A stretch of 64,000 nucleotides of DNA, from contig OZ252100.1 of assembly GCA_965248435.1 (NCBI GenBank), positions 4,800,001-4,864,000 on the forward strand, given 5' to 3'. The notes beneath the pieces were generated by a model that was given only the letters and a program-made list of their open reading frames with translations, was not told where the DNA came from and did not search any database. The position numbers and the translations under genes were made by a program. Positions 1-64,000 of this stretch are shown one piece after another (within the stretch, counting starts at the first letter, position 1; each line of letters begins with the position of its first letter). Source of the stretch: Candidatus Latescibacterota bacterium (GTDB taxonomy: Bacteria > Latescibacterota > UBA2968 > GCA-2709665).

Positions 1-669
1 TTGAGCGACAACACGGCTGCGGTGGTCCATTTTCTGGGTAAACAGGGCAAAGAGCAGCTCGGCGGAGTTATCGCAGGGTGTGAGCCGCACGGGGTACCGG
101 TGATCGTGGACGCGGCAAACGAGCTCCCTCCTCGTTCAAACATGATCGAGATCACCGGAATGGGGGCGAGTCTGGTCGTGTTCAGCGGTGGGAAGTGGAT
201 CAGAGGGCCGCAAAACAGCGGGCTCGTTCTGGGGAAGAAGGAGTTTGTGGAGGCAGCTCGGATGAATGCGAGTCCACAAACTGCGATCGGGCGCGGGATG
301 AAGGTGGGAAAGGAGGAGATCATGGGACTTGTGGCCGCGGTCGACTTGTTCCTGAAAGGGAGCGACGAAGAGGACCATACGACCTGGGAATGGCAGGCGA
401 GTTGTATCGTGGATGCGCTTGAAGGCATTCCAAACATCCGGGCCTATATCCTTCGAGAAGGTCAGGAAGTAACCCCCGACGCAACGCCCAGGGCCTACGT
501 CGACGTGGACGAGCGTCGGGCCGAGGAGGCTGTGAGATTGATGGGGGAGGGAGAGCCGGCAATCTCCATCCGACAGAGTCGAAAGGGCATCGTTCTGGAT
601 CCGACGGGGCTGGTGCCGGGTGAGGAAGAGATCGTTGCCGAGAGGCTCAGGGTGATACTGGCAGGGTAA
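1..669 (+). CDS. SelA/DgaE-like PLP-dependent enzyme (5' end outside window)
   Basis: VIVDAA and FSGGKWIRGPQNSG (PLP Lys), plus IGRGMKVGKEEI typical of SelA-like/DgaE proteins. Confidence 0.8.
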   Translation: MSDNTAAVVHFLGKQGKEQLGGVIAGCEPHGVPVIVDAANELPPRSNMIEITGMGASLVVFSGGKWIRGPQNSGLVLGKKEFVEAARMNASPQTAIGRGMKVGKEEIMGLVAAVDLFLKGSDEEDHTTWEWQASCIVDALEGIPNIRAYILREGQEVTPDATPRAYVDVDERRAEEAVRLMGEGEPAISIRQSRKGIVLDPTGLVPGEEEIVAERLRVILAG

Positions 670-689
670 AATTCGTCGATCGCAAGGAC

Positions 690-876
690 CGGGTACCGGG
701 ACACAAAAAGACGGGTACCGGGAAAGCAGCACACGGGTACCGGGACACCAGCACACGGGTACCGGGACACCAACACACGGGTACCGGGACATCAAGACAC
801 GGGTACTGGGACATCAAGACACGGGTACTGGGACATCAAGACACGGGTACCGGGACACCGACACACGGGTACCGGG
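690..876. repeat. Tandem array of 9 units with exact 22-bp period, core CGGGTACCGGG
   Basis: Units start at 690, 712, 734, 756, 778, 800, 822, 844, 866 (last one partial); consensus CGGGTACCGGGACAYCARSACA. Confidence 0.95.
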
Positions 877-975
877 GTTCGAAATTCGGATTGCGGATTT
901 CAGATTTCGGAGTGGCGGATCGAACGGCTGAAGAAACGATCGAACCGCGCTAAGATCGGCAATGACTGGGGCGAG

Positions 976-2427
976 ATGGATATTTCAGTCAGACAGGTCG
1001 ACCTTCGGGTCTTGAACATGAAGACCCGGATGCCATTCCGCTACGGGATGGCATCCCTCGTTGGCCTGCCGCATCTTTTTCTGCAGGTCGAAGCCGATAT
1101 CGACGGTCGGGGCGAGGTCGGGATTGCGGCGGAAGGCCTGCCACCCAAGTGGTTTACCAAGAATCCAGATAGTTCCTTCGCCGAAGACCTGGTCGAGATG
1201 CTTGGCGTCATCAGGCAGGCCAGTCAGTTCGCGAAAGAGATCGGTTCTGCAACAACCGTGTTCGAATTCTGGCACACGCTCTACAACCGGCAGAAGGATT
1301 GGGCGGTCGCTTCGGGATCGCCTCCGCTGCTCTGGGGATTCGGCGTCACGCTTGTAGAACGGGCGCTGATCGATGCCTTCTGCCGGGCCCGTCGGGTCCC
1401 TTTTGCTCGAGCAGTTCACGAGAATCTATTCGGCACACGACTCGAGGCCATCTACCCGGAGCTCGCCGGTCTTGCTCCGTCAGATTTGTTGAACGAGGAG
1501 CCGAGCCGCCGCCTGAAGGTGCGGCACACGGTGGGACTGTCCGATCCGCTGCGAGAAGAGGATATTCCTGAAGCGGAGCGCTTGGACGATGGCCTGCCTC
1601 AGTCCCTTGACGCCAGCATCTCCGCTTACGGTCTGACGCACCTGAAGATCAAACTCTGTGGGGAGATCGAGAAGGATTTTGCCCGGCTGAAAAAAGTCGT
1701 GGACGTGGCGGAAGGGGCAGGGGACGGCTGTGCGTTCACGCTGGATGGAAACGAGCAGTTTACGGATGTCGGCTCTCTCAAGACGTTTTGGGAAACAGTC
1801 GAACAGGATTCAAGTCTCAGCTTCCTGCTCGACCGATTGCTGTTCCTGGAACAGCCGCTTCGAAGGGATGTCGCACTCTCCCCTGAGTCAGTCGGCGTGC
1901 TGCTGGACTGGGCTGACCGTCCGATACTGATCATCGACGAATCCGACGCAACGCTTTCGACGACGATCGCGGCGCTGGAGGGAGGCTATCGCGGCACGAG
2001 CCACAAGAATTGTAAGGGCGTGTTCAAGGGCATCGCGAACGCCTGTCTGATCGAAAATCGGCGCAGGAGAGACCCGGAGGGCCAATACCTGCTGAGCAGT
2101 GAGGATCTTTGTTGTGTAGGGCCTGTAGCCCTGCTTCAGGACCTGGCGACCATCGGCTGTCTTTCGGTCGGCCACTCGGAGCGAAACGGACATCACTATT
2201 TTGCAGGCTTGAGTATGTATTGTAAAAAGATTCAAGATGGTGTGCTCGCGCATCACGGCTCCCTCTACCGGCGCGGTGAAGCAGGATTCCCCACGCTGGA
2301 TATCCAGAATGGGCAGATCGATCTCGAGAGTGTGCTGGAAGCGCCCTATGGGTATGGGTTCGATCTGGACATAGCGTGCTTCACGCCGCTCGATGAATGG
2401 TCGGTCGATTCCCTGGAGATAGAGTGA
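976..2427 (+). CDS. Enolase-superfamily-like (mandelate racemase/MLE-type fold) protein of unknown function
   Basis: KIKL, LDGNE, LEQP and IDESD motifs in enolase-superfamily order. Confidence 0.65.
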   Translation: MDISVRQVDLRVLNMKTRMPFRYGMASLVGLPHLFLQVEADIDGRGEVGIAAEGLPPKWFTKNPDSSFAEDLVEMLGVIRQASQFAKEIGSATTVFEFWHTLYNRQKDWAVASGSPPLLWGFGVTLVERALIDAFCRARRVPFARAVHENLFGTRLEAIYPELAGLAPSDLLNEEPSRRLKVRHTVGLSDPLREEDIPEAERLDDGLPQSLDASISAYGLTHLKIKLCGEIEKDFARLKKVVDVAEGAGDGCAFTLDGNEQFTDVGSLKTFWETVEQDSSLSFLLDRLLFLEQPLRRDVALSPESVGVLLDWADRPILIIDESDATLSTTIAALEGGYRGTSHKNCKGVFKGIANACLIENRRRRDPEGQYLLSSEDLCCVGPVALLQDLATIGCLSVGHSERNGHHYFAGLSMYCKKIQDGVLAHHGSLYRRGEAGFPTLDIQNGQIDLESVLEAPYGYGFDLDIACFTPLDEWSVDSLEIE

Positions 2428-3773
2428 GCAACGTCGATTGGCATTCCGTAACGGAGGAGGTGACCGGGTATCTCCAGCAACTGATTCGAATCGATACGAC
2501 GAATCCTCCTGGAAACGAGTCCCTTGCGGCAGAGTATCTGCAGGGGGTTCTCCGTAAGGAGGGGTTTGACCCGGTGGTGACCGAATCGGCGCCCGGCCGA
2601 GGAAACGTGACGGCAAGGCTGAAAGGGGGTGGCGCGCCGCCCCTGATGATTCTGGGACACACGGACGTCGTCGCCTGCGAGCCGGAGCACTGGTCCCATC
2701 CCCCATTCGGCGGTGACCTGCACGACGGATGCGTATGGGGACGCGGGGCGCTAGACATGAAGAACATGGTGGCCGCCGAACTGATGATCTTTCTGTTGTT
2801 GAAGCGGCAGGGCCTTTCGTTCGATCGAGATCTGATTTTTGCGGCCACGGCAGACGAAGAGGCAGGGAAAGGCGATCACGGGGTCGGTTGGCTGCTGGAC
2901 AACGATCCTGACCAGGTGGAGGCCGCCCACGTAATCACGGAGGGCGGGGGCGCCGATTTCGAGATCGGGCACGAACGGTTCTACACCTGTCAAACCGGAC
3001 AAAAGGGGATCTTCCGATTTCGTATGAAATCGAAGGGGCCACCCGGGCACGCCTCTCGCCCCGAGGGTAAAAGCGCGGTGGTGAGCCTTTCCCGGGCCGT
3101 GGGTGCGCTGGGTGAAGCCGAGCTTCCGATCCACCTCAGTCGAACCGTGCGTGCCTTTCTGGAGGGGGCTGCAGAGAAGCGAGATCGCCGCTTCAAGAGA
3201 CTTCTGAGTGAAGTGCTTTCCAATGATCCGAGCGAGGAGGAATTGCTGTCCCTTCCGCTGGGTGGATCGTTGAAATCCGAGCTGCCTCACCTCTTGCGCA
3301 ATACGGTTTCGCCCACGATCCTGCAAGCGGGGGAAAAGATCAATGTGATTCCGACCGAGGCGACGGCGTGGGTGGACGCGAGACTGGTTCCCGGTCAGAC
3401 GGACAAGAGTTTCCTGGAGGAGATCCGTCCTTACATCGGCAAGGATGTAGAGGTCGAGGTCGAGCAGTACAGTCCCCCGCTCGAAGCGAGCGTTGATTCC
3501 CCATTATTCCGCACGATCGTGGACACGATGAAGCACCACGATCCCGAAGCCAGTGTCGTGCCCTACATGTCGACCGGGGGTACTGACGCGAAACATATTT
3601 GTCCCCGCAGACCTGATACGGAGGTCTTCGGTTTCATGCCTTACCGACAGTCGCCCGGCCAGGAAGAGTGGCGGCTGATTCACGGACACGATGAACGGAC
3701 TTCTGTAAACAACCTCCTTTTTGCAACGCAGGTACTCTACGATGTCGTTCGTCGATTTTGTGAGGTCAATTAA
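2424..3773 (+). CDS. M20/M25/M40 metallo-hydrolase (ArgE/DapE-like)
   Basis: GHTDVV, WGRGALDMK, DEE, GGTD, IHGHDE motifs; GTG start overlaps upstream TGA. Confidence 0.9.
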   Translation: MSNVDWHSVTEEVTGYLQQLIRIDTTNPPGNESLAAEYLQGVLRKEGFDPVVTESAPGRGNVTARLKGGGAPPLMILGHTDVVACEPEHWSHPPFGGDLHDGCVWGRGALDMKNMVAAELMIFLLLKRQGLSFDRDLIFAATADEEAGKGDHGVGWLLDNDPDQVEAAHVITEGGGADFEIGHERFYTCQTGQKGIFRFRMKSKGPPGHASRPEGKSAVVSLSRAVGALGEAELPIHLSRTVRAFLEGAAEKRDRRFKRLLSEVLSNDPSEEELLSLPLGGSLKSELPHLLRNTVSPTILQAGEKINVIPTEATAWVDARLVPGQTDKSFLEEIRPYIGKDVEVEVEQYSPPLEASVDSPLFRTIVDTMKHHDPEASVVPYMSTGGTDAKHICPRRPDTEVFGFMPYRQSPGQEEWRLIHGHDERTSVNNLLFATQVLYDVVRRFCEVN

Positions 3774-3830
3774 GAGGACCGCCATATGCCCGCAGTGATA
3801 CCTACAGATAAGCTTACTGGAGTCTTGGCA

Positions 3831-4385
3831 ATGAACAGAGTGTTTGCTTGGATATTGTTCTTGATAATTGCAATTGCGTGTGATGAACCGCCCAAAGGTC
3901 AGGTACAGGAGCTCGGATCGATTTCGGTCCGCGTACCCGAAGGGTGGAAGACCGAGACTCCTTCCTCCAGGATGCGGAAGGCACAGTACAGCCTGAAGAG
4001 TCCAACCGGAGAAGGTGAGAGTGCCACCCTCGTCGTTTTCTACTTCGGCCGTAGCCAGGGTGGATCCGTGTCGGCGAACCTGGAGAGGTGGTATGGCCAA
4101 TTCAGACAGCCTGATGGAAGGCCTTCCAGGGAGGTCGCCAGCGTGACCAAAACGTCGGTTTCCGGGATGCAGGTCACGGTGGCGGATGTGAGCGGGACGT
4201 ATGCGCCCTCGGCGATGGGGCCGATGATGCCACGGGCGGGACCCAAGCCAGACTACCGAATGCTGGCAGCCATCGTCGAGTCGCAAGAAGGTCCCTATTT
4301 CTTCAAGCTGACCGGACCCATCGGGACCGTCACCCACTGGCAAGCGTCGTTTGACGAGTTTATCGGGAGTGTGAGTCAGAAGTGA
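3831..4385 (+). CDS. Hypothetical lipoprotein
   Basis: Signal peptide ending IAIAC; GGSVSANLERWYGQF and YFFKLTGP motifs. Confidence 0.7.
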   Translation: MNRVFAWILFLIIAIACDEPPKGQVQELGSISVRVPEGWKTETPSSRMRKAQYSLKSPTGEGESATLVVFYFGRSQGGSVSANLERWYGQFRQPDGRPSREVASVTKTSVSGMQVTVADVSGTYAPSAMGPMMPRAGPKPDYRMLAAIVESQEGPYFFKLTGPIGTVTHWQASFDEFIGSVSQK

Positions 4386-4444
4386 AAGAGACAACGGGTG
4401 CGTGTCGAAGTGGAACGTCGTTCGGATAATTGGAGGAGATCGTA

Positions 4445-5416
4445 ATGGCAAACAAGGTGCTCGTAACGGATTATGCCTGGCCTGATCTGGAAGTGGAGAA
4501 GGGCGTTCTCAAGGAGATCGGCGTGGAACTGGTCGAGGCCCCGGATGGGGAAGAGGAGACGCTGACCGGCCTGGCGAAGGGGGTCTGTGGCATCCTGACG
4601 TGCTGGGCGCAAACGACGGCTCGTGTGATCGAGGCGGCGCTGCCAGACCTGAAGGTGGTTTCACGCTACGGTGTCGGTGTGGACAATATCGATGTGGCCT
4701 TTGCGACGGAGAAGGGCATTCCCGTGGCGTATGTGCCGGACTACTGCATGGTCGATGTGGCGGAGCACGCCGTGTCTCTACTGCTGACGCTCGCTCGAAA
4801 AGTTGCGCTCTACGACAGATTGATCAGAAAGGGGACGTGGGATCTCCAGGCCGGGCCGCCCCTGCGTCGCTTGAGCGAGCAGACCCTGGGCCTGGTCGGG
4901 TTCGGGCGGAACGCGAGGCAGGTTGCGATTCGGGCGAAGGGATTCGGCCTTCGAGTGATTTCGTTCGACCCGATTCTTACGCCGGAGATGGCGGAAGAGG
5001 CCGAGATAGATTCCGTGAGTCTTGACGACCTGCTTGCGACTTCCGATTACATTTCGATCCACTGCCCCTCCATCGATGCGACAAGGGGAATGATCAACGC
5101 CGAGACGCTGGGCAAAATGAAGCCGACGGCCTATCTCATCAATACTTCCCGGGGTGATATCGTGAACGAGGCCGAGCTGGCCGATGCCCTGGAGGCGGGC
5201 GAGATCGCCGGGGCCGCGCTTGACGTGAGGAGTCAGGAACCGCCGGAAGCAGGGGACAGATTGATCCAGATGGAGCAGGTGATCCATACACCGCACGCAT
5301 CATTCTGCTCGGTTGAATCGCTACACGAACTGCGTGAGCGCACGGCGTGGGAGGCGCGCCGGGTGCTTTCCGGGGAGGAGCCCGAGAACCTGGTGAATCC
5401 TGACTACAGAAAGTGA
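4445..5416 (+). CDS. D-isomer 2-hydroxyacid dehydrogenase (PGDH/CtBP-like)
   Basis: RYGVGVDNID, GLVGFG, INTSRG, LDV, TPH motifs; GGAGG RBS. Confidence 0.9.
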   Translation: MANKVLVTDYAWPDLEVEKGVLKEIGVELVEAPDGEEETLTGLAKGVCGILTCWAQTTARVIEAALPDLKVVSRYGVGVDNIDVAFATEKGIPVAYVPDYCMVDVAEHAVSLLLTLARKVALYDRLIRKGTWDLQAGPPLRRLSEQTLGLVGFGRNARQVAIRAKGFGLRVISFDPILTPEMAEEAEIDSVSLDDLLATSDYISIHCPSIDATRGMINAETLGKMKPTAYLINTSRGDIVNEAELADALEAGEIAGAALDVRSQEPPEAGDRLIQMEQVIHTPHASFCSVESLHELRERTAWEARRVLSGEEPENLVNPDYRK

Positions 5417-5436
5417 CCGACTGGGGATAAAAAAGG

Positions 5437-5585
5437 GACGTATCTCGTATCTCGTGAAGCGTATCTCGTTGAAACACATACATCAATAATCAATATCCAC
5501 ACAATATCCAATATTCAAGGAGGGGTTTGCCGTGAAACGAATCGCGGGGACCGTCGTTGGATTTTGGATATTTCTTTTGGATCAC
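5437..5585. repeat. Heptamer-periodic repeats (CGTATCT array; AATATCC/GGATATT inverted arrays)
   Basis: cgtatct cgtatct cgtgaag cgtatct, then caatatccaatattcaa ... ttggattttggatattt inverted pair. Confidence 0.65.
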
Positions 5586-5627
5586 CAAAACCTACAGACT
5601 TCAGGCGTGTGAGATTCGAATCGCAAA

Positions 5628-6299
5628 GTGTCTAACGATATGGTGAAGATTGTGGATGTCCTATACAGGCGTCTCTACCGGCGGGTCTTTCCGGACGTGA
5701 TCGGAGATCTGAAGCAGGAACTGGCGGGTTGCCGATCTGTCCTGGATCTGGGATGCGGGTCTTCCTCGCCGATAAGACAGCTTTCCCGCCCGGTCTATTC
5801 GGTAGGCGCCGACAGACACGGACCTTCGCTTAAGAGGAGCAGGAAGGAAGAGATCCACGACGCATACGTTCTTATGGACGCCGGGGAGGTCGACAAGACC
5901 TTTAGAGCGGGCTCGTTCGACTGTGTCCTGGCGCTGGACCTGATCGAGCATCTCGAAAAGGATGAGGGTCTGCGGCTGATCGAACAGATGATGCGAGCGG
6001 CCAGAAGAAAGGTCATCATTCTCACACCGAACGGATTCCGTCCCCAAGAGGCGTATGATGGCAACGAACTGCAGGTCCATCGATCCGGATGGACGGCGGG
6101 AGAGATGGAGGGGCTGGGCTTCAGGACGATCGGAATCAACGGGTGGCGTCCGTTGAGGGGGGACAAGGCAGCACTGAAGTACCGGCCGAAACTTTTCTGT
6201 CTGGTCCTGTCTGATCTTACACAGCTCATCGTCAGAAACAGGCCGGAATCTGCCTACCAAATCTTATGCATCAGGGAAAAGCAGTCGACGTCGTTATAG
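5628..6299 (+). CDS. Class I SAM-dependent methyltransferase
   Basis: VLDLGCGS; FDCVLALDLIEHL. Confidence 0.85.
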   Translation: MSNDMVKIVDVLYRRLYRRVFPDVIGDLKQELAGCRSVLDLGCGSSSPIRQLSRPVYSVGADRHGPSLKRSRKEEIHDAYVLMDAGEVDKTFRAGSFDCVLALDLIEHLEKDEGLRLIEQMMRAARRKVIILTPNGFRPQEAYDGNELQVHRSGWTAGEMEGLGFRTIGINGWRPLRGDKAALKYRPKLFCLVLSDLTQLIVRNRPESAYQILCIREKQSTSL

Positions 6300-7621
6300 C
6301 CGGTTCTGGAATCGCCGGGCTGACCTCCGCACTGAGCGCCCAGGAGGCGGGCGCGCGTGTTCTCGTGCTCGAAAAGGCGCCCGAGACCGGGGGGACGTCC
6401 GCTGTTTCGGGCGGAACGGTCTGGTGCGCCGCAGATCTGGATGCCTGGCTCGAAGTCCAGCCGGGGGGGGACCCGGAGATGGGCCGGGCGCTGATAGAGA
6501 ACTTTTTCGAGGGGATCGAATGGCTGAGGGGCCAAGGCGTAGCATTAGAGGACCTCGGGGACTACGCCCCGTACAAGTTTTCCAGACAAGTCTACGGGCT
6601 CCTGCCGGACGCAGGAGCGGCGATGGAGACGCTGGCGAGTCGATTTGTCGAGGGCGGGGGGACGATTCAAAGACGGACCGCGCTAAAAAAGGTAGAACAG
6701 GGTCGTCGCGGAGAGGTGAGCGGCGTGCTTGCGTCGGGTCCGGATGGGTCCGTAGAGATCGAGGCAAAGGCGGTCGTGCTCGCAACAGGAGGCTTCCAGG
6801 CCAGCGCCGAACTGCGTGCGCGTCACTTTGGCCGGTGGGCCGACCGCGTCGTCGTGAGGGGGAGCCCCTACTGCACGGGAGATGGATTCGAAGCCGCACT
6901 GGAGGCGGGCGCCGGAACGGCTGGTCCCTTCAACAGATTCTATGGCCACACACTGCCGGCTCCGCCGGCGGAGATGGGCCTGCACAATTACGCGACCGCC
7001 AGGCCACTCTTCGGTGAATACGGAGTCCTGGTCAACCTGAACGGTGAGCGGTTCGAGGACGAGTTTCTGGGCGATGAAATCTGTGTCCACACGGCCGTCG
7101 AACAACCCGAGGCGACCATCTTTCTGATCTACGATGAGACGGTGCGCGAAAAACACGGCACGGTTGGACCCGCGTCGAAGACGCGGGTGAACGCGCTCGA
7201 GGAGATCCGAAAGGCGGGGGGAGAGATTCTGGAGGAGAGGAACCTCGAAGACCTGGCGGAATCCATGGCCTCCAGGTGGGAGGTCCGGCAGGACAGACTG
7301 TTGGTTACTCTGGCCGACTACAACGCGGCCTGCGAGTCGGGTAACAGCTCGTCCCTCAGCGTGCCGAAAACAGGGGGATTGGAGCCTGTGATGACACCCC
7401 CTTTCTACGCGATTCGCCTCCTGATCGGGATGACGTTTACGTACGGCGGTGCCAGAGTCAATTCAAGAGCAGAAGTCGTGGATACCTCGGGAGCGTCGAT
7501 CAGAGGCCTCTACGCAGCGGGGGCAGACGTCGGTGGGCTCTACACGCTGGGCTATACCGGCGGGCTTTCCATCGGCCTGGCCTACGGGAGGATCGCTGGA
7601 AAAGGAGCGGCTGCCCTGTGA
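6266..7621 (+). CDS. FAD-dependent oxidoreductase (FAD_binding_2; flavocytochrome c/KstD/TcuA-like)
   Basis: GSGIAG, GGTSAVSGG, VVLATGGF, TYGG, GLYAAG. Confidence 0.85.
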   Translation: MHQGKAVDVVIAGSGIAGLTSALSAQEAGARVLVLEKAPETGGTSAVSGGTVWCAADLDAWLEVQPGGDPEMGRALIENFFEGIEWLRGQGVALEDLGDYAPYKFSRQVYGLLPDAGAAMETLASRFVEGGGTIQRRTALKKVEQGRRGEVSGVLASGPDGSVEIEAKAVVLATGGFQASAELRARHFGRWADRVVVRGSPYCTGDGFEAALEAGAGTAGPFNRFYGHTLPAPPAEMGLHNYATARPLFGEYGVLVNLNGERFEDEFLGDEICVHTAVEQPEATIFLIYDETVREKHGTVGPASKTRVNALEEIRKAGGEILEERNLEDLAESMASRWEVRQDRLLVTLADYNAACESGNSSSLSVPKTGGLEPVMTPPFYAIRLLIGMTFTYGGARVNSRAEVVDTSGASIRGLYAAGADVGGLYTLGYTGGLSIGLAYGRIAGKGAAAL

Positions 7622-7845
7622 TCGGGTGGTCATCGTTCAAGGGAGGGTCGCTCGTGACACCAATTTTCCAGACGTCTGGAAAATTGGTCTAAATCACTGA
7701 CCCGCCTAGCTCAAGGCGACTATAAAGGGCTTTTAAGACCTGAAATATGAGTATTCGATGCGGACCGGGGCGAGACGCCCTAACTGCGGATTGGGGGCAG
7801 ATCCCGGTGATCTGGTAAGAAACCGTCGCTCGAAAAGCAAATTCC

Positions 7846-7872
7846 ACCGCAGAGGCGCAGAGGACGCAGAGA
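7846..7872. repeat. Short CGCAGAG repeat (caccgcagaggcgcagaggacgcagag)
   Basis: Three CGCAGAG copies at 8-9 nt spacing in an intergenic position. Confidence 0.5.
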
Positions 7873-7887
7873 AAAGAAAAATCGATG

Positions 7888-9345
7888 TTACATCGGGCCC
7901 ACCCGGTCCGGCCCAAGATCCAGCGCCCGCATCGCGGCGTCGAAGCTCCGGTGCAGGAGGTCCAGCTTCACGGCCTGATGATCGGAGTCGTCCCACAGGT
8001 TCTGGAACTCGCGAGGATCCTCCTGCATATCGTAGAGCTCCCCGAGACCGTGGCCATGGTAGACGACGAGCTTATATCGCCGGTCGCGGTACATGGTCGC
8101 GCGGGTTTCCTGCGGCTGGTCCAGGGCGTCGAAGTATTCGCATCGTACGGCATCCCGATGGTGATCCGCATCCGCATCACCAGTCAGGATCGGCAGGAGT
8201 GACCTTCCCTCCACGTAGTCGGGCACCTTCACATCAGCGAAATCCATGATCGTCGGCATAACATCCATAATCTCGACGAGCGCGTCGCTCACGAAGCCCT
8301 GCTGGATCCTTCCCGGACAGGAGAAGATGAGCGGAACCCGGACAAGGCCGTCGTAGAAGCGGCACCCCTTCTGGATCAGCCCGTGATCGCCGAGCAACTC
8401 CCCGTGATCGCTCATGAATATCACGATCGTGTTCTCGAGCTGCCCGGTCTCCTCCAGTGCCGACAACATGCACCCGAGCTGATCGTCGATCAGCTTGATC
8501 ATCGCATAATATGCCGCCTGGAGCGTCTTCGCGTCGCGATCGCCCGGTCCTGGATCTTCCACCAAGCCCTCCGCCGGTGAGCGCGGTACAATCGGGCTCT
8601 TGATATCGAGGTCGGACGGGTCGCGACCCTTCGACTGAAAGTCCGCGCCCACGAGTTTCTTCTGCTGTTCCAGGTCCGACGGGCGGAACAGCGGCCCCGG
8701 CATCTCCTTCGGGTCGAACTGATCGCGATAGGCCTTCGGCGGGTTGAAAGGCGGGTGCGGGTCGTAGATGTTGACGCTCGCGAGCCAAGGACCATCCCGC
8801 TTTTCTTTCGCAAACTCGATGGTCTTCTCCGCGCACCATGTCGTCTGATGGAGCTCCGCCGGCACGCCGTCGACACTCCTGGTCAGCTCGCCCAGCATTT
8901 CCCCCTTCTCGCGCACCCAGTCCGCGTAGTCGTGTCCCTTCTCCCAATCGTCCCGCGGGGCGTGGCTGTACTGCCAGTAGCGATAGCCGTCATCGATGCG
9001 CGGCTCGATCCGCCCCGAGGCGCTCGCGAGGTGAAGCTTTCCGATCAGCCCGCAGTCAAAGCCCGCGTCGGCCAGGTACTTCGTCACGAGCGGCGGTGCC
9101 TCGGACGGGAACAGCTCGTTCCCGTTCCGATTCATCCGGATCGTGCTCGCGTAAAGGCCTGTCAGAAAACTCGCGCGGCTGGGTGTGCAGATCGGGCTCT
9201 GACAGTAAGCGAAATCGAAGGCCACGCCCGTCTGCACGAGTCTGTCGATGTTCGGCGTCGAGACATACCGGTTCCCGAGCGCCGCGATCGTGTCGTATCG
9301 CTGTTGATCCGTACAGATCCACAAAATGTTCGGCCTGTCGTTCAA
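7888..9345 (-). CDS. Formylglycine-type sulfatase
   Basis: PNILWICTDQQR, CTPSRASFLTG (CxPxR), GKLH, DHGE. Confidence 0.93.
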   Translation of the reverse strand: MNDRPNILWICTDQQRYDTIAALGNRYVSTPNIDRLVQTGVAFDFAYCQSPICTPSRASFLTGLYASTIRMNRNGNELFPSEAPPLVTKYLADAGFDCGLIGKLHLASASGRIEPRIDDGYRYWQYSHAPRDDWEKGHDYADWVREKGEMLGELTRSVDGVPAELHQTTWCAEKTIEFAKEKRDGPWLASVNIYDPHPPFNPPKAYRDQFDPKEMPGPLFRPSDLEQQKKLVGADFQSKGRDPSDLDIKSPIVPRSPAEGLVEDPGPGDRDAKTLQAAYYAMIKLIDDQLGCMLSALEETGQLENTIVIFMSDHGELLGDHGLIQKGCRFYDGLVRVPLIFSCPGRIQQGFVSDALVEIMDVMPTIMDFADVKVPDYVEGRSLLPILTGDADADHHRDAVRCEYFDALDQPQETRATMYRDRRYKLVVYHGHGLGELYDMQEDPREFQNLWDDSDHQAVKLDLLHRSFDAAMRALDLGPDRVGPM

Positions 9346-9425
9346 CCGATATTTCCCTCACTTTCGAGGCCGGATTCTGTCGCCCCAAACCCCCGGCCTT
9401 CCAGGCGCAATATTTCGTGAAGAAG

Positions 9426-9558
9426 CAAAAAAAAGGCCATTACCAGAGACCCCCGAGGTAGTTTACGAGCGGGCTGAGGGTGCGTTCTGGACGCCTGCTC
9501 AGGGGCCGCTGAAGGTTGGCTACCTGCGGTGACTGGGTAATGGCCAAATTGGCTTGAA
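9426..9558 (-). ncRNA. Candidate ~130-nt rod-shaped small RNA or leader, family unknown
   Basis: TTGACG-N17-TATCTT promoter (9593-9565); long imperfect hairpin closed by GGCCATTACC/GGTAATGGCC; U tract. Confidence 0.5.
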
Positions 9559-9723
9559 TACTTAAAGATAGGTTTAAGCGGGGGGGGCGTCAACGGAAAC
9601 CCTGACGCGCCGAGGAGAATCCCGATTTACGATCATAACCTTTTGTTTATAATGTATTTTTTCGACGGGGCATCGCTCAGTGGAATGAGGATGTTGTCGT
9701 CCGGGTCGATGGAGATTTCGGGG

Positions 9724-10368
9724 TCATAAGGATGTGGCCTCTCTGGCCGCCTTGATCTTTTCCGCAAAGTCCCTTGTGGCTTCTTCAGGGTCTTCCTGAC
9801 AGCAGATGGCCGAGATGACGGCGATGCCGTGGGCGCCTGCGCCAATTACCGATTCAGCCTTTTCCTGACCAATCCCTCCGATCGCGATCACAGGCAAAGA
9901 GGTCGACTGAACGAAGCCGGAGAGCCGATCGAGGCCCTGGGGTTCGCCTGCATCGCCCTTCGAACCTGTAGCGTAGATCGGCCCGAACCCCACATAATCG
10001 GCCCCGTCGGTTTGGCCCTCGCGGGCCTCTTCGGAGCTGCCTGCAGAGACGCCGATGATCCGGTCGGGACCCAGCATCTCCCTTGCTACGTTGACTGGGA
10101 AATCGTCCTGACCGAGATGGACCCCGTCCGCGTCGGCCGCGATGGCCACGTCCACACGATCGTTGACGATAAAGGGGACGCCTTTTGGCGATGTGAGATC
10201 GCGAATGGCCTTCGCGATGGCGATCAGGTCTCGCGTGGTTCCTGATTTCTGGCGAAATTGGATCGTATCCGCACCGCCCGCGAGTGCCAGGCGAGTCAGA
10301 TCGGTGTGAGAGAAACGGGTTTGCAGATCGGTATCGGTAAGCAGGTGCAGGTGCCCGATTCGTTTCAT
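9724..10368 (-). CDS. thiE: Thiamine-phosphate synthase
   Basis: QFRQK, IVNDRVD, GVHLGQDD, GPIYATGSK, AIGGI. Confidence 0.92.
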   Translation of the reverse strand: MKRIGHLHLLTDTDLQTRFSHTDLTRLALAGGADTIQFRQKSGTTRDLIAIAKAIRDLTSPKGVPFIVNDRVDVAIAADADGVHLGQDDFPVNVAREMLGPDRIIGVSAGSSEEAREGQTDGADYVGFGPIYATGSKGDAGEPQGLDRLSGFVQSTSLPVIAIGGIGQEKAESVIGAGAHGIAVISAICCQEDPEEATRDFAEKIKAAREATSL

Positions 10369-11162
10369 TTTCCTTTGTCCAGAAAGTAGAAGTGATTCGT
10401 CGGGCCGTGCCCCTTTCCGATCGGAAGGCTGTATCGGATGGCTTCGGTGATGTAGGCCTTTGCGTTCGACACGGCCTCCACCAGGGAACACCCCTTCGCG
10501 AGCTGGGCCGCGATGGCCGCCGAGTAGGTGCAGCCCGTTCCGTGCGTGTTGGGCGTATCGATCCTTTCGGCACTCACAACCGTTTCCTCGCTCCCGTCGA
10601 AGAGGATGTCTGCCGCGCTTGACCGGTCCGCGAGGTGACCCCCCTTCACAAGAACAGCGCCAGGACCCAATTCGAAGATCTTCCGGGCGGCACGTTTGGC
10701 CTGGCCGATCTCCTCGATCTGCATTCCCGCTAACAGTTTGGCCTCGTGGACGTTGGGCGTCACGATGTCGGCCAGAGGAAGCAGGTATTTTTTTACGCTT
10801 ACCACGGCATCTTCGCTGAGCAGGGAGAAGCCGCTCTTGGAGATCATCACCGGGTCTACGACGATGTTGGTCGCTTCCTGCTTGATGAGTTGATCCGAGA
10901 CGGTCTCGACGATTTCCTTTGACGAGAGCATTCCAGTTTTGACCGCAGCCACTTCGAAGTCGTCGAAGATGGCCTCGATCTGACTCGTGATGATGTCGAT
11001 CGGGAGATCGTAGGCCTTTCGGACCTCGCGACTGTTCTGGGCGGTGACGGAAGTGATCACGGACATCCCGAAGGTGCCGTTCGCGTGGAACGTCTTCAGG
11101 TCCGCCTGGATGCCGGCGCCTCCGCCCGAATCGGATCCGGCTATGGTAAGGACCTGTTTCAT
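10365..11162 (-). CDS. thiD: HMP/HMP-P kinase
   Basis: [29 protein letters not shown]. Confidence 0.95.
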
Positions 11163-11821
11163 CACTGCTCCCGTGTTGAGAGAGGCGCGGGGCTGTTCTC
11201 CCACGCTCTTAGGTAAGACCCGACCCTGGACGCGATATCTTCAGCCCCGAGGATGCCTGACACCATTGCAACACCGGCCGCGCCTGCCGCTCGGCACAAA
11301 GATGCCCGCTCGGGAGTGATACCTCCGAGCGCGAAAAGGGCAAGGTCGGTCGATGAGGCCGCTGCCCTGAGTCCTTCGATACCCAGGAAAGTCTCGGCGT
11401 CGGGTTTGGATGACGTAGGGTAAACGGGACTGTAAGTCGCGAAATCGGCGCATTCCGCGGCGCGTTCGAGCTCCTCGGGAGTGTGGGCCGAACAGCCGAT
11501 GAAGAGCCTTCGGCCGAATTGGCGACGAACGCTCACCGGCGAGGGACCCGAAGCAGGGAGGTGAACGCCTCCCGCTCCGACTTCCACGGCGATGTCCGGG
11601 TGAGCGTTGATGGCGAGTCGGGCGTCGTATGCCGCTGTAAGTTTGGCGAGCTTTTCGGCCTGACGGCGAAGCTGATCGGGCTGCATCTGCTTTTCTCGAA
11701 GCTGGAACAGGCGGATGCCCGCCTCGAGGGCCTCTTCCACGGCGCCTTCCAGTGTGCGTGGCGCGCAGGACGCGGTATCGAGAATGAGGTAAATGGGAGG
11801 AAAGGGAAGGTCAAGATCCAT
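11162..11821 (-). CDS. Second ThiE/TenI-family protein (possibly TenI-like)
   Basis: QLREK, GVHLP, ALGGI; lacks the ThiE ND and GQDD motifs. Confidence 0.75.
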
Positions 11822-11837
11822 GGGCGCGGTAATCAGG

Positions 11838-12638
11838 TCAGGCCTGAGCGACTCCCTCAGGTGAAGTGGACGGTGTCGCATAGAGCCTTTTTGGAATCCG
11901 TCCGGCCTCGTAGGCGAGACGTCCGGCCTCGACTGCCTTTCGCATAGCCGTCGCCATCTTAACAGGGTCCTTCGCGCCGGCGACTGCCGTGTTCAGCAGG
12001 ACGGCGTCGCACCCCATTTCAAGGGCGACTGAAGCATCTGACGCGGTTCCTACACCCGCGTCGACGATCACAGGTACGGTGAGTGAATCCAGGATGATCT
12101 GCAGGTTGTAGGGGTTGCGAATTCCCATTCCGGACCCGATCGGCGCGCCGAGCGGCATCACGGCTGCGGCACCTAAGTCCTCTAGTTTCTTGCACGTTAC
12201 AGGATCATCGTTGCAGTACGGGAGCACGGTGAATCTGTCTTTGACGAGTGTCTCGGCTGCATCGAGCAGGCCTCGCACGTCGGGCAGGAGGGTCCGCTCG
12301 TCTCCGATGACCTCCAGCTTGATCAGGTCTGTATCGAGCGCCTCACGGGCCAGGTTGGCCGTCAGGACGGCGTCCCTGGCGGTGAAGCATCCTGCTGTGT
12401 TCGGAAGGATCGTGACTCCCGAGCGGCGCAGGAGGCCAGGCAGGCTTTCCTCGGATGAATCGGTCACGTTGATCCGCCGGATGCCGACGGTCACGATCTC
12501 GGCACCGCTGGCCTTGATCGCCTCCAACATGACGTGGTTGTTAGGATACCTCGCGGTCCCGATCAGGAGCCTGGATCTGTAGGTCTTACCCGCGATCTCG
12601 AGACCGCCCGGGGTTGTGCCGTCATTTTTGTCGTTCAT
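11838..12638 (-). CDS. thiG: Thiazole synthase
   Basis: [31 protein letters not shown]. Confidence 0.96.
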
Positions 12639-12649
12639 GGGGCGTTGCC

Positions 12650-12859
12650 TCATCCTCCTTGTACGGCCTGGATGATTTCCACCTGATCCCCCTCAGAGAG
12701 GATTTCGGTCGACCAGTCTTCTCGTGACATCACTTCCGCATTGACCGCCACGGCGATTCCTTTCGCCTCGGGGTCGGACTGGCCCTGCCCGACCAGGTCC
12801 TGAACCGTGATTCCGTCCATAACCGTCTCTTCTTTTCCGTTGAGGATAATTCTCATCAC
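12650..12859 (-). CDS. thiS: Sulfur carrier protein ThiS
   Basis: About 68 aa, C-terminal VQGG, between thiO and thiG. Confidence 0.95.
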
Positions 12860-13992
12860 GAGAGGAACCGGTCTAGGCCAAACGGCTTGATCAGATCGGG
12901 CGCCTTCCCGGTCAGGACGAGGTCTACGATGGCCTGCGCGGTGATCGGCGCCAGGAGAAATCCCTTCCGGTAGTGTCCTGTGGCCAGGATGAGGCCGTCT
13001 ATGGGCGTTTCACCCAGAATCGGGGCATCATCCCTGCTTCCGGGCCTGAGGCCGGCCTGGACTTCCGCGATGGGGAGGTCATAGATCCCCGGCACGGCCT
13101 CCCAACCCGCACGAAGGAGTTCGAAGATCCCGCCGGCCGTTGTTTGCGAGTCGTAGCCCATTTCCTCGGAAGTCGCTCCGAGCAACAGATGGCCGTCGTC
13201 CCTGGGGACAAGGTAGGCCAGCGTGGATGAGGCCAGACGAGAATACCAGATGATCGTTTTTAACGTAAAGGCTTCGTTCATCTTCAATCGGAGAATCTGT
13301 CCGCGGACGGGGCGGACGGGAGGCTTGAGCGCTTCAGGTATCCCCGGTATCGTGGGGGACCAGCAACCCGCCGCCAGCACGACGACATCTGCAGCTTGAA
13401 ACTCACCGCGAGCAAGGACGCCCTGAATTCGCTGTCCGTTCAGTTTGAGCTCATCCACCGGCGTCTTCTCCAGGAGGGTTCCGCCGGCTTTCTGGAATGC
13501 CTGCCTGAGGGCTTCGATGACGCGCCGATTGTCCACCTGATGGTCACCGGGACACCAGACCGCGGCGGTGATTCCGGATGAAAGGTGGGGCTCTCGCTCC
13601 CTGGCCTCCTCGCCGCTCAGCCAGGTGATGGGGAGACCCAGTTCTTTCTGGTAGGTGTGTCGAAACCTCAGGTGTTCAACGTCATCCGGAGTGATCCCGA
13701 CGACCAGGACACCGTCCTGACGGTAGCCCACGCTGTATCCGGTCTCAGATTCGAGTTCCTCGACGAACGTGGGAAAATGCTTCAGGGCCTCGAGGCCGAA
13801 TCTCAGGAGGGCTTCCTCCTGAAACTGCACTTCAGCGAGCGGGGAGAGCATACCGGCAGATGCCCAGCTCGCGCCCCGGCCGGCCTGGTCGCGATCGAAC
13901 AGGGTGACTTCAAGCCCGGCTCTGGCCAATCTCCAGCCGATGCTGAGGCCGATAACCCCGCCGCCAACGATGATGATACGGTCTGTCGACAT
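12856..13992 (-). CDS. thiO: Glycine oxidase ThiO
   Basis: GGGVIG, ASWASAGML, PVRGQ, GLRP, GHYRKGFLLAP; operon context. Confidence 0.93.
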   Translation of the reverse strand: MSTDRIIIVGGGVIGLSIGWRLARAGLEVTLFDRDQAGRGASWASAGMLSPLAEVQFQEEALLRFGLEALKHFPTFVEELESETGYSVGYRQDGVLVVGITPDDVEHLRFRHTYQKELGLPITWLSGEEAREREPHLSSGITAAVWCPGDHQVDNRRVIEALRQAFQKAGGTLLEKTPVDELKLNGQRIQGVLARGEFQAADVVVLAAGCWSPTIPGIPEALKPPVRPVRGQILRLKMNEAFTLKTIIWYSRLASSTLAYLVPRDDGHLLLGATSEEMGYDSQTTAGGIFELLRAGWEAVPGIYDLPIAEVQAGLRPGSRDDAPILGETPIDGLILATGHYRKGFLLAPITAQAIVDLVLTGKAPDLIKPFGLDRFLS

Positions 13993-14069
13993 TAGGAGGG
14001 CAAAGTGTTGAGGTTATACCAAATAAATTACCGCCCTTCGAATGCGATCGAAAAGCGGTGTCGCCCTTT

Positions 14070-14150
14070 TCGACTCCCTGCGCCGGCATGATCCGGATCA
14101 GGTTCAAAGGGTATGTTCTCAGCTCAAGAGATGAGCACCCCCGTTTGCTG
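14070..14150 (-). ncRNA. TPP riboswitch upstream of thiO operon
   Basis: GGGGTGC..CTGAGA..ATACCC TTTGAACCTGATCCGGATCATGCCGGCGCAGGGA; terminator-like hairpin at about 14025-14060. Confidence 0.95.
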
Positions 14151-14204
14151 CCATAAAGATAACGGTTCTACAGGGGGGTAGTCAAGTTTTGCATAGATCT
14201 GTCT

Positions 14205-14340
14205 GAGGAAGCCGAAGAACCATGCCTCCGGCGGCCAACCCTTCGGCAGGCTCAGGGCATGCTTTTCTTGCTCGCCCAAGAAAAAGTTGCAAAAAAGAAG
14301 GGCTCCCCTCAGGCGCCGGGGAGGCTGACTTTTCCGCGAA
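14205..14340. repeat. MITE/REP-like repeat containing CCCTTCGGCAGGCTCAGGG
   Basis: 19-bp sequence at 14239-14257 identical to 39249-39267; adjacent TTTTCTT-GCTCGCCC-AAGAAAA hairpin. Confidence 0.55.
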
Positions 14341-14562
14341 CCGTCCCAGTGGCCCTAGAGATGTTTGTGTCCTTGGATCTTTTGCGGTGTCCACAAACGG
14401 GAGTGCTTGACGGATAGGCGCGGAAAAGTTCCACCCCACACCCCAAATCGGCCATCATAAATCGCGAATCGTATGCGGTAGGAGCCAATTCCTGTTGGCG
14501 ACGAAATGATTTACGGTGATTGCATACAATTTCACTCGGGGTTCTGAGGCAGGAACAGCGCG

Positions 14563-15375
14563 CTAAAAAAGGTCGAGCTGCTCCTGTCCGGATCTATCCA
14601 GAGGCCAGTCGGGCATCTCGCCCACATTCACACTTTTGGAGAGGAGGCCGTGAAAGAGGCGGGCCAGTCGAGGCGCGTGGAGGTCATCGGGGGCGTGGTG
14701 CAGAAAGAAGAAGGGGACACGTCCTTCCGCGATCCAGTCGGCGACGGTCTTTGCCCACCCCTCCAGAGAAGTCATGTTGTCTTCGACCAGTGGCTGACTC
14801 ATGAAGCGGACAAAGGGATGTCGACCGAGTGCGTGGTTCGGATGAAGTGTGTCTGATCCGCTGGCGCGGTAGAGGACTCGGTCGGCTTTATGCTGCAGGA
14901 GGAGTGCATTTAATTCCTTGTCGGCTCCAAGGAAGAATTCGGGGTGACGAACTTCCACGACATAGTCGAATTTGTCTGGAAGCGAAGCAAGATAGCGGTC
15001 AAGTACGGGCATCGAGCCTGGCCCGAACGATGGCGAAAGCTGGAGGAAGAAGGGACCGATGTGTTCCCCCAGGGGAGAGAGGACCTTGAAGACCTCCTCG
15101 GTCTCGGTCTCAGCATCGACGAGCCTCTTTTCGTGGCTGATCGTCCTGGGAAATTTGAAACAGAACTGAAAGCCCTCGCAGGCTTGGTCTTTCCACCTGG
15201 ATACGGTCTGAGCGGACGGGAGTCCGTAGAACGTGGTGTTGCCCTCGACGGTGTTGAAGACCGCGCTGTACTGATTGAGGAAGTCCCTGGAGCCGGATCC
15301 GGGTTCGTAGAGCTGACCGATCCAACGTTTGTTTGCCCACATGGGACAGCCAAGGTAATAGCGTTGAATAGACAT
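14563..15375 (-). CDS. DUF72 family protein
   Basis: LGCPMW, YSAVFNTVEGNTTFY, FKFPRTISH, VEVRHP. Confidence 0.9.
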   Translation of the reverse strand: MSIQRYYLGCPMWANKRWIGQLYEPGSGSRDFLNQYSAVFNTVEGNTTFYGLPSAQTVSRWKDQACEGFQFCFKFPRTISHEKRLVDAETETEEVFKVLSPLGEHIGPFFLQLSPSFGPGSMPVLDRYLASLPDKFDYVVEVRHPEFFLGADKELNALLLQHKADRVLYRASGSDTLHPNHALGRHPFVRFMSQPLVEDNMTSLEGWAKTVADWIAEGRVPFFFLHHAPDDLHAPRLARLFHGLLSKSVNVGEMPDWPLDRSGQEQLDLF

Positions 15376-15387
15376 CTTTAATAGATC

Positions 15388-15491
15388 GCGGATTGTGGAA
15401 TGGGGATTGCGGAATGAAAGGCAGAAAGGGCTGATTGAAACGGGCTTTGATTCTTAATCCACAATCCGAAATCTGAAATCCGCAATTTGAA
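15388..15491. repeat. Inverted heptamer arrays GCGGATT/AATCCGC
   Basis: GCGGATT GTGGAAT GGGGATT GCGGAAT ... AATCCAC AATCCGA AATCTGA AATCCGC. Confidence 0.75.
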
Positions 15492-15600
15492 AGTTAATCC
15501 TGAATTGGCATTCAGGGAACTTAAATATCTTGACATGTCACCTTTCCGTGAGGTATCTAGGATCGTCAACTCCGACACTGATCAAGGTGAGGATCGTTGC

Positions 15601-16113
15601 TTGGCCAAATCGCCAGAATCGCATGAAGTCCGGCTAGGTGAGTTGCTGACTCGGCTGGATTGGAAGCTTGCGATCGTCGAAACGACTGCGGGTGGACTGA
15701 TCTCGTCACGAGTTGTGGAAGTGCCGGGATGTTCTGCCTACTTCGAGCGGGGTGTCGTCGCGTACAGCAGGTCGAGCAAGACGGACCTGCCCGGGGTGAC
15801 AGACGAGCTTATCGAAACCTACGGTTCTGTAAGCAGGGAGGTGGCTGAAGCGCTCGCAGAGGGCGTCCGGCGCACGAGCGGCGCCGACTTCGGGCTTGCA
15901 GAGACCGGGTTGGCCGGCCCGGTCCAGGGACGCTCACCCAAGCCGATCGGCTCGGTCGCGATCGCCCTTTCTGTATCTAGCGAATCCAGGAGCAAGGAGT
16001 TTATCGTCGAGGGAAATCGACAACAGATCCGGCGCCTCATCGTGGATCGGGCGCTTGACTTTGCAGTGACATACCTGGAAGAAGCGGACTCGAAACTCAG
16101 CGATGATTCTTGA
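15601..16113 (+). CDS. CinA C-terminal/PncC-like NMN amidohydrolase family
   Basis: ETTAGGLIS, GVVAYS, GSVS, ETGLAGP; start codon uncertain. Confidence 0.85.
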   Translation: MAKSPESHEVRLGELLTRLDWKLAIVETTAGGLISSRVVEVPGCSAYFERGVVAYSRSSKTDLPGVTDELIETYGSVSREVAEALAEGVRRTSGADFGLAETGLAGPVQGRSPKPIGSVAIALSVSSESRSKEFIVEGNRQQIRRLIVDRALDFAVTYLEEADSKLSDDS

Positions 16114-16130
16114 AAATCAAAACTTTAGGC

Positions 16131-16159
16131 TTGACTTGAGATATTGTATTGAATAAATT
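16131..16159 (+). promoter_or_regulatory. Sigma70-type promoter upstream of infA leader
   Basis: TTGACT-N17-TAAATT. Confidence 0.65.
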
Positions 16160-16220
16160 TAATTTCTAGACCGTATAAGGAGAACAGTCCCGAACAGTCC
16201 GTTCATATTGATATAGGGAT

Positions 16221-16258
16221 AGGCAAAGATGCGGCAGCCGCGGTCTTTGCCTTTTTTT
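16221..16258 (+). terminator. Intrinsic terminator in the infA 5' region
   Basis: AGGCAAAGATGCGG-cag-CCGCGGTCTTTGCCT followed by a T run. Confidence 0.75.
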
Positions 16259-16335
16259 ATTGCGGTCTATTTTTTAACTCGTTCTCGGACAACGCATTAC
16301 CTGGTAAAACGCGACAAACAAGCTCTGGAGGATGT

Positions 16336-16623
16336 ATGGCAAAAGAGGAGAAAGTACAGCTGGAAGGTACGATCGTAGACAACCTGCCCGACGGTCAGTA
16401 TACGGTCGAGATCGAGGGTGGGCATCAAATTCTGGGCTACACGTCGGGCAAGATGAGGAAATTCAATATTCGAATCCTCGTAGGTGACCGCGTCACGATC
16501 GAGACCTCGCCTTATGACTTGAATCGTGGGCGAATAACCTGGCTGTACAAGCTTCCCCCATCGGATGATGGACGTCCCAAAAAACCCGGGGGCGGGAATA
16601 GGTTTCGAAAGAGACGTCGCTAG
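16336..16623 (+). CDS. infA: Translation initiation factor IF-1 with basic C-terminal extension
   Basis: [32 protein letters not shown]. Confidence 0.95.
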
Positions 16624-16750
16624 TCAACAAGCCTTCCTATACGCATTATCATTCCTGCAGTATTTTGATCCTACCTGTTAGATCATCCTTCACCTTAGAT
16701 AACGGAAACCGCAAGTAGAGGCCGGACTCGTTCCGTCGAGATTCGTCGGT

Positions 16751-19207
16751 CTATATGTCGAGCTTTGTCCACAAGAAGAGGCTGCGTGTGGAGGCCGGGA
16801 AGAAGGAGGCGCCTTCTCCGTGCGTTTCGTAGAGGCGGTCGAAGAGATTGTTGAGATCCAGGCGAATCTCAAACCGTTTTGTCCGGAACGTTCTCCCGAG
16901 GTCGTAAGCGAGGCTCAGGTTCAAGACCGTGTAAGATTCCACGAACAGATCGACGTAGTCTGGACTCTGACGCAGGTCAGGGGTTTTCCTGTTGTTCTCG
17001 GTGTTGTCGGTATACTTCTTCCCCACGTACTGGGCTGAAAGGGACGCCCGCAACCCTTTCTCTTCGTAAGTGACCCGCGCGTTCGCCAGAAGGTCCGGGA
17101 ATCCTGCAATCCGGTTGCCGTTGAGGGCGAGCGGCTGCGCGCCTTCGAAGATCGTATGGTTTTCGAAGGTGTTGCGGCTGTAGCTGAGGTTGCCGCTGAT
17201 CGTCACAGCGCGGGCGGCTCGCAACGCGGCCGTCCATTCGATCCCCCGATGCAGGGTCTGGTCGGCGTTCCCGGTTACGGGCTGGCCGTAGAGGTCCAGT
17301 TGACCGTTTTTGACGATCTCATCCCGGAAATCCATCCAGAAGACGTTCACGTTCGTGTGAATTTTTGGAGTCCGGTACCCGGCGCCGATCTCGATATCGT
17401 TCAATTTTTCGGGCTTGGCCAGCGGCCGACCGAAGTCGAATGCGACCCCGTCCCCCCTGCGCTCGAACTCCGGTTGGACCCCTCCGCTCGATGCACTGGC
17501 ATCATACAGGTTCTGCCTGCGAGGCTCCCGCGAAGTCCTCGAGTAGTTCAGATACAGGTTGAGCCGGTCGGATAGATTGAAATTGGCCCCCACCTGCGGA
17601 TTGAAGAACGTGTAGGGGACAGTAAATTCCGTGTTCACGAATTTTTCGTCGAACAACCCGTAGCGCTTGTATGCCAGCTGTAGGTTGGCCATCAAGTTCA
17701 GCTGGTCTGTGACCCTGTAATTGTGATTCAGGTAGGTGGAGGCGATCCATTTCGCGCCGTTGTATTCGTAAAAACGGTATTCCGGAAACATCTCCGAAGG
17801 GAGGCGTTCGGCCCAGCGAACTTTCCCCCAGTGGAAGGACTGGTGGTAGCGAAGCTCCAGGCCTGCTTCGGTCCTGGACCTTTCGGAGCGGTAGGAAAGC
17901 CTCGGCAGCCACCCGCCCTGGCGGTTGTTGACGAATGCCCGGATCAGAGATTGGCCCGGATTAGCGGTGGGCGTGAAGCCGTTCTCCGACGTGAGTCGAT
18001 AGTACGTGGTGTCGGCCCAGGAGCCGTCGAAGTCGAAGAACCCACCCCCCTGAACGTAGAAGAACGTGTTGTGGAGCGTCGTTGACGGAGAGAGTCTGCG
18101 CTCGTGGATGAGCTCGTAGTGAGGTTGGTGGAAGTCTTCGATCTCATCATCACCCACGATAGGATTTTCCCTTCGTAGTGTCCGGTCGCGCAGGGCATCC
18201 ACTCGGACGCCATCCACGGTTTTGAAGCGTGAATTCCCATAAAAATTGAGGTGGTCCCGGTTCAAGCTGCCGTAGATGTGGATCCGAGTCGTGGTTTCCG
18301 CCGTATAGTAGGCCGTTCCAAAGAAGTAGGAGAGGAAGTCGACCCAGGCCCCGTTCCGGTAACCATCCGTCATCGTCTTGCCGAAATGTGCGTGGAGGGC
18401 CAATCGGTCTTCCAGGAGCCCCGAATTGAGCGTGACACCCAGCTTTCTTGTGTCGTAACTCCCATAGCCCGCCGTCACCGTCAGCTTCGGCTCGCGACTG
18501 AACCTTTCGGTCACGAGGTTGATCGACCCACCGATGGCCGCGGGGCCGTAAAAGGCGCTGCCCGATCCTCGCTGTACCTGGATATCCTCCAGGCTGGACG
18601 CCAGGTCGGGGAAGTTGACCCAGTAGACGTTGTGGTCTTCCGGGTCGTTTTGCGGAACCCCGTTGATCATGACGGAGATCCGGCGCTGGTCGAAACCGCG
18701 AAGCGTCAGGTAGTTGTAGCCGATCGCGTTTCCGCTTTCGGAATACGTCGTGCTCGAAGGCAGTTCAGAGAGGAGGGTGGGGATCCCCTGAGTGTGAAAA
18801 CGGTCCTCCAGCTCTTTTCGCGTCACGTTGCTGAAGGTGACAGGTGACTCTCTGTCGACCGCTCGGGTTGCGGTTACGGTAATGACGTCGCCCGGGAGCG
18901 CAGTTTGCCTCAGGACGAAGTCGATCCTGGCCGTGTTCGAGTCCAGGGTGACCCGCTTTGTTGCAGGCGCGTATCCGATGCGCGTCGCTTTGACCGTGAA
19001 AGCCCCCGGATTGAGATTCTCGATCCTGAAATGACCCTTGGGACCGGTCTGGCCACCCCTTTTGAGCTCCACGATTTCGAGGTTCACGCCTTCGAGGGGG
19101 TTTCCAGTATCGTGGTCGACGACACGCCCGAGCAGGACCGCCGCCTCTGTACCGACCGGCAGGATCGTGACTGTCAAGAGAAGGATCAACGTTCGTAACA
19201 AATTCAA
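16751..19207 (-). CDS. TonB-dependent receptor, probably thiamine or precursor uptake
   Basis: Signal peptide, CarboxypepD_reg-like N-domain, plug (LRGFDQRRI, IQVQRG, AIGGSINL), beta-barrel; TPP riboswitch upstream; TTG start after AAGGAG. Confidence 0.88.
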   Translation of the reverse strand: MNLLRTLILLLTVTILPVGTEAAVLLGRVVDHDTGNPLEGVNLEIVELKRGGQTGPKGHFRIENLNPGAFTVKATRIGYAPATKRVTLDSNTARIDFVLRQTALPGDVITVTATRAVDRESPVTFSNVTRKELEDRFHTQGIPTLLSELPSSTTYSESGNAIGYNYLTLRGFDQRRISVMINGVPQNDPEDHNVYWVNFPDLASSLEDIQVQRGSGSAFYGPAAIGGSINLVTERFSREPKLTVTAGYGSYDTRKLGVTLNSGLLEDRLALHAHFGKTMTDGYRNGAWVDFLSYFFGTAYYTAETTTRIHIYGSLNRDHLNFYGNSRFKTVDGVRVDALRDRTLRRENPIVGDDEIEDFHQPHYELIHERRLSPSTTLHNTFFYVQGGGFFDFDGSWADTTYYRLTSENGFTPTANPGQSLIRAFVNNRQGGWLPRLSYRSERSRTEAGLELRYHQSFHWGKVRWAERLPSEMFPEYRFYEYNGAKWIASTYLNHNYRVTDQLNLMANLQLAYKRYGLFDEKFVNTEFTVPYTFFNPQVGANFNLSDRLNLYLNYSRTSREPRRQNLYDASASSGGVQPEFERRGDGVAFDFGRPLAKPEKLNDIEIGAGYRTPKIHTNVNVFWMDFRDEIVKNGQLDLYGQPVTGNADQTLHRGIEWTAALRAARAVTISGNLSYSRNTFENHTIFEGAQPLALNGNRIAGFPDLLANARVTYEEKGLRASLSAQYVGKKYTDNTENNRKTPDLRQSPDYVDLFVESYTVLNLSLAYDLGRTFRTKRFEIRLDLNNLFDRLYETHGEGASFFPASTRSLFLWTKLDI

Positions 19208-19236
19208 GACACTGATCTCCTTTATGCGAATCAACA

Positions 19237-19378
19237 AATCCCCCCTACCCCCTCCCGCGACTCGCTCGCTCGCGCGGGACATGCTTTGCAAAGGGGGACA
19301 TTGCACTCAGTATTTAGCGTAGCTATTCAGAAAGTTGATTCTTCCCCCCTTTCCTAAAGGGGGACTGAGGGGGATTTC
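19237..19378. repeat. REP-like palindromic element (CCCCCTTT..AAAGGGGG type)
   Basis: Terminal AAATCCCCC/GGGGGATTT inverted repeat with internal TCCCCCTTT-AAAGGGGGA hairpin. Confidence 0.6.
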
Positions 19379-19422
19379 AAGAATGCATAGCTAAAAGATT
19401 CGGCAACAAACCAAAACAACAG

Positions 19423-19454
19423 AAAAAGCCGCTTTCACGTCAGAAAGCGGCCTT
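19423..19454 (-). terminator. Riboswitch expression-platform terminator
   Basis: GCCGCTTTC-tgacgt-GAAAGCGGC followed by TTTTT on the minus strand. Confidence 0.8.
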
Positions 19455-19483
19455 GCCATTATGTGCATTACAGAACAATTTCG

Positions 19484-19563
<80 letters not shown>

Positions 19564-19637
19564 AACTTCATATCTGACAAAGAGCGGTGTTACAAGGAAA
19601 AACTAAACAGAATCGCTCACTTCGTCAAGGGCCGGGA

Positions 19638-21389
19638 TCACCCAGGCGTATCGTAGGAAAGGTCCCAGTCCCCAAGCCGACGCAGCGTAACCCTGGGGGC
19701 CGACAGGGGCTTCTCCCCAGCCATCGCCCAAGAGGCGATCTCCTCGCGGTGTCCGAGTCGGCGCAGCGCGCTGTAAGAGGCCCGGAAGTTCGAACGCCCC
19801 ACGTCTCCGTCCCAGAAGAAGAGCTCCTCGACACCCGCATCGTAGATCAGGTTTGCCATCCTTCGGAAGTCCTCCGCACTCTGCTGACGCGGCATGAGAT
19901 TGAGGGCGAGACGGCACGGTGTGCCCTTCGTCAATGAGACGAACCACTCGATTTCGCCCGCATCGGTCCAAGACTTCTGCATGCTGTCCAGATCAGGCCT
20001 GGAGGTGTAGGGAACGATCGTGTCTACCAGACCCTGTTCGATCCACGCCTTCAAATCGAGCGCGTTGTAGAGGTTCTCCTCTTCATTCCGCAGCACGACG
20101 GCTGAGATCTCGATCTTTCGCCGCCCCTGCTTTTTCGCCTCGTCGTCCAGCGTCTCTCGCAACTGGCTCATGAACCGGGTCATCGTACGAGCTCGGTATA
20201 AAAGCCATCGGGGATCTGTCTCATCGATCTGCCTGGGGTCTTCGCCGTATTCGGACTTGAATCCCTGGACGATCGGCGCTTCGTATTCCACGAACGGAGG
20301 CCGTCGGTTGTAGAGGAGGCTGATGCCGTCTATATCGTACTGAGCGATCTCCCGCATGACAGATAGAACGTAGTCACGCACCTCAGGGTAGGCGTACGAG
20401 ATTCGGGGCGCGACGTTGCCGTCCCGATCCACAGACCGCAGCTCGGGATGCGTCTCGTAGAAGGAGATCCCGAAGTTGAAGTAGTCGAACGGCGGCGGAT
20501 AGTAGAACCCTGTGACCCGGTATCCGACGTGAAACTCCATGCCGATTTCGTGCGTGTAGTCCAGGGCCACCTGGAAGGGATCGATACCCTGGTCGCGGAA
20601 TGCACGCCAGCTCTCGGCGAGCATTCGATAGCCCTGAGGACCGAAGTCCTCCAGGCCATCGAAGGTGGACCGGCGACCGACATTACTCAGGTACTGGAGG
20701 AGATCCCCCCCGCCAGCCTCCCAGCAGAGACGGCCGAAGTCCGAGTCGCGGAAAGGCTCGATGTGACGGCGGATCTCTTCTGCGGTTGTCGGGTGGAACC
20801 CGTAGTGGATGCCGTGGGCGTCGTTGTGTACGAACAGCCGCTTCGTGTCGGTCCGCTGCCGCTCATCCTGCAGCGTATCGATCTCCGCCTCGGAGAGAGG
20901 CACGAGTTTTATGTAGGCGATATACGCCGGGGATCCCTTCACGGACCCCATATCTCCTCCGGAGGCGACCTGGTGCGCGATCTGGCCAAGGACGATCTCC
21001 TGGCCGGTCAGGTCGGCGAACCTCCAGAACATCTCGTGGATCGTCTGCGCGCGGCCGGATAGATCCGGTCTCCCCAGCTTCAGCATGGAGAATGTGCCCT
21101 CGCCGCTGAGCCTCGCCCTCACCTCGATCTCCTGGCCGTGGTAGGGGTAGAGGCCGACGGAGATCGCGTGCCATCCCGACACAGCGAGGGGGTATGTGAC
21201 CTCGGGCGCACCGGTCTCGACACCGGCCAGCAGCATGGTGCCGGAGAAGCTCTCGGTGTCGTACACCATAGTGCGCCAGCGACCGGGCTGGGCGTCGTCC
21301 GACAGTGCTTCGGAGGGACGACACCTGTCCAAATCGCCGACGTAGATCGACTCGCCGGAAAGCCAGCTGTCTGCGAAGAGGTCATCCAT
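19638..21389 (-). CDS. Putative glycoside-hydrolase-like TIM-barrel protein (GHL10-like)
   Basis: SYAYPEVRDY, YDIDGI, DLKAWIEQGLVD resemble GHL10-type proteins. Confidence 0.55.
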   Translation of the reverse strand: MDDLFADSWLSGESIYVGDLDRCRPSEALSDDAQPGRWRTMVYDTESFSGTMLLAGVETGAPEVTYPLAVSGWHAISVGLYPYHGQEIEVRARLSGEGTFSMLKLGRPDLSGRAQTIHEMFWRFADLTGQEIVLGQIAHQVASGGDMGSVKGSPAYIAYIKLVPLSEAEIDTLQDERQRTDTKRLFVHNDAHGIHYGFHPTTAEEIRRHIEPFRDSDFGRLCWEAGGGDLLQYLSNVGRRSTFDGLEDFGPQGYRMLAESWRAFRDQGIDPFQVALDYTHEIGMEFHVGYRVTGFYYPPPFDYFNFGISFYETHPELRSVDRDGNVAPRISYAYPEVRDYVLSVMREIAQYDIDGISLLYNRRPPFVEYEAPIVQGFKSEYGEDPRQIDETDPRWLLYRARTMTRFMSQLRETLDDEAKKQGRRKIEISAVVLRNEEENLYNALDLKAWIEQGLVDTIVPYTSRPDLDSMQKSWTDAGEIEWFVSLTKGTPCRLALNLMPRQQSAEDFRRMANLIYDAGVEELFFWDGDVGRSNFRASYSALRRLGHREEIASWAMAGEKPLSAPRVTLRRLGDWDLSYDTPG

Positions 21390-21409
21390 AGATCAGGTTT
21401 CTCCGGCCT

Positions 21410-22183
21410 TCAAACGCTTTCGGCCAGTGCACCTTCGTAGAGCTCAGAGAATTTGTTGAAATAGGCCTTGTCGATGGTGTCGATTTCGCTGGTGACCTCG
21501 GCACTTGCCCAGTGCGTGGCATAGGCCCTGCGCCAGCTGTCTGATTCGTTTCGATGCGACGTGTGCAGCGTCTTGCAGTGGTGAAACACGACGCCGCCCT
21601 TTTTCACGCACGCCAGCGCCTCGCGCTTCAGGTCGATTTGATCTTCCGAAGGCGCCTTGTTGTGCGGCTCGTCGGGCAGGACGAAATGTTCCAGGATAGG
21701 CCCACGGTGCGAACCATCGATGTAGCGAAGGCAGCCGTTGGAGACATCCACGTCGTCGAGGGCGATCCAGGCCGTGAGCACTTCGTCATCGGGGTGGCAC
21801 AGGAAGTAGGCGTTGTCCTGGTGATACGGCTTGGCCGATCCGAAACGGGGCGGTTTCATGAAGATCTGGTCCGTGACGAGTTTCGGGGGCTTGCGGATGA
21901 GCTGCTCGACGAGCGAGCAAAGCCTGGGATCCAGGGCAAACCTGCGCGCGTCGGGGTGCTCGAGGAACGGATTCGCAAACTTCCGCGGGAGCATCCGGCC
22001 ATCGTCCGCTCGGTCGGCGGTGTAGCTCGACGCATCTGATTCGGGCTCCTGCTCACACAAGGCGGCCGCCAGTTCACCGATCGCCGCCACCTCGGACGCC
22101 GTGAATACACCTTCGACGACCGTCCATCCCCGGGACCAGAATTCCTCGTATCTCTTCGGGTCGAGCCGCATCTTGACCTCCAA
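21410..22183 (-). CDS. Phytanoyl-CoA dioxygenase (PhyH) family
   Basis: YHQD, WIALDD, NGCL, LHTS..N. Confidence 0.9.
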   Translation of the reverse strand: MEVKMRLDPKRYEEFWSRGWTVVEGVFTASEVAAIGELAAALCEQEPESDASSYTADRADDGRMLPRKFANPFLEHPDARRFALDPRLCSLVEQLIRKPPKLVTDQIFMKPPRFGSAKPYHQDNAYFLCHPDDEVLTAWIALDDVDVSNGCLRYIDGSHRGPILEHFVLPDEPHNKAPSEDQIDLKREALACVKKGGVVFHHCKTLHTSHRNESDSWRRAYATHWASAEVTSEIDTIDKAYFNKFSELYEGALAESV

Positions 22184-22203
22184 CGATTCAGATCAGTTGA
22201 ATG

Positions 22204-23232
22204 TTATTCATTGCCCCAGGGAAAAGACTCGACTCGGAGCGACCGGTCGGCCGCCGGCAGGGAGATTTTCGCACCGTTTTGGGCGGATGAGCTGTGGATT
22301 GCGAAGCCGATCTCCGTCGCCCTGCGGGCTTCGGGGAGGTCACAATCGGATCGGGTTCCGTTCTCCACTGCCTGCACGAGATCACGGACCATGGCAGGTC
22401 CGGTCGGCCAGTCTTCATCGACCGACGGCAGCGAGAGGGCCAGAGCCCGATCTCCATCTTCGCGCCGGAGATAGGCGTCGGTCGCGTCGGCAAAAACGGA
22501 CAGCCGTCCCTCCTCGCCCGTGACTTCGAAACTGGGTCCTTTTCCATCCGGGCTGACATAAGCGACAGCAGTGTTGTCCATTCCGATCTGCGCGCGCGCC
22601 GGGGGATCCATCTTGCGGCGGGGGGAGTCGGATTCCGAGTCGTCGATCAGGCCGCTGACCCATACGGGCTCGGGATCACCCATCAAGGCCAGCATCGTGT
22701 CGTACCAGTGGCACCCGTGGTTGATCGTGTTGGGAAGTCCGTAAGCGACAAGCCCTGTAACCGTTCCGAGCAGGTCCGCCAGGTTCTCCCGCAAATGCTT
22801 GTAGCGCCTGTTCCAGCGCCGGTCAAGCCCGAAGACGAGCGGCGTATCCGTGCAGGCCTCCAGGATGCGATCCATTTCTGATAGCGTCGTCGCGAGCGGC
22901 TTGTCGCAGAGAATACCACGTACGCCGACCTCAACCGCGGCTTCGATCTGGTCGGCGTGTTGGGTCTGACGCGTGGCGACGCAGAGCAAATCCGGTTGAA
23001 TCTCCCTCAGCATCAGATCGTAGTCGCTGTAGGTGGGGATTTCGCCCCACACATCCCGCCAGCAGGACAAAAAGTCGGCGCGGGTCTCCTCGCCGTAGTC
23101 GAAGACGGCCACAACCTCGGTCTCGGCGACCGCGTTGAAGGCCGAAGCGAAGTTGTGATAGGCCAATTCGCGCTGGAGCATGCGATGGCACCCTGCGATT
23201 GCGACCCGATAGGGGGGTTGGTCCTGGCTCAT
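22204..23232 (-). CDS. Gfo/Idh/MocA oxidoreductase
   Basis: CDKPLA, HGCHWYD. Confidence 0.85.
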   Translation of the reverse strand: MSQDQPPYRVAIAGCHRMLQRELAYHNFASAFNAVAETEVVAVFDYGEETRADFLSCWRDVWGEIPTYSDYDLMLREIQPDLLCVATRQTQHADQIEAAVEVGVRGILCDKPLATTLSEMDRILEACTDTPLVFGLDRRWNRRYKHLRENLADLLGTVTGLVAYGLPNTINHGCHWYDTMLALMGDPEPVWVSGLIDDSESDSPRRKMDPPARAQIGMDNTAVAYVSPDGKGPSFEVTGEEGRLSVFADATDAYLRREDGDRALALSLPSVDEDWPTGPAMVRDLVQAVENGTRSDCDLPEARRATEIGFAIHSSSAQNGAKISLPAADRSLRVESFPWGNE

Positions 23233-23262
23233 TGATGTCTCGACTCAGGCTACGGATTTCCA

Positions 23263-24207
23263 TTATCCGCGTGCAAGTTCGGCGTATTCCTTCGCCTGTC
23301 CAGGGATGTCCACGCCGACCGCTTCAGACCAGGTCTCCAACAGTTTGCGATAGATCGGTCCGGGTGTTCCGTCGCCGACCGGATCGAATTCGAACCGGGT
23401 GATGGGCGTCACGCAGGGGTTGGTGCTGGTACGCCAGGCTTCGTCTGCAATACGCACATCGTAGGGCTCGATGTCGGCCTCGTGAAGGGGGATTTCGAGC
23501 TTTTCGGCAAGCTCCATACAGAACTGGCGTGACACGCCCCGCAGGATTTCGTGCGGCCTGGGGGTGAAGATTTCACCGTCGCGGGCGAAAAAGAAGTTGC
23601 TCGCCGTGCCCTCTGTGATAAAGCCGCGTTCGTCCGTGAGCAGGGCATAGGCACCCTTGTCGATGCGATCGGCCTGGAGGTCGGCGAGCTTGTAATGGAT
23701 GCGGCAGCGGGTCTTGGCCTTGGGATCCATGTATCGGGAGGGGATCGATTTCTGGACGGGAATTACGAAATGGACCCCGTTTTCGTATTCGGGGAGAAGA
23801 AGGGCAAGATGACGGACGAGCGACATGACGTCGATAAGGACGGTCGGCTGTGACCCTTCCTTGACTTCCGACTGATAGGGTGGAACCACGCCGCGGGTGA
23901 CGTTGTGCAGGATGCGGTAATCGAGCCCCTCGAGCACCGGAAGGTTGCGCTCGATCGTTTCGTGAGTGGCGGCTTCCATCTCGTCGATCGTGAGGCCACA
24001 GTCGATTTCGGCGTAGCGGAGGGAGGCGTAGAGACGTTCGAGGTGTTCACGGAGGCGGAAGGGCTTCTGGTTGAACGACCGGGTGGCTTCGAAGACCATG
24101 TCCCCGAAGAAGAGGGAGGAGTCGAAGATGGAGATTCGGGCTTCAGCGGCCGGGACGAACTCACCGTTAAAGTAGATGACGCGCTCGGAAATAGCGCCCT
24201 CCTTCAC
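23263..24207 (-). CDS. Aminotransferase class IV (BCAT/D-amino acid aminotransferase-like)
   Basis: FRLREHLERL, ITEGTASNFF, ILRGVSR. Confidence 0.9.
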   Translation of the reverse strand: MKEGAISERVIYFNGEFVPAAEARISIFDSSLFFGDMVFEATRSFNQKPFRLREHLERLYASLRYAEIDCGLTIDEMEAATHETIERNLPVLEGLDYRILHNVTRGVVPPYQSEVKEGSQPTVLIDVMSLVRHLALLLPEYENGVHFVIPVQKSIPSRYMDPKAKTRCRIHYKLADLQADRIDKGAYALLTDERGFITEGTASNFFFARDGEIFTPRPHEILRGVSRQFCMELAEKLEIPLHEADIEPYDVRIADEAWRTSTNPCVTPITRFEFDPVGDGTPGPIYRKLLETWSEAVGVDIPGQAKEYAELARG

Positions 24208-24245
24208 TTCGAAACAGCGGTTTTGGAATCGTGGAGAACCGGGTC

Positions 24246-24695
24246 CTATTTACCCTCGTGTTCCTTGAACAGATCGATCATCTTTTGACTGGGCTGCCCG
24301 ACTTCGAGGATGTAGCCGTCCGGATCCCGCATGTAACATCTCGTTTCCCAGCCGTGGTTATCCAGCGGTTCAGTCAAGAAGTGGGCCCCTTTTGACTTCC
24401 ATTCTTTATAACAGGTTTGGGCATCAGCGACTCTCAAATTCAGGAAGCTGTCGACCTTGTCTGGATTTTGTGGGGGCTCGAGAAAGACTTCCGGTTTATC
24501 AGGCGTAGGACCTCCACCAGTATTCAGAATGATCCAGGAATTTGCCAGCTTTATGATGCACGGATTTTCGGGAGCGATGACCTTTCCTCCCAGGATTCCC
24601 TCGTAAAACGCCCTGGATTTCGCCTGATCTCTTACCGTCAAAAAGTGCGTGACGAAAAAGCCTTCTTGAGGGACCGGTGCGTCGGGTAGAGTCAT
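24246..24695 (-). CDS. VOC/glyoxalase family protein
   Basis: SRAFYEGILG, YMRDPDGYILEV. Confidence 0.88.
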   Translation of the reverse strand: MTLPDAPVPQEGFFVTHFLTVRDQAKSRAFYEGILGGKVIAPENPCIIKLANSWIILNTGGGPTPDKPEVFLEPPQNPDKVDSFLNLRVADAQTCYKEWKSKGAHFLTEPLDNHGWETRCYMRDPDGYILEVGQPSQKMIDLFKEHEGK

Positions 24696-24779
24696 GAGAC
24701 ACTCCAATCGTTGAACCCTGCTATATCGGAAACCTTGACTGCGTTCGAAGGGCCTGACCCATAATTATACTGACGGCAA

Positions 24780-25373
24780 TTAAAATGCGCACGAAATTGT
24801 GAGCGCAAGTCCGCCGGGGGGGTGTTGTAAAATGCCAATTCTGACTGGCAAAAGGATCGGCCGCCATCGTTCCCGGACGATTCGCGACCCGAGATACGCA
24901 CCGAGAGCGGCACCCGGGATGCCGCCTCCCAGGAATCCGATGATAACGCCTTCATCAATATGCGTTCCACCGTTATCCGAGTATTGGCTCATGATGGAGT
25001 ATAAGCCAATCATACCGACTGTTCCACCGGCGCAAAAACCAATCGCCGCACCTTTCTTCATAGATGACCTTAACCCCTGACTCCATTCGAACGTTGTTAC
25101 GGCGTCGAACGGAATCTTCCACGGAACCGTTCCATACTCGGGTTTCACGATGAGAGTGTCTGCATCCATCGCAACAAGAATTCCCACGCCTCTAAAATCA
25201 AGCACCGATGGCGCCTGGACGCGCACTCGGCTCCCTGGCGCCACGGCCGCAGAAGGCTCGACTGTCCTTCCAGGGCGTTTCTCCCTAATTCCAGGACCGA
25301 TTTCTGCCGCACAGGCTGTATATCCCACCTTGAATAGAAAAATGGTGAGCAGGATCGAGTGGATCCATTTCAT
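24780..25373 (-). CDS. Secreted/membrane hypothetical protein with Gly-zipper-like segments
   Basis: Signal peptide; GAAIG and GAALGAYLG segments. Confidence 0.65.
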   Translation of the reverse strand: MKWIHSILLTIFLFKVGYTACAAEIGPGIREKRPGRTVEPSAAVAPGSRVRVQAPSVLDFRGVGILVAMDADTLIVKPEYGTVPWKIPFDAVTTFEWSQGLRSSMKKGAAIGFCAGGTVGMIGLYSIMSQYSDNGGTHIDEGVIIGFLGGGIPGAALGAYLGSRIVRERWRPILLPVRIGILQHPPGGLALTISCAF

Positions 25374-25442
25374 GACAGGCGCTCCTTGTGTCCCTCGCGG
25401 TGGGGTTCAAGTTACGAAAATTGCCGCCAACGCCAACCGCAA

Positions 25443-25478
25443 GAAAAAGCCCCGAAGGTTTATCCCTCGGGGCTTTGT
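25443..25478 (-). terminator. Intrinsic terminator after the 25504-26091 gene
   Basis: AAAGCCCCGA..TCGGGGCTTT hairpin with an A run on the + strand. Confidence 0.7.
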
Positions 25479-25503
25479 TGTATCGAGGATGTGACTAAGC
25501 CAG

Positions 25504-26091
25504 CTAGAAGTGGACATTGAGGGCGAGGCCTGCCCCGTCCGGGCCGGCTTGAAGGCCCAGGTTGACTCTCCGCTGAGCGAGCAGTCTGTTGTGATTGTTG
25601 GCATGTCCGCGCGCATCGAGGATGTTCCAGATGTAGAAGCCCACCCCTGCTACCACGCTTGTGATGGCACCCACTTTACGTGTCGTACTCAGTCTCTCAA
25701 ACGCGTCCGATTCGGAGTCCCTGTCCTGCCAGTTTTTGGCTTCGACTATGCTGAGCAGGCCGTCACCATTGCCGCCGTATTCGGTTTTGTCGTAGTCGGC
25801 AACATCCAGTTCAGCGGGTTTGTAGAATGCATAAGCCGAGCCGAATGCACCGAGAACGCTGGTCAGGAACAGAAAGCCGCGTTTCTTACTGCCGGCGTAG
25901 GCCTGGCCCAATCCGGGCAGGGTGGCCGAGAGATAGGTGGCCACAAGCGGGTCTTTGTAGAGTTCGATCTTACCCGGAGGTTGGTATATCTCTTCCCGTA
26001 GAGAGCCCTGGATGCCAGGTTCGTGCGCGTTTGCTTGTGGCACGAGTGTGAATGCCACGAACAGCAGAAGAATCGTGCGGGCGGTTTTCAT
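25504..26091 (-). CDS. Secreted/membrane hypothetical protein (DUF5683/TM2-like)
   Basis: Signal peptide; KDPLVATYLSATLPGLGQAY; YIWNILDA. Confidence 0.65.
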   Translation of the reverse strand: MKTARTILLLFVAFTLVPQANAHEPGIQGSLREEIYQPPGKIELYKDPLVATYLSATLPGLGQAYAGSKKRGFLFLTSVLGAFGSAYAFYKPAELDVADYDKTEYGGNGDGLLSIVEAKNWQDRDSESDAFERLSTTRKVGAITSVVAGVGFYIWNILDARGHANNHNRLLAQRRVNLGLQAGPDGAGLALNVHF

Positions 26092-26141
26092 GGTTTGCTC
26101 CTTGATAAGAGTGGATGTTCCTGCGGTCGTTCGTGATACCT

Positions 26142-26272
26142 ATCAAGGAGCGTGCCAGTTTTTTAGAATGTGTATAAGTATTTGTGTTTTTTGTGACTTA
26201 TACAAATATAACAACCTACATGTCTCCGCCAAGCAGCCAATCAAACATCACAGGTGTGGTGTTTATGCAACA
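26142..26272 (-). promoter_or_regulatory. Putative sigma54 promoter with AT-rich IHF-like region and palindromic UAS
   Basis: TGGCAC-N5-TTGAT at 26157-26142; GTATAAGT..ACTTATAC inverted repeat; TGTGGTGTTTATGCAACA upstream. Confidence 0.5.
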
Positions 26273-26318
26273 GTGTAGAGAGCCGGCCAAACGATCTGTA
26301 AGCGCCTGAGCCGGCATT

Positions 26319-27212
26319 TTATCTGCGGGGGGTGATGGCGACGCTGTAGGCGTAGCGCCAGTCTTCGAGGTGGTTGAGGAGAACGCCGCTGCTGATCGTT
26401 CGGTCGCAGCCTGTAAGGTCGTGGATCTCGGTTCGTTTGGGTTCGGCGTGTTCCCGGTTGCGCATGAGGGTTTGGAAAGCCCCGACTTTCGCACGATCGA
26501 CTTTTCCGATGCGTGCGATCACCCAGGCTTCGAAATCCAGGTAGTTCGGCAGCGAATCGCGGATGTAGGCGAGCGTCTCCTCGCGATCGAGGCCGAGTGC
26601 GTCGAGGACTCGCTGATCCAGACCGCCGCCGAAGGCGGGGTAGTCGCTGTTGAGCAGCCCTTTGGCCTCTAAGAGGACTTTCAACCAGGTGCGTGCGAGC
26701 TGCATGACGCCGAGCGGGCCTACTTCGATGCTGCTGATGAGGGGTGGGAAGCCGGAGGGGATATCGCAATCGTCTGAGCTGTAGTCATCCCTGTGAAAGA
26801 GCTGCCAATCCTGCAGCGTGTTCAGGAGCAGGGCGGAGGTATGGGTATCCACGTCGGGGTCGAACCCAATGTCGGTGTAGGTTTCGGTAATCTTTTCTGG
26901 GCGGATGTGACGGCGATATACGATGATTTCGTTGAATCTGGCGACCCTGGCTGCAGGCAGTTTCCCACCCTTCTTGTCCAGAATCCAACCCTCGAAGGTC
27001 ACATAGTCGGGAAGCTCGGAACGCAGGTAGTCATACACCTCGTCGATATCCAGCTCGAGTGCCTCGAGGCACATGGTATCCAGCCCGGCACTCCTGTCCG
27101 GGTAGGCCGGGTCGAGGAGGCCGACGGCGCGTGTCAGCGTCTTCCACCAGGTTCGGGGGAGTTGCGAGACCCCGATGCTGCCCTTGCATATGCTGCCTAT
27201 CAGTGGGATCAT
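26319..27212 (-). CDS. DUF5069-like protein, internally duplicated
   Basis: Two repeats: PLIGS..GVSQLPRTWWK and PLISS..GVMQLARTWLK. Confidence 0.7.
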   Translation of the reverse strand: MIPLIGSICKGSIGVSQLPRTWWKTLTRAVGLLDPAYPDRSAGLDTMCLEALELDIDEVYDYLRSELPDYVTFEGWILDKKGGKLPAARVARFNEIIVYRRHIRPEKITETYTDIGFDPDVDTHTSALLLNTLQDWQLFHRDDYSSDDCDIPSGFPPLISSIEVGPLGVMQLARTWLKVLLEAKGLLNSDYPAFGGGLDQRVLDALGLDREETLAYIRDSLPNYLDFEAWVIARIGKVDRAKVGAFQTLMRNREHAEPKRTEIHDLTGCDRTISSGVLLNHLEDWRYAYSVAITPRR

Positions 27213-27309
27213 TTTGGCTCCTCGATTTGATCAGTGACGGTAAGTAGATCCGCGCTGAATGTACCGCAGAGAAGAAAGGATTGGAAGCAGTTCCGGCACC
27301 TGGATGAGT

Positions 27310-28581
27310 TCAGAGAGAGACTGGTGCTTCACCCCAATCCGGTACGGCAAGCAGCTCGCCATCTCTGAGCGCGGATTTGTGCGCCATCACGCCCATAGCC
27401 ACGTAGTGGCAGGCCTCCCAGGCGTTGATCGCCGGGGCCCGGTTCTCGGCCAACGAACTTACGAATTCGTGAACGAGTCGGCGGTTCGAACCGCCGTGGC
27501 CTACGGGCGGATAGGCGATTGGCCCCTCCGCTTCGATCACGTCCTTTATTTCCTCGGCCGTCCGGGCGGGGTTCTCGGCCAGCAGGTAGGCCTCGGCCAC
27601 CTCCCGAGGCAGATCATCGCACATCTCTCGGAGCGTGGGTTTCTGCTCACCCTTGTCTGGCACGCGGGGGAGACCCGGTTCGCGCCTGGTCCAGTACCAG
27701 GTCTCTTCGCGCCAGGTGGCACAGGTGCCGAAGATGTTGATCTTGTAGCCATCCGTAGTGATTTCACGGTATTCACGGGCCGTGAACACGGCGCCGTTGT
27801 TCATGTAAAAGACGCCTGTTTCATTCGAAAAGACCTCGCCCCACTTGTCGAACATGTCGTCTAGTCCGGTCGGCTTCATGCCGATGGCCGAGACTTTCGA
27901 GGCGTGTGACTTCATGATCGATACCGGGCCCGATACGGAATGCGTCGGGTAGTGCATGGGTCCGCTGAGGATGCCTTTGTCGATATATTTCTCTTTCAAT
28001 ATCCGCGGCCACCGACTTCCGATCACGCTGGCGATGCGTTTCGAGTAAACGTCTTCCATACTGCGACCCCAGGCGCCGCTGTAGTCGTGAGCATACTCCG
28101 CGTTCGCGGAAATGAACCGGCCGAAGGCGTCCTCCGCCGCCTGCCGCCGCATGAACATGACCTCGGGGTGATAATAGGTCGTCTCGCCCAGCATGAAGTG
28201 CCGGCCGGTCTTCCTGACCGTGTCGATGATCTCATCACACCAGCCCAGTATCTCGTCGCCGTCGGGAACACAGAAGATCGGCACGGCGCAGAAGGCGGTC
28301 TTGCCCGATTCCAGCACCTGGACGACCTGGGGGGCGTGCAGCCAGGGCTGAGTGATCAGGACGATCGCGTCCAGGTCGCTTTTGCAGATGTCATCGAGCG
28401 AAGTGTAGGCATCGCTCGGGTCGAACTTTCCCTTCATAAAATCGCTCTCCGCGAAATTCCTTACACGATCCTCTTCGATATCGCAGAAAGCGATGCGCTC
28501 GACGAGCGGATGGGCCTTGAACAGGTTGACAAAACCGGTTCCGAATTTCCCGAGGCCCACCATCCCTATGCTCACGCCCAC
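27310..28581 (-). CDS. Gfo/Idh/MocA oxidoreductase
   Basis: GMVGLGKFG, TQPWLHAPQ, PMHYPTH, GHGGS. Confidence 0.85.
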   Translation of the reverse strand: MGVSIGMVGLGKFGTGFVNLFKAHPLVERIAFCDIEEDRVRNFAESDFMKGKFDPSDAYTSLDDICKSDLDAIVLITQPWLHAPQVVQVLESGKTAFCAVPIFCVPDGDEILGWCDEIIDTVRKTGRHFMLGETTYYHPEVMFMRRQAAEDAFGRFISANAEYAHDYSGAWGRSMEDVYSKRIASVIGSRWPRILKEKYIDKGILSGPMHYPTHSVSGPVSIMKSHASKVSAIGMKPTGLDDMFDKWGEVFSNETGVFYMNNGAVFTAREYREITTDGYKINIFGTCATWREETWYWTRREPGLPRVPDKGEQKPTLREMCDDLPREVAEAYLLAENPARTAEEIKDVIEAEGPIAYPPVGHGGSNRRLVHEFVSSLAENRAPAINAWEACHYVAMGVMAHKSALRDGELLAVPDWGEAPVSL

Positions 28582-28614
28582 GCCAGCCTTCCTTCCTCGG
28601 TTCCTGGATTAGAT

Positions 28615-29247
28615 TCAATCTAGATTCTTCTTTACCAGGACCCACCAGTGGTACTCCTCATCATCCGGAGTGCCCTCGAACCGACTTCCCAGAATCCTGA
28701 AATTCGCTTCTTGCAGCATCATCTCGTTTTCTGTCGGGAGAAACGAACTCCAGACCATCCTGGCGCCCAGCCAGTCAGTCTCCTCTCCACACTCGGAGTC
28801 TGAAGTTCCCAGTGTAAGCAGGCCGACTCCAACGGGTTCGAGGGTCCGATAGATACTTCTGAACATTTCCTTGTGCGATTCTCTGGGGAGGTGGAAGATA
28901 GTATAGAGAGACAGCGCCGCCTGGAACGATTCGTCGGGCACCGATATATCGGAGATATCTCCACAGATGAGTCTGGCCTGCGGGACGTGTCGACGAGCGC
29001 TTCTTAGATGCTTCATACAGAAGTCGACACCCGTGAGACTGTATCCGCGTCGCGCGAGATGCAGATCATAGGGAATTCCGGGGCCACAGCCCAGATCCAG
29101 GACTCTGGCTCCGGAAGGAAGACAACTGCAGAACTGTTCGAAGAGATCTGCCTCGAAAGGGGACAGCTCTTTCCGCAACCGGAAAGACTGCTCGTAGTCG
29201 ATTTTCTCGTAGCCCTCGCGAACGATTGCTCGCATGCTGTTCGTCAA
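28615..29247 (-). CDS. Class I SAM-dependent methyltransferase
   Basis: VLDLGCGPGIP; IFHLPR. Confidence 0.85.
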   Translation of the reverse strand: MTNSMRAIVREGYEKIDYEQSFRLRKELSPFEADLFEQFCSCLPSGARVLDLGCGPGIPYDLHLARRGYSLTGVDFCMKHLRSARRHVPQARLICGDISDISVPDESFQAALSLYTIFHLPRESHKEMFRSIYRTLEPVGVGLLTLGTSDSECGEETDWLGARMVWSSFLPTENEMMLQEANFRILGSRFEGTPDDEEYHWWVLVKKNLD

Positions 29248-29320
29248 TTCCTGCGCGCGAAGCAGTGGAAGGAGCTGCCGAGGTACGAGGATCGACCGAA
29301 GGACGAAACCCGTTACGAAT

Positions 29321-30205
29321 CTAGAGCAGCTTCTTCTCGGACCAGTTCAGACCTGCCTCATCGAAAAGCTTGATCCAGTCGTGATGCGAACGCGCGACGC
29401 TTTCAGGATGTTCTCGGCTGCGGGCAACAAAGCCGGGTTTGCCCGAACGCCCCGTCGGGAGCCCGATACCGCTGTAACGCGTGTCGACGCTCCACCTGAC
29501 AGTTTTAGAGGTGTTGGGAATCGAGCGATGTAACAGCCGTTCCATGGTCATCAAGGCATCACCCACATCCACCTGGCACGTCACGACTTCGCCTTCAGGC
29601 ATGTCGGCCTCGGCAACACCCTTGTAGATCGATACACGAGCGTCGTGCGGCAACAGACCCGCACGATGCGACCCTCGAATCACCTGCATGCAGCCGTTCT
29701 CGGCGGTGGCCTTGACCAGGGGAATCCAGAAATTCACGATCAAAGTTTCTCCTGCATCCTCAGGCTTCAGGTAGGCCAGGTCCTGATGCCAGGGCACCAC
29801 CGTCTTCTCCTGGTCCGGTAGTTTCACACGGGTGACCGTTTGCGGATGCCCCAGAATTTCAGGGCCAATCAATGATTCCGCTGCGTCAAGTAGAGTTGGC
29901 CAGGTTCTGAACGTGAACATGCCGGCGGTCTTGTGCTGTTTACCGTGAACCCGCTGCCACACCCATTCAACGTCAGAGCAGGCGTCCGACACCAGCGCCA
30001 GACGGGTGGTGAATGGCGCATCGGAATGCGCGTCTGCCGCATCGAGCAGCCCCCGGCTCACCGCTTCAGTGATCGATTCGTCGACCTTCTGTTCGAGCTC
30101 ATCGATGAAGGGTTGCAGTGCTTCGCGTGGGAGCAGATCGCGGACGATCAGATAGCCATCTTCGTGGAACTGTTGAACTTGCTCGGAATCGAGTCCTCGA
30201 CTCAT
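29321..30205 (-). CDS. Phytanoyl-CoA dioxygenase (PhyH) family
   Basis: PWHQD, WIPL, NGCM, LHRS.PN, RWSVD. Confidence 0.9.
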   Translation of the reverse strand: MSRGLDSEQVQQFHEDGYLIVRDLLPREALQPFIDELEQKVDESITEAVSRGLLDAADAHSDAPFTTRLALVSDACSDVEWVWQRVHGKQHKTAGMFTFRTWPTLLDAAESLIGPEILGHPQTVTRVKLPDQEKTVVPWHQDLAYLKPEDAGETLIVNFWIPLVKATAENGCMQVIRGSHRAGLLPHDARVSIYKGVAEADMPEGEVVTCQVDVGDALMTMERLLHRSIPNTSKTVRWSVDTRYSGIGLPTGRSGKPGFVARSREHPESVARSHHDWIKLFDEAGLNWSEKKLL

Positions 30206-30517
30206 CAGATTCCTCCGATTGCGCGATTTCGATGACGGCTTTGACCCGCTTTTGGTTTGCCTTACTACAACCTACAAAATAAAATTCCGTGCGGCGATCA
30301 AAATCAAATGAGTTGTCTCGGTACGAGCAGGCCACTATGTTCAGGCACAGCCTGCCTCGACTGTCGCCGTTGACGTCAGGAGGCAGTTGGCAGTTTGGTA
30401 AGAGCGGAGTATGGTCGAGCCTCTATCTTGATCCGATCCCATCACCGGCACCCCCGCTCAGACGCAGGGCCGGTGTGAGTCGACCGGACTCAGTCGGGAA
30501 CCTACCAGGAGTCAGAC

Positions 30518-31636
30518 ATGGCCGCCATTGAAGTCATTGACCACCACGTTGTTTACGAGAACCCCCAGCCCCAGAATCGAGCCCGGCACGGTTACTTCCC
30601 CGGTCTGGTGAAGTTAGCTTCGGGTGAGCTGCTGGCTTTGTTCGTTCTGGGTGAAGCGTTCGAAGCGGCCGACGTGACTACGGTAGTGACCCGCTCAAAG
30701 GATCAGGGGAGGACCTGGAACCTGGAAGGGCCCCTGCACCAGAAAGAGGAGGCGCACCGCTACGACTCAGATTACTTGAAGCCGACGTTGCTGAGTAACG
30801 GCAGGCTGATCGCTTTGGGTTATCGTTTCCACCGTACCGATCCCGATCAGACCATCGCCAACACGGACCCGAACTTCGATGGATTACGCGATGGTGACAA
30901 CCTGGTTTCGTTCTCCGACGACGAAGGACAGACCTGGTCACACCCCGAGATCATCCCCCGAACGCGTCCTGAATTGATCGAGCGGTCGGGCCCGGCCATT
31001 CAGCTGCGCAGCGGCGTCTTACTGGGAGCCGGTTCCTTGTTCCCCGGGTGGGATGGCAGCAATCCCAGCGGCTTCGTCGGTGCCCTCCTGCGAAGTGAGG
31101 ACGATGGCAATACCTGGGATGACCGGACCAACTTTTTCGAAGACCCAGCCGGGCGCTATGCGCCGTCGGAGCCAAGATTATGTGAAATGCAAGACGATCG
31201 CATCGTCTCCTTGAACTGGATGATGGATCACATCGAAGGAACGAACACGACCAATCACGTGACGGTGTCCCATAACGGCGGGGCGACCTGGTCGGATCCG
31301 ATCGACACCGGGGTCCGGGCGCAGGCCTCTAATCTGATCTACTGGGCAGACGATCTCCTTTTGACGGTTCATTGCCACCGTGAAGGGGAGGACGTCGGGC
31401 TCTATGTGCGCATCGTTGATTTTTCTGACGACCGCTGGCGCACGGTCGAGGAGACCAAGGTATGGGGAAACGCGCCATCGATGAAGGTGGCCGCTTATTC
31501 GACCATGGGGCAGAACCTGAGATTCGGACAGGCGTCTCTGCTGCGTCTGGACAACGATGAGTTTCTGGCAACTCACTGGGCGATCGAAGAGGGTCAGGGT
31601 CGTATCCGTGCTCACCGGCTTCGCGTCCAGATCTAG
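30518..31636 (+). CDS. Sialidase-like BNR/Asp-box beta-propeller protein
   Basis: Four Asp boxes: SKDQGRTW, SDDEGQTW, SEDDGNTW, SHNGGATW. Confidence 0.85.
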   Translation: MAAIEVIDHHVVYENPQPQNRARHGYFPGLVKLASGELLALFVLGEAFEAADVTTVVTRSKDQGRTWNLEGPLHQKEEAHRYDSDYLKPTLLSNGRLIALGYRFHRTDPDQTIANTDPNFDGLRDGDNLVSFSDDEGQTWSHPEIIPRTRPELIERSGPAIQLRSGVLLGAGSLFPGWDGSNPSGFVGALLRSEDDGNTWDDRTNFFEDPAGRYAPSEPRLCEMQDDRIVSLNWMMDHIEGTNTTNHVTVSHNGGATWSDPIDTGVRAQASNLIYWADDLLLTVHCHREGEDVGLYVRIVDFSDDRWRTVEETKVWGNAPSMKVAAYSTMGQNLRFGQASLLRLDNDEFLATHWAIEEGQGRIRAHRLRVQI

Positions 31637-31700
31637 CCTGTCTTCCTTGTTTCTCCGTGACGTTTTCTCCCCGTGGATGCGCAAAGACTGAGGAAACAGT

Positions 31701-32789
31701 ATGCTCGAACCCAAAGGCAACACGTTCGAAGTCGTCCAGGAATCTGCGCCCAGAAACAGATATCGTGGTGCGGTCGTCGGCTGCGGCCGCATGGGGAGCA
31801 CCATCGACGACGAACACATCGGGATGCCCCACTACCCGTGGCCCTGGGCACACGCGCCTGCGATGATCGAAGCCAGGGGCATCGACCTCATCGCCGCATC
31901 GGACAACGATCCTGCCAAGCTCGAAGACTTCGGTCGGCGCTGGCGCGTCACCGCACGCTACGCCGACTACCGGGACATGGTCGAGAAGGAGCGGCCTGAT
32001 GTCGTCTGCCTGGCCACGAGGCCCGAGCCTCGTGCCGAGATCACGATTGGGCTGGCCGAGCTCGGCGTGAAGGCCATCTTCGCGACCAAGCCGATGTGCC
32101 GCACACTCGCCGAAGCGGACGCGATGATAGAGGCCTGTGTACGGCACGGCACGATTCTCACGATGGCGTGCCATCTCAACTGGTACAGCTACTACACAAG
32201 AGCCAGACAGCTGATTGCCGACGGTGCCATCGGGGCGCTGAAATCGATCGTATGCCACAGTCCGCACAGTCTCTCGAACGGCCAAAGCCATACCTTCGCC
32301 CTCCTCCGGCTCTTCGCCGGCGCCCCCGCCGAATGGGTCTTCGGCATCGTCGAATCCGACGAACTTGCGGAATCGGAGGCTGACATCCCGGGTTCAGGTG
32401 TGATCGTCTACGAGAACGGAGTGCGCGCGATTTTGAATTCGCGATGCGAGGATCGTCTTTTCAGCTGGACGATCGAATTCATCGGAGAATCGGGACGGAT
32501 CGTCTCCCGAAATGCCCACGCGCAGTTCGAGCTATGGACGCCCCACCCGGACTCGGGTGCCCCGACGCAGACCCATCTCCCGGGGCCCTGGCATCCGCGC
32601 AGTTCGATGGTCGATGCCATCGAGGGTGTCTGCCGATCGATCGAGCAGGGCCGCGAAGAGACCTGTCCCGGCGAGTTCGGGCGCGAGGCCTTGGAGATCG
32701 GCATCGCCATCCGCGAATCCCATCGTCGAGGCAACGTCCGCACCGACTTGCCGCTCGAGGATCGGAACCTCGGCATCGGCGGTGCATAG
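31701..32789 (+). CDS. Gfo/Idh/MocA oxidoreductase
   Basis: VVGCGRMG, TKPM. Confidence 0.85.
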   Translation: MLEPKGNTFEVVQESAPRNRYRGAVVGCGRMGSTIDDEHIGMPHYPWPWAHAPAMIEARGIDLIAASDNDPAKLEDFGRRWRVTARYADYRDMVEKERPDVVCLATRPEPRAEITIGLAELGVKAIFATKPMCRTLAEADAMIEACVRHGTILTMACHLNWYSYYTRARQLIADGAIGALKSIVCHSPHSLSNGQSHTFALLRLFAGAPAEWVFGIVESDELAESEADIPGSGVIVYENGVRAILNSRCEDRLFSWTIEFIGESGRIVSRNAHAQFELWTPHPDSGAPTQTHLPGPWHPRSSMVDAIEGVCRSIEQGREETCPGEFGREALEIGIAIRESHRRGNVRTDLPLEDRNLGIGGA

Positions 32790-32845
32790 AAAGCGGAGGG
32801 CACGGATGACGCCGGGTAAAAGCGAGGTCTCATGTAACGTATTTG

Positions 32846-32876
32846 AAAAAGCCCGCCCATTGTGGTGGGCTTTTTT
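32846..32876. terminator. Bidirectional intrinsic terminator
   Basis: AAAAAGCCCGCC..GGTGGGCTTTTTT between convergent genes. Confidence 0.75.
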
Positions 32877-33044
32877 AAGCGTCTTCTAGTAGGTCTCCCA
32901 AACTCCGGGAGGAAGAGCGGCACTAGTCGATGCCGGAGTGAATGCGATTGTGAGCGATCATACTCCCGGGAATCTCAAGTATACCTGTTAAGGCCTTGTC
33001 TCATTGAGGCCACAATACGACACAGATAGTTGATGCATCCCGCG

Positions 33045-33656
33045 TCAGCACCCTGGTCGCCTGAAATCTTTGCGCGCACGCTCAACTTTCTTTCTGATAA
33101 CACAGTCCGCGACATGGTCGTTGATCAGACCCATCGCTTGCATGAAAGCATACGCCGTAGTTGGCCCGACGAATTTCCAGCCCAGCTTTTTCAGCTCCTT
33201 CGACAAAGCAATCGATTCCTGGGAGGTTGAGGCAGTCTGCGGTTCCGCAAGTTTTTTACCGTCCGGTTCGTACCGCCAGACGAAGGCTGCCAGGGAGCCC
33301 TCCCGTTTAACGAGCACCCGGGCCTGCCGAGCATTATTGACTACCGCCTCGATCTTACCGCGGTGGCGGACGATCCCTTCGTCGCTGAGGAGACGCTCGA
33401 TGTCGCGCTGGGCGAACCGGGCGATCCTGTCAAAATCGAAATTGTGGAACGCGGCGCGGAAATTCTCGCGCTTTGCAAGGATGGTGCGCCAACTCAGTCC
33501 CGATTGAAAACCCTCGAGACTCAGTTTCTCGAACAAACGATAATCGTCGCTTACGGGAAAACCCCACTCAGCGTCATGATAGGCCAAAAACTCCGGCGCG
33601 GCACCGCACCAGCGGCAACGCGGTTTTCCGTCGGGGCCACCAATCGTCAAGCTCAT
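33045..33656 (-). CDS. tag: DNA-3-methyladenine glycosylase I
   Basis: YHDAEWG, LEGFQSGLSW, GIVRHRGKI, FVGPTTAYAFMQAMG..NDH. Confidence 0.93.
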   Translation of the reverse strand: MSLTIGGPDGKPRCRWCGAAPEFLAYHDAEWGFPVSDDYRLFEKLSLEGFQSGLSWRTILAKRENFRAAFHNFDFDRIARFAQRDIERLLSDEGIVRHRGKIEAVVNNARQARVLVKREGSLAAFVWRYEPDGKKLAEPQTASTSQESIALSKELKKLGWKFVGPTTAYAFMQAMGLINDHVADCVIRKKVERARKDFRRPGC

Positions 33657-33817
33657 AGGCCCATCGTCCTCGATTAGACGGTGAAGTTAAGGGGACCTAT
33701 TTGCGTCGAAAAGAACACTCACGCGAACAGTTGGAGAGGCTTGCAACTTCTGCATACGTCGCAACCTATTTCCCTGCTTCATTCCTGCAATCTTGGGCGG
33801 ATAAACCTACTCAGTCG

Positions 33818-34549
33818 CTAGAGCATCAGGCCACCACTGCTCTGCAGCACCTGGCCGGTGATCCACGACGCGTCGTCGCTCGCCAGGAACACCACCGCTC
33901 GGGCGATATCCTCAGGTTCGCCAATGCGACCGAGAGGTGTTTGAGCGATCATGCCATCGATCATTTCCTGAGGCGCGATGGCGATTATGTCTGTTTTCGT
34001 CACGCCCGGGGCGACCGAGTTGACGCGGATACCTTGCGGACCAAGCTCCACCGCCAAAGCCGAAGTGATGCGCTCCATCGCGGCCTTCGAGCCCGCATAC
34101 GCCGCGGTACCAGGCATCGACGCCTGGGCAATCGTCGAGGAGATGTTGACGACCGCGCCACCAGTTTTGGAAAGGGAGGGGATTGCCTCACGGGTGGTGA
34201 TCAACACGCCTTCCACGTTGACAGCAAAGGTTTGTTGGATCGCGTCGTCGCCGAGTTCGACCAGAGGCCCCAATACGCCCATCCCTGCGTTGTTGACGAG
34301 GATGTCAAGGCGCTCGAACTGTTCGATGACGAAGCGAACCACATTGGCCGGCGCGCCCTTCTCGGTGACGTCCGATGCAATGTAGCGAACCGCATCCGGA
34401 AATTCGGCGGCGAGCTGCGCGAGTGGCTCCTCCCGGCGACCGGTGACGACCACCCTGGCTCCTTCGGTGACCAGAGCTTTTGCGACGGCTCGACCAATGC
34501 CGGTGCCTCCGCCGGTGATGAGTGCGACCTTATTCGTGAATCGTGACAT
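33818..34549 (-). CDS. SDR family oxidoreductase
   Basis: TGGGTGIG, NNAG, YAGSK. Confidence 0.93.
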   Translation of the reverse strand: MSRFTNKVALITGGGTGIGRAVAKALVTEGARVVVTGRREEPLAQLAAEFPDAVRYIASDVTEKGAPANVVRFVIEQFERLDILVNNAGMGVLGPLVELGDDAIQQTFAVNVEGVLITTREAIPSLSKTGGAVVNISSTIAQASMPGTAAYAGSKAAMERITSALAVELGPQGIRVNSVAPGVTKTDIIAIAPQEMIDGMIAQTPLGRIGEPEDIARAVVFLASDDASWITGQVLQSSGGLML

Positions 34550-34789
34550 GTTTTTCCTTTGTAAAGGGTGATTGTGTTGTTGATCTGGCGTTGTTCGGTG
34601 TTCTTAGGAACTCCGCGCAGACCCCGTACTCCCGTCATCTCACAAGATTCTTTGGCGATCAAGATCCTGAATTCGTGACCGTTCGTGCCCTTGCACCGGA
34701 ATCGACGGTCTTGGATGGCGGTGAAGCGGATATGTCCCGATGCAAGTGATAACTGGAACCGTAATGGATCCGTATTCGCTGAATTTTTC

Positions 34790-35215
34790 CTAGCTGATCC
34801 AACCCTTGCTCTCGGCCAACTTCGAATACCAGATCAAAAACGCCGCCACCACCAGCGGCATCAGGATAATTCCCAAGATCTCGCCGAGACCGAAGTCGAT
34901 ACCGACGCCAAGGGTATGGATCATTGTCGCAATCATGGCAAGTAACGACGCGATAAACAAATAGTACGCAGCCGACTTCCTGAGCAGAAGAAGAACGCAG
35001 CCAAGCGCACCGCCGAAAACGGCTATTGCAAAAGCTCCGGTGGCCCATGCGGGTCGGCCTTCAATTATCGCGCGCTCGGACTCGCGATATGCAGCGACCA
35101 CATCTGGATTCATCTGCACGAAGAAATTTATGACCCCCATAACATTCCAGATCAGCGCGACTGCGCCGATTGTCCAGAAACTCCAGCGAACACCACCAAC
35201 GGTCTCATCGTTCAT
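34790..35215 (-). CDS. 4-TM membrane hypothetical protein
   Basis: Four hydrophobic segments; LIWNVMG, PAWATGAFAIAVFGG. Confidence 0.75.
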   Translation of the reverse strand: MNDETVGGVRWSFWTIGAVALIWNVMGVINFFVQMNPDVVAAYRESERAIIEGRPAWATGAFAIAVFGGALGCVLLLLRKSAAYYLFIASLLAMIATMIHTLGVGIDFGLGEILGIILMPLVVAAFLIWYSKLAESKGWIS

Positions 35216-35362
35216 CGCATCCCCCAATTAGTTATGTTTTTCAATTCTCTAAATAAAAAGACTAGTCCTTAATCCCGCACGATGTAGGATTATTCCGCAT
35301 TTAAAGCTTTTCTGATTTTCATCAACTCTGATGCATCGCTAAATGGACCCGATTGTCGGGTG

Positions 35363-35938
35363 CTATGGAGTCTTCACTCCCTGAATCTCAGTCAGGAGTT
35401 TGCCATCATCAGGTGAGACGACCGCGTAGCAGGGGAGTGAGAACTGCTTCCATAACTCTAGAGGATCTCGATTCAGGCGTGCGCCGAGATATAGTGCAAG
35501 CACTGTACCGTGCGTGACGATCACGGGCTGGCTAAATCCTCCGGAGCCAAGGACGAACTCCAGTCCGCGACAGAATCGCTCCCGTGCTTTGAGTGCTGAC
35601 TCTTTTCCAAACACAAGTTCGTCAGGTTTTTCGAAAAAGGCTGCAATCCTCTTCTCGAACTCCTTCGCCGAGGGGAAGAAGGGCACGTTGCTCCGGTCGT
35701 GTTCAGAAAGCTCCGCAACCTCCGTACACGATACATTAAGCCTGTTTCCCAGGATCTCGCCAGTCTCAATGGCCTTGGGTTCAGTACTTGTAAAGACCCT
35801 ATCCGGGGCAAACGCTGAAAGATCCTCTGCCAACGCTTGACAGAGGCACCGTCCCTCAGCGGACAGTGACCAGCGGTTTGAAGGTACCTCTGGTTGTATC
35901 TGAGGCTTGGAATGGCGGACGAAGATTAGTTTCTCCAT
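35363..35938 (-). CDS. Histidine phosphatase family protein
   Basis: FVRHS, IVTHG. Confidence 0.85.
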   Translation of the reverse strand: MEKLIFVRHSKPQIQPEVPSNRWSLSAEGRCLCQALAEDLSAFAPDRVFTSTEPKAIETGEILGNRLNVSCTEVAELSEHDRSNVPFFPSAKEFEKRIAAFFEKPDELVFGKESALKARERFCRGLEFVLGSGGFSQPVIVTHGTVLALYLGARLNRDPLELWKQFSLPCYAVVSPDDGKLLTEIQGVKTP

Positions 35939-36405
35939 TTGCTCTTTAGTCTATGCATTAACAGCGCCAGACTTTCGCCCTGTATCTTGAAAATATGATC
36001 TATTGTAGATTATCTTGGTTCGAAGAAGGTCTGGGGAGGCCGGATTGCGCTTGAAGGCATTGACCTTGGACGTTAGATAGGCCCTCCGCCTTCTTGGCCC
36101 ATTCCGAGGAGTATCCGAGACCCGCGAGTCTGTATTACGAGGCAGGTAGGTCAGGTGCAAGGTCGGGGGACCAGAGGTACAGATAAGGAGGGAGAGATCA
36201 TGAAGCAAGAGAATCTGTTGGGGGGGTAGACGTCTCGAGTGGGTGGGGTCGTCTCGGGAAGCCGGGGGTGCCGGAGGCCGAGGGAGCCCAGCGACTGAAG
36301 CACAAACCACACGTCACACGCTGGCGGCGCCCCCTTCAAGGTGAAGCCATTCCAGGGGCGAAAGGTGCACACCGTAGACAATAATTTTCTGCTTTTTGGT
36401 TTTGA

Positions 36406-36570
<165 letters not shown>

Positions 36571-36814
36571 TCTCGGCGGCTAGGTCCTTCGAGCACTTGG
36601 ATCTGGAAGAACGTCGACATGGAGGTCGGCGAACGCACCGTGCGGGCTGTCCGCAACGGCGGCTGACCTCGGCTGACCTCGGAGTCCCCGGTTTGGTGAC
36701 GGGTTCGCAAACTCCTTGCTTCGATTGTGCCCCCTTCGCGCCTTGACCAAGACATACAAGTAATCTACCATAGCTGCCATGATCCGTGCATGGCTCGCGA
36801 CAAGGAGACACTTC

Positions 36815-38854
36815 ATGCAGACAGCCGTAGTCCAAAAACCGGACGTGAACGGGTCGAACCAATACTATCCCACGAGCCGCCCGCCCCTCGTTCCGAGTCC
36901 TTTCGCTAAACTTCCTCTTGGGAGCATACGCCCACGCGGGTGGCTCCGCCATCAGCTCGACCTGATGACAGACGGAATGGTAGGACGCATAGACGAGGTG
37001 AGTGAGTATATCCAGGAAGACAGCAGTTGGCTCACGCCGGAGAGCGACAAAGGAACCGAACAGGTACCCTACTGGCTTCGAGGATTCTACCCTCTGGCGG
37101 TACTAACGCACAACGAACGCCTTCAAGAAGAGTCTCATAAATGGATCGACGCCGCCTTTGCCAGCCAGCAGCAGAGCGGCTACTTCGGTCCCGCCAAGTT
37201 CACCTCCGCGTTGCGCGACGGTTTCGGAAGCAGTCTTACCATACAGGCATTGATGATGGATTCTGTTACCCAACATTGCGAATACACAAGAGATGATCGG
37301 GTCATTCCTTTCATGACGCGTTTTTTCGAATATTGTCGCGATCTACCTGATACGGAGTTTGTCCCTTATGGGCGGACTATTGACCAACGCCGCCCATGCG
37401 AAATGGTGGAGCACATTCACTGGCTTTACAACGCAACGGGCGATGGCTGGCTGCTCGATCTTGCCGCGCGTTTTTTCAGACGTTTCCCCCACACAACTGA
37501 TCCGTGGCCCGGCCGTGAAAGGATGCTCAGTCCGAACGTAAAAGAGCGGCCGATACGGTATCGCACCGATGAGTGGCTCGCCCACCACGTGGTGGACTTC
37601 ACGCACCGCTACCGGTACCCGGGCACATACTATGCCCAATCTCATGCCTCATGGCATCTCGCGGCCTCGGAATACTGGTACAATCAGCACTTGGGGACCT
37701 GGGGACAGCCAAGAGGCATTTTCGGAGCGGACGAAGTGATCCGTTCTACCTATACCGATCCTCGTCAGGGGTGCGAAACCTGCGCTCTCGTCGAGTTCAA
37801 CAAGGGATTCTTCATACTGGGGCGCATCACCGGCGATGCGAAGTACGCAGACCGATGCGAAGACATCACGTTCAACCATTTCCCCGTTTCGCACGCTCCG
37901 GATCTCAAAGGTCTCAAGTACCTGACGGCGTCGAACCAGCCTCAACTGGACGCTTCGAACAAACACGAATACGCCAACGTTGCAGCGAGCAAGCTTCATA
38001 CGCTGAGATACTCTCCCCATCAGATCTACCACTGCTGTCAGCACAATGCGGCGATGGGCTGGCCCTGGTACGCACAGAATCTGTGGCAGGCAACAGCAGA
38101 CAACGGTTTGGCGGCGTGGATGTACGCCGCTTCGGAGGTGACCGCAAGGGTGGGATCGCAAGGCGCTGCAGTCACCATTGAACAAGAGACAGAGTATCCT
38201 TTCAGAGGCTCGATTCGGATGAATCTTACGGCTTCTGAGCCAGTCGAGTTTCCGCTTTACCTTCGGGTACCGCAATGGTGCAACGGTTTCGTTGTTCTGG
38301 TGAACGGTAAGACGGTCGACATCGAGGCAGAGCCGCGAATGTATGTCCGAATGATGCGTGTCTGGGCGAGCGGAGATACGCTCGAAATCAAGATGGCGAT
38401 GGAGTTAGGGTTGACAGAATGGCCGAGGAACGGCAGCGTGACTGTAGACCGTGGGCCGCTGAGCTACTCGGTGAGGATCGAGGAAGAGTGGAGGCGATGC
38501 GGAGGTACGGATGAATGGCCTGAGTGGGAGGTGTTTCCTCGAGGCCCGTGGAACTACGGGCTGGTCATAGACCGTGAGAATCCGGCAGAATCCTTGGAGG
38601 TGACGCAGACAGAGTGCTTGTCCGACCAACCTTGGACGGTCGAGGCTTCGCCGGTTGAAATCAGAGCAAAGGCTAAGCGTATTCCTGACTGGAAGCTCGA
38701 GAACGAAACCGTTCAAGAGCTCAGACCGAGTCCGATTAAGTCGGATGAGCCTGAGGAGGTGATCAGGATGGTACCTCTGGGATGTGCCCGGCTGCGGATC
38801 TCTTGTCTTCCCACCGTTGGAAGCGGACTTGAGGCGAGAGAATGGGAAGTCTAG
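36815..38854 (+). CDS. GH127/GH146 beta-L-arabinofuranosidase-like protein
   Basis: LPLGSIRPRGWL, GCETC, CCQHN, TEYPF, LRVPQW, RGPL; AGGAG RBS. Confidence 0.85.
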   Translation: MQTAVVQKPDVNGSNQYYPTSRPPLVPSPFAKLPLGSIRPRGWLRHQLDLMTDGMVGRIDEVSEYIQEDSSWLTPESDKGTEQVPYWLRGFYPLAVLTHNERLQEESHKWIDAAFASQQQSGYFGPAKFTSALRDGFGSSLTIQALMMDSVTQHCEYTRDDRVIPFMTRFFEYCRDLPDTEFVPYGRTIDQRRPCEMVEHIHWLYNATGDGWLLDLAARFFRRFPHTTDPWPGRERMLSPNVKERPIRYRTDEWLAHHVVDFTHRYRYPGTYYAQSHASWHLAASEYWYNQHLGTWGQPRGIFGADEVIRSTYTDPRQGCETCALVEFNKGFFILGRITGDAKYADRCEDITFNHFPVSHAPDLKGLKYLTASNQPQLDASNKHEYANVAASKLHTLRYSPHQIYHCCQHNAAMGWPWYAQNLWQATADNGLAAWMYAASEVTARVGSQGAAVTIEQETEYPFRGSIRMNLTASEPVEFPLYLRVPQWCNGFVVLVNGKTVDIEAEPRMYVRMMRVWASGDTLEIKMAMELGLTEWPRNGSVTVDRGPLSYSVRIEEEWRRCGGTDEWPEWEVFPRGPWNYGLVIDRENPAESLEVTQTECLSDQPWTVEASPVEIRAKAKRIPDWKLENETVQELRPSPIKSDEPEEVIRMVPLGCARLRISCLPTVGSGLEAREWEV

Positions 38855-38910
38855 TCACGGATTCTCAATCGCGGGCTCGAGGCCGGCCCTAGACGCGGAT
38901 CTCGCTCACC

Positions 38911-39078
38911 CATGTGACCGAATGCCCGGTTTACGAGGGCAAGATGAAGATCATCGCCGCACTCACCGAGCCCCTGGCCATTCGGACCTACCTCGACGGG
39001 GTCGGTCTGGCCTCGTGTCCGCCACCCATCGCACCTCCACGCCCTCTCCCTCAGACTGAATTCGAATACGCGGGCTAA
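38911..39078 (+). pseudogene. C-terminal remnant of an IS91/ISCR-like transposase
   Basis: ECPVYEGKMKIIAALTEPLAIRTYLDGVGLASCPPPIAPPR resembles the CPxCGGxMRIIA..IL..LGL..PP..PAR tail. Confidence 0.7.
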
Positions 39079-39172
39079 ACCCCCGCCTCTACCTTCGACG
39101 CCTTGCGCGTGACCGGGGAGAAGTAATATGGAGTTTGATCAGGACTCAGCCCGTACCGGGTGTGCGATGAAC

Positions 39173-39304
39173 GGCTAACGTCCCCGCGGGCTGCGAACTG
39201 CCAAGCAACCGCCGTGACAGAGGCAAGGTTGCCGGAGGCCGGAGGGAGCCCTTCGGCAGGCTCAGGGTAAACTCCGCGACTGGAGCGCAAAGCCCGTGTT
39301 TTAG
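39173..39304 (-). other. attC-like site 3 (carries a REP-like insert)
   Basis: Minus strand CTAAAAC-a-CGGGCTttGCG...CGCAGCCCG-cggggac-GTTAGCC, starting at the methyltransferase stop codon. Confidence 0.65.
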
Positions 39305-40068
39305 CTTTGTGAGTTCTTCAGATATGTGACGGGACCTCCGAAGAGAAATATCCCTTTCGGAGTCTTGAAAAAAGGTTCCAGGTCGGAAAGCAGTAAAGCT
39401 CTAACATCATCGATCCTCTCGTTGCCCTGTTCCACAGCTGCAATACAGTTAGTCTGGGTCAATATATAATCCACGAGCGCATCTCGCGAGAAGTTGACTT
39501 CGTTCGTGTAGTGTTCTTTACCCAGAAAATCGAAACCTTCGCGGTTTGCATCTTCTTCTTCAAAAGGTTGACGATTCCGTGGAGGGGTCGGGTACCGCTT
39601 CAGATGCACTTCGTACACCCATTCTTCAAAGTCGGGGTTCTCTGCCATTTTCCCACTGAAACTGTTATTGTAGATCACGAGATACCCGTGGCTTTTCAAG
39701 AGCCTACGTGCCTCTGAAAGAAACCTGGAACGGTCAAGCCAATGGAAAGCAAGCGCAACAGTGATCATATCGAACGAACTATCAGGTAGCGGTATTTCCT
39801 CGGCAGGAGCAACGTAATAGGTAATGCGATCATCCTTTGTGGCAAGGTCTATCATCTCCGAGGATGAATCTATTCCTACGATATTTTTGACGATTTCCTT
39901 GAGAGCCACACAAGATCGTCCTGTCCCGCATGCCACGTCCAGGGCTACTTCCAAAGGATCTGTTAGATTCAGGTAACTCTTGATCATCCCGATAACCAGA
40001 GGATGAAAATATGGCCGAGCCGCCGCATATCTTTTGGCGGCAGTCATATGATCGAAATGACCTGCCAT
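39301..40068 (-). CDS. Class I SAM-dependent methyltransferase (cassette-like)
   Basis: ALDVACGTG, FDMITVALAFHW; more AT-rich than core genes. Confidence 0.88.
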   Translation of the reverse strand: MAGHFDHMTAAKRYAAARPYFHPLVIGMIKSYLNLTDPLEVALDVACGTGRSCVALKEIVKNIVGIDSSSEMIDLATKDDRITYYVAPAEEIPLPDSSFDMITVALAFHWLDRSRFLSEARRLLKSHGYLVIYNNSFSGKMAENPDFEEWVYEVHLKRYPTPPRNRQPFEEEDANREGFDFLGKEHYTNEVNFSRDALVDYILTQTNCIAAVEQGNERIDDVRALLLSDLEPFFKTPKGIFLFGGPVTYLKNSQS

Positions 40069-40086
40069 TGGTTATTCTCTTTCCCC

Positions 40087-40121
40087 TTCCGCAGCCGGTC
40101 GTGCTATGCGGCTGTGTTGTG
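40087..40121 (-). other. Degenerate/truncated attC-like site
   Basis: ACACAAC (complements the GTTGTG start of this cassette) then a CAGCCG..CGGCTG hairpin; no downstream GTT. Confidence 0.4.
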
Positions 40122-40161
40122 TTTTTGCTATCCACGGAACAATTGAGGCGGCCAATTCGTC

Positions 40162-40452
40162 TCAATTGAGAAGTGAGCTAACGTCAGCGATAGCTTCCGG
40201 CAATTTTCGAATCTGACTTTCCAGATCCCATCTGCGTATCAGGGAACCCTTGACTCTTCCAGGTTTTTCCACGTAGAAAGACAGCTTGTCAGCATAATAG
40301 ACTGCCCAGACTAGCCCGAATGTTTCCCTCTCAGCCTGGGAAAGTTGTCGCTCAGAAAGATACCCCTCGAAGAAAGTCTTCATCTCTTCTTTGTGAAGTG
40401 GTCTTCCGTTCCCCTTCGTATCCGTCGTACGTATACGAAGTGATGTCATCAC
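40162..40452 (-). pseudogene. Probable gene fragment (resembles a phosphotransferase C-terminus)
   Basis: FFEGYLSERQLSQAERE motif; no convincing start. Confidence 0.35.
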
Positions 40453-40531
40453 GAGACTTTCCTGTGGCCGTCGGTCCTTAAGGCGAACAATGGGCAGAAA
40501 TCCTATATCATCAGCATTGAGCCTTGAACGA

Positions 40532-40969
40532 TCAATCCTTGATGATTCCCTTATGAATCATTGGATTCCCGTCACTCCAAAGGACGCGCTGAACAATGGA
40601 CGCGATGCGCCAAGAGCCAGATATCTTCTTCACACCAAGAATATACAGGCAGTGGGTATTCAGCACTTCACCAGATGAGTCTCTTCGGTGTATAGCCATA
40701 GAGATTCGGGCGGTCCCAACTTCGCCATCAAGCTGTATTTCGTAGTTGCCTGCAAGATGATGAGTCTTTAGCTCCTGCAGTGCCTCACACCGGAGTTTAA
40801 CAAACTGCTCCGCAGTTAGGACTTCGGGGGGGGTTCCACGAAGATCCGAGTAGTCAGTATATATGGACTCGGATAGACAGGACTTCAGGTCATCCCAAGC
40901 CTTGATATCAAAGCAATTTGCGAATCGACTGATTAATCGATACACATGACTCTCATCTGATGAACTCAC
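40532..40969 (-). CDS. NTF2/SnoaL-like protein (cassette-like)
   Basis: D.KAWDDL, THHL, WRI motifs; follows attC-like site 2. Confidence 0.8.
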   Translation of the reverse strand: MSSSDESHVYRLISRFANCFDIKAWDDLKSCLSESIYTDYSDLRGTPPEVLTAEQFVKLRCEALQELKTHHLAGNYEIQLDGEVGTARISMAIHRRDSSGEVLNTHCLYILGVKKISGSWRIASIVQRVLWSDGNPMIHKGIIKD

Positions 40970-41029
40970 TCAAAGAACTCCTATCGAGACTGCGCCGCTT
41001 CTGTTTTGGGGGGGTTAGGCTGGCATTGC

Positions 41030-41115
41030 GCACAACGTTCTCGCCGTGCGCGAACTTGCCGCAGGCAAGTTAGGCGAAGGCCGGATGGGCTGAGCCGCGC
41101 ACGGTCGTGTTATAC
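41030..41115 (-). other. attC-like site 2
   Basis: Minus strand GTATAAC-acga-CCGTGCGCG...CGCGCACGG-cgagaac-GTTGTGC. Confidence 0.75.
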
Positions 41116-41149
41116 GCTTGCTGGTTCTGGTATCAATGCGGTGTCTGTA

Positions 41150-41857
41150 TCATTTTTCTTCAAGTATTTCAGCCTGAATTGTTTCCTCTTGAGCAGATCG
41201 CTTACCACGCGTGACTCTGTAAGCCTTCGCATTGAGTCGGGATGAGACGACTTTCTTGACCCTCTCTCCTTCGAAGTGAGCGGCTGCGCCGTCATCAAGT
41301 GCAATGCCTGGCAAAATCTTACCTTTCCAGACGAGTTGCTGATAGTAAGGGCGACGGTCGACCTCACTGTCGTAATGTGGGCAACTGCTCCCAGGAAGAA
41401 ATCCGAGACAGTCTAAAGGCAAAAGGGGTCCTTTAACAGAGTCCGTCACTCCCTGTTCGAACCAGCAAATCGCGCCCGCACTGATCCCCGCAAGGATGAC
41501 TCCACACTCCCAAGCTTCCCGAAGCATCTCATCCAATCCCCAGTCCCGCCAGACGGCAAGCATACTTCGAGTGTTCCCGCCTCCAACGTAGATAACGTCC
41601 TTTGCCAGCAGATAGGACTTCAGATCTGCCTCAGTCCTTCTGAAGAAGGTGAGATGTGAAGGCTGACAATCGAGTTGCGCGAAGGCAGTGTAGAATCTGG
41701 CAACATAGGTGTCAGCGTCCCCACTGGCGGTTGGGATGAAGCACACAGAGGGCTTCGTGGTGGAAACCTGGTTTAGAATGTACAAATCCAAAGCAGGTGT
41801 CTCCTCCATGGAAAAGCCCCCTCCGCCCAGTGCAATTATATGTTTCTGCTTACTCAT
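41150..41857 (-). CDS. pepE: Peptidase E (S51) family (cassette)
   Basis: FIPTASGD, YVGGGNT, GISAGA, CPHY. Confidence 0.9.
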   Translation of the reverse strand: MSKQKHIIALGGGGFSMEETPALDLYILNQVSTTKPSVCFIPTASGDADTYVARFYTAFAQLDCQPSHLTFFRRTEADLKSYLLAKDVIYVGGGNTRSMLAVWRDWGLDEMLREAWECGVILAGISAGAICWFEQGVTDSVKGPLLPLDCLGFLPGSSCPHYDSEVDRRPYYQQLVWKGKILPGIALDDGAAAHFEGERVKKVVSSRLNAKAYRVTRGKRSAQEETIQAEILEEK

Positions 41858-41926
41858 CGTTGTTTACTGACCCTCCAATAGGCCACCGACTATTTCATAG
41901 GAACGATTACCCCAGAACCAGCTTGC

Positions 41927-42001
41927 GTATAACGATTAAGCGTGTATCCGGAGTCGGAGAAGCGTGGACGGGAGCGGGATTCCGGATACACGGTGTTGAA
42001 C
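41927..42001 (-). other. attC-like site 1, overlapping the element's left end
   Basis: Minus strand GTTCAAC-ac-CGTGTATCCGGA...TCCGGATACACG-cttaatc-GTTATAC. Confidence 0.75.
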
Positions 42002-42206
42002 GAAGCCGCTTCACCTGCCTATGGGGATTGGATGAGTGATTCTTGTGTAAGGACCGCTGGGCTGGCCCAGTCATCGGACCGTATTTGAAGCTGTTTGGAG
42101 GGGCCGATGTCGCAGGATCCCATAGTCGCTCTACCAAGCTCAAAGAGTGGACAGACTACTGCCGTGTTGGGTGGTTGGGCTTGCGGGCAAGGGATGGTGT
42201 AGGAGC

Positions 42207-43391
42207 TCAAGCTACGGCAACATGTGCCGGAGGCGCTCGCAGAGGCGCGAGGGTTCCGACTGTGAGCATAGGGCCTCCGCACTGCGCACAGACCTGAAGA
42301 TCGATGCCTGTTACCCGGAACAGAAGGTCCTGCCAGGTCGCCTTTGTGGCTGCGGAAGCCGTCGTGCATACAGTGCCCAGGAGCCTACGGCATCGTGCGA
42401 GCTTTTTCCGGCGACCCCGATTGCTGAGCAGTCCGTAGTGCCGGATCTTCACGAAGCCATCCGGCAGGATGTGAAGCAGGAACCGCCGGATGAACTCGTA
42501 GGCATCGACGGTCATCAGCTTCCGTCGGTTGCCGGCCTGGCGGTCCCGGTAGTGGAATGAGACCCGGTCGCCCTCACAGGCGACCAGCCGGTGGTTGGAG
42601 ATGGCGATCCGGTGCGTGTATCGTCCCAGATAGGCCACGATGCGTTCTGGACCCGCAAAAGTCGGCTTGACGTAAACGGTCCATTCCCTCTGGTAAAGAC
42701 CCCGAAGCAGATCGAAGAACGCATCTTCCAGTGGAGCACTCAATCCCGGGAACGCCAGAAGGCCTTCCTGGTGCGCGTCCTTCAGGAACGCAAGGAACTT
42801 CCCCCGGAACAGTCGGGACAGAACTTTTACGGGTAGAAAGAAGCCCCGTCGCGCCGCCTTCCATTCCTGACCGTCGTGGGTCAGCCCACCTCCAGTTACG
42901 ATACAGTGCAGATGCGGGTGGTCGATGAGTGTCTGAGACCACGTATGAAGCACGGCGGTAAAGCCGATCTGCGCTCCAAGATACTTCCGTTCCCGCGCCA
43001 GCTCCAGAAGACTCTGCGATGCGGCTTTAAACACCAGGTTGTAGATCAGCTTCTGGTTCCGCAGAGCAAGCGGCCGCAGGGGCTCGGGCAACGTGAAGAC
43101 GACGTGGAAGTATGGGATCGGAAGGAGATCCTCTTTACGAGCGTCGATCCATCGTTCGGTCGTCAGGAACTGGCACTTCGTACAGTGCCGGTTGCGGCAG
43201 GAGTTGTAGGCGATCCGCTTCGTTCCGCACTGCCCGCACACTTCCACGTGTCCGCCCAGCGCAGCTGTTCGGCAGATCTGGATGGCTCGCATGGCCCGCT
43301 TCTGCCGAAGCGGCATGTGATCACCGTAGTGTGCTTGATACCCATCTCCGTGGACTCGGAAGATGTCGGCGACTTCGAGAGGCTGTGACAT
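42207..43391 (-). CDS. IS91-family (Y2/HUH) transposase
   Basis: Zn-binding CGQCG..YNSCRNRHCTKC; HPHLH (HUH); YLGRY (YxxxY); FIRRFLLHILP..KIRHYG. Confidence 0.93.
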   Translation of the reverse strand: MSQPLEVADIFRVHGDGYQAHYGDHMPLRQKRAMRAIQICRTAALGGHVEVCGQCGTKRIAYNSCRNRHCTKCQFLTTERWIDARKEDLLPIPYFHVVFTLPEPLRPLALRNQKLIYNLVFKAASQSLLELARERKYLGAQIGFTAVLHTWSQTLIDHPHLHCIVTGGGLTHDGQEWKAARRGFFLPVKVLSRLFRGKFLAFLKDAHQEGLLAFPGLSAPLEDAFFDLLRGLYQREWTVYVKPTFAGPERIVAYLGRYTHRIAISNHRLVACEGDRVSFHYRDRQAGNRRKLMTVDAYEFIRRFLLHILPDGFVKIRHYGLLSNRGRRKKLARCRRLLGTVCTTASAATKATWQDLLFRVTGIDLQVCAQCGGPMLTVGTLAPLRAPPAHVAVA

Positions 43392-43403
43392 GGCCAACCT
43401 CCG

Positions 43404-44255
43404 CTACAAGGTCGGCTTGTCTTCATCTCCCAAAAGGTCCAGGGGGCTTCTGATACGCGTGAGATCGCGAGTGGTGACGTGGAGGTAGACGGTGGTGGTT
43501 CGCAGGCTCGTGTGACCCAACAGTTGTTGGACGAAACGGACGTCCACTCCGTTGTCCAGAAGATGTGTGGCGAAGCTGTGACGCAGAGAATGGACACTCG
43601 CACGCTTTTGTATCTCGGCGCGTCGGCAGGCCTGCTCGAAGACTTTCTGGACACTGCGGGCGTGGAGCGGTGCATCCGGTCTTTCGCCAGGGAACAGCCA
43701 ATCGCGAGGCTGGTAGCTGCGCCAGTAGACGCGGAGTGCCTTTAACGCCTCCTGGGCCAGAAGCGTCTCTCGCTCTTTTTGGCCTTTGCCCCGCACACGG
43801 ATCAGCATCCGGTCACTGTCGATATCGGAAAGCTTTAGCCCGATGGCCTCACTCAGTCTGAGCCCGCCAGAGTAAATGACCATCAGCAGCGTACGGTGTT
43901 TCAGGTTGTTGGTCCTGTCGATCAGCCGCTGCACTTCCTCTGTGGAGAGTACCACCGGGAGCTTCTTTGCCTTCTTCGCACGAGGGATGCCCCACTCGAC
44001 CCAGTCACGCTTCAACGTCGTTTGGAACAGAAACTTCAGTCCGCTGTATACCTGGTTGACATAGCTTTGGGACAGCTTCCGCTCAGTGATCAGATAGTGC
44101 AGATAGGCGCGGATCTCTTCTTCGCTGAGCCGGTCGGGCGGTGTCTTGCAGTAACGACACAGCCCGGCCACTCCGCTCACGTACGCCTTCTGCGTATCCG
44201 GATCTAAACCTTTCAACTGCATGTCCCGGATCATTCGCTTCCGATGCTTGGTCAT
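43404..44255 (-). CDS. Tyrosine recombinase with N-terminal SAM-like domain (not IntI)
   Basis: GLRLSE, KGQKER, HSLRHSFATH, LGH, TTTVY; lacks the IntI-specific insertion before WLFP. Confidence 0.93.
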   Translation of the reverse strand: MTKHRKRMIRDMQLKGLDPDTQKAYVSGVAGLCRYCKTPPDRLSEEEIRAYLHYLITERKLSQSYVNQVYSGLKFLFQTTLKRDWVEWGIPRAKKAKKLPVVLSTEEVQRLIDRTNNLKHRTLLMVIYSGGLRLSEAIGLKLSDIDSDRMLIRVRGKGQKERETLLAQEALKALRVYWRSYQPRDWLFPGERPDAPLHARSVQKVFEQACRRAEIQKRASVHSLRHSFATHLLDNGVDVRFVQQLLGHTSLRTTTVYLHVTTRDLTRIRSPLDLLGDEDKPTL

Positions 44256-44560
44256 GGCTCTCTCCTTCTGCTGATGGTGGACGTTGTTAGCAGAAGGAGG
44301 ATGCGAAGCACAGAGCCATTTGCAAAGTGGCTCCGGACTTGCACGGTATCATATCCTGGTTGTCAAAGAGCAAAGGCCTTGCAGCAGGCCACCGCGAAGC
44401 GGTTTAGTTCAACTTCTGCATTCGCGCACCATGTGCGCAGATTCCACCTGTAGGGCAGATAGAATGCCCTGCCTGAATCCTGCTAATAATATAGAGAATG
44501 CGTATTGGTTCGTGAACCCAATTCATAATGCGTATGTGTTCTTCCAGATCCAAGAAGCAT

Positions 44561-44595
44561 AAAAAAAGAGGGCGCAACGTTTTCGTTGCGCCCTC
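44561..44595 (-). terminator. Intrinsic terminator of the ECF/Spy operon
   Basis: GAGGGCGCAACG-aaaa-CGTTGCGCCCTC followed by T7. Confidence 0.85.
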
Positions 44596-44624
44596 GCGTT
44601 TCAAAAGATCTGTGTCGCCAGTCG

Positions 44625-45605
44625 TTACTCGGTCGCGGCCCCTCCGTCGAAGCGTCTCTTGAAGTTCGCCTTCAACTCCTCAAGCAGGGCCTTCTGTTCC
44701 TCCGTGAGAAGGCCGCTGATCATTTCCTGGAACTCGTTGCGCAGCGCCTGGACCTGCTCACGCACGGTTCCACGCTCGGCTCCGGCGGCGCGCGCCTCTT
44801 CGATGAGCGCCTTCACCGCAGCCTGCCGATTTTCTTTCAACGCAGTCATCTGCTCCTGCTGATCGGCCGTGAGCCCGAGCTTTTCGGAGATGTCGCCCGC
44901 ACCCCGGGCCCGCTTACCTCTTTTTCCACGTGCGCGGTCATGACGGGCTGATTTCATTTCTTCGAACAGGGCCTTCTGCTCGTCATTCAAGATGCCCAGG
45001 ATCTCTTCGTGAAGCTGATCACCAAGGGCCTGCTTCTGCTCCCTGAAGCTCTCCCGATCGGAGCCTGCTGCCTTCGCCTCTTCGATCAGCGCCTTTATGG
45101 CAGCACCGTGCTCTTCTCGAATGGCCGTGATTGCCTCCTGCTGCTCGCCCGTGAGCCCAAGCCTTTCAGCGAAGTCGCCCGAGCCGCCGGCCCGTTTCCC
45201 TCGCCTCCCGTGTGGGCGGGACTGGCGAGCGGCTTTCAGCTCTTCGAACAGCGCCTTCTGCTCGTCGTTCAGGACAGAAGCGATCCGTTCGTGGAACTGT
45301 TCGCTTAGCGCCCGCTTCTGCTCCCGGAACGTCGCCCGATCGGAACCCGAAGCCTTCGCCTCTTCGATCAGGGCCTTGATGGCGGCCCTCTGCTCCTCCC
45401 GTATGGCGGTGATCGCTTCCTCCTGGTCCTGGGTCAAGCCCAGCTTCTCGGCCAGGCTGCCGCCCGCGGATGTGAAGGCTGCATCCGATTCGCCCGCCAG
45501 CTTTTGAGCCTGTGTGGCCAGGCTGGACGTTGCCGTCTCATTACCGCACCCATATACCCCGATGCCGATCATCAGCAGGGATAGGAAAATCGCTTTGGCT
45601 TTCAT
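44625..45605 (-). CDS. Lipoprotein with three tandem Spy/CpxP-like (LTxxQ) repeats
   Basis: Lipobox-like VYGC; three KLGLTxxQ...L(N/T)xEQKAL repeats. Confidence 0.8.
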   Translation of the reverse strand: MKAKAIFLSLLMIGIGVYGCGNETATSSLATQAQKLAGESDAAFTSAGGSLAEKLGLTQDQEEAITAIREEQRAAIKALIEEAKASGSDRATFREQKRALSEQFHERIASVLNDEQKALFEELKAARQSRPHGRRGKRAGGSGDFAERLGLTGEQQEAITAIREEHGAAIKALIEEAKAAGSDRESFREQKQALGDQLHEEILGILNDEQKALFEEMKSARHDRARGKRGKRARGAGDISEKLGLTADQQEQMTALKENRQAAVKALIEEARAAGAERGTVREQVQALRNEFQEMISGLLTEEQKALLEELKANFKRRFDGGAATE

Positions 45606-45628
45606 GTCGTTCCTCCTTCGCAAAAAGT

Positions 45629-46156
45629 TTACATCTTATCCAAAGGTTCGGTTTCAGCCGCACCGAGATCGGTGTCACCCGGCTGGAACCATCCTCTGTG
45701 TCTTTGTTGTGGCCCCCCACGATGATCGGGTCCGGGACCCCTCATCCGGTGACCTCTCCGATTCATATGCCTGAGCTTTTCCAGCTGCTCCTTCGAAAGG
45801 ATCTTCTTCAGGCTCAGCCTGTGGTCGACCCGGCTTTCGAGCATCTTCGAGCGCGCGCCGTTAACCTGGGCCACCCTTTTCTTCACTTCGGCCCGGTTGG
45901 GATCGGCCGGTTTCATAGACGCGCGCAGGTCGATGCGGGCGACCTGAAGATCCGCTCTGAGGCGAGCCATCTCTTTGGCCCGGGAAAGATGTATATCCTC
46001 CAACTTCCCACGCTGTGCCTCTGTCAGGTCCAGGGCTTCCCAGGCGGGTCCCCCGTGGCCGGAACGCCCACGTTTCTTTCCGTGATCCGCCTCTGCTGCA
46101 GCCGAGATCAGGACCACCGATGCAATTATGGCTGTGATTAAATTCTTGGACATCAT
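45629..46156 (-). CDS. Spy/CpxP/ZraP-like periplasmic protein
   Basis: Signal peptide; LDLTEAQ ... ILSKEQ. Confidence 0.8.
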   Translation of the reverse strand: MMSKNLITAIIASVVLISAAAEADHGKKRGRSGHGGPAWEALDLTEAQRGKLEDIHLSRAKEMARLRADLQVARIDLRASMKPADPNRAEVKKRVAQVNGARSKMLESRVDHRLSLKKILSKEQLEKLRHMNRRGHRMRGPGPDHRGGPQQRHRGWFQPGDTDLGAAETEPLDKM

Positions 46157-46191
46157 AACGATGCTTCCTTTCCGCTTTTGACTGACGATTT

Positions 46192-46641
46192 TCACCATTT
46201 CCATCCACCTCTCTTTCTCCCTCCGCGTTCGCCCATTTTGCCTCTCATCTTATCCATCCTGCTCGTCATCTTGTCGAACTTCTCCTTCTGCTCCGGAGTC
46301 AGGACCTCTCTGATCTTGGACCTCGTATCGTTCGAAAGCGTGTCCATTTTCCCGCGGACCGCACGCTGAATGTTGTGTGCGCCTTCGCGGCTTTCATCCA
46401 GGATCCGCCGGATCTCCTGCTGCTGGTCTTCGGTCAGGTCCAGCCCTCGAATAAACCGGTGAACCAGCCGGTCACCAACCGGGCGCCCGGGGAACGGCCT
46501 GTCCGCGTATGGAGGCATAAAATGTGGCATGCCCCGGCGGATCAGCACCCATCGCTCGATCGTGGCGCCAACCACGATGCCGAGCAGAAAGATGCCCAGC
46601 CCCAGCAGAACCGCCTTGGTGCGTGAAGATAGGGAGATCAT
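46192..46641 (-). CDS. Membrane-anchored Spy/CpxP-like protein
   Basis: N-terminal TM; LDLTEDQ ... VLTPEQ. Confidence 0.8.
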   Translation of the reverse strand: MISLSSRTKAVLLGLGIFLLGIVVGATIERWVLIRRGMPHFMPPYADRPFPGRPVGDRLVHRFIRGLDLTEDQQQEIRRILDESREGAHNIQRAVRGKMDTLSNDTRSKIREVLTPEQKEKFDKMTSRMDKMRGKMGERGGRKRGGWKW

Positions 46642-47120
46642 CGGTCACCTCGGTTCGTTCCGGACTCGATCGCGGAGCCCGACAAGAAAAGAATATCGTC
46701 TCGTGAGAGCTCATCTTCGCTCAGAACCACGATCTCGAGGCCCTGCGGATCCCACTGGGCCTCCAGGAAGTCTTCAACAGTGACCTGGGCATCGCTGCCG
46801 TTGGGCGCGGGCAGCAAGACGAACAGGATGACCGCGGCGGCGGCCAGCAGCGGAACGAGGCGCCTGCCTGCCCACTCGAACTGATCCCAGAGGGGAAAGG
46901 TCTTTTCCTTCTGGATGCGTTCCTCCAGACCCTCCCAGAGACCGGGTGCAGGCTCTTCAGGTCTGCTGCCGATCAGTTGCTGGATCCGTTCGAGGTAGGC
47001 CAGTTCCTCTCTGCAGGACTGGCAGTGAGGAAGGTGATCCTCTATCCGACGCATCTCCACCTCGGAGAGATTCTCATCCACGTAGGCCGGAAGCAGGTCG
47101 TTGACGTGGGTTTCGTTCAT
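46638..47120 (-). CDS. zf-HC2 anti-sigma factor
   Basis: HLPHCQSC (HxxxCxxC) plus a single TM. Confidence 0.88.
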   Translation of the reverse strand: MNETHVNDLLPAYVDENLSEVEMRRIEDHLPHCQSCREELAYLERIQQLIGSRPEEPAPGLWEGLEERIQKEKTFPLWDQFEWAGRRLVPLLAAAAVILFVLLPAPNGSDAQVTVEDFLEAQWDPQGLEIVVLSEDELSRDDILFLSGSAIESGTNRGDR

Positions 47121-47707
47121 GCCGATTCCCTCCCCATCCATTCGTTGTAAATTGGTCGAAGCACGTCTCTCATCTCCGCGCGTGCGCGGGAAAGCCTGGA
47201 CTTAACGGTGCCGACAGAACACCCCATCGTTTCCGAAATCTCTTCCTGCGACAGCCCCTCGATGTCTTTGAGGACGACCACCGTCCGATGGTCCGGCGAA
47301 AGGGTGTTGAGAACGCCCTGGATGATTCGGCTCAACTCTTCTCGCTCCACCTCGCCACCAGGAGCCTCTGAGTCGAACAGGTATTCAGGGACGATATCTC
47401 TCGACCCGGTCATCGTGTCCAGCGAATCCATTTCGACTCCTCGGTTCTCTTTACGAGCGATGTCAAGACAGACGTTCAAGGATACGCGGTAGAGCCAGGT
47501 GTAGAAGGTGGACTTTCCTCGGAATTGGGAAAGGGCCTGATAAGCCTTCAGGAACGCTTCCTGCGCCGCATCCCGGGCGAGTTCGCGGTCTCCGATGATC
47601 GAGCAGGCCAGCGTGTAGATCCTCGCCTCGTAGCGCTCCACGAGGGCCCGGAAGGCCTGGTGATCTCCCTCTTGACTTCGCTTGACGAGCTCCAGCTCTG
47701 CGTCCAT
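47117..47707 (-). CDS. ECF sigma-70 factor
   Basis: DAAQEAF, FYTWLYR, GTVKSRLSRAR. Confidence 0.93.
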   Translation of the reverse strand: MDAELELVKRSQEGDHQAFRALVERYEARIYTLACSIIGDRELARDAAQEAFLKAYQALSQFRGKSTFYTWLYRVSLNVCLDIARKENRGVEMDSLDTMTGSRDIVPEYLFDSEAPGGEVEREELSRIIQGVLNTLSPDHRTVVVLKDIEGLSQEEISETMGCSVGTVKSRLSRARAEMRDVLRPIYNEWMGRESA

Positions 47708-47815
47708 TCAGGCTCCCGGAGGCGAATTCCACGTTCGCTGCACCCGGAAAATGAGGCTAACTTACTCACCACAACAAACTTAGAAGCAGCGACCAGGCCT
47801 GTCCGTTCTATAAGA

Positions 47816-47844
47816 TTAGACGGAGGGCGCGGGTATTCCGTTCC
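47816..47844 (-). promoter_or_regulatory. Putative autoregulatory ECF promoter
   Basis: GGAAC-N17-CGTCTAA about 110 nt upstream of the sigma start. Confidence 0.55.
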
Positions 47845-47854
47845 ATCCGGACAG

Positions 47855-47884
47855 AAAAAAGGGTGCCCAATTTCGGCACCCTTT
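47855..47884 (-). terminator. ilvB terminator
   Basis: AAAGGGTGCC-gaaattg-GGCACCCTTTTTT. Confidence 0.8.
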
Positions 47885-47904
47885 CAACACCGCGCTACCT
47901 GAGT

Positions 47905-49686
<1,782 letters not shown>

Positions 49687-49716
49687 CTGCCTTACCTCCC
49701 TTGCGGAACTGCCATC

Positions 49717-49894
49717 AAAAAACCCGCTACCGAATCCAGTCGGCGGCGGGTTCAAGAACCTGTTTAAGCAGATCGTCCTAGAGACAATCTCGCCAACGAA
49801 TCCCGGTGTCTACACCGACGAGGTCACTTACTACGCCGACTACAGCATACAGGCGGAGTGTCTCAAGGGAGAATCTGGGGAAAAGGGGTTTCAA
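49717..49894 (-). promoter_or_regulatory. Putative ilvB transcription attenuator (Val-rich leader plus terminator)
   Basis: Leader ORF 49894-49778 ...LYAVVGVVSDLVGV...; terminator AACCCGC..GCGGGTTTTTT at 49753-49717. Confidence 0.6.
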
Positions 49895-49964
49895 GCGCTG
49901 ATTCCTAAGCAGATTAACGTGGATTCTCTTGTCGGAGAATAAAATAAAGCAAAGAGCCCCAAAG

Positions 49965-50756
49965 TCAAGCCTTTTCTGCGGTCTTTGAGGCTGAGTTTGT
50001 GTCTCGCTCCAGGTCCTGGATCTGATCTCTGATCGAGGCGGCCTTCTCGAATTCCTCCTGTTCGATGGCCTCTGTAAGATCTTTTTTGAGCTTTTCTGAG
50101 ATGCTGAGCGGGCCCTTCTCTGATATTCCCTGGATGAGTTCCTCGAGGGCCTTCATCGATCGGCTCTTCTCAGCGTGAAACTCTTCAAAATCGATCTCTT
50201 CAAGATTATCGATCCTTTTTCGGGCTTCTTTAGCGATATTCAGTGCAAAGTCGAAATCCTTGTCTCGAGTGGCGAGCGTGGCTCTGGCAACGGCGTGGAT
50301 TCTAATGATGTAAGGCCACCACCGCTCGAGGTTCGCCCTGTCCTCCTCCTCGTCTGCATACCGGTTCACGAAACGGAACAGTTCCATGTTCCTTTCCGTA
50401 TCGCGAACGACCCTCTCATACTCCTCCACCTGAAGGAGGAACACGTAACGCTCATATATCGTGCGACCTTCATCGAATATCTCTTCACACGCTTCCGGAT
50501 TCAGACCGAAACCTTCATCCGAGCCCCGATCCTTCCTGTGTGTTTCAAGGGTATCCTTGAAGTGATCCAGGGCGAATGCCTTATTGTAGGGTCTTTTTCC
50601 ATCGGGCCTTCCGTCCAGTTCCATCTGTAGAACGCCCTGGAAGGGGCCTTGATCGACCCTGACCTGTATCTTTTCCACACCATCCGCGTCAACCACCTTT
50701 CGGACGCTGTCTTTCGGGTCATATGGCCAGTCGTTCAGAAGCTTGGTAATGTCCAT
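49965..50756 (-). CDS. Conserved protein with C-terminal UvrB/UvrC (UVR) motif
   Basis: QMELDGRPDG; AIEQEEFEKAASIRDQI. Confidence 0.8.
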   Translation of the reverse strand: MDITKLLNDWPYDPKDSVRKVVDADGVEKIQVRVDQGPFQGVLQMELDGRPDGKRPYNKAFALDHFKDTLETHRKDRGSDEGFGLNPEACEEIFDEGRTIYERYVFLLQVEEYERVVRDTERNMELFRFVNRYADEEEDRANLERWWPYIIRIHAVARATLATRDKDFDFALNIAKEARKRIDNLEEIDFEEFHAEKSRSMKALEELIQGISEKGPLSISEKLKKDLTEAIEQEEFEKAASIRDQIQDLERDTNSASKTAEKA

Positions 50757-50876
50757 TCTCGAATGGCTCCAGGTGCCAGAGACAAATAGATAGACTCCGT
50801 TATCGCAAAAAATCTAAAGCACTTTTTTCGCGAACGCAAGCGGAAACAGGCTGTGATTTAAACGGAGCTTAGTCTT

Positions 50877-51012
50877 GACCGCAGACGACGGACGGCAGAC
50901 AGCAAAATGAGTAGCGCCATCTTTTCACTTTACGCGGTCCGCGGTCCATTGTCTGCGGTCACAGATAGCTTCTTTATGCCTTACCGCCGTGGTCCGCTGT
51001 CTGTCGTCTGCC
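50877..51012. repeat. Heptamer-periodic inverted arrays (GCAGACG/CGCGGTC type)
   Basis: gcagacg acggacg gcagaca ... cgcggtc cgcggtc cattgtc tgcggtc ... cgctgtc tgtcgtc. Confidence 0.65.
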
Positions 51013-51085
51013 TTTCACAGGGCTTGATTTTGATGCCGCACTGCTGTAAGTATTACTTCCTAGAGTTTTGATTCGTGAGAGGAAT

Positions 51086-51976
51086 ATGGACAGAAAATTT
51101 TGTGCGGGTCTGATCCAGATGGCCTGTTCGATCGACATGAAAGAGAATCTGGATCGCGCCCTGTCTATGACCGAGGAGGCAGTGGGTGCCGGCGCGCAGG
51201 TGGTCTGCCTGCAAGAGCTGTTTCGTTCGGCATACTTCTGCCAGGAGGAGGACCTGGACCGTTTCGATCTTGCCGAGTCGATACCCGGTCCGTCCACCGA
51301 GGCCATGGGCAGGCTGGCCCGGAGTGAAGGCGTGGTTCTGGTCGTACCTGTGTTTGAAAGACGCGCGTCGGGACTGTATCACAACAGCGCGGTGATCATC
51401 GACAGCGATGGCGAGATCGTCGGAATCTACCGGAAGATGCACATACCGGACGATCCGGCCTACTACGAGAAGTTCTATTTTACTCCGGGAGACCTCGGTT
51501 TCCAGGTGTTCGAGACACGCGTCGGGCGGATCGGCGTTTTGATCTGCTGGGATCAATGGTACCCGGAGGCCGCTCGACTGACTGCGCTTCGTGGTGCGGA
51601 TATCCTCTTTTACCCGTCCGCGATCGGATGGCATTCAAGAGAGGCGCTCGACCTGGGGCCTGTTTGGAAGGAGGCCTGGCAGACCGTCCAGCGCGGGCAC
51701 GCCGTCGCGAACGGGCTGCACGTGGCGGCAGTGAACCGGGTCGGGATGGAGATTTCTCGGGACGAGGAGGGGATCGAATTCTGGGGGTCTTCCTTTTTCG
51801 CAGACCCGCAGGGGGTCGTTCTGGCCGAAGCCTCGGCATCCCGGGAGGAAATCCTCATGGCCGAGGTTGACCTTGGCAAGCGAGAGGAGGTCAGGCGTAA
51901 CTGGCCATTCTTGAGGGACCGGAGAATCGATGCGTATGGTGGAATCGACGAGCGCTACCTGGACAATCGAGGATGA
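51086..51976 (+). CDS. aguB: N-carbamoylputrescine amidase (carbon-nitrogen hydrolase)
   Basis: LQELF, YRKMHIPDDP, ICWDQWYPE, WPFLRDRR; adjacent to aguA. Confidence 0.88.
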   Translation: MDRKFCAGLIQMACSIDMKENLDRALSMTEEAVGAGAQVVCLQELFRSAYFCQEEDLDRFDLAESIPGPSTEAMGRLARSEGVVLVVPVFERRASGLYHNSAVIIDSDGEIVGIYRKMHIPDDPAYYEKFYFTPGDLGFQVFETRVGRIGVLICWDQWYPEAARLTALRGADILFYPSAIGWHSREALDLGPVWKEAWQTVQRGHAVANGLHVAAVNRVGMEISRDEEGIEFWGSSFFADPQGVVLAEASASREEILMAEVDLGKREEVRRNWPFLRDRRIDAYGGIDERYLDNRG

Positions 51977-53066
51977 GACCGACAGCACGAACGCGGCGCG
52001 GAACGCGAAGCCTGCCGAGCTCGGGTTTCGCCTGCCGGCCGAATGGGACCCTCACGACGCGACGTGGATCGCCTGGCCCCACAACCGCGGAGACTGGCCG
52101 GGAAGACTGACTCCGGTCAGGTGGGCCTTCGCGGAGATCGCAAGGAAGTTGGCGGCGAGCGAAACGGTTCGGATCCTCGTCAATTCGAAGGCCCACGAAG
52201 TGCAGGCACAGCGGCTCCTCGATCGCGCAGGCGTCCCAGGGTCTCGCATCCAGTTCTTCCGAATTCCGACCGACCGGGCCTGGACGCGCGACTTCGGGCC
52301 GATATTTCTCAGGGAGGATTCAGGAGGTGAACTGGCTGTCGTTCGATTCAAGTTCAACGGATGGGCACGCTACGACGACTGGAGATCGGATGATGCGGTC
52401 GCGGGGCGCGTGGCGCGCAGACTCGGATTCAGGACGTTTTCCGTTACGAGGAAGGGGCGGCGGTTCGTCCTGGAGGGCGGAAGCGTAGATGCGAATGGGG
52501 ACGGGGTCTTTCTGGCCTCGGAGCCGTGTCTTCTGGACAACGGCCGGCAGGTCAGGAATCCGGGCGTGGGACGCGGCGAGGTCGAGTCTGTTCTGGGGGA
52601 TTATCTGGGGGCGAAACAGATCTTGTGGCTGGGAGGCGGGATGCCGGGGGACGATACGAACGGCCACGTGGACAACTTCTGTCGGTTCGTGGGTCCCGAA
52701 AGGGTCGTGCTCTGCGAAGAAGCGAGCGGGAGAGATCCGAACGCTCGGGCGCTCGAGGAGAACAGAGAGCGCCTCGAAGGGCAGCGTTTAAACGGCGGTT
52801 CGAACCTGGATGTTGTGCGTATTCCCGTTCCGTCGCCGCTCACCCTTGGCGATCAACGCCTGCCGGCGAGTTACACCAATTTCTACATCTCGAACGGCCA
52901 CGTTCTTGTGCCCACGTTCAACGATCCGAAAGACAGAATCGCGCTCGGGATCCTATCAGAGCTGTTCAAAGACCGAGAAGTCGTGGGCATACACGCGGTG
53001 GACCTGGTCTGGGGACTCGGGGGAATTCATTGTCTGACACGAGAACAACCTAAAAGCCGTGGATAA
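51930..53066 (+). CDS. aguA: Agmatine deiminase family protein
   Basis: PAEW, WTRDFGP, LEGG, DDTNGHVD, ASYTNF, GGIHCLT. Confidence 0.9.
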   Translation: MRMVESTSATWTIEDETDSTNAARNAKPAELGFRLPAEWDPHDATWIAWPHNRGDWPGRLTPVRWAFAEIARKLAASETVRILVNSKAHEVQAQRLLDRAGVPGSRIQFFRIPTDRAWTRDFGPIFLREDSGGELAVVRFKFNGWARYDDWRSDDAVAGRVARRLGFRTFSVTRKGRRFVLEGGSVDANGDGVFLASEPCLLDNGRQVRNPGVGRGEVESVLGDYLGAKQILWLGGGMPGDDTNGHVDNFCRFVGPERVVLCEEASGRDPNARALEENRERLEGQRLNGGSNLDVVRIPVPSPLTLGDQRLPASYTNFYISNGHVLVPTFNDPKDRIALGILSELFKDREVVGIHAVDLVWGLGGIHCLTREQPKSRG

Positions 53067-53070
53067 AAAA

Positions 53071-53116
53071 TTGAGGATTGCGGAGTGGGGATTACGGATT
53101 GAAATTCGGATGCGGG
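53071..53116. repeat. GCGGATT-type heptamer array
   Basis: gaggatt gcggagt ggggatt acggatt; same family as 15388-15491 and about 886-920. Confidence 0.6.
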
Positions 53117-53170
53117 GAGGGGTGAAGCCAGGGGCGTGACGGTGTTAGACCACGGAGAAAAGATCGCGGA

Positions 53171-53371
53171 TCAATTCAGGCGAATCTCCTCGATCGGACG
53201 GCCGAGGCGCGTCAATCTCGGTTTTTCTTCTTCTTCCTCTTCGTCTTTCTCCACCGGCTTTGGCATGTTTGCTTCAGCGTCGTCCCGGTCGATCTGGTTC
53301 AGTTGCTGAAGTGATAGCCAGGAGCAAAAGAGCCCCGTCACCAACATGCTGCCGGCTGCAACGAACAACAT
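53171..53371 (-). CDS. Small single-TM hypothetical protein
   Basis: Purine-rich RBS region; N-terminal TM; acidic tail. Confidence 0.55.
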   Translation of the reverse strand: MLFVAAGSMLVTGLFCSWLSLQQLNQIDRDDAEANMPKPVEKDEEEEEEKPRLTRLGRPIEEIRLN

Positions 53372-53484
53372 ATCCTTACTCCTGTGAGGTGTTTAGGCGT
53401 TGCGTGGTCCTATTAAGACTATCGGCTGTTTTGGGAAAAGCTTGATCGAATTTTCGCCCTCTATAGGAGGAGAAAGATGCTGTT

Positions 53485-54669
53485 TTGTATAGGTTTACGA
53501 GCACACCGACGAACCTGATTCGGGGGGTGTGGCTGGGCAGTCTGTTTGCTGGTTTCCTTTGCAGTGAGGGGCTGGCAGCCCCCAGGCCCGAGGTCACAGA
53601 TCTCGTCCAGCAGATCTCGAGGACCAACCTGGAAACGACGGTCAACCGTCAGATCGCGTTCGAGACGCGGTTTATGGGTTCGGACTCGAACACGGCCGCG
53701 ACGCTGTGGCTGAGGGAGAAGATGGAGGGATTCGGATACACGGACGCCAGGCTGGACAGCTTCAAGGTGAACATCAACCGGACCCTGCTCGGCAAACGGT
53801 TTATCTTGAACGACCTCACGCAGTGGAACGTCGTAGCGACAAAGCCGGGACTGCTCTACCCGGACCGGCAGATCGTTGTCGGCGGTCACTTCGACTCCAT
53901 CTCGCTGGACCGGGTCCAGGGCGATCAGGATTTCGCGCCCGGCGCCGACGACAACGCTTCGGGGGTCTCCGCGGTCCTGGAGATCGCGCGGCTGATCCAG
54001 GACGTGGACCTCGATGTGACGGTCGTGTTCGCGTTTTGGGGAGCGGAAGAACTGGGGCTGATCGGGAGCCGGCACTACGCCAATGCGGCACGGGATCGGG
54101 AGGACGAGATTCTGCTCATGCTCCAGTTGGATGTGATCGGAACCCGATCCACCACCTTTCCGGAGGCCTTCACGATCGATACGGTCAGTCGCTACCTCGC
54201 AGAGGGTGAGGTCGTGGCCGAGGCCGCGAGGGACTACACGTCGATCCGTGCGCGCCGCAGTACTGGCGAGGGGGTGTCGATATCTGCCTCGGGCTGTCGA
54301 TGTTCCGACCATCAGTCCTTCATCGATACCGGCTTCCCCGGAGTGGGCGTGTTTCAGCACATTCAGAATCCTGCGCCGCACATCAACATGAGCACGGATA
54401 CTTTGGACAAGGTCGATTTCTCCCTGGTTGAGGAGGTGTCCAAGGCCTCTCTGGCAGCGGTCTTGGAGGCCGCCGGATTTCCGGCAAGAACGCCTGACTT
54501 CGACGGGGACGGGGAGGTGGGGTTTCTGGATTTCGTAGCGTTCGCAAACATGTTCGACGTGCTCGTCGTGGGGGATGAAGAGGTCCGGTTCGATCTGGAC
54601 AGGGACGGATTCGTGGGATTTTCAGACTTTACGCTGTTCGCGCTGAATTTTGGACGCAGGCTGAAGTAG
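53485..54669 (+). CDS. M28 metallopeptidase with C-terminal dockerin/EF-hand-like repeat
   Basis: GGHFDS, PGADDNASG, AEELGLIGS, SDH; DFDGDGEVGFLDF and DLDRDGFVGFSDF. Confidence 0.88.
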   Translation: MYRFTSTPTNLIRGVWLGSLFAGFLCSEGLAAPRPEVTDLVQQISRTNLETTVNRQIAFETRFMGSDSNTAATLWLREKMEGFGYTDARLDSFKVNINRTLLGKRFILNDLTQWNVVATKPGLLYPDRQIVVGGHFDSISLDRVQGDQDFAPGADDNASGVSAVLEIARLIQDVDLDVTVVFAFWGAEELGLIGSRHYANAARDREDEILLMLQLDVIGTRSTTFPEAFTIDTVSRYLAEGEVVAEAARDYTSIRARRSTGEGVSISASGCRCSDHQSFIDTGFPGVGVFQHIQNPAPHINMSTDTLDKVDFSLVEEVSKASLAAVLEAAGFPARTPDFDGDGEVGFLDFVAFANMFDVLVVGDEEVRFDLDRDGFVGFSDFTLFALNFGRRLK

Positions 54670-54697
54670 GTCAGCGAATCGGGAGGGCATTCGTATC

Positions 54698-56011
54698 CTG
54701 GACATTCTTCGGAAATATTTTCGATTTCAAGAGTTGGGAACAGACTTCCGAAGAGAGGTGGTCGGCGGGCTCACGACGTTTGTGACGATGGCCTACATCG
54801 TGGCCGTAAACCCGGCCATTCTGTCCGATGCGCTCGGGCGGGAGCTCTTTCCGGAGCTCCTTTTCGCGACGTGTGTCTCGGCAGCCATCGCAACGTTGAT
54901 CATGGGGATCGGAGCCAACTATCCCTTTGCCCTCGCCCCCGGGATGGGATTGAACACCTTTTTTGCTTACACGGTCGTTCTGGGGAAGGGTGTTCATTCC
55001 GACCTGGCTCTGGGGGTCGTGCTTGCATCCGGGGTGATCTTTACCCTGCTCTCCCTGGCGAAGATCAGGGAGGCCATCATCAACGCGATTCCGGACGTGC
55101 TCAAGCAGGCGACGGCGGGCGGGATCGGGCTGTTCATCGCCTTTATCGGATTAAAGAACGCGGGGATCGTGATAGATGATCCGGAAACGCTCGTTACCCT
55201 CGGCGACACACGAAGCGGCGCGGTGGGGCTGTCGCTGCTGGGGATTGTCGGAATCGGCGTGCTTCTGGTCCGCGGATTCAGAGGGTCGATACTGATCGGC
55301 GTACTCGGCGTCACCCTGCTGGGCATGGTCGTTGGCGCATCGCCCACGCCCGATCGAATCTTCAGCCTGCCTGCCTGGCCGGAACGGCTGTTCGGCGTCG
55401 CGGTCTTGAATTTCACGGCTGCGTTCGATATAGCCCTGATCGGCTTCGTCTTCGCCTTTCTCTTCGTGGATCTGTTCGACACGATGGGAACGCTGGTGGG
55501 GCTATCGGAGCGAACGGGCTTTCTCGACGAACAGGGCCGTCTGCCCCGGGCGAACCGTGCGCTTCTCGCTGATTCCTTCGGGACGATGGTGGGGGCTGTC
55601 TTCGGGACCTCCACCGTCACGACCTACATCGAGAGCGCCGCAGGCACATCCGTGGGCGCGCGCACCGGGTTTGCGAGTGTTGTGACCGGGATGCTTTTTC
55701 TTCTCGGCCTCTTTGTTACCCCTCTCGTCGCGTCGATTCCTGCCTTCGCGACCGCGCCCGCGCTGATCGTCGTCGGGGTATCGATGATGGCCTCCGTAGT
55801 CCGGATCCGGTGGAGCGACGTTTCAGACGCGCTCCCCGCCTTCTTGACGATTATCGCCATGCCGTTGACGTTCAGCATCGCAAATGGCGTGGCTCTCGGA
55901 CTGGTCACCTACCCGATCGTCAAGCGGGTAGGGGGCCGGGGTAAAGACGTGCATCCGCTCGTTGACCTGCTCGCGGTCGTGTTTATCGCCAGATATCTCT
56001 TTATGGATTAG
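54698..56011 (+). CDS. NCS2/AzgA-type purine permease
   Basis: TTFVTMAYIV, LAPGMGLN, DLFDTMGT, TTYIESAAG; probable start upstream of the TTG at 54734. Confidence 0.9.
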   Translation: MDILRKYFRFQELGTDFRREVVGGLTTFVTMAYIVAVNPAILSDALGRELFPELLFATCVSAAIATLIMGIGANYPFALAPGMGLNTFFAYTVVLGKGVHSDLALGVVLASGVIFTLLSLAKIREAIINAIPDVLKQATAGGIGLFIAFIGLKNAGIVIDDPETLVTLGDTRSGAVGLSLLGIVGIGVLLVRGFRGSILIGVLGVTLLGMVVGASPTPDRIFSLPAWPERLFGVAVLNFTAAFDIALIGFVFAFLFVDLFDTMGTLVGLSERTGFLDEQGRLPRANRALLADSFGTMVGAVFGTSTVTTYIESAAGTSVGARTGFASVVTGMLFLLGLFVTPLVASIPAFATAPALIVVGVSMMASVVRIRWSDVSDALPAFLTIIAMPLTFSIANGVALGLVTYPIVKRVGGRGKDVHPLVDLLAVVFIARYLFMD

Positions 56012-56051
56012 ATGACAGTCCCAGAGGAGGGTTATAGCCAAATTTATGTTG

Positions 56052-56189
56052 TTGACATTGCCAGATTTTGCATCGTAGTTTTGTGGAAGATACGAGGGCG
56101 CCATTGCCATCTCCCCCGGTGAGCCCGTGTCAGTACATATCCTTATGATCAAAACGACCGCATCCGGGAAGGTGCGGTTTTTTTCTTTT
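56052..56189 (+). promoter_or_regulatory. Promoter, structured leader and terminator upstream of the hybrid kinase
   Basis: TTGACA-N18-TAGTTT; hairpin at about 56088-56131; ACCGCATC-cgggaa-GGTGCGGT followed by a T run. Confidence 0.55.
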
Positions 56190-56259
56190 GTGAGGAAGAC
56201 GAGAAATGCTTAGCAGCTGAAACCGTCCGCGGTTTTGATCAGAACTGGAGGACAATGCA

Positions 56260-59200
56260 ATGTCGGGGATGCAGAGAACTTTCATTGTCGGCGGCACCTC
56301 GTTGACCGCGGCGATCTTCGCCGTGGACATCTTGCTGCCGTCGGGATTTGCGACCAACCTTCTATACACCCTGCTTGTGCTTGTCGGGTGGCTGGCGCCG
56401 TGGCCAGGCACGATCTTCATCATGGCCGCGGCAGCAACGGTGCTCAGTCTGGTGGGTAGCATCAGCGCTCCGGAAGCTGGGGAGGCCTGGGTGGCGGTCT
56501 TTAACCAATCCCTCCAGATTTCTGTGATCTGGGCAGTCGCCATCTTCTGTTTCCAGCGGAAACGTGCTGAAGCCGAGTGGCGGGGCGTCCAGGACGAGTT
56601 GGAACGCTGGACGTCCGACGCGTCTGGAGATCTCGAGACAGCGTCCGAAAAACTTCGCCCTGAAGGTAGTGGGCGCACACCTGCCGAGGAGATCCTTCAG
56701 GAAAGCGAGGCGCGTTTTCGCGAGCTTACCGAGCACATGCAGGAGGTGTTCTGGATCGCGAACGCGGATGGGGAGCAGATCATTTACGTCAGCCCAGCGT
56801 ACGAGGAAGTTTGGAGAAGGTCGCGCAAGTCCGTCTACGAGGACCCCAGAAACTGGCTCAAGGTGGTCCATCCAGAGGATCGCGGCCGGGTGCGCAAAGC
56901 CTTCTATTCCAGGGTCCCAGAGCTGGAGTTCGAAGAAGAATATAGGATTCTACGTCCGGGCAATTTCGTTAGATGGATTCGGCACCGCGGTTTCCCCATT
57001 CGAAATAATAAGGGAGAGATCTACAGGGTTGCCGGGATCGCGGAGGACATTACCGACCGCAAGCTGGCGGAGCTGGCGCTGCTCGAGGCGCGCGACGAGC
57101 TGGATCTGAGAGTACGCGAACGTACAAGCGAATTGAGGGCAGCCGTCGAGCAACTTCTGGAGGAAATCGAAGAGCGCAAACAGGCCGAGCTCGCCAGGCG
57201 AACGAGCGAGGCGAGGTACCGCACCCTCTTTGAGGAATCAAGAGATGCCATCTATATCACTACGCGCGAGGGTCGGTTTATCGCTGTCAATCAAGCACAG
57301 CTGGATCTTTTCGGGTATACCAGGGAAGGGATGCTCGATCTCGATGTGGCGGAGAGTTACGCTGATCCCGAGGATCGGGTCAAATTCCAAAGGGAGATTG
57401 AGCTTCACGGCTCGGTAAAGGACTACGAAGTCAAAATGCTCAGAAAAGATGGCACGGTGATCGACGCGCTTCTGACCGGCACAGTGAGGCGGGACAGCGA
57501 AGGCGGCGTTCTGGGATACCAGGGCATCATTCGGGATGTCTCTGAGCTCAAGCGCTCGCTGGAGGCACTGCGCGAGAGTGAAGAGCGATACCGGGGTCTT
57601 TTCGAGGAGTCCAGAGATCCGATCACGATGGCGACCCGGGATGCGCGGTTTGTCGACGTCAACCGCGCGGCCCTGGATCTCTTTGGATACACTGAAGAGG
57701 AAATGCTCGGGCTGAGTAGCGTAGAGCTATACGCGAACCCCGAGGATCGCAGGCTGTTTCAACAGGAAATTGAACGGCAGGGCTTTGTGAAAGACCATGA
57801 AGTGACATTGCAAAAGAAGGATGGAACAGAGATAGCCTGCCTGTTCTCGGCAACCGTACGTCGGGGAATGGACGGGAGCATTCTGGGATATCAAGGCATC
57901 ATCAGCGACATAACCGAACGCGGGCGAGTCGAAAATTCGCTCAGGGAGTCTGAGGAGAAGTATAGATCGCTCGTAGAGCAGGCCCTCGATGGCATCTATC
58001 TTATTCAGGATGAACGCTATAAATTCGGCAACCAGACCTACCTGGATATGCTGGGTTACACTCGACAGGAGCTCTTGGACCTCGATCCCTGGGATGTTGT
58101 CGCTCCTGAAAGCACGGAACGCGTTCGAGAAAGGATTCAGAGACGGGAACAGGGCGAGGTTCTACCGGGAACGTCAGAAATGAAATTCGTGAGAAAGGAT
58201 GGAAGCCTGTTTGACGTGGAGGCGAACGTAAAGGAGATCACCTACGAGGGACGTCGCGCGATGCAGGGCTGCGTGAGAGACATCAGCGAGCGCAAGCGGG
58301 CGGAGAAGGAGATGGTGAAGTTGGAGCGCCTTCGCGCGCTGGGTGAGATGGCTGCAGGTGTCAGTCACAATCTGAACAACATCCTGATGGGGATCCTGGG
58401 GCCTTGCGAGATCCTTCAGCTGCTGGATCTCGAGCCTGAGATCCTGAAGGAGACGCAGACGATCCACAGGTCGGGGATGCGCGCCCGGGAGCTCGTGAAG
58501 CGACTCAGCCAGGCCGTTCGAAGCGGAGACGAGACCCAGACGGAGCCCACGCACATTGGCAAGATGGTTGAAGATGCGATTCAATCGACGAGGCCGAAGT
58601 GGAAGGACGAGGCTGAAGCCAGGGGAATCTCGATCGAAGTTACGACGGATTTGAAGGATATGTCACCCGTTAATGCCACGCAGTTCGAATTGCACGACAT
58701 TCTGATAAACTTGCTGTTGAATGCAGTTGATGCCATGCCCGAAGGGGGAAGGATTACGCTCCAGACCAGGGTGGTTTCACAAGGTGTCCAACTGAAGGTG
58801 ATAGACACGGGCACGGGCATGGATGATGAGACACGCAAGCGGGTGTTCGAGCCGTTCTTCACGACCAAAACGGACGTTGGGACAGGACTGGGACTGTCCA
58901 CGGTCTACAACTCGGTAAGGAGGTGGGGGGGAAGCATAGATGTAGACAGTTCCCCCGGAAAGGGTACTGCCTTTACGATTCGACTTCCTGCGTGGAAAGG
59001 TCCGATAGAAAGTGACTTTGTTCGATCGAGCATCGCAAAGGCGGACCCGGGAAGGCTTCTGGTCGTCGAGGACGACGAGATGGTTCGGGACTTTCTCTCC
59101 GGTCTGTTGTCCGAGGAGCACGATGTCGAGGCGGTTCCTAGCGGCCTCGAGGCGTTGAACAGATTTCGGGCCGGAGACTTCGATGTCGTGCTGGTCGACC

Positions 59201-59442
59201 TCAGTCTGCCAGAGATGTCCGGGGATGAGCTGGCTCAGAGGATTCGATTGGAAGATCCATTGATCACCACTTTATTGATAACCGGGTGGGAGATCGATGA
59301 GGTTAAATCAAGGACGGCGGACTTTGATTTCACACTCCAGAAACCGCTGACACCTCTCGTCAAGGTCAAGGACGTCGTGGCGCGTGCCATCGAGCTTCGT
59401 CGAGAAAGGGTAAAAGCCAATGGAGTGCAGTTGAAGAGGTAA
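56260..59442 (+). CDS. Membrane-bound multi-PAS hybrid histidine kinase/response regulator
   Basis: N-terminal TMs; 4 PAS/PAC; H-box SHNLNN; NAVDA, DTGTG, FFTTK, GTGLGL; REC (VVEDD, D, K). Confidence 0.93.
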   Translation: MSGMQRTFIVGGTSLTAAIFAVDILLPSGFATNLLYTLLVLVGWLAPWPGTIFIMAAAATVLSLVGSISAPEAGEAWVAVFNQSLQISVIWAVAIFCFQRKRAEAEWRGVQDELERWTSDASGDLETASEKLRPEGSGRTPAEEILQESEARFRELTEHMQEVFWIANADGEQIIYVSPAYEEVWRRSRKSVYEDPRNWLKVVHPEDRGRVRKAFYSRVPELEFEEEYRILRPGNFVRWIRHRGFPIRNNKGEIYRVAGIAEDITDRKLAELALLEARDELDLRVRERTSELRAAVEQLLEEIEERKQAELARRTSEARYRTLFEESRDAIYITTREGRFIAVNQAQLDLFGYTREGMLDLDVAESYADPEDRVKFQREIELHGSVKDYEVKMLRKDGTVIDALLTGTVRRDSEGGVLGYQGIIRDVSELKRSLEALRESEERYRGLFEESRDPITMATRDARFVDVNRAALDLFGYTEEEMLGLSSVELYANPEDRRLFQQEIERQGFVKDHEVTLQKKDGTEIACLFSATVRRGMDGSILGYQGIISDITERGRVENSLRESEEKYRSLVEQALDGIYLIQDERYKFGNQTYLDMLGYTRQELLDLDPWDVVAPESTERVRERIQRREQGEVLPGTSEMKFVRKDGSLFDVEANVKEITYEGRRAMQGCVRDISERKRAEKEMVKLERLRALGEMAAGVSHNLNNILMGILGPCEILQLLDLEPEILKETQTIHRSGMRARELVKRLSQAVRSGDETQTEPTHIGKMVEDAIQSTRPKWKDEAEARGISIEVTTDLKDMSPVNATQFELHDILINLLLNAVDAMPEGGRITLQTRVVSQGVQLKVIDTGTGMDDETRKRVFEPFFTTKTDVGTGLGLSTVYNSVRRWGGSIDVDSSPGKGTAFTIRLPAWKGPIESDFVRSSIAKADPGRLLVVEDDEMVRDFLSGLLSEEHDVEAVPSGLEALNRFRAGDFDVVLVDLSLPEMSGDELAQRIRLEDPLITTLLITGWEIDEVKSRTADFDFTLQKPLTPLVKVKDVVARAIELRRERVKANGVQLKR

Positions 59443-59490
59443 GGCGGCATAAACGACCTTGGCGACGTCAACATCGTCGAGATTACGCCA

Positions 59491-59527
59491 CAAAAAAAAC
59501 CCGCCGGATGGCCATCCGGCGGGTTTT
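59491..59527. terminator. Bidirectional intrinsic terminator
   Basis: AAAAAAAACCCGCCGGATGGCCATCCGGCGGGTTTT. Confidence 0.85.
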
Positions 59528-59724
59528 GCATTCACACAAGGCGATTAGCAATTTAACCTACCCCGCCCCACCAGGGCACCCCGGAACATCGTCTGGTTCG
59601 ATTATTAGAATGCCCTCCTTGGGGAAGATCTAGGGGTGGGTTTGATGGGCAGAAACCCTATTGTGACCCACCCCGACCCGGGAGGGGATTTTTGGCCCAA
59701 TACCAATATTCGACGAAATACGCT

Positions 59725-61401
59725 CTATTCTGCGATCCTGATGTCGACTTCGAACGCGCTGACAGGCACCCCGATACCCCAGATCTCCAAGACTTCCGGA
59801 TGGATTTCGCCGATGATGCCGTAAGGCGTTCCCGCTTTGCATATTTCGCCGGCGCGCCCCGGGAGAAAACTCGGGTGATCGATGGCGTTGAGGGAATAAT
59901 CCACGCGCAGGAAGTAGGCGAGGGCCTCGAGGTGACTCTGGATGCCGGAGAGGTTGGCCTCTGAGCTCGCCTCGACGGCTGCCAGGCGGACCTGAGTGAG
60001 GCATCCGTAGTCCTCTTCCGGCGCGATGACGGCGACTTCGCCGACCTCGAAGATACGGTGCGGATAGATCGCGCGTCGGCTCACGCTCTCGACGCGAAGC
60101 ATGCCCGGGAGCAGAGAGTTCCTCACTGCGCTATAGGAGTCCGACATCGGATTCTCGATCTCGACGACGGCTTCATCCGGGTTCCGCAGTCTCGTGGTCA
60201 AGTCATCCCGGGCGCAGAGGATCGGAAGGAAGAGCTCCTGGAAGCCGCAGCCGACCATCAATTCCCGAATCCGGTCGGAGAGGTCCTCCTGCGGCGCAGC
60301 CTTGCCGATCGTGAAATCCTGCAGAGGCTCCGGGCCGATGGTGTCATAGCCCACGGCGACGGCGACATCTTCGATCAGGTCAACGGGATGCAGGATGTCG
60401 TCCCGGTAGGGGGCCGGCCGGGCCCGGATCACTTTCTGCTCCACGACAACATCCTGGTAACCCATCGCGTTCAGGGCGTCCTCAATCTTGTCGGCGCCCA
60501 ATTCGATGCCCAAGACCTTTCGGACTTCCTCCATGGCGACCTGGATTGGCTCCGTCAGGTCGAACGGGCTTTGAATCTCTCGTCCACGAGGCGTGTCGTA
60601 AGGATAAGTGACTCTTACGGGATGGATTCTACCTCCCCGGTCTGCCATGTTGACGGCCATTATCGTGCAGCTCAGCAGGACGGCATCGAGCACGGTTCCG
60701 GTCGCCTCACAAAGCAGGAACGAGTCACACGCCTGGACTCGCCCGAGCGTCTGGCTGTTGATGATCGGCGGCATGGAGAGGACCTCGCCCCCCGAGTCCC
60801 GAAGCAGCGGAAACTTCTCAAGACCTTCCAGGAGGTGCGCGTAGGTCCTGCCCGTAGGGTGTTCTCTGAGGATCTGGTTCAGATCCATTTCCACTTCGGT
60901 TTCGAGGGGGATGAACCGTGTGGAAGCCGGATCGACAGCTTCGTAGTGCACCGGGAAGACGATCCCGGAGGCGTCGTAGATCCCGATGGCAACCGTCTGG
61001 CGGCCGCGACCGTAGTTGTCGGTCAATCTTTCCTGCGCCTCGATGAGCTGTTCCAGGGCCGCATCGTTGATCTGGATGTCCTGGCAGACGAATGCGGCCA
61101 CGTAGGGGCGTATCGATTCGATGTTGCCATCTACCCGAATTTCGCGATCGGTAGAGGTCGCTTCAAAGAACGCGTAAGTGTCGTGACGTCCCAGCCGGTA
61201 TCCACGAAGCAGCCTGGCGATCCCTTCCGAGGACCAGAGGTCCGGTCGGTTCGTATCTTTGAGCTGAATCCGGAGCCGGTCTTCGTCCTCCGGCGATACT
61301 TCTGCCTTGGCGACCTCGAGTGCGGATGCAAGGGCACTCAGATCGTAGGTCTGTCCGGCGAGGGTTTCCAGGTCCTGTTTGACGACGCTGATCGTTGGCA
61401 T
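59725..61401 (-). CDS. pheT: Phenylalanine--tRNA ligase beta subunit, short archaeal/eukaryal-type
   Basis: 558 aa; MPTI, NRPDLWSSEGIAR, SMPPIINS, DILHPVDLIEDVA; no OB tRNA-binding or C-terminal anticodon domain. Confidence 0.92.
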   Translation of the reverse strand: MPTISVVKQDLETLAGQTYDLSALASALEVAKAEVSPEDEDRLRIQLKDTNRPDLWSSEGIARLLRGYRLGRHDTYAFFEATSTDREIRVDGNIESIRPYVAAFVCQDIQINDAALEQLIEAQERLTDNYGRGRQTVAIGIYDASGIVFPVHYEAVDPASTRFIPLETEVEMDLNQILREHPTGRTYAHLLEGLEKFPLLRDSGGEVLSMPPIINSQTLGRVQACDSFLLCEATGTVLDAVLLSCTIMAVNMADRGGRIHPVRVTYPYDTPRGREIQSPFDLTEPIQVAMEEVRKVLGIELGADKIEDALNAMGYQDVVVEQKVIRARPAPYRDDILHPVDLIEDVAVAVGYDTIGPEPLQDFTIGKAAPQEDLSDRIRELMVGCGFQELFLPILCARDDLTTRLRNPDEAVVEIENPMSDSYSAVRNSLLPGMLRVESVSRRAIYPHRIFEVGEVAVIAPEEDYGCLTQVRLAAVEASSEANLSGIQSHLEALAYFLRVDYSLNAIDHPSFLPGRAGEICKAGTPYGIIGEIHPEVLEIWGIGVPVSAFEVDIRIAE

Positions 61402-61406
61402 TTCGC

Positions 61407-62972
61407 CTATCTCTCGTTTCGGACGAAGTCCAGATCGGCACTGAAGAGGTCGCGGATATCGTCTATGCCCAGAGCGACCATGGCCATCCGATCCACGCCG
61501 AGGCCCCACGCGATCACGGGGACGTCGACGCCGAGCGGCTGTGTCACCTCTGGACGAAAGAGCCCGGCACCGCCAAGCTCCACCCAGCCCAGGGTTGGAT
61601 GTTTGGCCTGAAGCTCCACGGAGGGCTCGGTGAAGGGAAAATAGTCCGGGAGATATCGTACCCCTTCGGCCTGCGCGATCTCGAGCGCGAAGAGATCGAG
61701 TAGGCCCAGCAAACTCCGAAAGTTGATCGAGTCGCCGATGACGATTCCCTCTACCTGGATGAAATCGGCGGAGTGTGTCGCGTCGACGTCGTCGGGGCGG
61801 AAGCAGCGGGCGATCGCGAAATATTTTCCAGGGATGTTCGGAGAGGAGGCCAGAGTGCGGGCGGAAAGCGCGGTGCCCTGCGTGCGCAGGATCAGCCTAC
61901 GGGAGCGATCGGGATCGAATGGGTATCGCCACCCTCGCGATCCGGTTTTTCCACCGTTCGCGTGGACGTTTCCGACGTCTGTAAAGAAGGGCTCTTCCGA
62001 GCGGCGGGAGCGTTCGGGCTGCTTGACGTAGTATGCGTCGTGGATATTCCTCGCCGCGTGGAACTGAGGCATAAAGAGGGCGTCCATGTTCCAGAATTCT
62101 GTTTCGACAAGCGGCCCTTTCATCTCTTCGAAACCGAGCGAGAGCAGCTTTCGACGGACGCTGTCCAGGTAGGCCCTGTAGGCGTGGGTCCTCCCGACCA
62201 GGATTCGAGGCGGTTTGATGGAGAGGTCGTAGCGGCGGAAGGAGAGGTCCTTCCAGGCCCCGTCTTTCAGCATGTCGGGATTGACCTGTGAGACCTCATC
62301 GCCGGTGAGATTGGCGTCGAGAAGCGCGGCCAGGGTCTTGAGACCTCCATCCGTAAGACGGTAGGATCGTTCGACACGCTCTTCCAGGCGCACCGGACCC
62401 TTCGCCTTTCCCCGCTTCCTGGCGTGGGCGGCGATGTATTCCTGGATCTCCTCGGAAAACGCGCCGACGTCGAGTCCTTCGTCCTCCTTCCGAAGCCTCC
62501 CGAAGAGATCTGCCTTCAGGCGATCCAGGTAGAACGCTGCCTTTCCCTCGTCCGAAATCTGTATCGCCTCTCCCTCGAGTCGAATCACCCCGTCCTTCTT
62601 GAGCGTGCCGAAGGCACTCCCCCAATCGCTCCTGTCGAAGCGGGTATCCTGCTGGAGTTCCTTGAGGGATGGGGGGGGTCTCTCGCCGGCTCGTGTGAGG
62701 AGTGCGGATTCGGGCGTGGCTCCCTTTTCCGCATAATCGACCCCGACTTCGGTCAGCAGAACGGTGGTCTGCTCTCTCTCCTCAGTCGTTTCGATGATTC
62801 CTTTTGAGAGCAGCCACTGGATGGCACGACGGTGCTGAGCAGGATCGAGATGTGTAGCTTCCAGCATTTCTGGGTCGGAAAGCACGGAGCTTTCCCTGCC
62901 TGCGAATGCACGAAGGGTTTGGATCTCGAGCGCGTGCAGGGAAGACAGGTCACTGTTCATTTCTTGCGTCAC
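61407..62972 (-). CDS. pheS: Phenylalanine--tRNA ligase alpha subunit, long archaeal/eukaryal-type
   Basis: 521 aa; FWNMDALFMPQFHAAR, LRTQGT, YFPFTEPS, GAGLFRPE, AWGLGVDR. Confidence 0.92.
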   Translation of the reverse strand: MTQEMNSDLSSLHALEIQTLRAFAGRESSVLSDPEMLEATHLDPAQHRRAIQWLLSKGIIETTEEREQTTVLLTEVGVDYAEKGATPESALLTRAGERPPPSLKELQQDTRFDRSDWGSAFGTLKKDGVIRLEGEAIQISDEGKAAFYLDRLKADLFGRLRKEDEGLDVGAFSEEIQEYIAAHARKRGKAKGPVRLEERVERSYRLTDGGLKTLAALLDANLTGDEVSQVNPDMLKDGAWKDLSFRRYDLSIKPPRILVGRTHAYRAYLDSVRRKLLSLGFEEMKGPLVETEFWNMDALFMPQFHAARNIHDAYYVKQPERSRRSEEPFFTDVGNVHANGGKTGSRGWRYPFDPDRSRRLILRTQGTALSARTLASSPNIPGKYFAIARCFRPDDVDATHSADFIQVEGIVIGDSINFRSLLGLLDLFALEIAQAEGVRYLPDYFPFTEPSVELQAKHPTLGWVELGGAGLFRPEVTQPLGVDVPVIAWGLGVDRMAMVALGIDDIRDLFSADLDFVRNER

Positions 62973-62993
62973 TCTGAACTCTCCGTTGAGTAC

Positions 62994-63272
62994 AAAAAGG
63001 CCCTCTCATCCTTAGGGACGAAAGGGCGTATGCCTTCCGCGGTACCACCCTATTTGCGTCCGAACAGGACGCCGCTTAGCGGACAGCTATCACTGCCCCT
63101 CTTCTTCACGGAACGAGAAACCGGCGCGGCCTACTGCTCACCGTATCGGGAGGTTCAGCGTTGCAGCTCGGGAGGGAACTTCGGCCTGCCTGCCTCAGTA
63201 GGCGTTCTCAACCCGGGAAGCCCCCTCTCTGTGCGGCTGGTTTCCGCCTACGTTTCTCCGTCAAGGCTTTGT
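62994..63272 (-). ncRNA. Phe T-box riboswitch
   Basis: Stem I CAGAGA/GGTTGAGA; specifier TTC at 63178-63176; AATAGGGTGGTACCGCG at 63054-63038; terminator GCCCTTTCGTCC..GGATGAGAGGGC-CTTTTT. Confidence 0.92.
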
Positions 63273-63275
63273 TAT

Positions 63276-63304
63276 ACTATATGTTACGACGGTATTGGAG
63301 TCAA
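63276..63304 (-). promoter_or_regulatory. Sigma70 promoter of the T-box/pheST operon
   Basis: TTGACT-N17-TATAGT. Confidence 0.75.
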
Positions 63305-63330
63305 GAGAAAAGCGAAAAGATGCGGCGGGG

Positions 63331-63975
63331 CTATTCGTCATCCTTGAATTCGATCGACCAATGAGACCCATCGCAGAACGGTTTGTTCTTGGACGCGCCG
63401 CATCGGCAGAGGGTAGACTGCTCGCCGGATACACCTTCAGCGCTCGGGACGTCCGTTAATTCAACGCCTCCGATAACGTGATAAGGACCGTCTTTGGTCA
63501 CAGTAACCATCGGACCCCGGTCAGGGTCTCCCGGCTCCACACCTTCAATCGAGTAGCTCAGGGCACCAGACGGGCACTTTCGAATCGTTTCGATGATGAT
63601 CTCCGCCTCCGCGCCATCCGGATCTATCCAGGGTTCCTGCTTCATCCTGAATACCGAGGCCAGGTTGTCGGTGCAAAATCCAGCGTGCGCGCAAATGCCC
63701 CGATTGTCGTGAATCGTTATTCCCTTGCCCACAAAATTGTCACGTTTGTCTTCGCTGCCGTCCCCTTCCTTTTCTCCGGAAAAGCCGATCTTGGAGTGTG
63801 TTCCGTCACAGAACGGCTTGTTGGATGATTTTCCGCAGCGACACAAAGCAATAACAGGCTTCGTGGAGATGCTGTTGCCCTCTGAGTCGCGGAACTGACC
63901 CAGGTTCTTTACCAGATATGGGCCGTTGGGCGCACACTGGATAACAGGAGCTTGACCTTTATCGTCTGAATTCAC
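63331..63975 (-). CDS. CDGSH iron-sulfur domain protein (CDGSH-Fer4_19-CDGSH)
   Basis: CRCGKSSNKPFCDGTH; CAHAGFC..CPSGAL; CRCGASKNKPFCDGSH. Confidence 0.9.
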   Translation of the reverse strand: MNSDDKGQAPVIQCAPNGPYLVKNLGQFRDSEGNSISTKPVIALCRCGKSSNKPFCDGTHSKIGFSGEKEGDGSEDKRDNFVGKGITIHDNRGICAHAGFCTDNLASVFRMKQEPWIDPDGAEAEIIIETIRKCPSGALSYSIEGVEPGDPDRGPMVTVTKDGPYHVIGGVELTDVPSAEGVSGEQSTLCRCGASKNKPFCDGSHWSIEFKDDE

Positions 63976-64000
63976 ACTCTCCTCCTCAGCGATTCAAGTG

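What the first reader, a model, noticed from the sequence alone, without database searches (positions are those of the whole stretch)
39173..44413. Candidate IntI-independent integron-like system: tyrosine recombinase plus Y2-HUH transposase heading an attC-like cassette array
Seen on the minus strand: [Tyr recombinase, IS91-type transposase], site 1, pepE, site 2, SnoaL-like gene and fragment, degenerate site, methyltransferase, site 3. Each intact site is an ..AAC / hairpin / GTT.. palindrome next to a short, more AT-rich gene, all co-oriented. The recombinase has intact R-K-H-R-H-Y residues but lacks the IntI-specific insertion, and no intI is in the window. Established: integron cassettes recombine as folded single-stranded attC hairpins; IS91 HUH enzymes generate ssDNA by rolling circle; some IS91-family members carry an upstream tyrosine recombinase of unclear role. 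Inference: the HUH protein supplies ssDNA and the recombinase excises, integrates or shuffles hairpin-flanked cassettes, forming a self-contained gene-capture platform.
Basis: partly seen in the sequence, partly recalled or inferred. Interest (0 to 1): 0.9.

Follow-up and report, generated by a model that had tools for sequence, protein, structure and literature searches.

The report
Insertion sequence parked at cassette-array head
The recombinase and transposase genes form a six-copy insertion sequence that has landed exactly on the recombination point at the head of a small integron-type gene-cassette array, in a genome with about 80 cassette sites and no classical integron integrase.

Summary
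Sites 2 and 3 are genuine attC-type sites. The genome holds 80 of the main type, in arrays, with compensatory stem changes and the integron cassette signature. No canonical intI was found in the window or the 97.5%-complete genome.

The recombinase (YR) and Y2 transposase are not the array's platform. They form a 2,483-bp IS91-family element (named relative ISAzo26), present in 6 copies at 97.5-99.9% identity. "Site 1" is its oriIS-like end. All 6 copies sit at the terminal GTT of a diverged ~150-nt attI-like element, ELEM150 (52-82% identity), and 5 of 6 directly precede attC arrays. These are recent, independent, site-specific insertions into older arrays.

In related genomes the same kind of array is headed by stand-alone YRs that lack the IntI insertion and have no HUH gene nearby. 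This genome keeps only an 82-aa remnant of one.

The element's joined ends fold like an attC. The junctions fit both IS91-type insertion next to a GTTN target and integron-type G|TT crossover.

The "self-contained HUH+YR capture platform" is only partly supported. Two points looked unreported in my searches: this IS subfamily targeting attI/attC sites, and arrays headed by YRs without the insertion.

The parts
44414..44554 (-). ELEM150: an attI-like ~150-nt element at the head of the array. It ends ...gaatgcagaaG, immediately before the GTT at which the IS sits.
   Evidence: The profile of the six left flanks also finds copies without an IS. Occupied and empty copies align and diverge exactly at GTT. 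It is homologous to the stretch between the stop codon of stand-alone YRs and the first cassette in G086 and G076 (model hits) and in G057 and G058 (by eye).
41931..44413 (-). ISAzo26-like IS91-family element, 2,483 bp counting the GTT at both junctions. One of six genomic copies.
   Evidence: blastn of the genome, end alignments, pairwise identity 97.5-99.9%. Contig depth is about 194-216 over the IS against 40-46 in the flanks in run X1.
44396..44413 (-). Left (terIS-like) end, GTTGAACTAAACCGCTTC. It is an inverted repeat of the right subterminal box.
   Evidence: The same architecture is seen in G041 and in metagenomic relatives.
43404..44255 (-). Tyrosine recombinase, 283 aa, of the integron-like / Xer-like type without the IntI insertion.
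   Evidence: Pfam PF00589 + PF13495. NCBIfam NF040815 214.9 bits, TIGR02249 191.4 bits (below 265). Alignment and tree.
42207..43397 (-). IS91-family Y2 HUH transposase, 396 aa.
   Evidence: PF04986 + PF14319. NF033538 449.6 bits. H160-P-H162-L-H164 and Y256/Y260 are invariant in alignment A1.
41931..42012 (-). It consists of the box GAAGCGGCTTCGTTCAAC, a palindrome (41981-41993 / 41941-41952), the spacer cttaatc, and GTT.
   Evidence: Sequence, I15. It is identical in all 6 copies. The palindrome is kept in G041 with a different sequence. Folds.
41150..41857 (-). pepE / peptidase S51 gene of cassette 1. The cassette runs from TT at 41932 to G at 41036.
   Evidence: Pfam. The cassette start TTATACGCAAGCTGGTTCTGG is the reverse complement of the start of its own attC (I1).
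41030..41130 (-). attC site 2 (R'' TATAAC, L''/L' stem, R' GTTGTGC).
   Evidence: (E 1.5e-18). Circular-form fold -47.2 kcal/mol, z -9.7.
40532..40969 (-). SnoaL-like gene of cassette 2. No intact attC follows it.
   Evidence: Pfam PF13577; sequence.
40162..40452 (-). 96-aa ORF with no family match, possibly a gene fragment.
   Evidence: No Pfam or NCBIfam hit.
40089..40110 (-). Degenerate 5' half of an attC.
   Evidence: D9: 77% identical to the 5' half of site 2. The model match is not significant (E 46).
39301..40068 (-). Class I SAM-dependent methyltransferase gene of the last cassette.
   Evidence: Pfam PF08241 and related families.
39173..39304 (-). attC site 3, a long subtype that carries an unrelated dispersed 34-nt repeat in its loop.
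   Evidence: Sequence. blastn matches of its two ends to other array sites, and of its positions 27-60 to non-array loci. Partial model hit.

Best explanation
Window 39173-44554 holds a small integron-type cassette array. It has an attI-like head (ELEM150) and three to four cassettes (pepE, SnoaL, a fragment, methyltransferase), and it has no integrase gene of its own.

An ISAzo26-like IS91-family insertion sequence has inserted at the array's head. The element encodes a tyrosine recombinase followed by a Y2 HUH transposase. It sits precisely at the GTT recombination point.

Shown:
- The element is a discrete 2,483-bp unit in six near-identical copies.
- Every copy sits at the same GTT of a diverged ELEM150.
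- The surrounding sites are integron-type attC sites in older arrays.
- The genome has no canonical IntI, and only an 82-aa remnant of the stand-alone recombinase that heads such arrays in relatives.

Inferred:
- The element moves as an IS91-type single-stranded circle made by the HUH transposase.
- Its joined ends fold into an attC-like hairpin: an outer stem from the two end boxes, an asymmetric internal loop, and an inner palindrome.
- That hairpin is integrated at the GTT of attI-like or attC sites.

Which enzyme does the integration is open. I put it at about 55:45 in favour of the element's own integron-like recombinase acting as in attC x attI recombination. The alternative is the transposase alone, using GTTN beside a hairpin as an IS91-type target. 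The arrays themselves were built by stand-alone recombinases of the sister clades, not by this pair.
For: A discrete, recently spread IS:
- Six copies with shared ends.
- IS identity 97.5-99.9%, against 52-82% for the adjoining ELEM150.

Site-specific insertion:
- 6 of 6 copies sit at the ELEM150 GTT, although the genome has 51,472 GTTA/GTTG sites.
- The empty ELEM150 at C1:5004260 continues with GTTAAGTGCAATGCCGGTGCC. This is the same cassette start that follows IS copy D.
- In G041 (same family), a 55%/61%-identical element sits once inside an attC. There the left-flank GCCTAAC is complementary to the GTT|AGGC restored across the insertion. It also sits twice about 190 nt downstream of a co-oriented canonical intI.

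IS91 architecture:
- A left end beginning GTTG, a subterminal palindrome at the right end, and an adjacent GTTA. These match the terIS / oriIS / target-tetranucleotide scheme described in passages of PMC13181058.
- Named relative: the YR next to the 'IS91-like element ISAzo26 family transposase' of Aromatoleum aromaticum EbN1, 48.9% identity.
- In 74 of 80 metagenomic relatives a YR lies directly upstream. The other 6 have no room for one.

attC mimicry:
- Circle-junction fold -28.8 kcal/mol (z -7.7), against -18.4 (z -3.1) for the integrated end.
- G041 circle junction -25.1 (z -9.1).
- The shape matches the pepE cassette's circular attC.

The arrays are genuine and older:
- 80 sites, covariation, cassette-boundary complementarity.

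The arrays belong to another recombinase:
- 12 of 13 stand-alone YR loci in relatives have this attC type within about 10 kb, and none has a transposase.
- 0 of 12 canonical IntI loci (1.5-kb flanks) have it. Nor do any of 6 canonical loci with about 10-kb flanks or the three G041 IS loci.
- The G000 remnant at C1:4954353-4954601 is 71-75% identical to co-oriented stand-alone YRs and is followed directly by ELEM150 and an array of four model-detected attC sites.
Against: - No direct evidence of activity. Only assembled contigs could be laid, and they show no circle junction or empty site.
- The junctions cannot tell IS91-type insertion 5' of GTTN from a G|TT crossover.
- IS copy B has ELEM150 but no attC within 8 kb downstream.
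- Metagenomic relatives show no arrays of this type, though most have under 1.5 kb of flank.
- End boxes and junction triplets vary among subgroups and do not always obey one rule.
- The attC and ELEM150 models were trained on this genome.
- The tree is a quick search with SH-aLRT support only. Its sampling is biased: stand-alone YRs came from this phylum only, and IS-borne YRs were collected through the transposase.
- Calling ELEM150 attI-like is an inference from position and from its terminal GTT.
- ELEM150 also follows an unrelated phage-type integrase and a DUF1016-like gene (the latter named from recall).
Confidence: 0.72

Rival explanations
1. The recombinase and HUH transposase together form a self-contained gene-capture platform: the transposase supplies single-stranded DNA, and the recombinase excises, integrates and shuffles the hairpin-flanked cassettes downstream.
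For: - 5 of 6 copies sit directly upstream of co-oriented attC arrays.
- The six IS-borne genes are the only intact integron-like recombinases in a genome with 80 homogeneous attC sites.
- The recombinase clade is sister to array-head recombinases.
Against: - The IS copies are far younger than the arrays and their heads.
- No cassette lies between ELEM150 and any IS copy.
- Relatives have the same arrays with stand-alone recombinases and no HUH gene.
- The pair is conserved in 74 of 74 metagenomic relatives with room, and in a named betaproteobacterial IS, with no such arrays detected.
- One copy has no array.
Confidence: 0.1
2. Plain IS91-type rolling-circle transposition. The HUH transposase alone recognises a hairpin followed by GTTN, which is a mimic of its own oriIS junction. 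attC and ELEM150 sites qualify. The recombinase has another role, such as circle resolution, regulation or copy-number control.
For: - The end architecture and adjacent tetranucleotide match the published IS91 scheme, and IS91 transposase alone inserts single-stranded circles (passages of PMC13181058).
- ELEM150, attC and the IS right end all read stem arm, then 7-10 nt, then GTT.
- The family occurs in a Clostridia MAG and a betaproteobacterium, where I saw no integron context.
Against: - A tetranucleotide alone cannot explain 6 of 6 hits on about 11 ELEM150 copies among 51,472 GTTA/GTTG sites.
- The recombinase gene is tightly packed with tnpA and conserved down to 40% identity.
- Its nearest non-IS relatives sit at the heads of attC arrays.
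Confidence: 0.3
3. The 2.5-kb unit is a passive integron gene cassette. 'Site 1' is a true attC, and the unit is moved by a host integrase that is now lost. The transposase plays no part in its placement.
For: - The boundaries are TT...G with complementary R''/R' boxes, exactly as for the other cassettes.
- In G041 it occupies the first-cassette position after a canonical intI, and also an attC.
Against: - Six near-identical copies exist in a genome with no intact stand-alone integrase.
- The same end architecture is conserved across the IS subfamily in other phyla.
- Both genes are intact in all copies.
Confidence: 0.08

Closest known systems
IS91 family, ISAzo26-like subgroup (IS91-type transposase with an upstream tyrosine recombinase)
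   Same: - Y2 HUH transposase with the zinc-binding N-terminal domain.
- Distinct left and right ends, a subterminal palindrome at the right end, no target duplication, and an adjacent tetranucleotide.
- A recombinase gene packed directly upstream.
- The recombinase is 48.9% identical to the one next to the ISAzo26-family transposase of Aromatoleum aromaticum EbN1.
   Different: - Here the insertion sites are the GTT cores of attI-like and attC sites of cassette arrays.
- The joined ends fold like an attC.
- I found neither point in print. Searches. ISAzo26 itself gave 0 papers.
[quoted passage not shown] 2016, PMC4889954, passages read)
   Same: Co-oriented short cassettes each ending in an attC, G|TT cassette boundaries, and no intI nearby.
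   Different: - No canonical IntI anywhere in the genome.
- The same attC type in relatives is headed by recombinases without the IntI insertion.
[quoted passage not shown]
attC-targeting mobile elements: the IS1111-attC group and group IIC-attC introns
   Same: Mobile elements that insert specifically into cassette recombination sites. I saw the listing and abstract of PMC3001079 and a listing that mentions IS1111-attC. The rest is recalled.
   Different: The enzymes differ: DEDD transposase with a guide RNA, or a retro-element, against HUH plus a tyrosine recombinase. Here the preferred site is the array head (attI-like) and the element itself looks like a cassette.
'Integron-like' subgroup of tyrosine recombinases (Smyshlyaev, Barabas and Bateman, bioRxiv 10.1101/542381, passage read)
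   Same: The paper states that recombinases from IS91 and IS3 elements are IntI's closest homologues and lack its insertion. My alignment and tree agree.
   Different: In the passages I read, the paper does not link these recombinases to attC or attI sites, or to stand-alone array-head genes.
Xer-dependent integration of single-stranded phage DNA (CTX-phi type; recalled, no call)
   Same: A folded hairpin in a single-stranded circle acts as the substrate of a Xer-like tyrosine recombinase and is integrated at a specific chromosomal site.
   Different: In that system host XerCD and dif are used. Here the recombinase would be carried by the element and the circle made by an HUH transposase. Nothing about this was tested.

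Membership tests
Integron (canonical) | An integrase with the IntI-specific additional domain, adjacent to the array | tested here: not met
   No TIGR02249 hit over the 265-bit cut-off in the whole genome. The local YR scores 191 bits and lacks both IntI segments.
Integron (canonical) | attC sites: R''/L''/L'/R' imperfect palindromes bounding single-gene cassettes with a G|TT crossover | tested here: met
   10 of 16 pairs compensatory; 29 of 54 consecutive pairs at >=9/12, against 2.7% of random pairs.
Integron (canonical) | An attI site next to intI, and a Pc promoter | tested here: inconclusive
   ELEM150 occupies the attI position and ends at the GTT, but no integrase adjoins it in the window. 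No promoter analysis was done.
CALIN (Cury et al. 2016) | At least two attC sites with no intI nearby | tested here: met
   Sites 2 and 3 plus a half-site; no intI. IntegronFinder itself was not run.
IS91 family | Y2 HUH transposase (Y2_Tnp plus Zn_Tnp_IS91) | tested here: met
   PF04986 at 2.3e-61 and PF14319 at 5.3e-32. NF033538 449.6 bits against a cut-off of 125. His and Tyr motif columns are invariant.
IS91 family | Distinct terIS and oriIS ends, a subterminal palindrome, no target duplication, and a specific adjacent tetranucleotide | tested here: met
   Six-copy end alignment, compared with the scheme in PMC13181058. The adjacent tetranucleotide is GTTA in 6 of 6 copies.
IS91 family | Rolling-circle transposition through a single-stranded circle | not testable with these tools
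   Only assembled contigs were available, and they show no circle junction.
ISAzo26-like subgroup | A tyrosine recombinase gene directly upstream of tnpA, co-oriented | tested here: met
   Six nt lie between the two genes here. The same arrangement holds in the EbN1 record, in G041 and in 74 of 74 metagenomic loci with room.

The most novel reading that the evidence does not exclude
Two linked readings remain open.

(1) This phylum runs an integron-like system whose integrase lacks the IntI additional domain. A stand-alone Xer-like recombinase, an ELEM150-type attI and long attC arrays occur together, including in complete genomes with no canonical intI.

(2) The widespread ISAzo26-like IS91 elements carry a sister recombinase. 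They use it to integrate their HUH-made single-stranded circle, whose joined ends are an attC mimic, into attI or attC cores.

If both hold, there is a mechanistic and evolutionary bridge between rolling-circle insertion sequences and integrons. In this genome, where the stand-alone integrase is dead, the six IS-borne recombinases may be what still recombines its roughly 80 cassettes.
Probability: 0.3. Interest if true: 0.85.

Novelty: new variant of a known kind. Interest (0 to 1): 0.66.

Why it matters
- The role of the tyrosine recombinase in IS91-family elements that carry one is, as far as I recall and my searches show, unknown. Here it comes with a concrete, testable target: the GTT of attI-like and attC sites. 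It also comes with a concrete substrate, the attC-like fold of the joined ends.
- The IntI additional domain is treated as the mark of recombinases that act on attC sites. Recombinases without it near attC sites were dismissed as 'not IntI' (Cury et al. 2016, passages read). In this phylum, 12 of 13 examined loci of such recombinases head arrays of this attC type. Ten of the 12 genomes have no canonical intI hit. If these enzymes are active, tools that define integrons by that domain will label real platforms as CALIN.
- Practically, an IS that parks between an array's head and its first cassette can cut the cassettes off from upstream promoters. It can also seed rearrangements between arrays.

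Tried and rejected
No earlier findings were used.
- The search for related loci in genome contigs with the transposase alone gave one locus, L055, a Clostridia MAG. It did carry the pair, but the contig is too short to define the ends.
- Rfam scan of 38500-45000: only one chance-level lncRNA match.
- Sequencing runs: no RNA holder was listed. The four runs laid are assembled contigs only. They show no circle junction and no empty-site joint, only contig breaks at the IS ends and other flanks in a related strain. This is not evidence against excision.
- The G000-trained attC and ELEM150 models found nothing in the 80 metagenomic loci. Most of those have short flanks and come from other taxa, so association with arrays elsewhere is untested, not refuted.
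- Automatic end-calling across the metagenomic family worked for only 16 loci. The rule 'first triplet of the left end equals the triplet after the right end' held in several subgroups (GTT, TTT, partly GAA and ATT) and failed in others (L084, L091). I make no general claim from it.
- Only one ISAzo26 copy is present on the EbN1 plasmid, so its ends and target could not be set by comparing copies. They were only read by motif.
- The small ORF at 38914-39078(+) reminded me of a transposase C-terminus. Pfam found nothing and BLASTP against the G041 transposase was not significant. The idea is dropped.
- I rejected the view that the pair is a recent local capture of an array integrase. IS-borne YRs from this genome, G041, ISAzo26 and the metagenomes form one clade with 99 SH-aLRT support.
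- Literature. Searches found no paper that places IS91-associated recombinases or elements at attC or attI sites, or that describes array-head integrases without the IntI insertion. ISfinder/TnPedia pages are not in the library. What I say about them is recalled.
- Supplements are closed. Supplementary Figures S1 and S5 of Cury et al. 2016 list the recombinases without intI_Cterm found near attC sites. They may bear on the novelty claim.

Full report
**1. What is in the window**

On the minus strand, one search lists six ORFs in this order:
- a 283-aa tyrosine recombinase (YR), 43404-44255;
- a 396-aa transposase, 42207-43397, starting 6 nt after the YR stop;
- a peptidase S51/PepE gene, 41150-41857;
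- a SnoaL-like gene, 40532-40969;
- a 96-aa ORF with no family, 40162-40452;
- a methyltransferase, 39301-40068.

Pfam and NCBIfam confirm the names. The cassette genes have 47-49% GC, against 58-63% around them.

**2. Sites 2 and 3 are integron-type attC sites, and the genome is full of them**

- blastn of site 2 against the genome (laid) found dozens of relatives.
- Twenty-four of them align to a consensus, yATAACACG - stem - variable loop - stem - CGAGAAC-GTTR.
- An iterated nhmmer profile finds 80 sites.
- They lie in co-oriented arrays spaced 0.6-3 kb apart:

| Array position | Strand | Sites |
|---|---|---|
| 946-993 kb | - | 17 |
| 1439-1446 kb | - | 6 |
| 2058-2089 kb | - | 22 |
| 3853-3872 kb | + | 18 |
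| 4948-4952 kb | - | 4 |
| 5334-5340 kb | - | 4 |
| 5548-5552 kb | - | 4 |
| single sites, including the window's | | 5 |

- In a 21-site alignment, 10 of the 16 predicted pairs keep pairing through changes on both sides.
- The hallmark of cassettes made by G|TT crossover is present. The 12 nt after GTT of one site complement the 12 nt before AAC of the next site. This holds at >=9/12 in 29 of 54 consecutive pairs, against 2.7% of 2000 random pairs. A site's own two ends match no better than random (4.5 against 4.35 of 12).
- In the window, the pepE cassette start is the reverse complement of the start of its own attC over 22 nt (I1).

**3. No canonical integron integrase**

- TIGR02249 finds nothing over its cut-off in the 5.67-Mb, two-contig, 97.5%-complete genome. 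The best matches are the window's YR and five copies of it. Each matches in two pieces that skip model positions 177-236.
- An alignment with IntI1 and with canonical IntIs of the same phylum shows that this YR lacks both IntI-specific segments, about 41 residues.

**4. The YR and transposase are an insertion sequence, and 'site 1' is its end**

- blastn and tblastn find six copies of a 2.5-kb unit.
- Aligning the ends gives, read in gene direction...G|TTGAACTAAACCGCTTC... at the left, and GAAGCGGCTTCGTTCAAC - palindrome - cttaatc - G|TTA at the right. So site 1 lies inside the unit.
- The copies are 97.5-99.9% identical.
- The scheme matches the IS91 family as described in passages of PMC13181058:
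  - a terIS with a cleavage tetranucleotide such as GTTC;
  - an oriIS with subterminal palindromes;
  - an adjacent target tetranucleotide;
  - no target duplication;
  - a functional single-stranded circle with joined ends.
- The nearest named relative is the recombinase gene next to the 'IS91-like element ISAzo26 family transposase' on a plasmid of Aromatoleum aromaticum EbN1, at 48.9% identity.
- A metagenome scan with a three-transposase alignment returned 80 loci. In 74 of them a YR lies directly upstream and co-oriented. The other six have fewer than 220 nt upstream.
- A Clostridia MAG contig also carries the pair.
- The pair is therefore a widespread, conserved IS subfamily. It is not a feature of this array.

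**5. Where the element inserts**

- All six left flanks belong to one diverged family of about 150 nt, which I call ELEM150. It ends ...gaatgcagaaG|TT.
- The six flanks are only 52-82% identical to each other, so the six insertions are independent events. The genome has 51,472 GTTA/GTTG sites.
- ELEM150 copies without the IS exist:
  - The one at C1:5004260 continues GTTAAGTGCAATGCCGGTGCC, the same cassette start that follows IS copy D.
  - The one at C1:4954224 continues GTTAACAG.
- Five of the six IS copies are followed within 0.6-1.5 kb by the first attC of a co-oriented array. Copy B has none within 8 kb.
- In G041, a genome of the same family, a 55%/61%-identical element has the same architecture. 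Its palindrome differs in sequence but still pairs.
  - One copy splits an attC. The left flank holds GCCTAAC and the right junction restores GTT|AGGC.
  - Two copies lie about 190 nt downstream of a co-oriented canonical intI, at 464 bits and a truncated 298 bits. That is the first-cassette position.

**6. What heads such arrays elsewhere**

- Searching the 168 genomes of the phylum with the YR gave matches of 40-56% identity in 24 genomes besides this one. Only G041 has a transposase beside one.
- These stand-alone YRs score 199-241 bits on TIGR02249, below the cut-off. They lack the IntI segments.
- With about 10-kb flanks, 12 of 13 such loci show arrays of the G000 attC type.
  - In some the arrays are co-oriented downstream of the YR (G057, G058, G086, G076, G098, G101, G041d).
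  - In others they are divergent, as in classical integrons (G102, G105, G106, G107, G040).
- In G086 and G076 the model finds ELEM150 right after the YR stop. G057 and G058 show the same stretch by eye, ending ..cgtaGTTA.
- No IS-type end motifs flank these genes.
- Canonical IntIs do exist in the phylum: 17 of 168 genomes over the cut-off. They are absent from G000, G040, G057 and G058 (listed with no match), and from the other array-bearing genomes except G041 and G098.
- The G000 attC type is absent around canonical IntIs. It gave 0 hits at 12 loci with 1.5-kb flanks, and 0 at 6 loci with about 10-kb flanks plus the three G041 IS loci. By comparison, 10 of 27 loci of YRs that lack the insertion had hits with the same 1.5-kb flanks.
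- G000 keeps an 82-aa C-terminal remnant at C1:4954353-4954601. It is 71-75% identical to the co-oriented stand-alone YRs, and it reads His where they have the catalytic Tyr. It is followed directly by ELEM150 and an array of four model-detected attC sites.

**7. Relationships**

- A quick maximum-likelihood tree of 84 YRs (two truncated rows dropped) puts the 13 canonical IntIs in one clade (99).
- Apart from them is a group (92) made of three clades: the IS-borne YRs (54 plus G041d; 99), the divergent array-head YRs (4; 99), and the co-oriented or unplaced ones (9; 90).
- That IS91-associated recombinases are IntI's closest homologues without its insertion is already in print (passage of 10.1101/542381).
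- Cury et al. [quoted passage not shown] The loci above do not fit that statement.

**8. Mechanism**

- When the element's ends are joined, they fold as single-stranded DNA into one long hairpin. It has an outer stem from the two end boxes, an asymmetric internal loop and an inner palindrome.
- The fold energies:

| Structure folded | MFE (kcal/mol) | z-score |
|---|---|---|
| G000 IS circle junction, bottom strand | -28.8 | -7.7 |
| G000 integrated right end | -18.4 | -3.1 |
| G041 IS circle junction | -25.1 | -9.1 |
| pepE cassette attC in circular form | -47.2 | -9.7 |

- The pepE cassette's attC in circular form has the same shape as the IS circle junction.
- The junctions (GTT on both sides) fit two mechanisms equally well: IS91-type insertion 5' of a GTTN target, and an integron-type G|TT crossover.
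- I favour, at about 55:45, integration by the element's own recombinase. Three things point that way:
  - A tetranucleotide cannot explain six of six hits on ELEM150.
  - The recombinase gene is conserved and packed against tnpA.
  - Its nearest non-IS relatives sit on attI-like and attC sites.
- None of this was tested. The available sequencing runs are contigs and show no circle or empty site.

**9. Verdict**

- This is an integron-like cassette array without IntI, and the recombinase is integron-like.
- However, the recombinase and HUH transposase are a recently arrived ISAzo26-like insertion sequence that targets the array's head. They are not the machine that built the array.
- Two points looked unreported in my searches: attI/attC targeting and attC mimicry by this IS subfamily, and attC arrays headed by recombinases that lack the IntI domain.

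**10. Limits**

- The site models were trained on this genome.
- Sampling for the tree is biased, and its support values are SH-aLRT only.
- The metagenomic flanks are short.
- ELEM150 as an attI is inferred.

Noticed in passing
window 39246-39279 (inside attC site 3): A 34-nt stretch in the loop of site 3 recurs at 86-100% identity at eight places outside the arrays: C1 2296953, 2509329, 3777882, 3780556, 3783266, 3920268, 3991640 and 5551263. It may be a small dispersed repeat that has entered this attC.
   Followed up: no
window 38914-39078 (+): A 54-aa ORF just beyond the last attC reminded me of a transposase C-terminus (recall only). It has no Pfam hit and no significant match to the G041 IS91 transposase.
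   Followed up: partly
G000:C1:4624078-4625492 and 4649797-4651300: A phage-type integrase (362 aa, next to cysS) is followed by ELEM150. The module is duplicated 25 kb away, where the integrase is split into two ORFs and IS copy E sits at the ELEM150 GTT. Why ELEM150 follows an unrelated integrase is unexplained.
   Followed up: partly
G000:C1:4954353-4954601 (-), about 90 kb beyond the window: An 82-aa C-terminal remnant of a stand-alone array-head recombinase, 71-75% identical to those of G076 and G086. It reads His at the catalytic Tyr position. It is followed directly by ELEM150 and an array of four model-detected attC sites, several of whose cassettes look like aminoglycoside-phosphotransferase-type kinases (family recalled, not searched).
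   Followed up: partly
window 44625-45623 (-): A periplasmic LTXXQ-motif protein built from three ~94-aa internal repeats. A 282-nt direct repeat is seen; Pfam PF07813. An anti-sigma / sigma-E-like pair lies upstream (ORFs; names by eye).
   Followed up: no
L039 (G041:C1:2154000-2168000), locus positions about 7830-9478: One of the three G041 IS copies carries a ~1.65-kb insertion between the transposase gene and the right-end box. I did not examine it.
   Followed up: no
metagenome loci L061, L062, L064, L070, L078: A subgroup of the IS family has end boxes GAAGAAC / GTTCTTC, and GAA instead of GTT after the right end. This suggests the junction triplet co-varies with the end boxes. L062 and L078 deviate at the left end.
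   Followed up: partly

Follow-up and report, generated by a model that had tools for sequence, protein, structure and literature searches.

The window (the whole stretch of 64,000 nucleotides that was analysed) probably contains a short array of gene cassettes that lack promoters and belong to an integron-like system that does not use the canonical integron integrase. Three hairpins within it (sites 1 to 3, Table 1) are likely to be real cassette recombination sites of that system, in which a true integron integrase is missing. Cassette boundaries lie exactly at G|TT, and each cassette has an inverse core complementary to its own start.

Table 1. Coordinates and main characteristics of the features of the array, the adjacent unit and its surroundings.
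Feature	Position in window	Strand	Description
C-terminal transposase remnant	38914..39078	+	Different from the transposase of the unit, presumably IS91-type by resemblance; abuts the far end of the array
Site 3 (C)	39173..39305	-	AAC, a, imperfect stem needing a 2-nt bulge, cggggac, GTT
Cassette gene, SAM-dependent methyltransferase	39301..40068	-	
Possible site stump	40075..40130	-	R''-like ...CACAAC, 6-bp stem, no GTT; weak
Cassette gene, SnoaL_4 family	40532..40969	-	
Site 2 (B)	41030..41115	-	TAAC, acga, 9-bp stem, cgagaac, GTT; typical R1 family member
Cassette 1 gene, Peptidase_S51 family	41150..41857	-	Cassette spans 41932 down to 41036
Site 1 (A)	41931..42001	-	GTTCAAC, ac, perfect 12-bp stem, cttaatc, GTT; R'' = GTTCAAC
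Cassette-shaped 2.48-kb unit	41933..44412	-	TTGAAC ... site 1 ... G
IS91-family HUH/Y2 transposase, 396 aa	42207..43397	-	NF033538, 449.6 bits (cut-off 125); Y2_Tnp and Zn_Tnp_IS91
Tyrosine recombinase, 283 aa	43404..44255	-	IntI- and Xer-like, without the IntI insertion; C-terminal SPLD motif common to IntI
Site X, attI-like head-of-array site	44411..44525	-	Left part semi-conserved; ends ...GCAGAA G|TT; fold z -3.75

The start of cassette 1 after GTT is complementary in six of six positions to the 6 nt preceding the AAC of site 2. Across the genome, 59 consecutive site pairs were compared: in 32 of them the hexamer following GTT is perfectly complementary to the one preceding the next AAC, and the mean number of matches is 4.69 versus 3.19 in shuffled pairs (maximum of 1000 shuffles, 3.59). 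The longest open frame lies on the array strand in 33/37 cassettes, and one cassette is duplicated in two arrays with exact boundaries and 97.5% identity over its full length. When cassette DNA was compared with 60 related genomes, only distant matches of about 70% identity were obtained in addition to attC-to-attC matches, and hence there is no evidence for recent transfer.

A model of the site family, termed R1, was built from 20 sites, all of them located outside the window. It gave 77 matches in this genome; of 61 related genomes belonging to its class, 35 contained matches as well. The pattern of the initial annotation, AAC-N(1-4)-stem...stem-CNNNNNC-GTT, taken with a stem of at least 7 bp, occurs 44 times in the genome versus 5, 2 and 4 times per shuffled 2 Mb; when spacer lengths were left free, the combination 4/7 was the most frequent one (27 sites). 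Among the 66 family sites in which AAC and GTT were located, the 7-mer has the form C.....C in 57 and is CGAGAAC in 30, C precedes GTT in 64 and A follows AAC in all 66. In the alignment, AAC and GTT do not vary, paired cells make up 95.4% versus 80.2% in shuffles (none of 500 reaching the observed value), changes on both sides are found in 14 of 25 pairs, and a three-way junction covaries. The first two bases of the 7-mer, CG, are paired to the CG in the 5' ACGN, a pairing which double-sided changes maintain in some sequences, so that the unpaired parts are 1 nt versus 5 nt. The parts of an R1 site are a TAAC/GTTA R pair; a strongly asymmetric internal loop, in which a single nt on the 5' side faces the 5 nt AGAAC on the 3' side; two CG pairs; a 9-bp stem that covaries; the three-way junction; and, in some sites, one bulged base on the 5' arm. 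Measured by the criteria for attC, AAC/GTT as well as R and L pairing are present, but the spacer is 1/5 instead of near-symmetric and the bulge is optional.

Within the window, site 2 matches the R1 model with 81.4 bits (E 3.9e-21). Site 3 is missed by the model, and its fold is no better than that of shuffled sequences (z +0.27 and -0.22); it is a decayed long-form member of the family, with its 3' half intact and indels in the 5' arm. Site 1 reaches no more than 10.7 bits (E 3.2), as it is part of another element, the unit that combines an IS91-type transposase with the recombinase; it forms the hairpin end of this unit and is not the site of any cassette. A further site between 40075 and 40300 was considered and rejected, as only stumps are present there; in the stump listed in Table 1, the R''-like sequence agrees over 6 nt with the start of its own cassette, and the fold of the stump has a z of -1.47. 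An Rfam search of the window at gathering scores returned only two TPP riboswitches and nothing at the sites. The initial annotation had reported 3' spacers of 7 nt beginning and ending in C and 5' spacers of 2, 4 and 1 nt at sites 1, 2 and 3; when re-read on the minus strand, the letters of the former and the lengths of both proved correct. Its observation on site 1, that the perfect stem lacks an extrahelical base, holds for that site and does not extend beyond it. A one-base bulge on the 5' arm is present in 15 of the 20 R1 seed sites.

The 2.48-kb unit is present in six genomic copies of 98-100% identity and carries at its termini imperfect inverted repeats some 18 nt long. The left part of site 1 is identical in the six copies, and the R'' of site 1 is the exact complement of the unit start TTGAAC. 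At the hairpin end, the flanks read GTTA... in all six copies; the sequence following the G|TT of site 1 varies among them and fits the R'' of the next site in 5/5. All six copies are inserted at the G|TT of X sites in a single orientation. An unoccupied X is found in this genome, with a recombinase fragment before it and, after it, GTT and a cassette with matching R''; in five loci of relatives, an X-like sequence immediately follows the recombinase stop codon. X itself was rejected as an attC of the R1 family, for the R1 model gives no match to it. Contigs assembled from public runs break at 41930 and 44414, with a depth there exceeding that of the flanks by a factor of about 4.8; neither a circle junction nor the joint of an unoccupied site was seen in these contigs, which cannot show rare forms. 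In a search for an empty version of this locus, synteny with a genome of the same genus (G001) ended at window position 45684, to the left of which there was no match at all.

The recombinase of the unit matches the integron integrase model TIGR02249 with 191 bits (cut-off 265) in two stretches, 7-176 and 237-314, leaving model positions 177-236 unmatched; compared with four IntI sequences, it has a gap some 40 residues long. The gene is part of the IS91-family unit whose end is site 1, and is not a platform integrase. The resident platform recombinase of this genome survives only as a fragment, and the intact genes ride in the six units. In relatives, recombinases of 44-53% identity that are not accompanied by a transposase lie directly upstream of R1 arrays, and co-oriented with them, at seven loci; further loci have the recombinase divergent (one), inverted within an array (one) or alone (one). 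A recombinase of the family (E <= 1e-50) is found in only 10 of the 35 R1-bearing genomes. No recombinase was present in the 20-kb stretches examined at the heads of large arrays in four of them (G002, with 42 sites, G021, G010 and G058), and G020 retains only pieces of a recombinase pseudogene. The tree of the recombinases comes from a quick search, and its deep branches lack resolution. The R1 model gave no match at E <= 1 in 80 recombinase loci from other phyla, which indicates that the exact family is lineage-restricted; looser hairpin scans were needed there. Among 80 related loci, which come from many phyla, 29 have the recombinase and transposase genes as a pair.

These data can be read in more than one way. 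Site 1 could be an IS91 subterminal palindrome of an attC-homing insertion sequence that moves by rolling-circle transposition, the HUH transposase cutting after ...AAC in folded attI/attC bottom strands, with the recombinase employed otherwise and the likeness to attC being target mimicry. We regard this as possible, with a chance clearly below even. According to PMC13181058, subterminal palindromes are found in the ends of IS91-family elements, the tetranucleotide used as target is similar to the terIS cut site, and the active intermediates are single-stranded circles of the bottom strand. The target of the unit is always NTAAC and its far end reads ...CAAC. The stem sequence of the unit end is conserved across distant units, as expected of the end of an element, and as GTT is found on both sides of the unit junctions, an IS91-type single-strand cut after ...AAC fits as well as an exchange at G|TT. 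However, the six insertions are all at X despite some 77 R1 sites with the same TAAC, a preference which attI-by-attC site-specific integration explains better than a tetranucleotide rule. Also against target mimicry, the complementarity of the unit start to its own R'' is that of a cassette, and the classical IS91 target tetranucleotide GTTC/CTTG abutting oriIS is absent from all six copies. The same end geometry is found on the units of G004, L021 and L023. In the relative G004, the sister unit lies within a canonical IntI integron, immediately behind the IntI gene, and the cassette that comes after it has a canonical attC at its end; the site type is thus not exclusive to settings free of IntI, and IntI could also handle such ends.

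A second alternative, which we consider improbable, is that of an ordinary CALIN, whose cassettes were moved by a canonical IntI since lost or residing in other cells, the geometry being lineage-specific drift that stays within normal attC diversity. At least two attC without IntI nearby, as defines a CALIN, are indeed found here, judged by the R1 model rather than by that of IntegronFinder. CALINs are frequent in IntI-free genomes according to Cury et al. (2016, PMC4889954), and the C before GTT corresponds to the conserved G after AAC described for most attC bottom strands (Bouvier 2009, PMC2727003). Canonical IntI does exist in the class (6/61 genomes), many R1 genomes have no linked recombinase at all, and the two spacers, 4+7, add up to 11 nt, the same sum as in the canonical 5/6 sites of L114 and L119. 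On the other hand, IntI is present in only 2 of the 35 R1-bearing genomes, being missing from the other 33, and the genome under study (97% complete, 2 contigs) has no match above the TIGR02249 cut-off. No significant R1 site is found near canonical IntI (14 loci, 157 kb), and arrays headed by an insertion-less recombinase and X occur in at least seven loci. Near canonical IntI of the same class, the attC have near-symmetric spacers (1/2, 2/2, 4/4 and 5/6) and one to three bulges, a contrast based on only five canonical sites. A reading of the hairpins as transcription terminators, or as intergenic palindromes of a generic kind, is hardly credible: they do lie just 3' of stop codons and have G+C-rich stems, but they lack a T run, their AAC and GTT are invariant, their three-way junction covaries, and they are complementary to the start of the same cassette, which in one instance is duplicated whole with exact boundaries.

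The initial annotation had proposed a distinct site class matched to a recombinase without the IntI insertion. This proposal is supported in part: the sites are structurally distinct, linked recombinases do lack the insertion and the genome has no IntI; a causal match between site class and recombinase is hypothetical. We tentatively propose a second, IntI-independent integron lineage of compact recombinases and sites with a one-sided bulge, in which IS91 units would be self-propelled 'integrase cassettes' that form a circle, fold into hairpins and insert at attI-like sites; we do not hold this to be the likelier outcome. In the reading that we favour, which is less far-reaching, arrays begin at X, an attI-like site that is semi-conserved and in relatives directly follows the stop codon of a co-oriented, insertion-less recombinase belonging to the family of the one in the window, and exchange takes place at G|TT, as in integrons. 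Judging from their adjacency, the compact recombinases may recombine the folded AAC...GTT sites. Strand choice and bending would be set by the large one-sided bulge instead of by extrahelical bases read by the IntI insertion; the long bulge might compensate for the missing insertion, and the IS91 transposase may supply a single-stranded circle for the recombinase to insert.

Some IS91 members carry a tyrosine recombinase gene upstream, and the unit described here provides a concrete candidate role for this gene, which is unexplained in many elements of the IS91 family. Arrays of the present kind are spread through a whole bacterial class, occurring in 35 of the 61 genomes examined versus only six with IntI. 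Cury et al. (2016, PMC4889954) called it surprising that attC clusters are so abundant where the genome has no integron integrase. An IntI-independent integron lineage, if true, would explain many integrase-less cassette arrays, and insertion of units at attI-like sites could re-arm orphan arrays. Since the arrays have a site structure that can be defined, an attI-like site and a recombinase family as candidate, three short DNA sites and one protein of 283 aa suffice to put the question to a bench test. A search of openly accessible article texts found no paper on the R1 site family, the X site or the attI-like preference of the unit.

With integrons, including 'inverted-integrase' chromosomal ones and CALINs, the arrays share folded AAC...GTT sites with exchange at G|TT, cassettes whose start complements their own R'' and which mostly carry one promoterless gene in a common orientation, a site at the array head with a right half belonging to the first cassette, the C before GTT and a bulge on the R''-L'' arm. 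They differ in that the IntI-specific insertion is missing from the recombinase, the internal loop has 1 nt facing 5 nt whereas canonical sites found in the class are near-symmetric, the R1 bulge is of at most one base without fixed identity while the spacer sequence itself is conserved, and X folds on its own.

Integron-like arrays as a kind are already known, for rAID-1 arrays of gut Bacteroidales are in print (Ross et al., 10.1101/471110). [quoted passage not shown] By description only, the two systems are alike in the 5' tyrosine recombinase, the co-directional downstream genes and the repetitive intergenic sequences. As far as that description goes, the arrays studied here differ in belonging to another phylum, the closest named homologues of ilvB bearing the label Latescibacteria, in carrying enzymes and not known immunity genes as cassettes, and in having their site structure, exact G|TT boundaries and attI-like site worked out.

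The unit, in turn, resembles the IS91 family in its HUH/Y2 transposase, distinct ends with a subterminal palindrome, lack of target duplication and multiple identical copies. Elements that target attC are known, such as IS1111-attC and group IIC-attC introns. The unit differs from the IS91 family in that its target is not GTTC/CTTG, that insertion occurs at the crossover point of attI-like sites, and that the whole unit has cassette architecture and an attC-like site of its own.

The initial annotation had described three attC-like hairpins of unusual geometry, and the spacer lengths and letters of the three sites and the perfect 12-bp stem of site 1 are present as it described them. Its proposal of a distinct site class served by a recombinase lacking the insertion specific to IntI, the canonical integron integrase, is supported in part, by the site family, by the contrast with canonical sites and by the linkage of such recombinases to arrays, whereas action of the recombinase on the sites is a step that we infer. 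Every relevant feature (sites, cassette genes, transposase and recombinase) is on the minus strand of the window. When folded as DNA, sites 1 and 2 are stable (z -3.0 and -2.9, and -2.0 and -3.0, respectively), the bottom strand (window plus) being the stabler in both; the folding check went differently for site 3, which is considered decayed because its z values are only +0.27 and -0.22. A short ORF (38914-39078, plus strand) adjoins the R' (GTT) side of site 3. We take its product to resemble the C-terminus of an IS91-type transposase other than that of the unit, and the array may therefore have IS91-type remains on both flanks. Elsewhere in the window, genes of the minus strand are preceded by TPP riboswitches at 14058-14152 (69.8 bits) and 19475-19565 (68.9 bits), both on that strand.

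Features of the window and of related loci (window positions unless a genome, contig or fetched locus is named; G000 C1 is the contig containing the window)
Feature	Location	Strand	Remarks
Site 1	42001-41931	-	GTTCAAC, ac, perfect 12-bp stem, cttaatc, GTT
Site 2	41115-41030	-	TAAC, acga, 9-bp stem, cgagaac, GTT
Site 3	39305-39173	-	AAC, a, interrupted stem, cggggac, GTT
Peptidase_S51 gene	41857-41150	-	leftward
SnoaL_4 gene	40969-40532	-	leftward
SAM methyltransferase gene	40068-39301	-	leftward
IS91-family transposase gene	43397-42207	-	right of site 1; NF033538, 449.6 bits
Tyrosine recombinase gene, 283 aa	44255-43404	-	right of site 1; partial TIGR02249 match
Unit copy in window	44412-41933	-	alignment of six loci
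Duplicated 754-nt cassette	G000 C1 4653774-4654528 and 1443350-1442597		97.5% identical over the full 754/753 nt
Co-oriented recombinase-R1 array loci	G003, G018, G044, G060, G038, G047, G057 contig 1
Array-type recombinase pseudogene pieces	L137 7348-7655, 16751-17297 (G020)		second piece, then X-like site, then family sites
IntI, then recombinase + IS91 unit	L114 3615-6954, and L118 (G004)		56% and 61% identity to window proteins

With a minimum stem length of 7 bp, the annotated pattern has 44 matches in the genome, compared with 5, 2 and 4 matches per 2 Mb of shuffled sequence, and with free spacer lengths 4/7 was the most frequent combination. A seed alignment was made from 20 short sites located elsewhere in the genome, none of them in the window. 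It has the R pair TAAC/GTTA, a 9-bp stem with two-sided variation at 7 positions (n=20 sites) and a three-way junction from which two small hairpins project. Paired cells amount to 95.4%, compared with 80.2% after shuffling (0 of 500 shuffles equally high), and pairing falls to 24-44% when partners are slid by 1 to 3 columns. R1, the covariance model obtained from this alignment, gives site 2 a score of 81.4 bits (E 3.9e-21) and site 1 just 10.7 bits (E 3.2), and left site 3 undetected in the window search; genome-wide it finds 77 sites (E <= 0.1) in about 10 clusters.

In the consensus fold, the CG of a 5' ACGN start pairs with the CG opening the 7-nt spacer (columns 9/94 and 10/93), and these pairs are kept in 17/20 and 19/20 sequences, some of them via double changes. 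On this basis the most fitting formula for the family is AAC, A, CG, a bulged base in some sites, 9-bp stem ... stem, CG, AGAAC, GTT, with an internal loop of one unpaired base opposite five. By gapped arm alignment, this 1/5 form is present in 30 of 63 sites and in 7 more for which a more upstream AAC had been taken as the anchor; the bulge is in the 5' arm in 26 of the 63 and in the 3' arm in 2. Spacer statistics were obtained for the 66 sites in which AAC and GTT could both be placed: A directly follows AAC in all 66, C directly precedes GTT in 64, the 7-mer is of the form C.....C in 57 and reads CGAGAAC in 30, and the start is ACGN in 54. Chimeric family sites also occur (G000 C1 2073698-2073785, 5549921-5550014 and others); they cannot form the stem because their 5' and 3' arms belong to different stem types, and may be scars of deletions between adjacent sites.

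The 6 nt after GTT perfectly complement the 6 nt before the next AAC in 32 of 59 consecutive site pairs. The mean over these 59 pairs is 4.69 matches, versus 3.19 for shuffled partners (highest of 1000 shuffles, 3.59), and complementarity inside a single site is far lower than between consecutive sites. This is the integron rule, a cassette spanning from TT to the next G. Poorly complementary pairs are mostly more than 1.5 kb apart, and at such distances they probably hide an undetected site. The 37 cassettes are 615-3591 nt long, the longest frame being on the array strand in 33 of them, and one cassette is present in two separate arrays. It is the first after a unit (see below) in one array and internal in the other.

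The left part of site 1 occurs six times in the genome, each time right downstream of one of the six copies of a recombinase and transposase pair. Alignment of the six loci delimits a mobile unit of about 2.48 kb (98-100% identity), which runs from (G)TTGAAC to the G in the GTT of site 1. Its first bases are the exact complement of the R'' (AAC) end of site 1, GTTCAAC, and an imperfect inverted repeat of about 18 nt continues from these bases, so that the unit is built like a cassette that carries a site of its own. Sequence after G|TT varies among the six copies and complements the next R'' at 6/6 positions in all five copies having a detected next site, and near 2.07 Mb cassettes flank the unit on both sides. 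Assembly graphs from public runs break at 41930 and 44414, unit depth being about 4.8 times that of the flanks. Site 1 may instead be the end of an element that moves by rolling-circle transposition, since GTT is present at both unit junctions. This type of end is retained in related units: the unit of the same-class genome G004 ends in GTTCAAC, 3 nt, a 12-bp stem, ctttacc and GTT, and those of two further loci have spacers 1/7 (L021) and 1/6 (L023). IS91 transposases follow the recombinase in 29 of 80 related loci drawn from many phyla. To the right of the window copy, a 332-aa LTXXQ-family protein with three internal repeats is encoded at 44625-45623 (minus strand), and a 282-nt go-back joint is seen at this place in contigs from public runs; synteny with G001, of the same genus, stops at 45684.

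Upstream of all six unit copies there is a semi-conserved stretch of about 115 nt, termed X, that ends ...GCAGAA right before the GTT of the unit. All six are thus at X sites, in a single orientation, despite the approximately 77 R1 sites of the genome. A profile built on the six upstream stretches was used to search the genome. An unoccupied X was found at G000 4954338-4954224, directly 3' of a C-terminal recombinase fragment (82-92 aa, from a paralogue) and followed by GTT and a cassette with matching R'' in its terminal site; further unoccupied copies are at the heads of arrays at 5004274 and 5351219. Having a fixed left part, a G|TT crossover and a right part that comes from the first cassette, X thus behaves like attI. 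Its DNA fold has a z of -3.75. In five loci of relatives, the stop codon of the recombinase gene is directly followed by an X-like sequence that terminates in ...TA GTT, variable sequence coming next. X-like sequence is also present after a gene for a phage-type integrase (362 aa) and after its truncated paralogue (G000 C1 4624078-4625492 and 4650377-4651296), and X is therefore not limited to window-family recombinases.

The 283-aa recombinase matches the IntI model TIGR02249 with 191 bits, below the cut-off of 265, in two stretches only, skipping positions 177-236, the place of the IntI-specific insertion; no match above cut-off to this model was found in the genome (97% complete, 2 contigs). 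Upon alignment with four IntI proteins from relatives, about 40 residues of the insertion are missing from both unit-borne and array-borne recombinases. A C-terminal SP(L)D motif is common to both groups and IntI, and absent from the genome's two Xer proteins. In a quick tree, unit-borne recombinases form one clade (support 97), whose sister group is made up of the array-borne recombinases found in this class (support 89). Array-linked forms of Bacteroidota branch next, and IntI and Xer are placed apart, the tree giving no resolved order for the deep branches.

Of 61 genomes from the same class, 35 have R1 sites and 6 have IntI, the two together only in G004 and G060. At E <= 1e-50, 13 genomes encode window-family recombinases, and R1 sites are present in 10 of these 13. 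We fetched 12 stretches around these genes. At seven loci, a recombinase (44-53% identical, without transposase) immediately precedes an R1 array in the same orientation; other placements are divergent (G057 contig 2), inverted within the array (G001) and alone, one case each. G020 has 30 sites and no intact recombinase, pseudogene pieces and X being found at the array head, and decayed platforms seem common. The main gap in the recombinase-array association is at the array heads examined in G002, G021, G010 and G058, where no recombinase was found. On an Ignavibacteriota contig (L030 9935-17313), a 316-aa insertion-less recombinase is followed by at least 10 same-strand AAC...GTT hairpin sites with spacers 2/5 or 1/4, and 1-3 such sites come after longer recombinases with an N-terminal extension at loci L035, L026, L075, L046 and L037.

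The computed elements are hence the site family with its fold, the GTT cassette boundaries, an attI-like site, the cassette-shaped unit inserted six times at X, the lack of IntI and the linkage of insertion-less recombinases to arrays. We propose that these recombinases would perform integron-type exchange on folded single strands, and that the 1/5 loop would set bending and strand choice, replacing the bases read by the IntI insertion. The IS91 transposase may supply the folded substrate, which the recombinase would insert at X. According to passages of Bouvier et al. (2009; PMC2727003), strand choice can be set by the spacer alone once extrahelical bases are deleted, and an excerpt of PMC13181058 describes a bottom-strand single-stranded circle as the active intermediate of IS91.

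Canonical sites beside IntI in G004 and G054, checked by the cassette rule, have spacers 1/2, 2/2, 4/4 and 5/6 and 1-3 bulges in the 5' arm (n=5 sites, a small sample), and no significant R1 match was found in 14 IntI loci (157 kb). A sister unit in G004 is inserted immediately behind the IntI gene, the next cassette having a canonical end site, and the unit is therefore not restricted to IntI-free arrays. G004 has two such arrangements, one of them with a truncated IntI; a two-gene, toxin-antitoxin-like cassette comes first after the unit. Compared with attC as treated in passages of Bouvier et al. (2009; PMC2727003), the family shares the C before GTT and a bulge on the R''-L'' arm (L'' being the inner arm), but differs in its strongly one-sided loop and its conserved spacer sequence. 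Searches of the literature outside subscription journals and supplements found neither the R1 family nor X nor the unit's target rule described. Sections of a preprint on the rAID-1 arrays of Bacteroidales (Ross et al., 10.1101/471110) describe an XerD-like recombinase together with genes that all point in one direction and intergenic repeats that recall those of integrons. The closest named ilvB homologues carry the label Latescibacteria, which places the arrays studied here in a different phylum, and to that system the present analysis adds this phylum, the X site and the preference of the unit for X.

Follow-up and report, generated by a model that had tools for sequence, protein, structure and literature searches.

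An IS91-family element with an upstream tyrosine recombinase carries its own attC-like terminal hairpin and probably moves by a two-enzyme single-strand cycle

Background

The terIS end of IS91 consists of a palindrome and an adjoining tetranucleotide whose second base is T, and the element forms single-stranded circles in which oriIS and terIS are joined (PMC13181058). A gene pair composed of a tyrosine recombinase and an IS91 transposase has been reported from 15 phyla (PMC9208149), and the IS91-linked recombinases have been placed by Smyshlyaev et al. in an integron-like subgroup and described as lacking the integron-specific insertion (10.1101/542381). It has been reported that ISShvi3 next to attC yields 'a new gene cassette structure' (PMC9229058), and that circles form between ISWz1 repeats, beside resistance genes (PMC11322121). 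ISWz1 and ISShvi3 are presumably members of the recombinase-bearing IS91 subgroup, and to our knowledge no role has been assigned to the recombinase of this subgroup, which is very common.

A canonical attC site carries extrahelical bases in its L box and canonical spacers. CTX phage and other Xer-exploiting elements combine a HUH-made single strand, a folded site, a tyrosine recombinase and replication-dependent resolution. We know of no strand-biased circularizing integrative element that encodes an IS91-type HUH transposase. As for attC, only its folded bottom strand is used by integrases (PMC11023631). In this paper, we have analysed an IS91-family element within a 64,000-nucleotide stretch of DNA from a Candidatus Latescibacterota bacterium (hereafter the window), and have compared its genes, ends, targets and boundaries with those of its relatives.

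Methods

Relatives were collected in one genome scan with the transposase alignment, which returned at least 78 loci from many phyla, the genome of the window not being among the 78 listed. The 83 loci on which our counts are based are the 78 listed ones, four plasmid loci and the window; 77 of them were parsed, 60 passed a filter blind to positions p1 to p4, 58 were left after removal of near-copies, and 56 entered the transposase tree. Positions p1 to p4 are numbered outward from the tetranucleotide. Four rows were re-registered by hand before the strand, HUH-signal and length counts, and the left end picked for locus L055 was refitted. Kinship to IntI is taken to mean the published placement together with the sequence and fold match to IntI4.

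Results and discussion

Genes of the element

The window element (Table 1) has the same two genes, in the same order and at the same size, as described IS91-family elements with an upstream tyrosine recombinase, and shows no difference in kind from them. The recombinase gene lies directly upstream of the transposase gene and on the same strand in 81 of the 83 listed loci, the window included, which is the gene order of the recombinase-bearing, ISAzo26-like IS91 subgroup; ISAzo26 itself is annotated in locus L096, and a y4qK-like integrase annotation occurs among the relatives. The 48 elements measured among the loci listed are 2422-2692 bases long (median 2571). The transposase is a Y2 HUH enzyme, as in the IS91 family generally, with 27% identity to IS91 TnpA; it matches NF033538 with 449.7 bits (cutoff 125) as well as Pfam PF04986 and PF14319, and its motifs are invariant. 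In the recombinase, R133, K157, H222, R225, H248 and Y257 are all invariant in the comparison with relatives. Both enzymes have complete catalytic residues.

The best solved match of the recombinase, both by sequence and by fold, is IntI4. Across the integron-specific insertion it is about 42 residues shorter than IntI4 (26 against 68 residues between the aligned blocks), and it scores 191 bits with TIGR02249, below the cutoff of 265; the extra helical insertion of an IntI is absent from it.

Table 1. Coordinates of the element and its surroundings in the window
Feature	Position	Strand	Remarks
Whole element	41931..44413	-	constant part 44410-41933, ~2.48 kb; from conservation and filled/empty comparisons of relatives
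Both junctions	44411-44413 and 41931-41933		fall in the GTT common to both ends
Intrinsic terminator of upstream LTXXQ/Spy-like operon	44568..44595	-	
terIS-like upstream end	44392..44413	bottom (+)	mini-hairpin CCGC-GAA-GCGG 44392-44402; GTTC 44407-44410, then AAC
Tyrosine recombinase, 283 aa	43404..44255	-	
IS91-family Y2 HUH transposase, 394 aa	42207..43391	-	zinc-binding domain, HUH motif and YxxxY intact
CATAG motif, conserved	42019..42023	-	5' of R''
R''-like inner inverted copy of upstream end	41995..42012	-	would pair with upstream end in folded circle; not the boundary
Inner stem, L-box-like arm	41942..41991	-	arms 41981-41991 and 41942-41952; variable loop; zero bulged bases
Nine-base terminal strand	41933..41941	-	family consensus N-C-C-T-W-N-A-p4-p3; last constant bases of the element
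Host-type cassette with peptidase S51 gene (41150-41857)	41029..41933	-	flank, outside the element; start GTTATAC at 41933; R'' GTATAAC 41109-41115; 22-base inverted ends; attC-like site to 41030
Rest of decaying array	39173..41029	-	SnoaL gene, 96-aa ORF, truncated site ~40085-40130, methyltransferase, attC-like site 39173-39306

Ends and true boundary

The initial annotation had described the element as formatted like a cassette, with GTTGAAC at its minus-strand start (44413) and GTTCAAC at its end (41995), and both motifs lie where it placed them. The two end 18-mers are identical at 16 of 18 positions and fit GTTRRRY and RYYYAAC, and the motif that they share occurs exactly twice in the 64-kb window. 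Chance does not account for these motifs, the left one being found in 69, the right one in 66 and both in 56 of the 83 listed loci, where many of the misses are contig ends. What fails is 41995 as the end of the element, which runs on for about 62 bases, to 41933. In the alignment of the listed relatives, conservation ends on the left side at TT|GAAC, and on the right side it continues through the stem-loop and the nine-base strand and stops directly after GTT, so that these 62 bases are part of the element. The supposed 'site 1', whose left arm the GTTCAAC was thought to form, is by this conservation the element's own R''-stem-loop-stem-R' hairpin, ending at the shared GTT. A hairpin stem above threshold is present in 51 of 56 real ends among the listed loci, whereas only 30 of 1120 tails reach the threshold after shuffling. 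Of the 638 arm cells, 563 are Watson-Crick pairs against a mean of 302 for arms taken from different loci, and the window hairpin has a fold z of -3.5. The CATAG motif is found within 45 bases in 50 of 58 listed relatives and in 0 of 58 in a control window. An Rfam search gave no match at the element, and the end repeat was absent from the longest pairs of the repeat finder.

Empty sites were found for three relatives, and in each filled/empty comparison the element reaches exactly to the distal end of its hairpin. A Sinorhizobium relative of the AATC type (L084) lies in the left end of an IS630 element; against three empty copies (L089-L091) it is an insert of 2495 bases with a shared 4-base core. 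The same boundary, with core CGGA, is seen when a Rhizobium copy of the CG type (L103) is compared with its empty allele (L104), and likewise for the pair L099 and L101, in which L099 is a distant relative without a recombinase. L099 is a clean cassette of 1462 bases, located in a class 1 integron with aadA2 on one side and the 3' segment on the other; it starts with GTTGAAC, has an inner GTTCAAC and the same terminal strand, and is probably ISKpn22 of In722 (PMC12772345). No empty site was found in searches for L082 and L102. Furthermore, the circle junction can be read directly at the joint between the tandem copies of L028 and of L052. From these pairs and tandems, the window boundary is placed in the GTT at 41931-41933, 62-64 bases past 41995. 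Whether boundaries of other copies coincide with GTTCAAC had been set beforehand as a check, and at the downstream boundary they do not, which refutes the annotated end there. The shared core of 4-5 bases in the filled/empty pairs resembles a repeat; however, only 6 of 18 elements have the same dinucleotide on the left and on the right, and a four-base target-site duplication was rejected on this ground. Like the IS91 family, the element makes no target-site duplication.

The flank at 44414-44470 contains a short hairpin only, as had been noted, and this is not a family hairpin. For the attI-like site proposed at the upstream junction, arm symmetry is 5/10, and there is one promoter-like match against 0.8 expected, both at chance level. 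The right junction does lie past the terminator of the Spy operon, with the insertion 155 bases beyond it.

HUH signals, core bases and folding strand

Both ends had been credited with GTTC and with serving as HUH nick sites. Both words exist, but on opposite strands, and they therefore cannot both be rolling-circle nick sites. That role fits the upstream GTTC only: T occupies position 2 in 48 of 48 upstream ends and in 51 of 58 inner copies on the opposite strand, a contrast that is conservative since the motif search favours T in both copies. On the bottom strand of the upstream end, a CCGC-N3/4-GCGG mini-hairpin is present in 45 of 48 and an IS91-type tetranucleotide in 46 of 48 listed loci, that is, the palindrome with adjacent tetranucleotide of an IS91 terIS. 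At the downstream junction, a tetranucleotide was seen in 2 of 55 listed loci, one of the two being a tandem joint; the window has GTAT, and no oriIS abutting a target tetranucleotide of the GTTC/CTTG type is found in it. Judged by these signals, the element is not a classical IS91 in its target use, and with the tetranucleotide at the upstream end only, a complete origin would exist only in the circle or in a tandem. Over 4-5 bases, the nine-base strand is similar to the CCTAT found in the ori ends of three classical IS91-type elements (IS91, IS1294-like and Photobacterium), with the register shifted by one base. In none of these three is terIS repeated exactly as an inner copy, whereas L099 has such a copy of nine bases.

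The AAC core belongs to one subfamily only; others have AATC, NNCG, NNGG, NNCC or NNTG, and 29 of the 58 listed elements lack AA. In these 29, p3 of R'' equals the right junction in 29 of 29 (11.7 expected) and p4 in 28 of 29 (16.6 expected), and the left flank of the non-AA elements agrees at p3 in 23 of 24 and at p4 in 22 of 24, while agreement at p1 and p2 is near chance. The sole p3 miss in the left flank is L055; its left end is similar to the one in L008, a locus with an Rfam match to a group II intron. On the transposase tree (56 rows), at least 13 changes of p3 are counted, so that the co-variation has arisen repeatedly. A tyrosine recombinase that exchanges one strand would be expected to check for homology over one or two bases beside G|TT.

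Although the parser rewarded top-strand G-T pairs, top-strand A-C oppositions number 70 (44 in the stem, 26 in the R box) against 3 G-T (1 and 2, respectively), or 18 against 3 when distinct types are counted; a top-strand A-C is a G-T wobble on the bottom strand. The fold of the bottom strand is also the more stable one in 47 of 48 listed elements. These results favour the bottom strand as the folding strand, as in attC, and it is the same strand that carries the IS91 nick tetranucleotide; composition skew may contribute.

The hairpins show no bulged bases, as read by an ungapped parser that rare bulges would escape, and the window stem is unbroken. Extrahelical bases and canonical spacers of attC are thus missing, the spacers being 4 and 9 bases long, while those of the aadA2 site in L099 measure about 7 and 8. 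The lack of bulges fits the missing insertion in the recombinase, as a HUH partner that fixes the strand would leave no bulges to be read. Pairing boxes as in attC are provided in the window by GTTCAAC and GTTGAAC, a feature that the listed relatives without AA do not share. The element is neither an integron nor a canonical attC cassette, though laid out, and apparently working, like one. The cassette format first proposed for it thus stands in its layout, which is family-wide and includes its own attC-like site, and falls in the assignment of the parts.

Two cut positions and the proposed cycle

In 18 elements with short hairpins, variation at p1 and p2 amounts to 1.0-1.5 bits at either junction, while neighbouring columns are mostly fixed. 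The dinucleotides differ on both sides between L106 and L107, which are 99.4% identical, and the left one differs between L035 and L036 (98.9% identical). Nearest neighbours share the dinucleotide as often as in shuffles, in 9 of 32 against 8.1 for one side and in 6 of 32 against 5.1 for the other. A single crossover would leave one side inherited and neither is, implying two cut positions, G|TT and TT|GAAC, two bases apart on the same bottom strand. In the window, both fall inside the shared GTT and cannot be separated there, nor can they in the pairs of L084, L103 and L099, where the bases are shared. One plasmid among 51 records matches the left flank of L106 at 100%, and this match, of which the extent alone is used, stops exactly at the HUH position, which favours this position for insertion and G|TT for excision. 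Three related copies, all with GA on the right, speak against this order. A model with the crossover always at G|TT was dropped, as the dinucleotides are not inherited and the plasmid match ends at the HUH position.

The element is probably best read as a 'self-cassette' that is autonomous, belongs to the IS91 subgroup with a recombinase and follows a two-enzyme single-strand cycle. The element would move as a single-stranded circle, with the two enzymes cutting the same bottom strand two bases apart. The two repeats, once regarded as mutually recombining ends, would be the two strands of one recombinase arm, pairing in the folded circle. The recombinase would act on the folded bottom strand at G|TT in the way IntI acts on attC, with a homology check of one or two bases (p3, p4), and the HUH enzyme would act at the tetranucleotide, at TT|GAAC. 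The two bases in between are replaced at both junctions. Within this model, we lean slightly towards excision by the recombinase, which would build the origin, followed by insertion by the HUH enzyme; copying out by the HUH enzyme with insertion by the recombinase is a less probable but considerable option, and other mixtures have a small share. Both orders require one cut by the HUH enzyme at a place where its tetranucleotide is missing. The insertion on which IntI depends is absent from the recombinase, and its activity on single strands is an assumption of the model.

Another explanation, which we regard as unlikely, dispenses with the recombinase during transposition: the HUH enzyme alone would move the element by the classical IS91 rolling circle, the hairpin being an enlarged oriIS, R'' a guide or splint for the target, and the recombinase a resolver of dimers or cointegrates only. 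Guide-type target choice is known from IS200/IS605. Insertion at the HUH position in the sole informative case is what this explanation expects, as are the dinucleotides of copies with identical hairpins, of which the left one differs in 4 of 4 and the right one is GA in 3 of 3, the latter fitting plain inheritance better, and the same layout in the recombinase-less relative, although that relative sits where IntI1 is available. It does not account for the right dinucleotide that differs at both bases in the 99.4% identical pair, nor for the target tetranucleotide missing in 53 of 55 junctions; two double-stranded arms, a short spacer and homology beside G|TT are the geometry of a recombinase, and the classical elements without an exact inner copy of terIS also speak against it.

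Somewhat less likely still is the converse division of labour, in which the recombinase excises and integrates at G|TT like IntI and the HUH enzyme only replicates the circle, as in a CTX-like phage with its own integrase. The p3/p4 homology beside G|TT agrees with this, as does the origin that is complete in the circle only, and copies in Clostridium and L081 occupy palindromic sites with 6-7 base spacers and an arm beginning at TT. However, it predicts an inherited left dinucleotide, which is not observed, and the putative empty allele keeps the left dinucleotide.

Genomic context and targets

The element heads a decaying array, which it may have either entered or seeded, its target being the start of the S51 cassette; of the attC-like sites in this array, one is intact, another truncated and a third degenerate. 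Neither an IntI nor any second recombinase was found in the 64-kb window, and the peptide at 38893-39075 has no Pfam match. The adjoining array could suggest a passive cassette, that is, an insertion sequence caught together with an ordinary attC and mobilised by an IntI of the host, and so could the recombinase-less L099 as a clean cassette in a class 1 integron and the position of ISShvi3 next to attC in a Shewanella integron (PMC9229058). Against this stand the lack of IntI in the window, the absence of AAC from half of the family, right flanks fitting GTTRRRY in only 2 of 18 AAC-type elements, and the location of most listed relatives outside arrays, namely in IS630 ends, RIT ends and intergenic DNA; we consider it very unlikely. 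Host IntI may occasionally move AAC-type members, and the L099/L101 pair is compatible with IntI recombination at G|TT. That AAC-type relatives would as a rule head cassette arrays was considered and dropped, given the 2 of 18 flanks; a crude attC scan of 19 loci gave scattered matches and missed the window's own branched site.

Hardly tenable is the initially annotated version, an insertion sequence with terminal inverted repeats, inserted into a pre-existing attC, whose ends are nick sites that recombine with each other by inversion and excision: the 16/18 repeat and the two GTTC words exist, but the words are on opposite strands, no inverted copy was found (5 of 50 left flanks have some hairpin, and in 0 of 46 tested is it the element's own), and the filled/empty pairs contradict it. 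Insertion into a host attC was rejected, the hairpin being element-encoded by conservation and filled/empty pairs.

As for target shape, some relatives, those in Clostridium and in RIT ends, occupy palindromic sites of recombinase type. Across the set, target palindromes are weak (207 against 192, p 0.02; 4 of 44 at 7/10 or more, p 0.09), and palindromic targets as a rule were rejected.

Relation to known systems

Classical IS91, IS801, IS1294 and ISCR elements share with the window element the Y2 HUH transposase, the terIS palindrome with the same tetranucleotide set and the CCTAT-like ori strand. In contrast to them, it has no target tetranucleotide, but an inner inverted copy of terIS, a long terminal hairpin, a recombinase gene, and a target matched at p3/p4. 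Integron cassettes have in common with it the R''-L''-loop-L'-R' hairpin, bottom-strand folding and a unit start that completes the R box in the circle, and IntI belongs to the same integron-like subgroup as the window recombinase; here, however, the element encodes its own enzymes, the R arm is 16 bases long, bulges are absent, the core is not fixed to AAC, and the recombinase is without the IntI insertion. Unlike CTX and other Xer-exploiting elements, it has its own recombinase, many target types rather than dif, at which host XerCD would integrate, and no virion genes. Strand-biased circularizing integrative elements also pair strand-biased single-stranded circles with tyrosine recombinases, but their att sites are described without attC-like inverted repeats (PMC9345347).

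The gene pair and the family have thus been named before; what we found in none of the papers searched is how the ends are built, where the element really stops downstream and at which two positions it is cut. More exactly, those papers, all openly accessible (ISfinder, TnPedia, book chapters and closed journals lay outside the scope), contain no account of the element-encoded hairpin, the strand bias or the two cut positions.

The family-wide layout points to an undescribed way of moving and to a possible link to the origin of integrons. The end anatomy would give the recombinase of this subgroup a substrate, a strand and a cut position, and, since it shows the nearest kin of IntI next to folded sites that are attC-like but free of bulges, it makes the origin of integrons testable. 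As a tentative joint reading, which we hold to be possible rather than probable, a HUH enzyme and an IntI-like recombinase would alternate on one folded strand in a distinct transposition pathway; the elements would be a living integron precursor, attC having descended from such ends and IntI having gained its insertion for bulge reading once no HUH partner supplied the correct strand; targets would be re-programmable via p3/p4 of R'', and some scanned attC calls would be ends of insertion sequences. The corrected boundaries offer a reading of reports of an insertion sequence next to attC, and as relatives lie beside resistance genes (ISWz1, PMC11322121; L099), the proposed mechanism bears on the rearrangement of such regions. 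In the source genome of the window, further copies of the element are indicated by protein cluster counts.

Insertion sites and cassette formatting in the family

Relatives of the element, an IS91-family transposase paired with a tyrosine recombinase, differ in where they insert. Those with an AATC core were found, from the right flanks of L083-L088, L011, L027, L029, L043, L066, L068 and L078, to insert at the motif GATTC-N17-GATTC. In the annotated loci among these, the motif corresponds to the left end of an IS630 element (ISRm2011-2); this clade therefore rides on another IS. Each site occupied by the Clostridium copies (L092-L094) is a palindrome whose 12-base arms flank a spacer of 6-7 bases, and the crossover falls at the edge of an arm. 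Trios of RIT-like recombinases adjoin the copies in L081, L079 and L095, the first of which lies inside a palindromic site of the RIT-like kind (9/10).

The hairpin junction of one family member is in some cases itself the insertion site for another (left flank of L056; L028 and L052), giving tandem arrays that resemble cassette arrays. In L099 (2855-4316), an IS91-family transposase without the recombinase is formatted as a cassette inside a class 1 integron; this cassette occurs in 11 plasmid records and is missing from at least 19 sister integrons among the matches listed.

At the terIS-like (upstream) end, a group II intron identified with Rfam in L008 (4630-5018) has its junction inside the IS91-type nick tetranucleotide, a position suggesting that the bottom strand is exposed there. 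The left end of L055 has a similar flank, yet gave no Rfam match. A conserved motif, CATAG, lies 5-36 bases upstream of R'', the inner inverted copy of this end, in the window (42019-42023) and in 50 of 58 relatives; it was absent from a control window.

The cassette array beside the element

The host-type attC-like sites of the array (41029-41118 and 39173-39306) have loops that branch and a spacer that is long on the 3' side, and they differ both from the hairpin consensus of the element and from the aadA2 site. The inverted ends of the S51 peptidase cassette (41109-41130 versus 41912-41933) match at 20 of 22 positions, far longer than the 7-base core. A 61-codon stretch resembles by eye an ISCR/IS91-type transposase C-terminus, a likeness supported by neither Pfam nor tblastn. 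The last R' (outer hairpin) box of the array is followed by GTTC (39164-39179).

Other features of the window
Feature	Position	Strand	Remark
TPP riboswitch	14058-14152	-	
TPP riboswitch	19475-19565	-	
61-codon stretch	38893-39075	+	faces end of cassette array
LTXXQ/Spy-like protein	44625-45623	-	made up of three 282-base repeats
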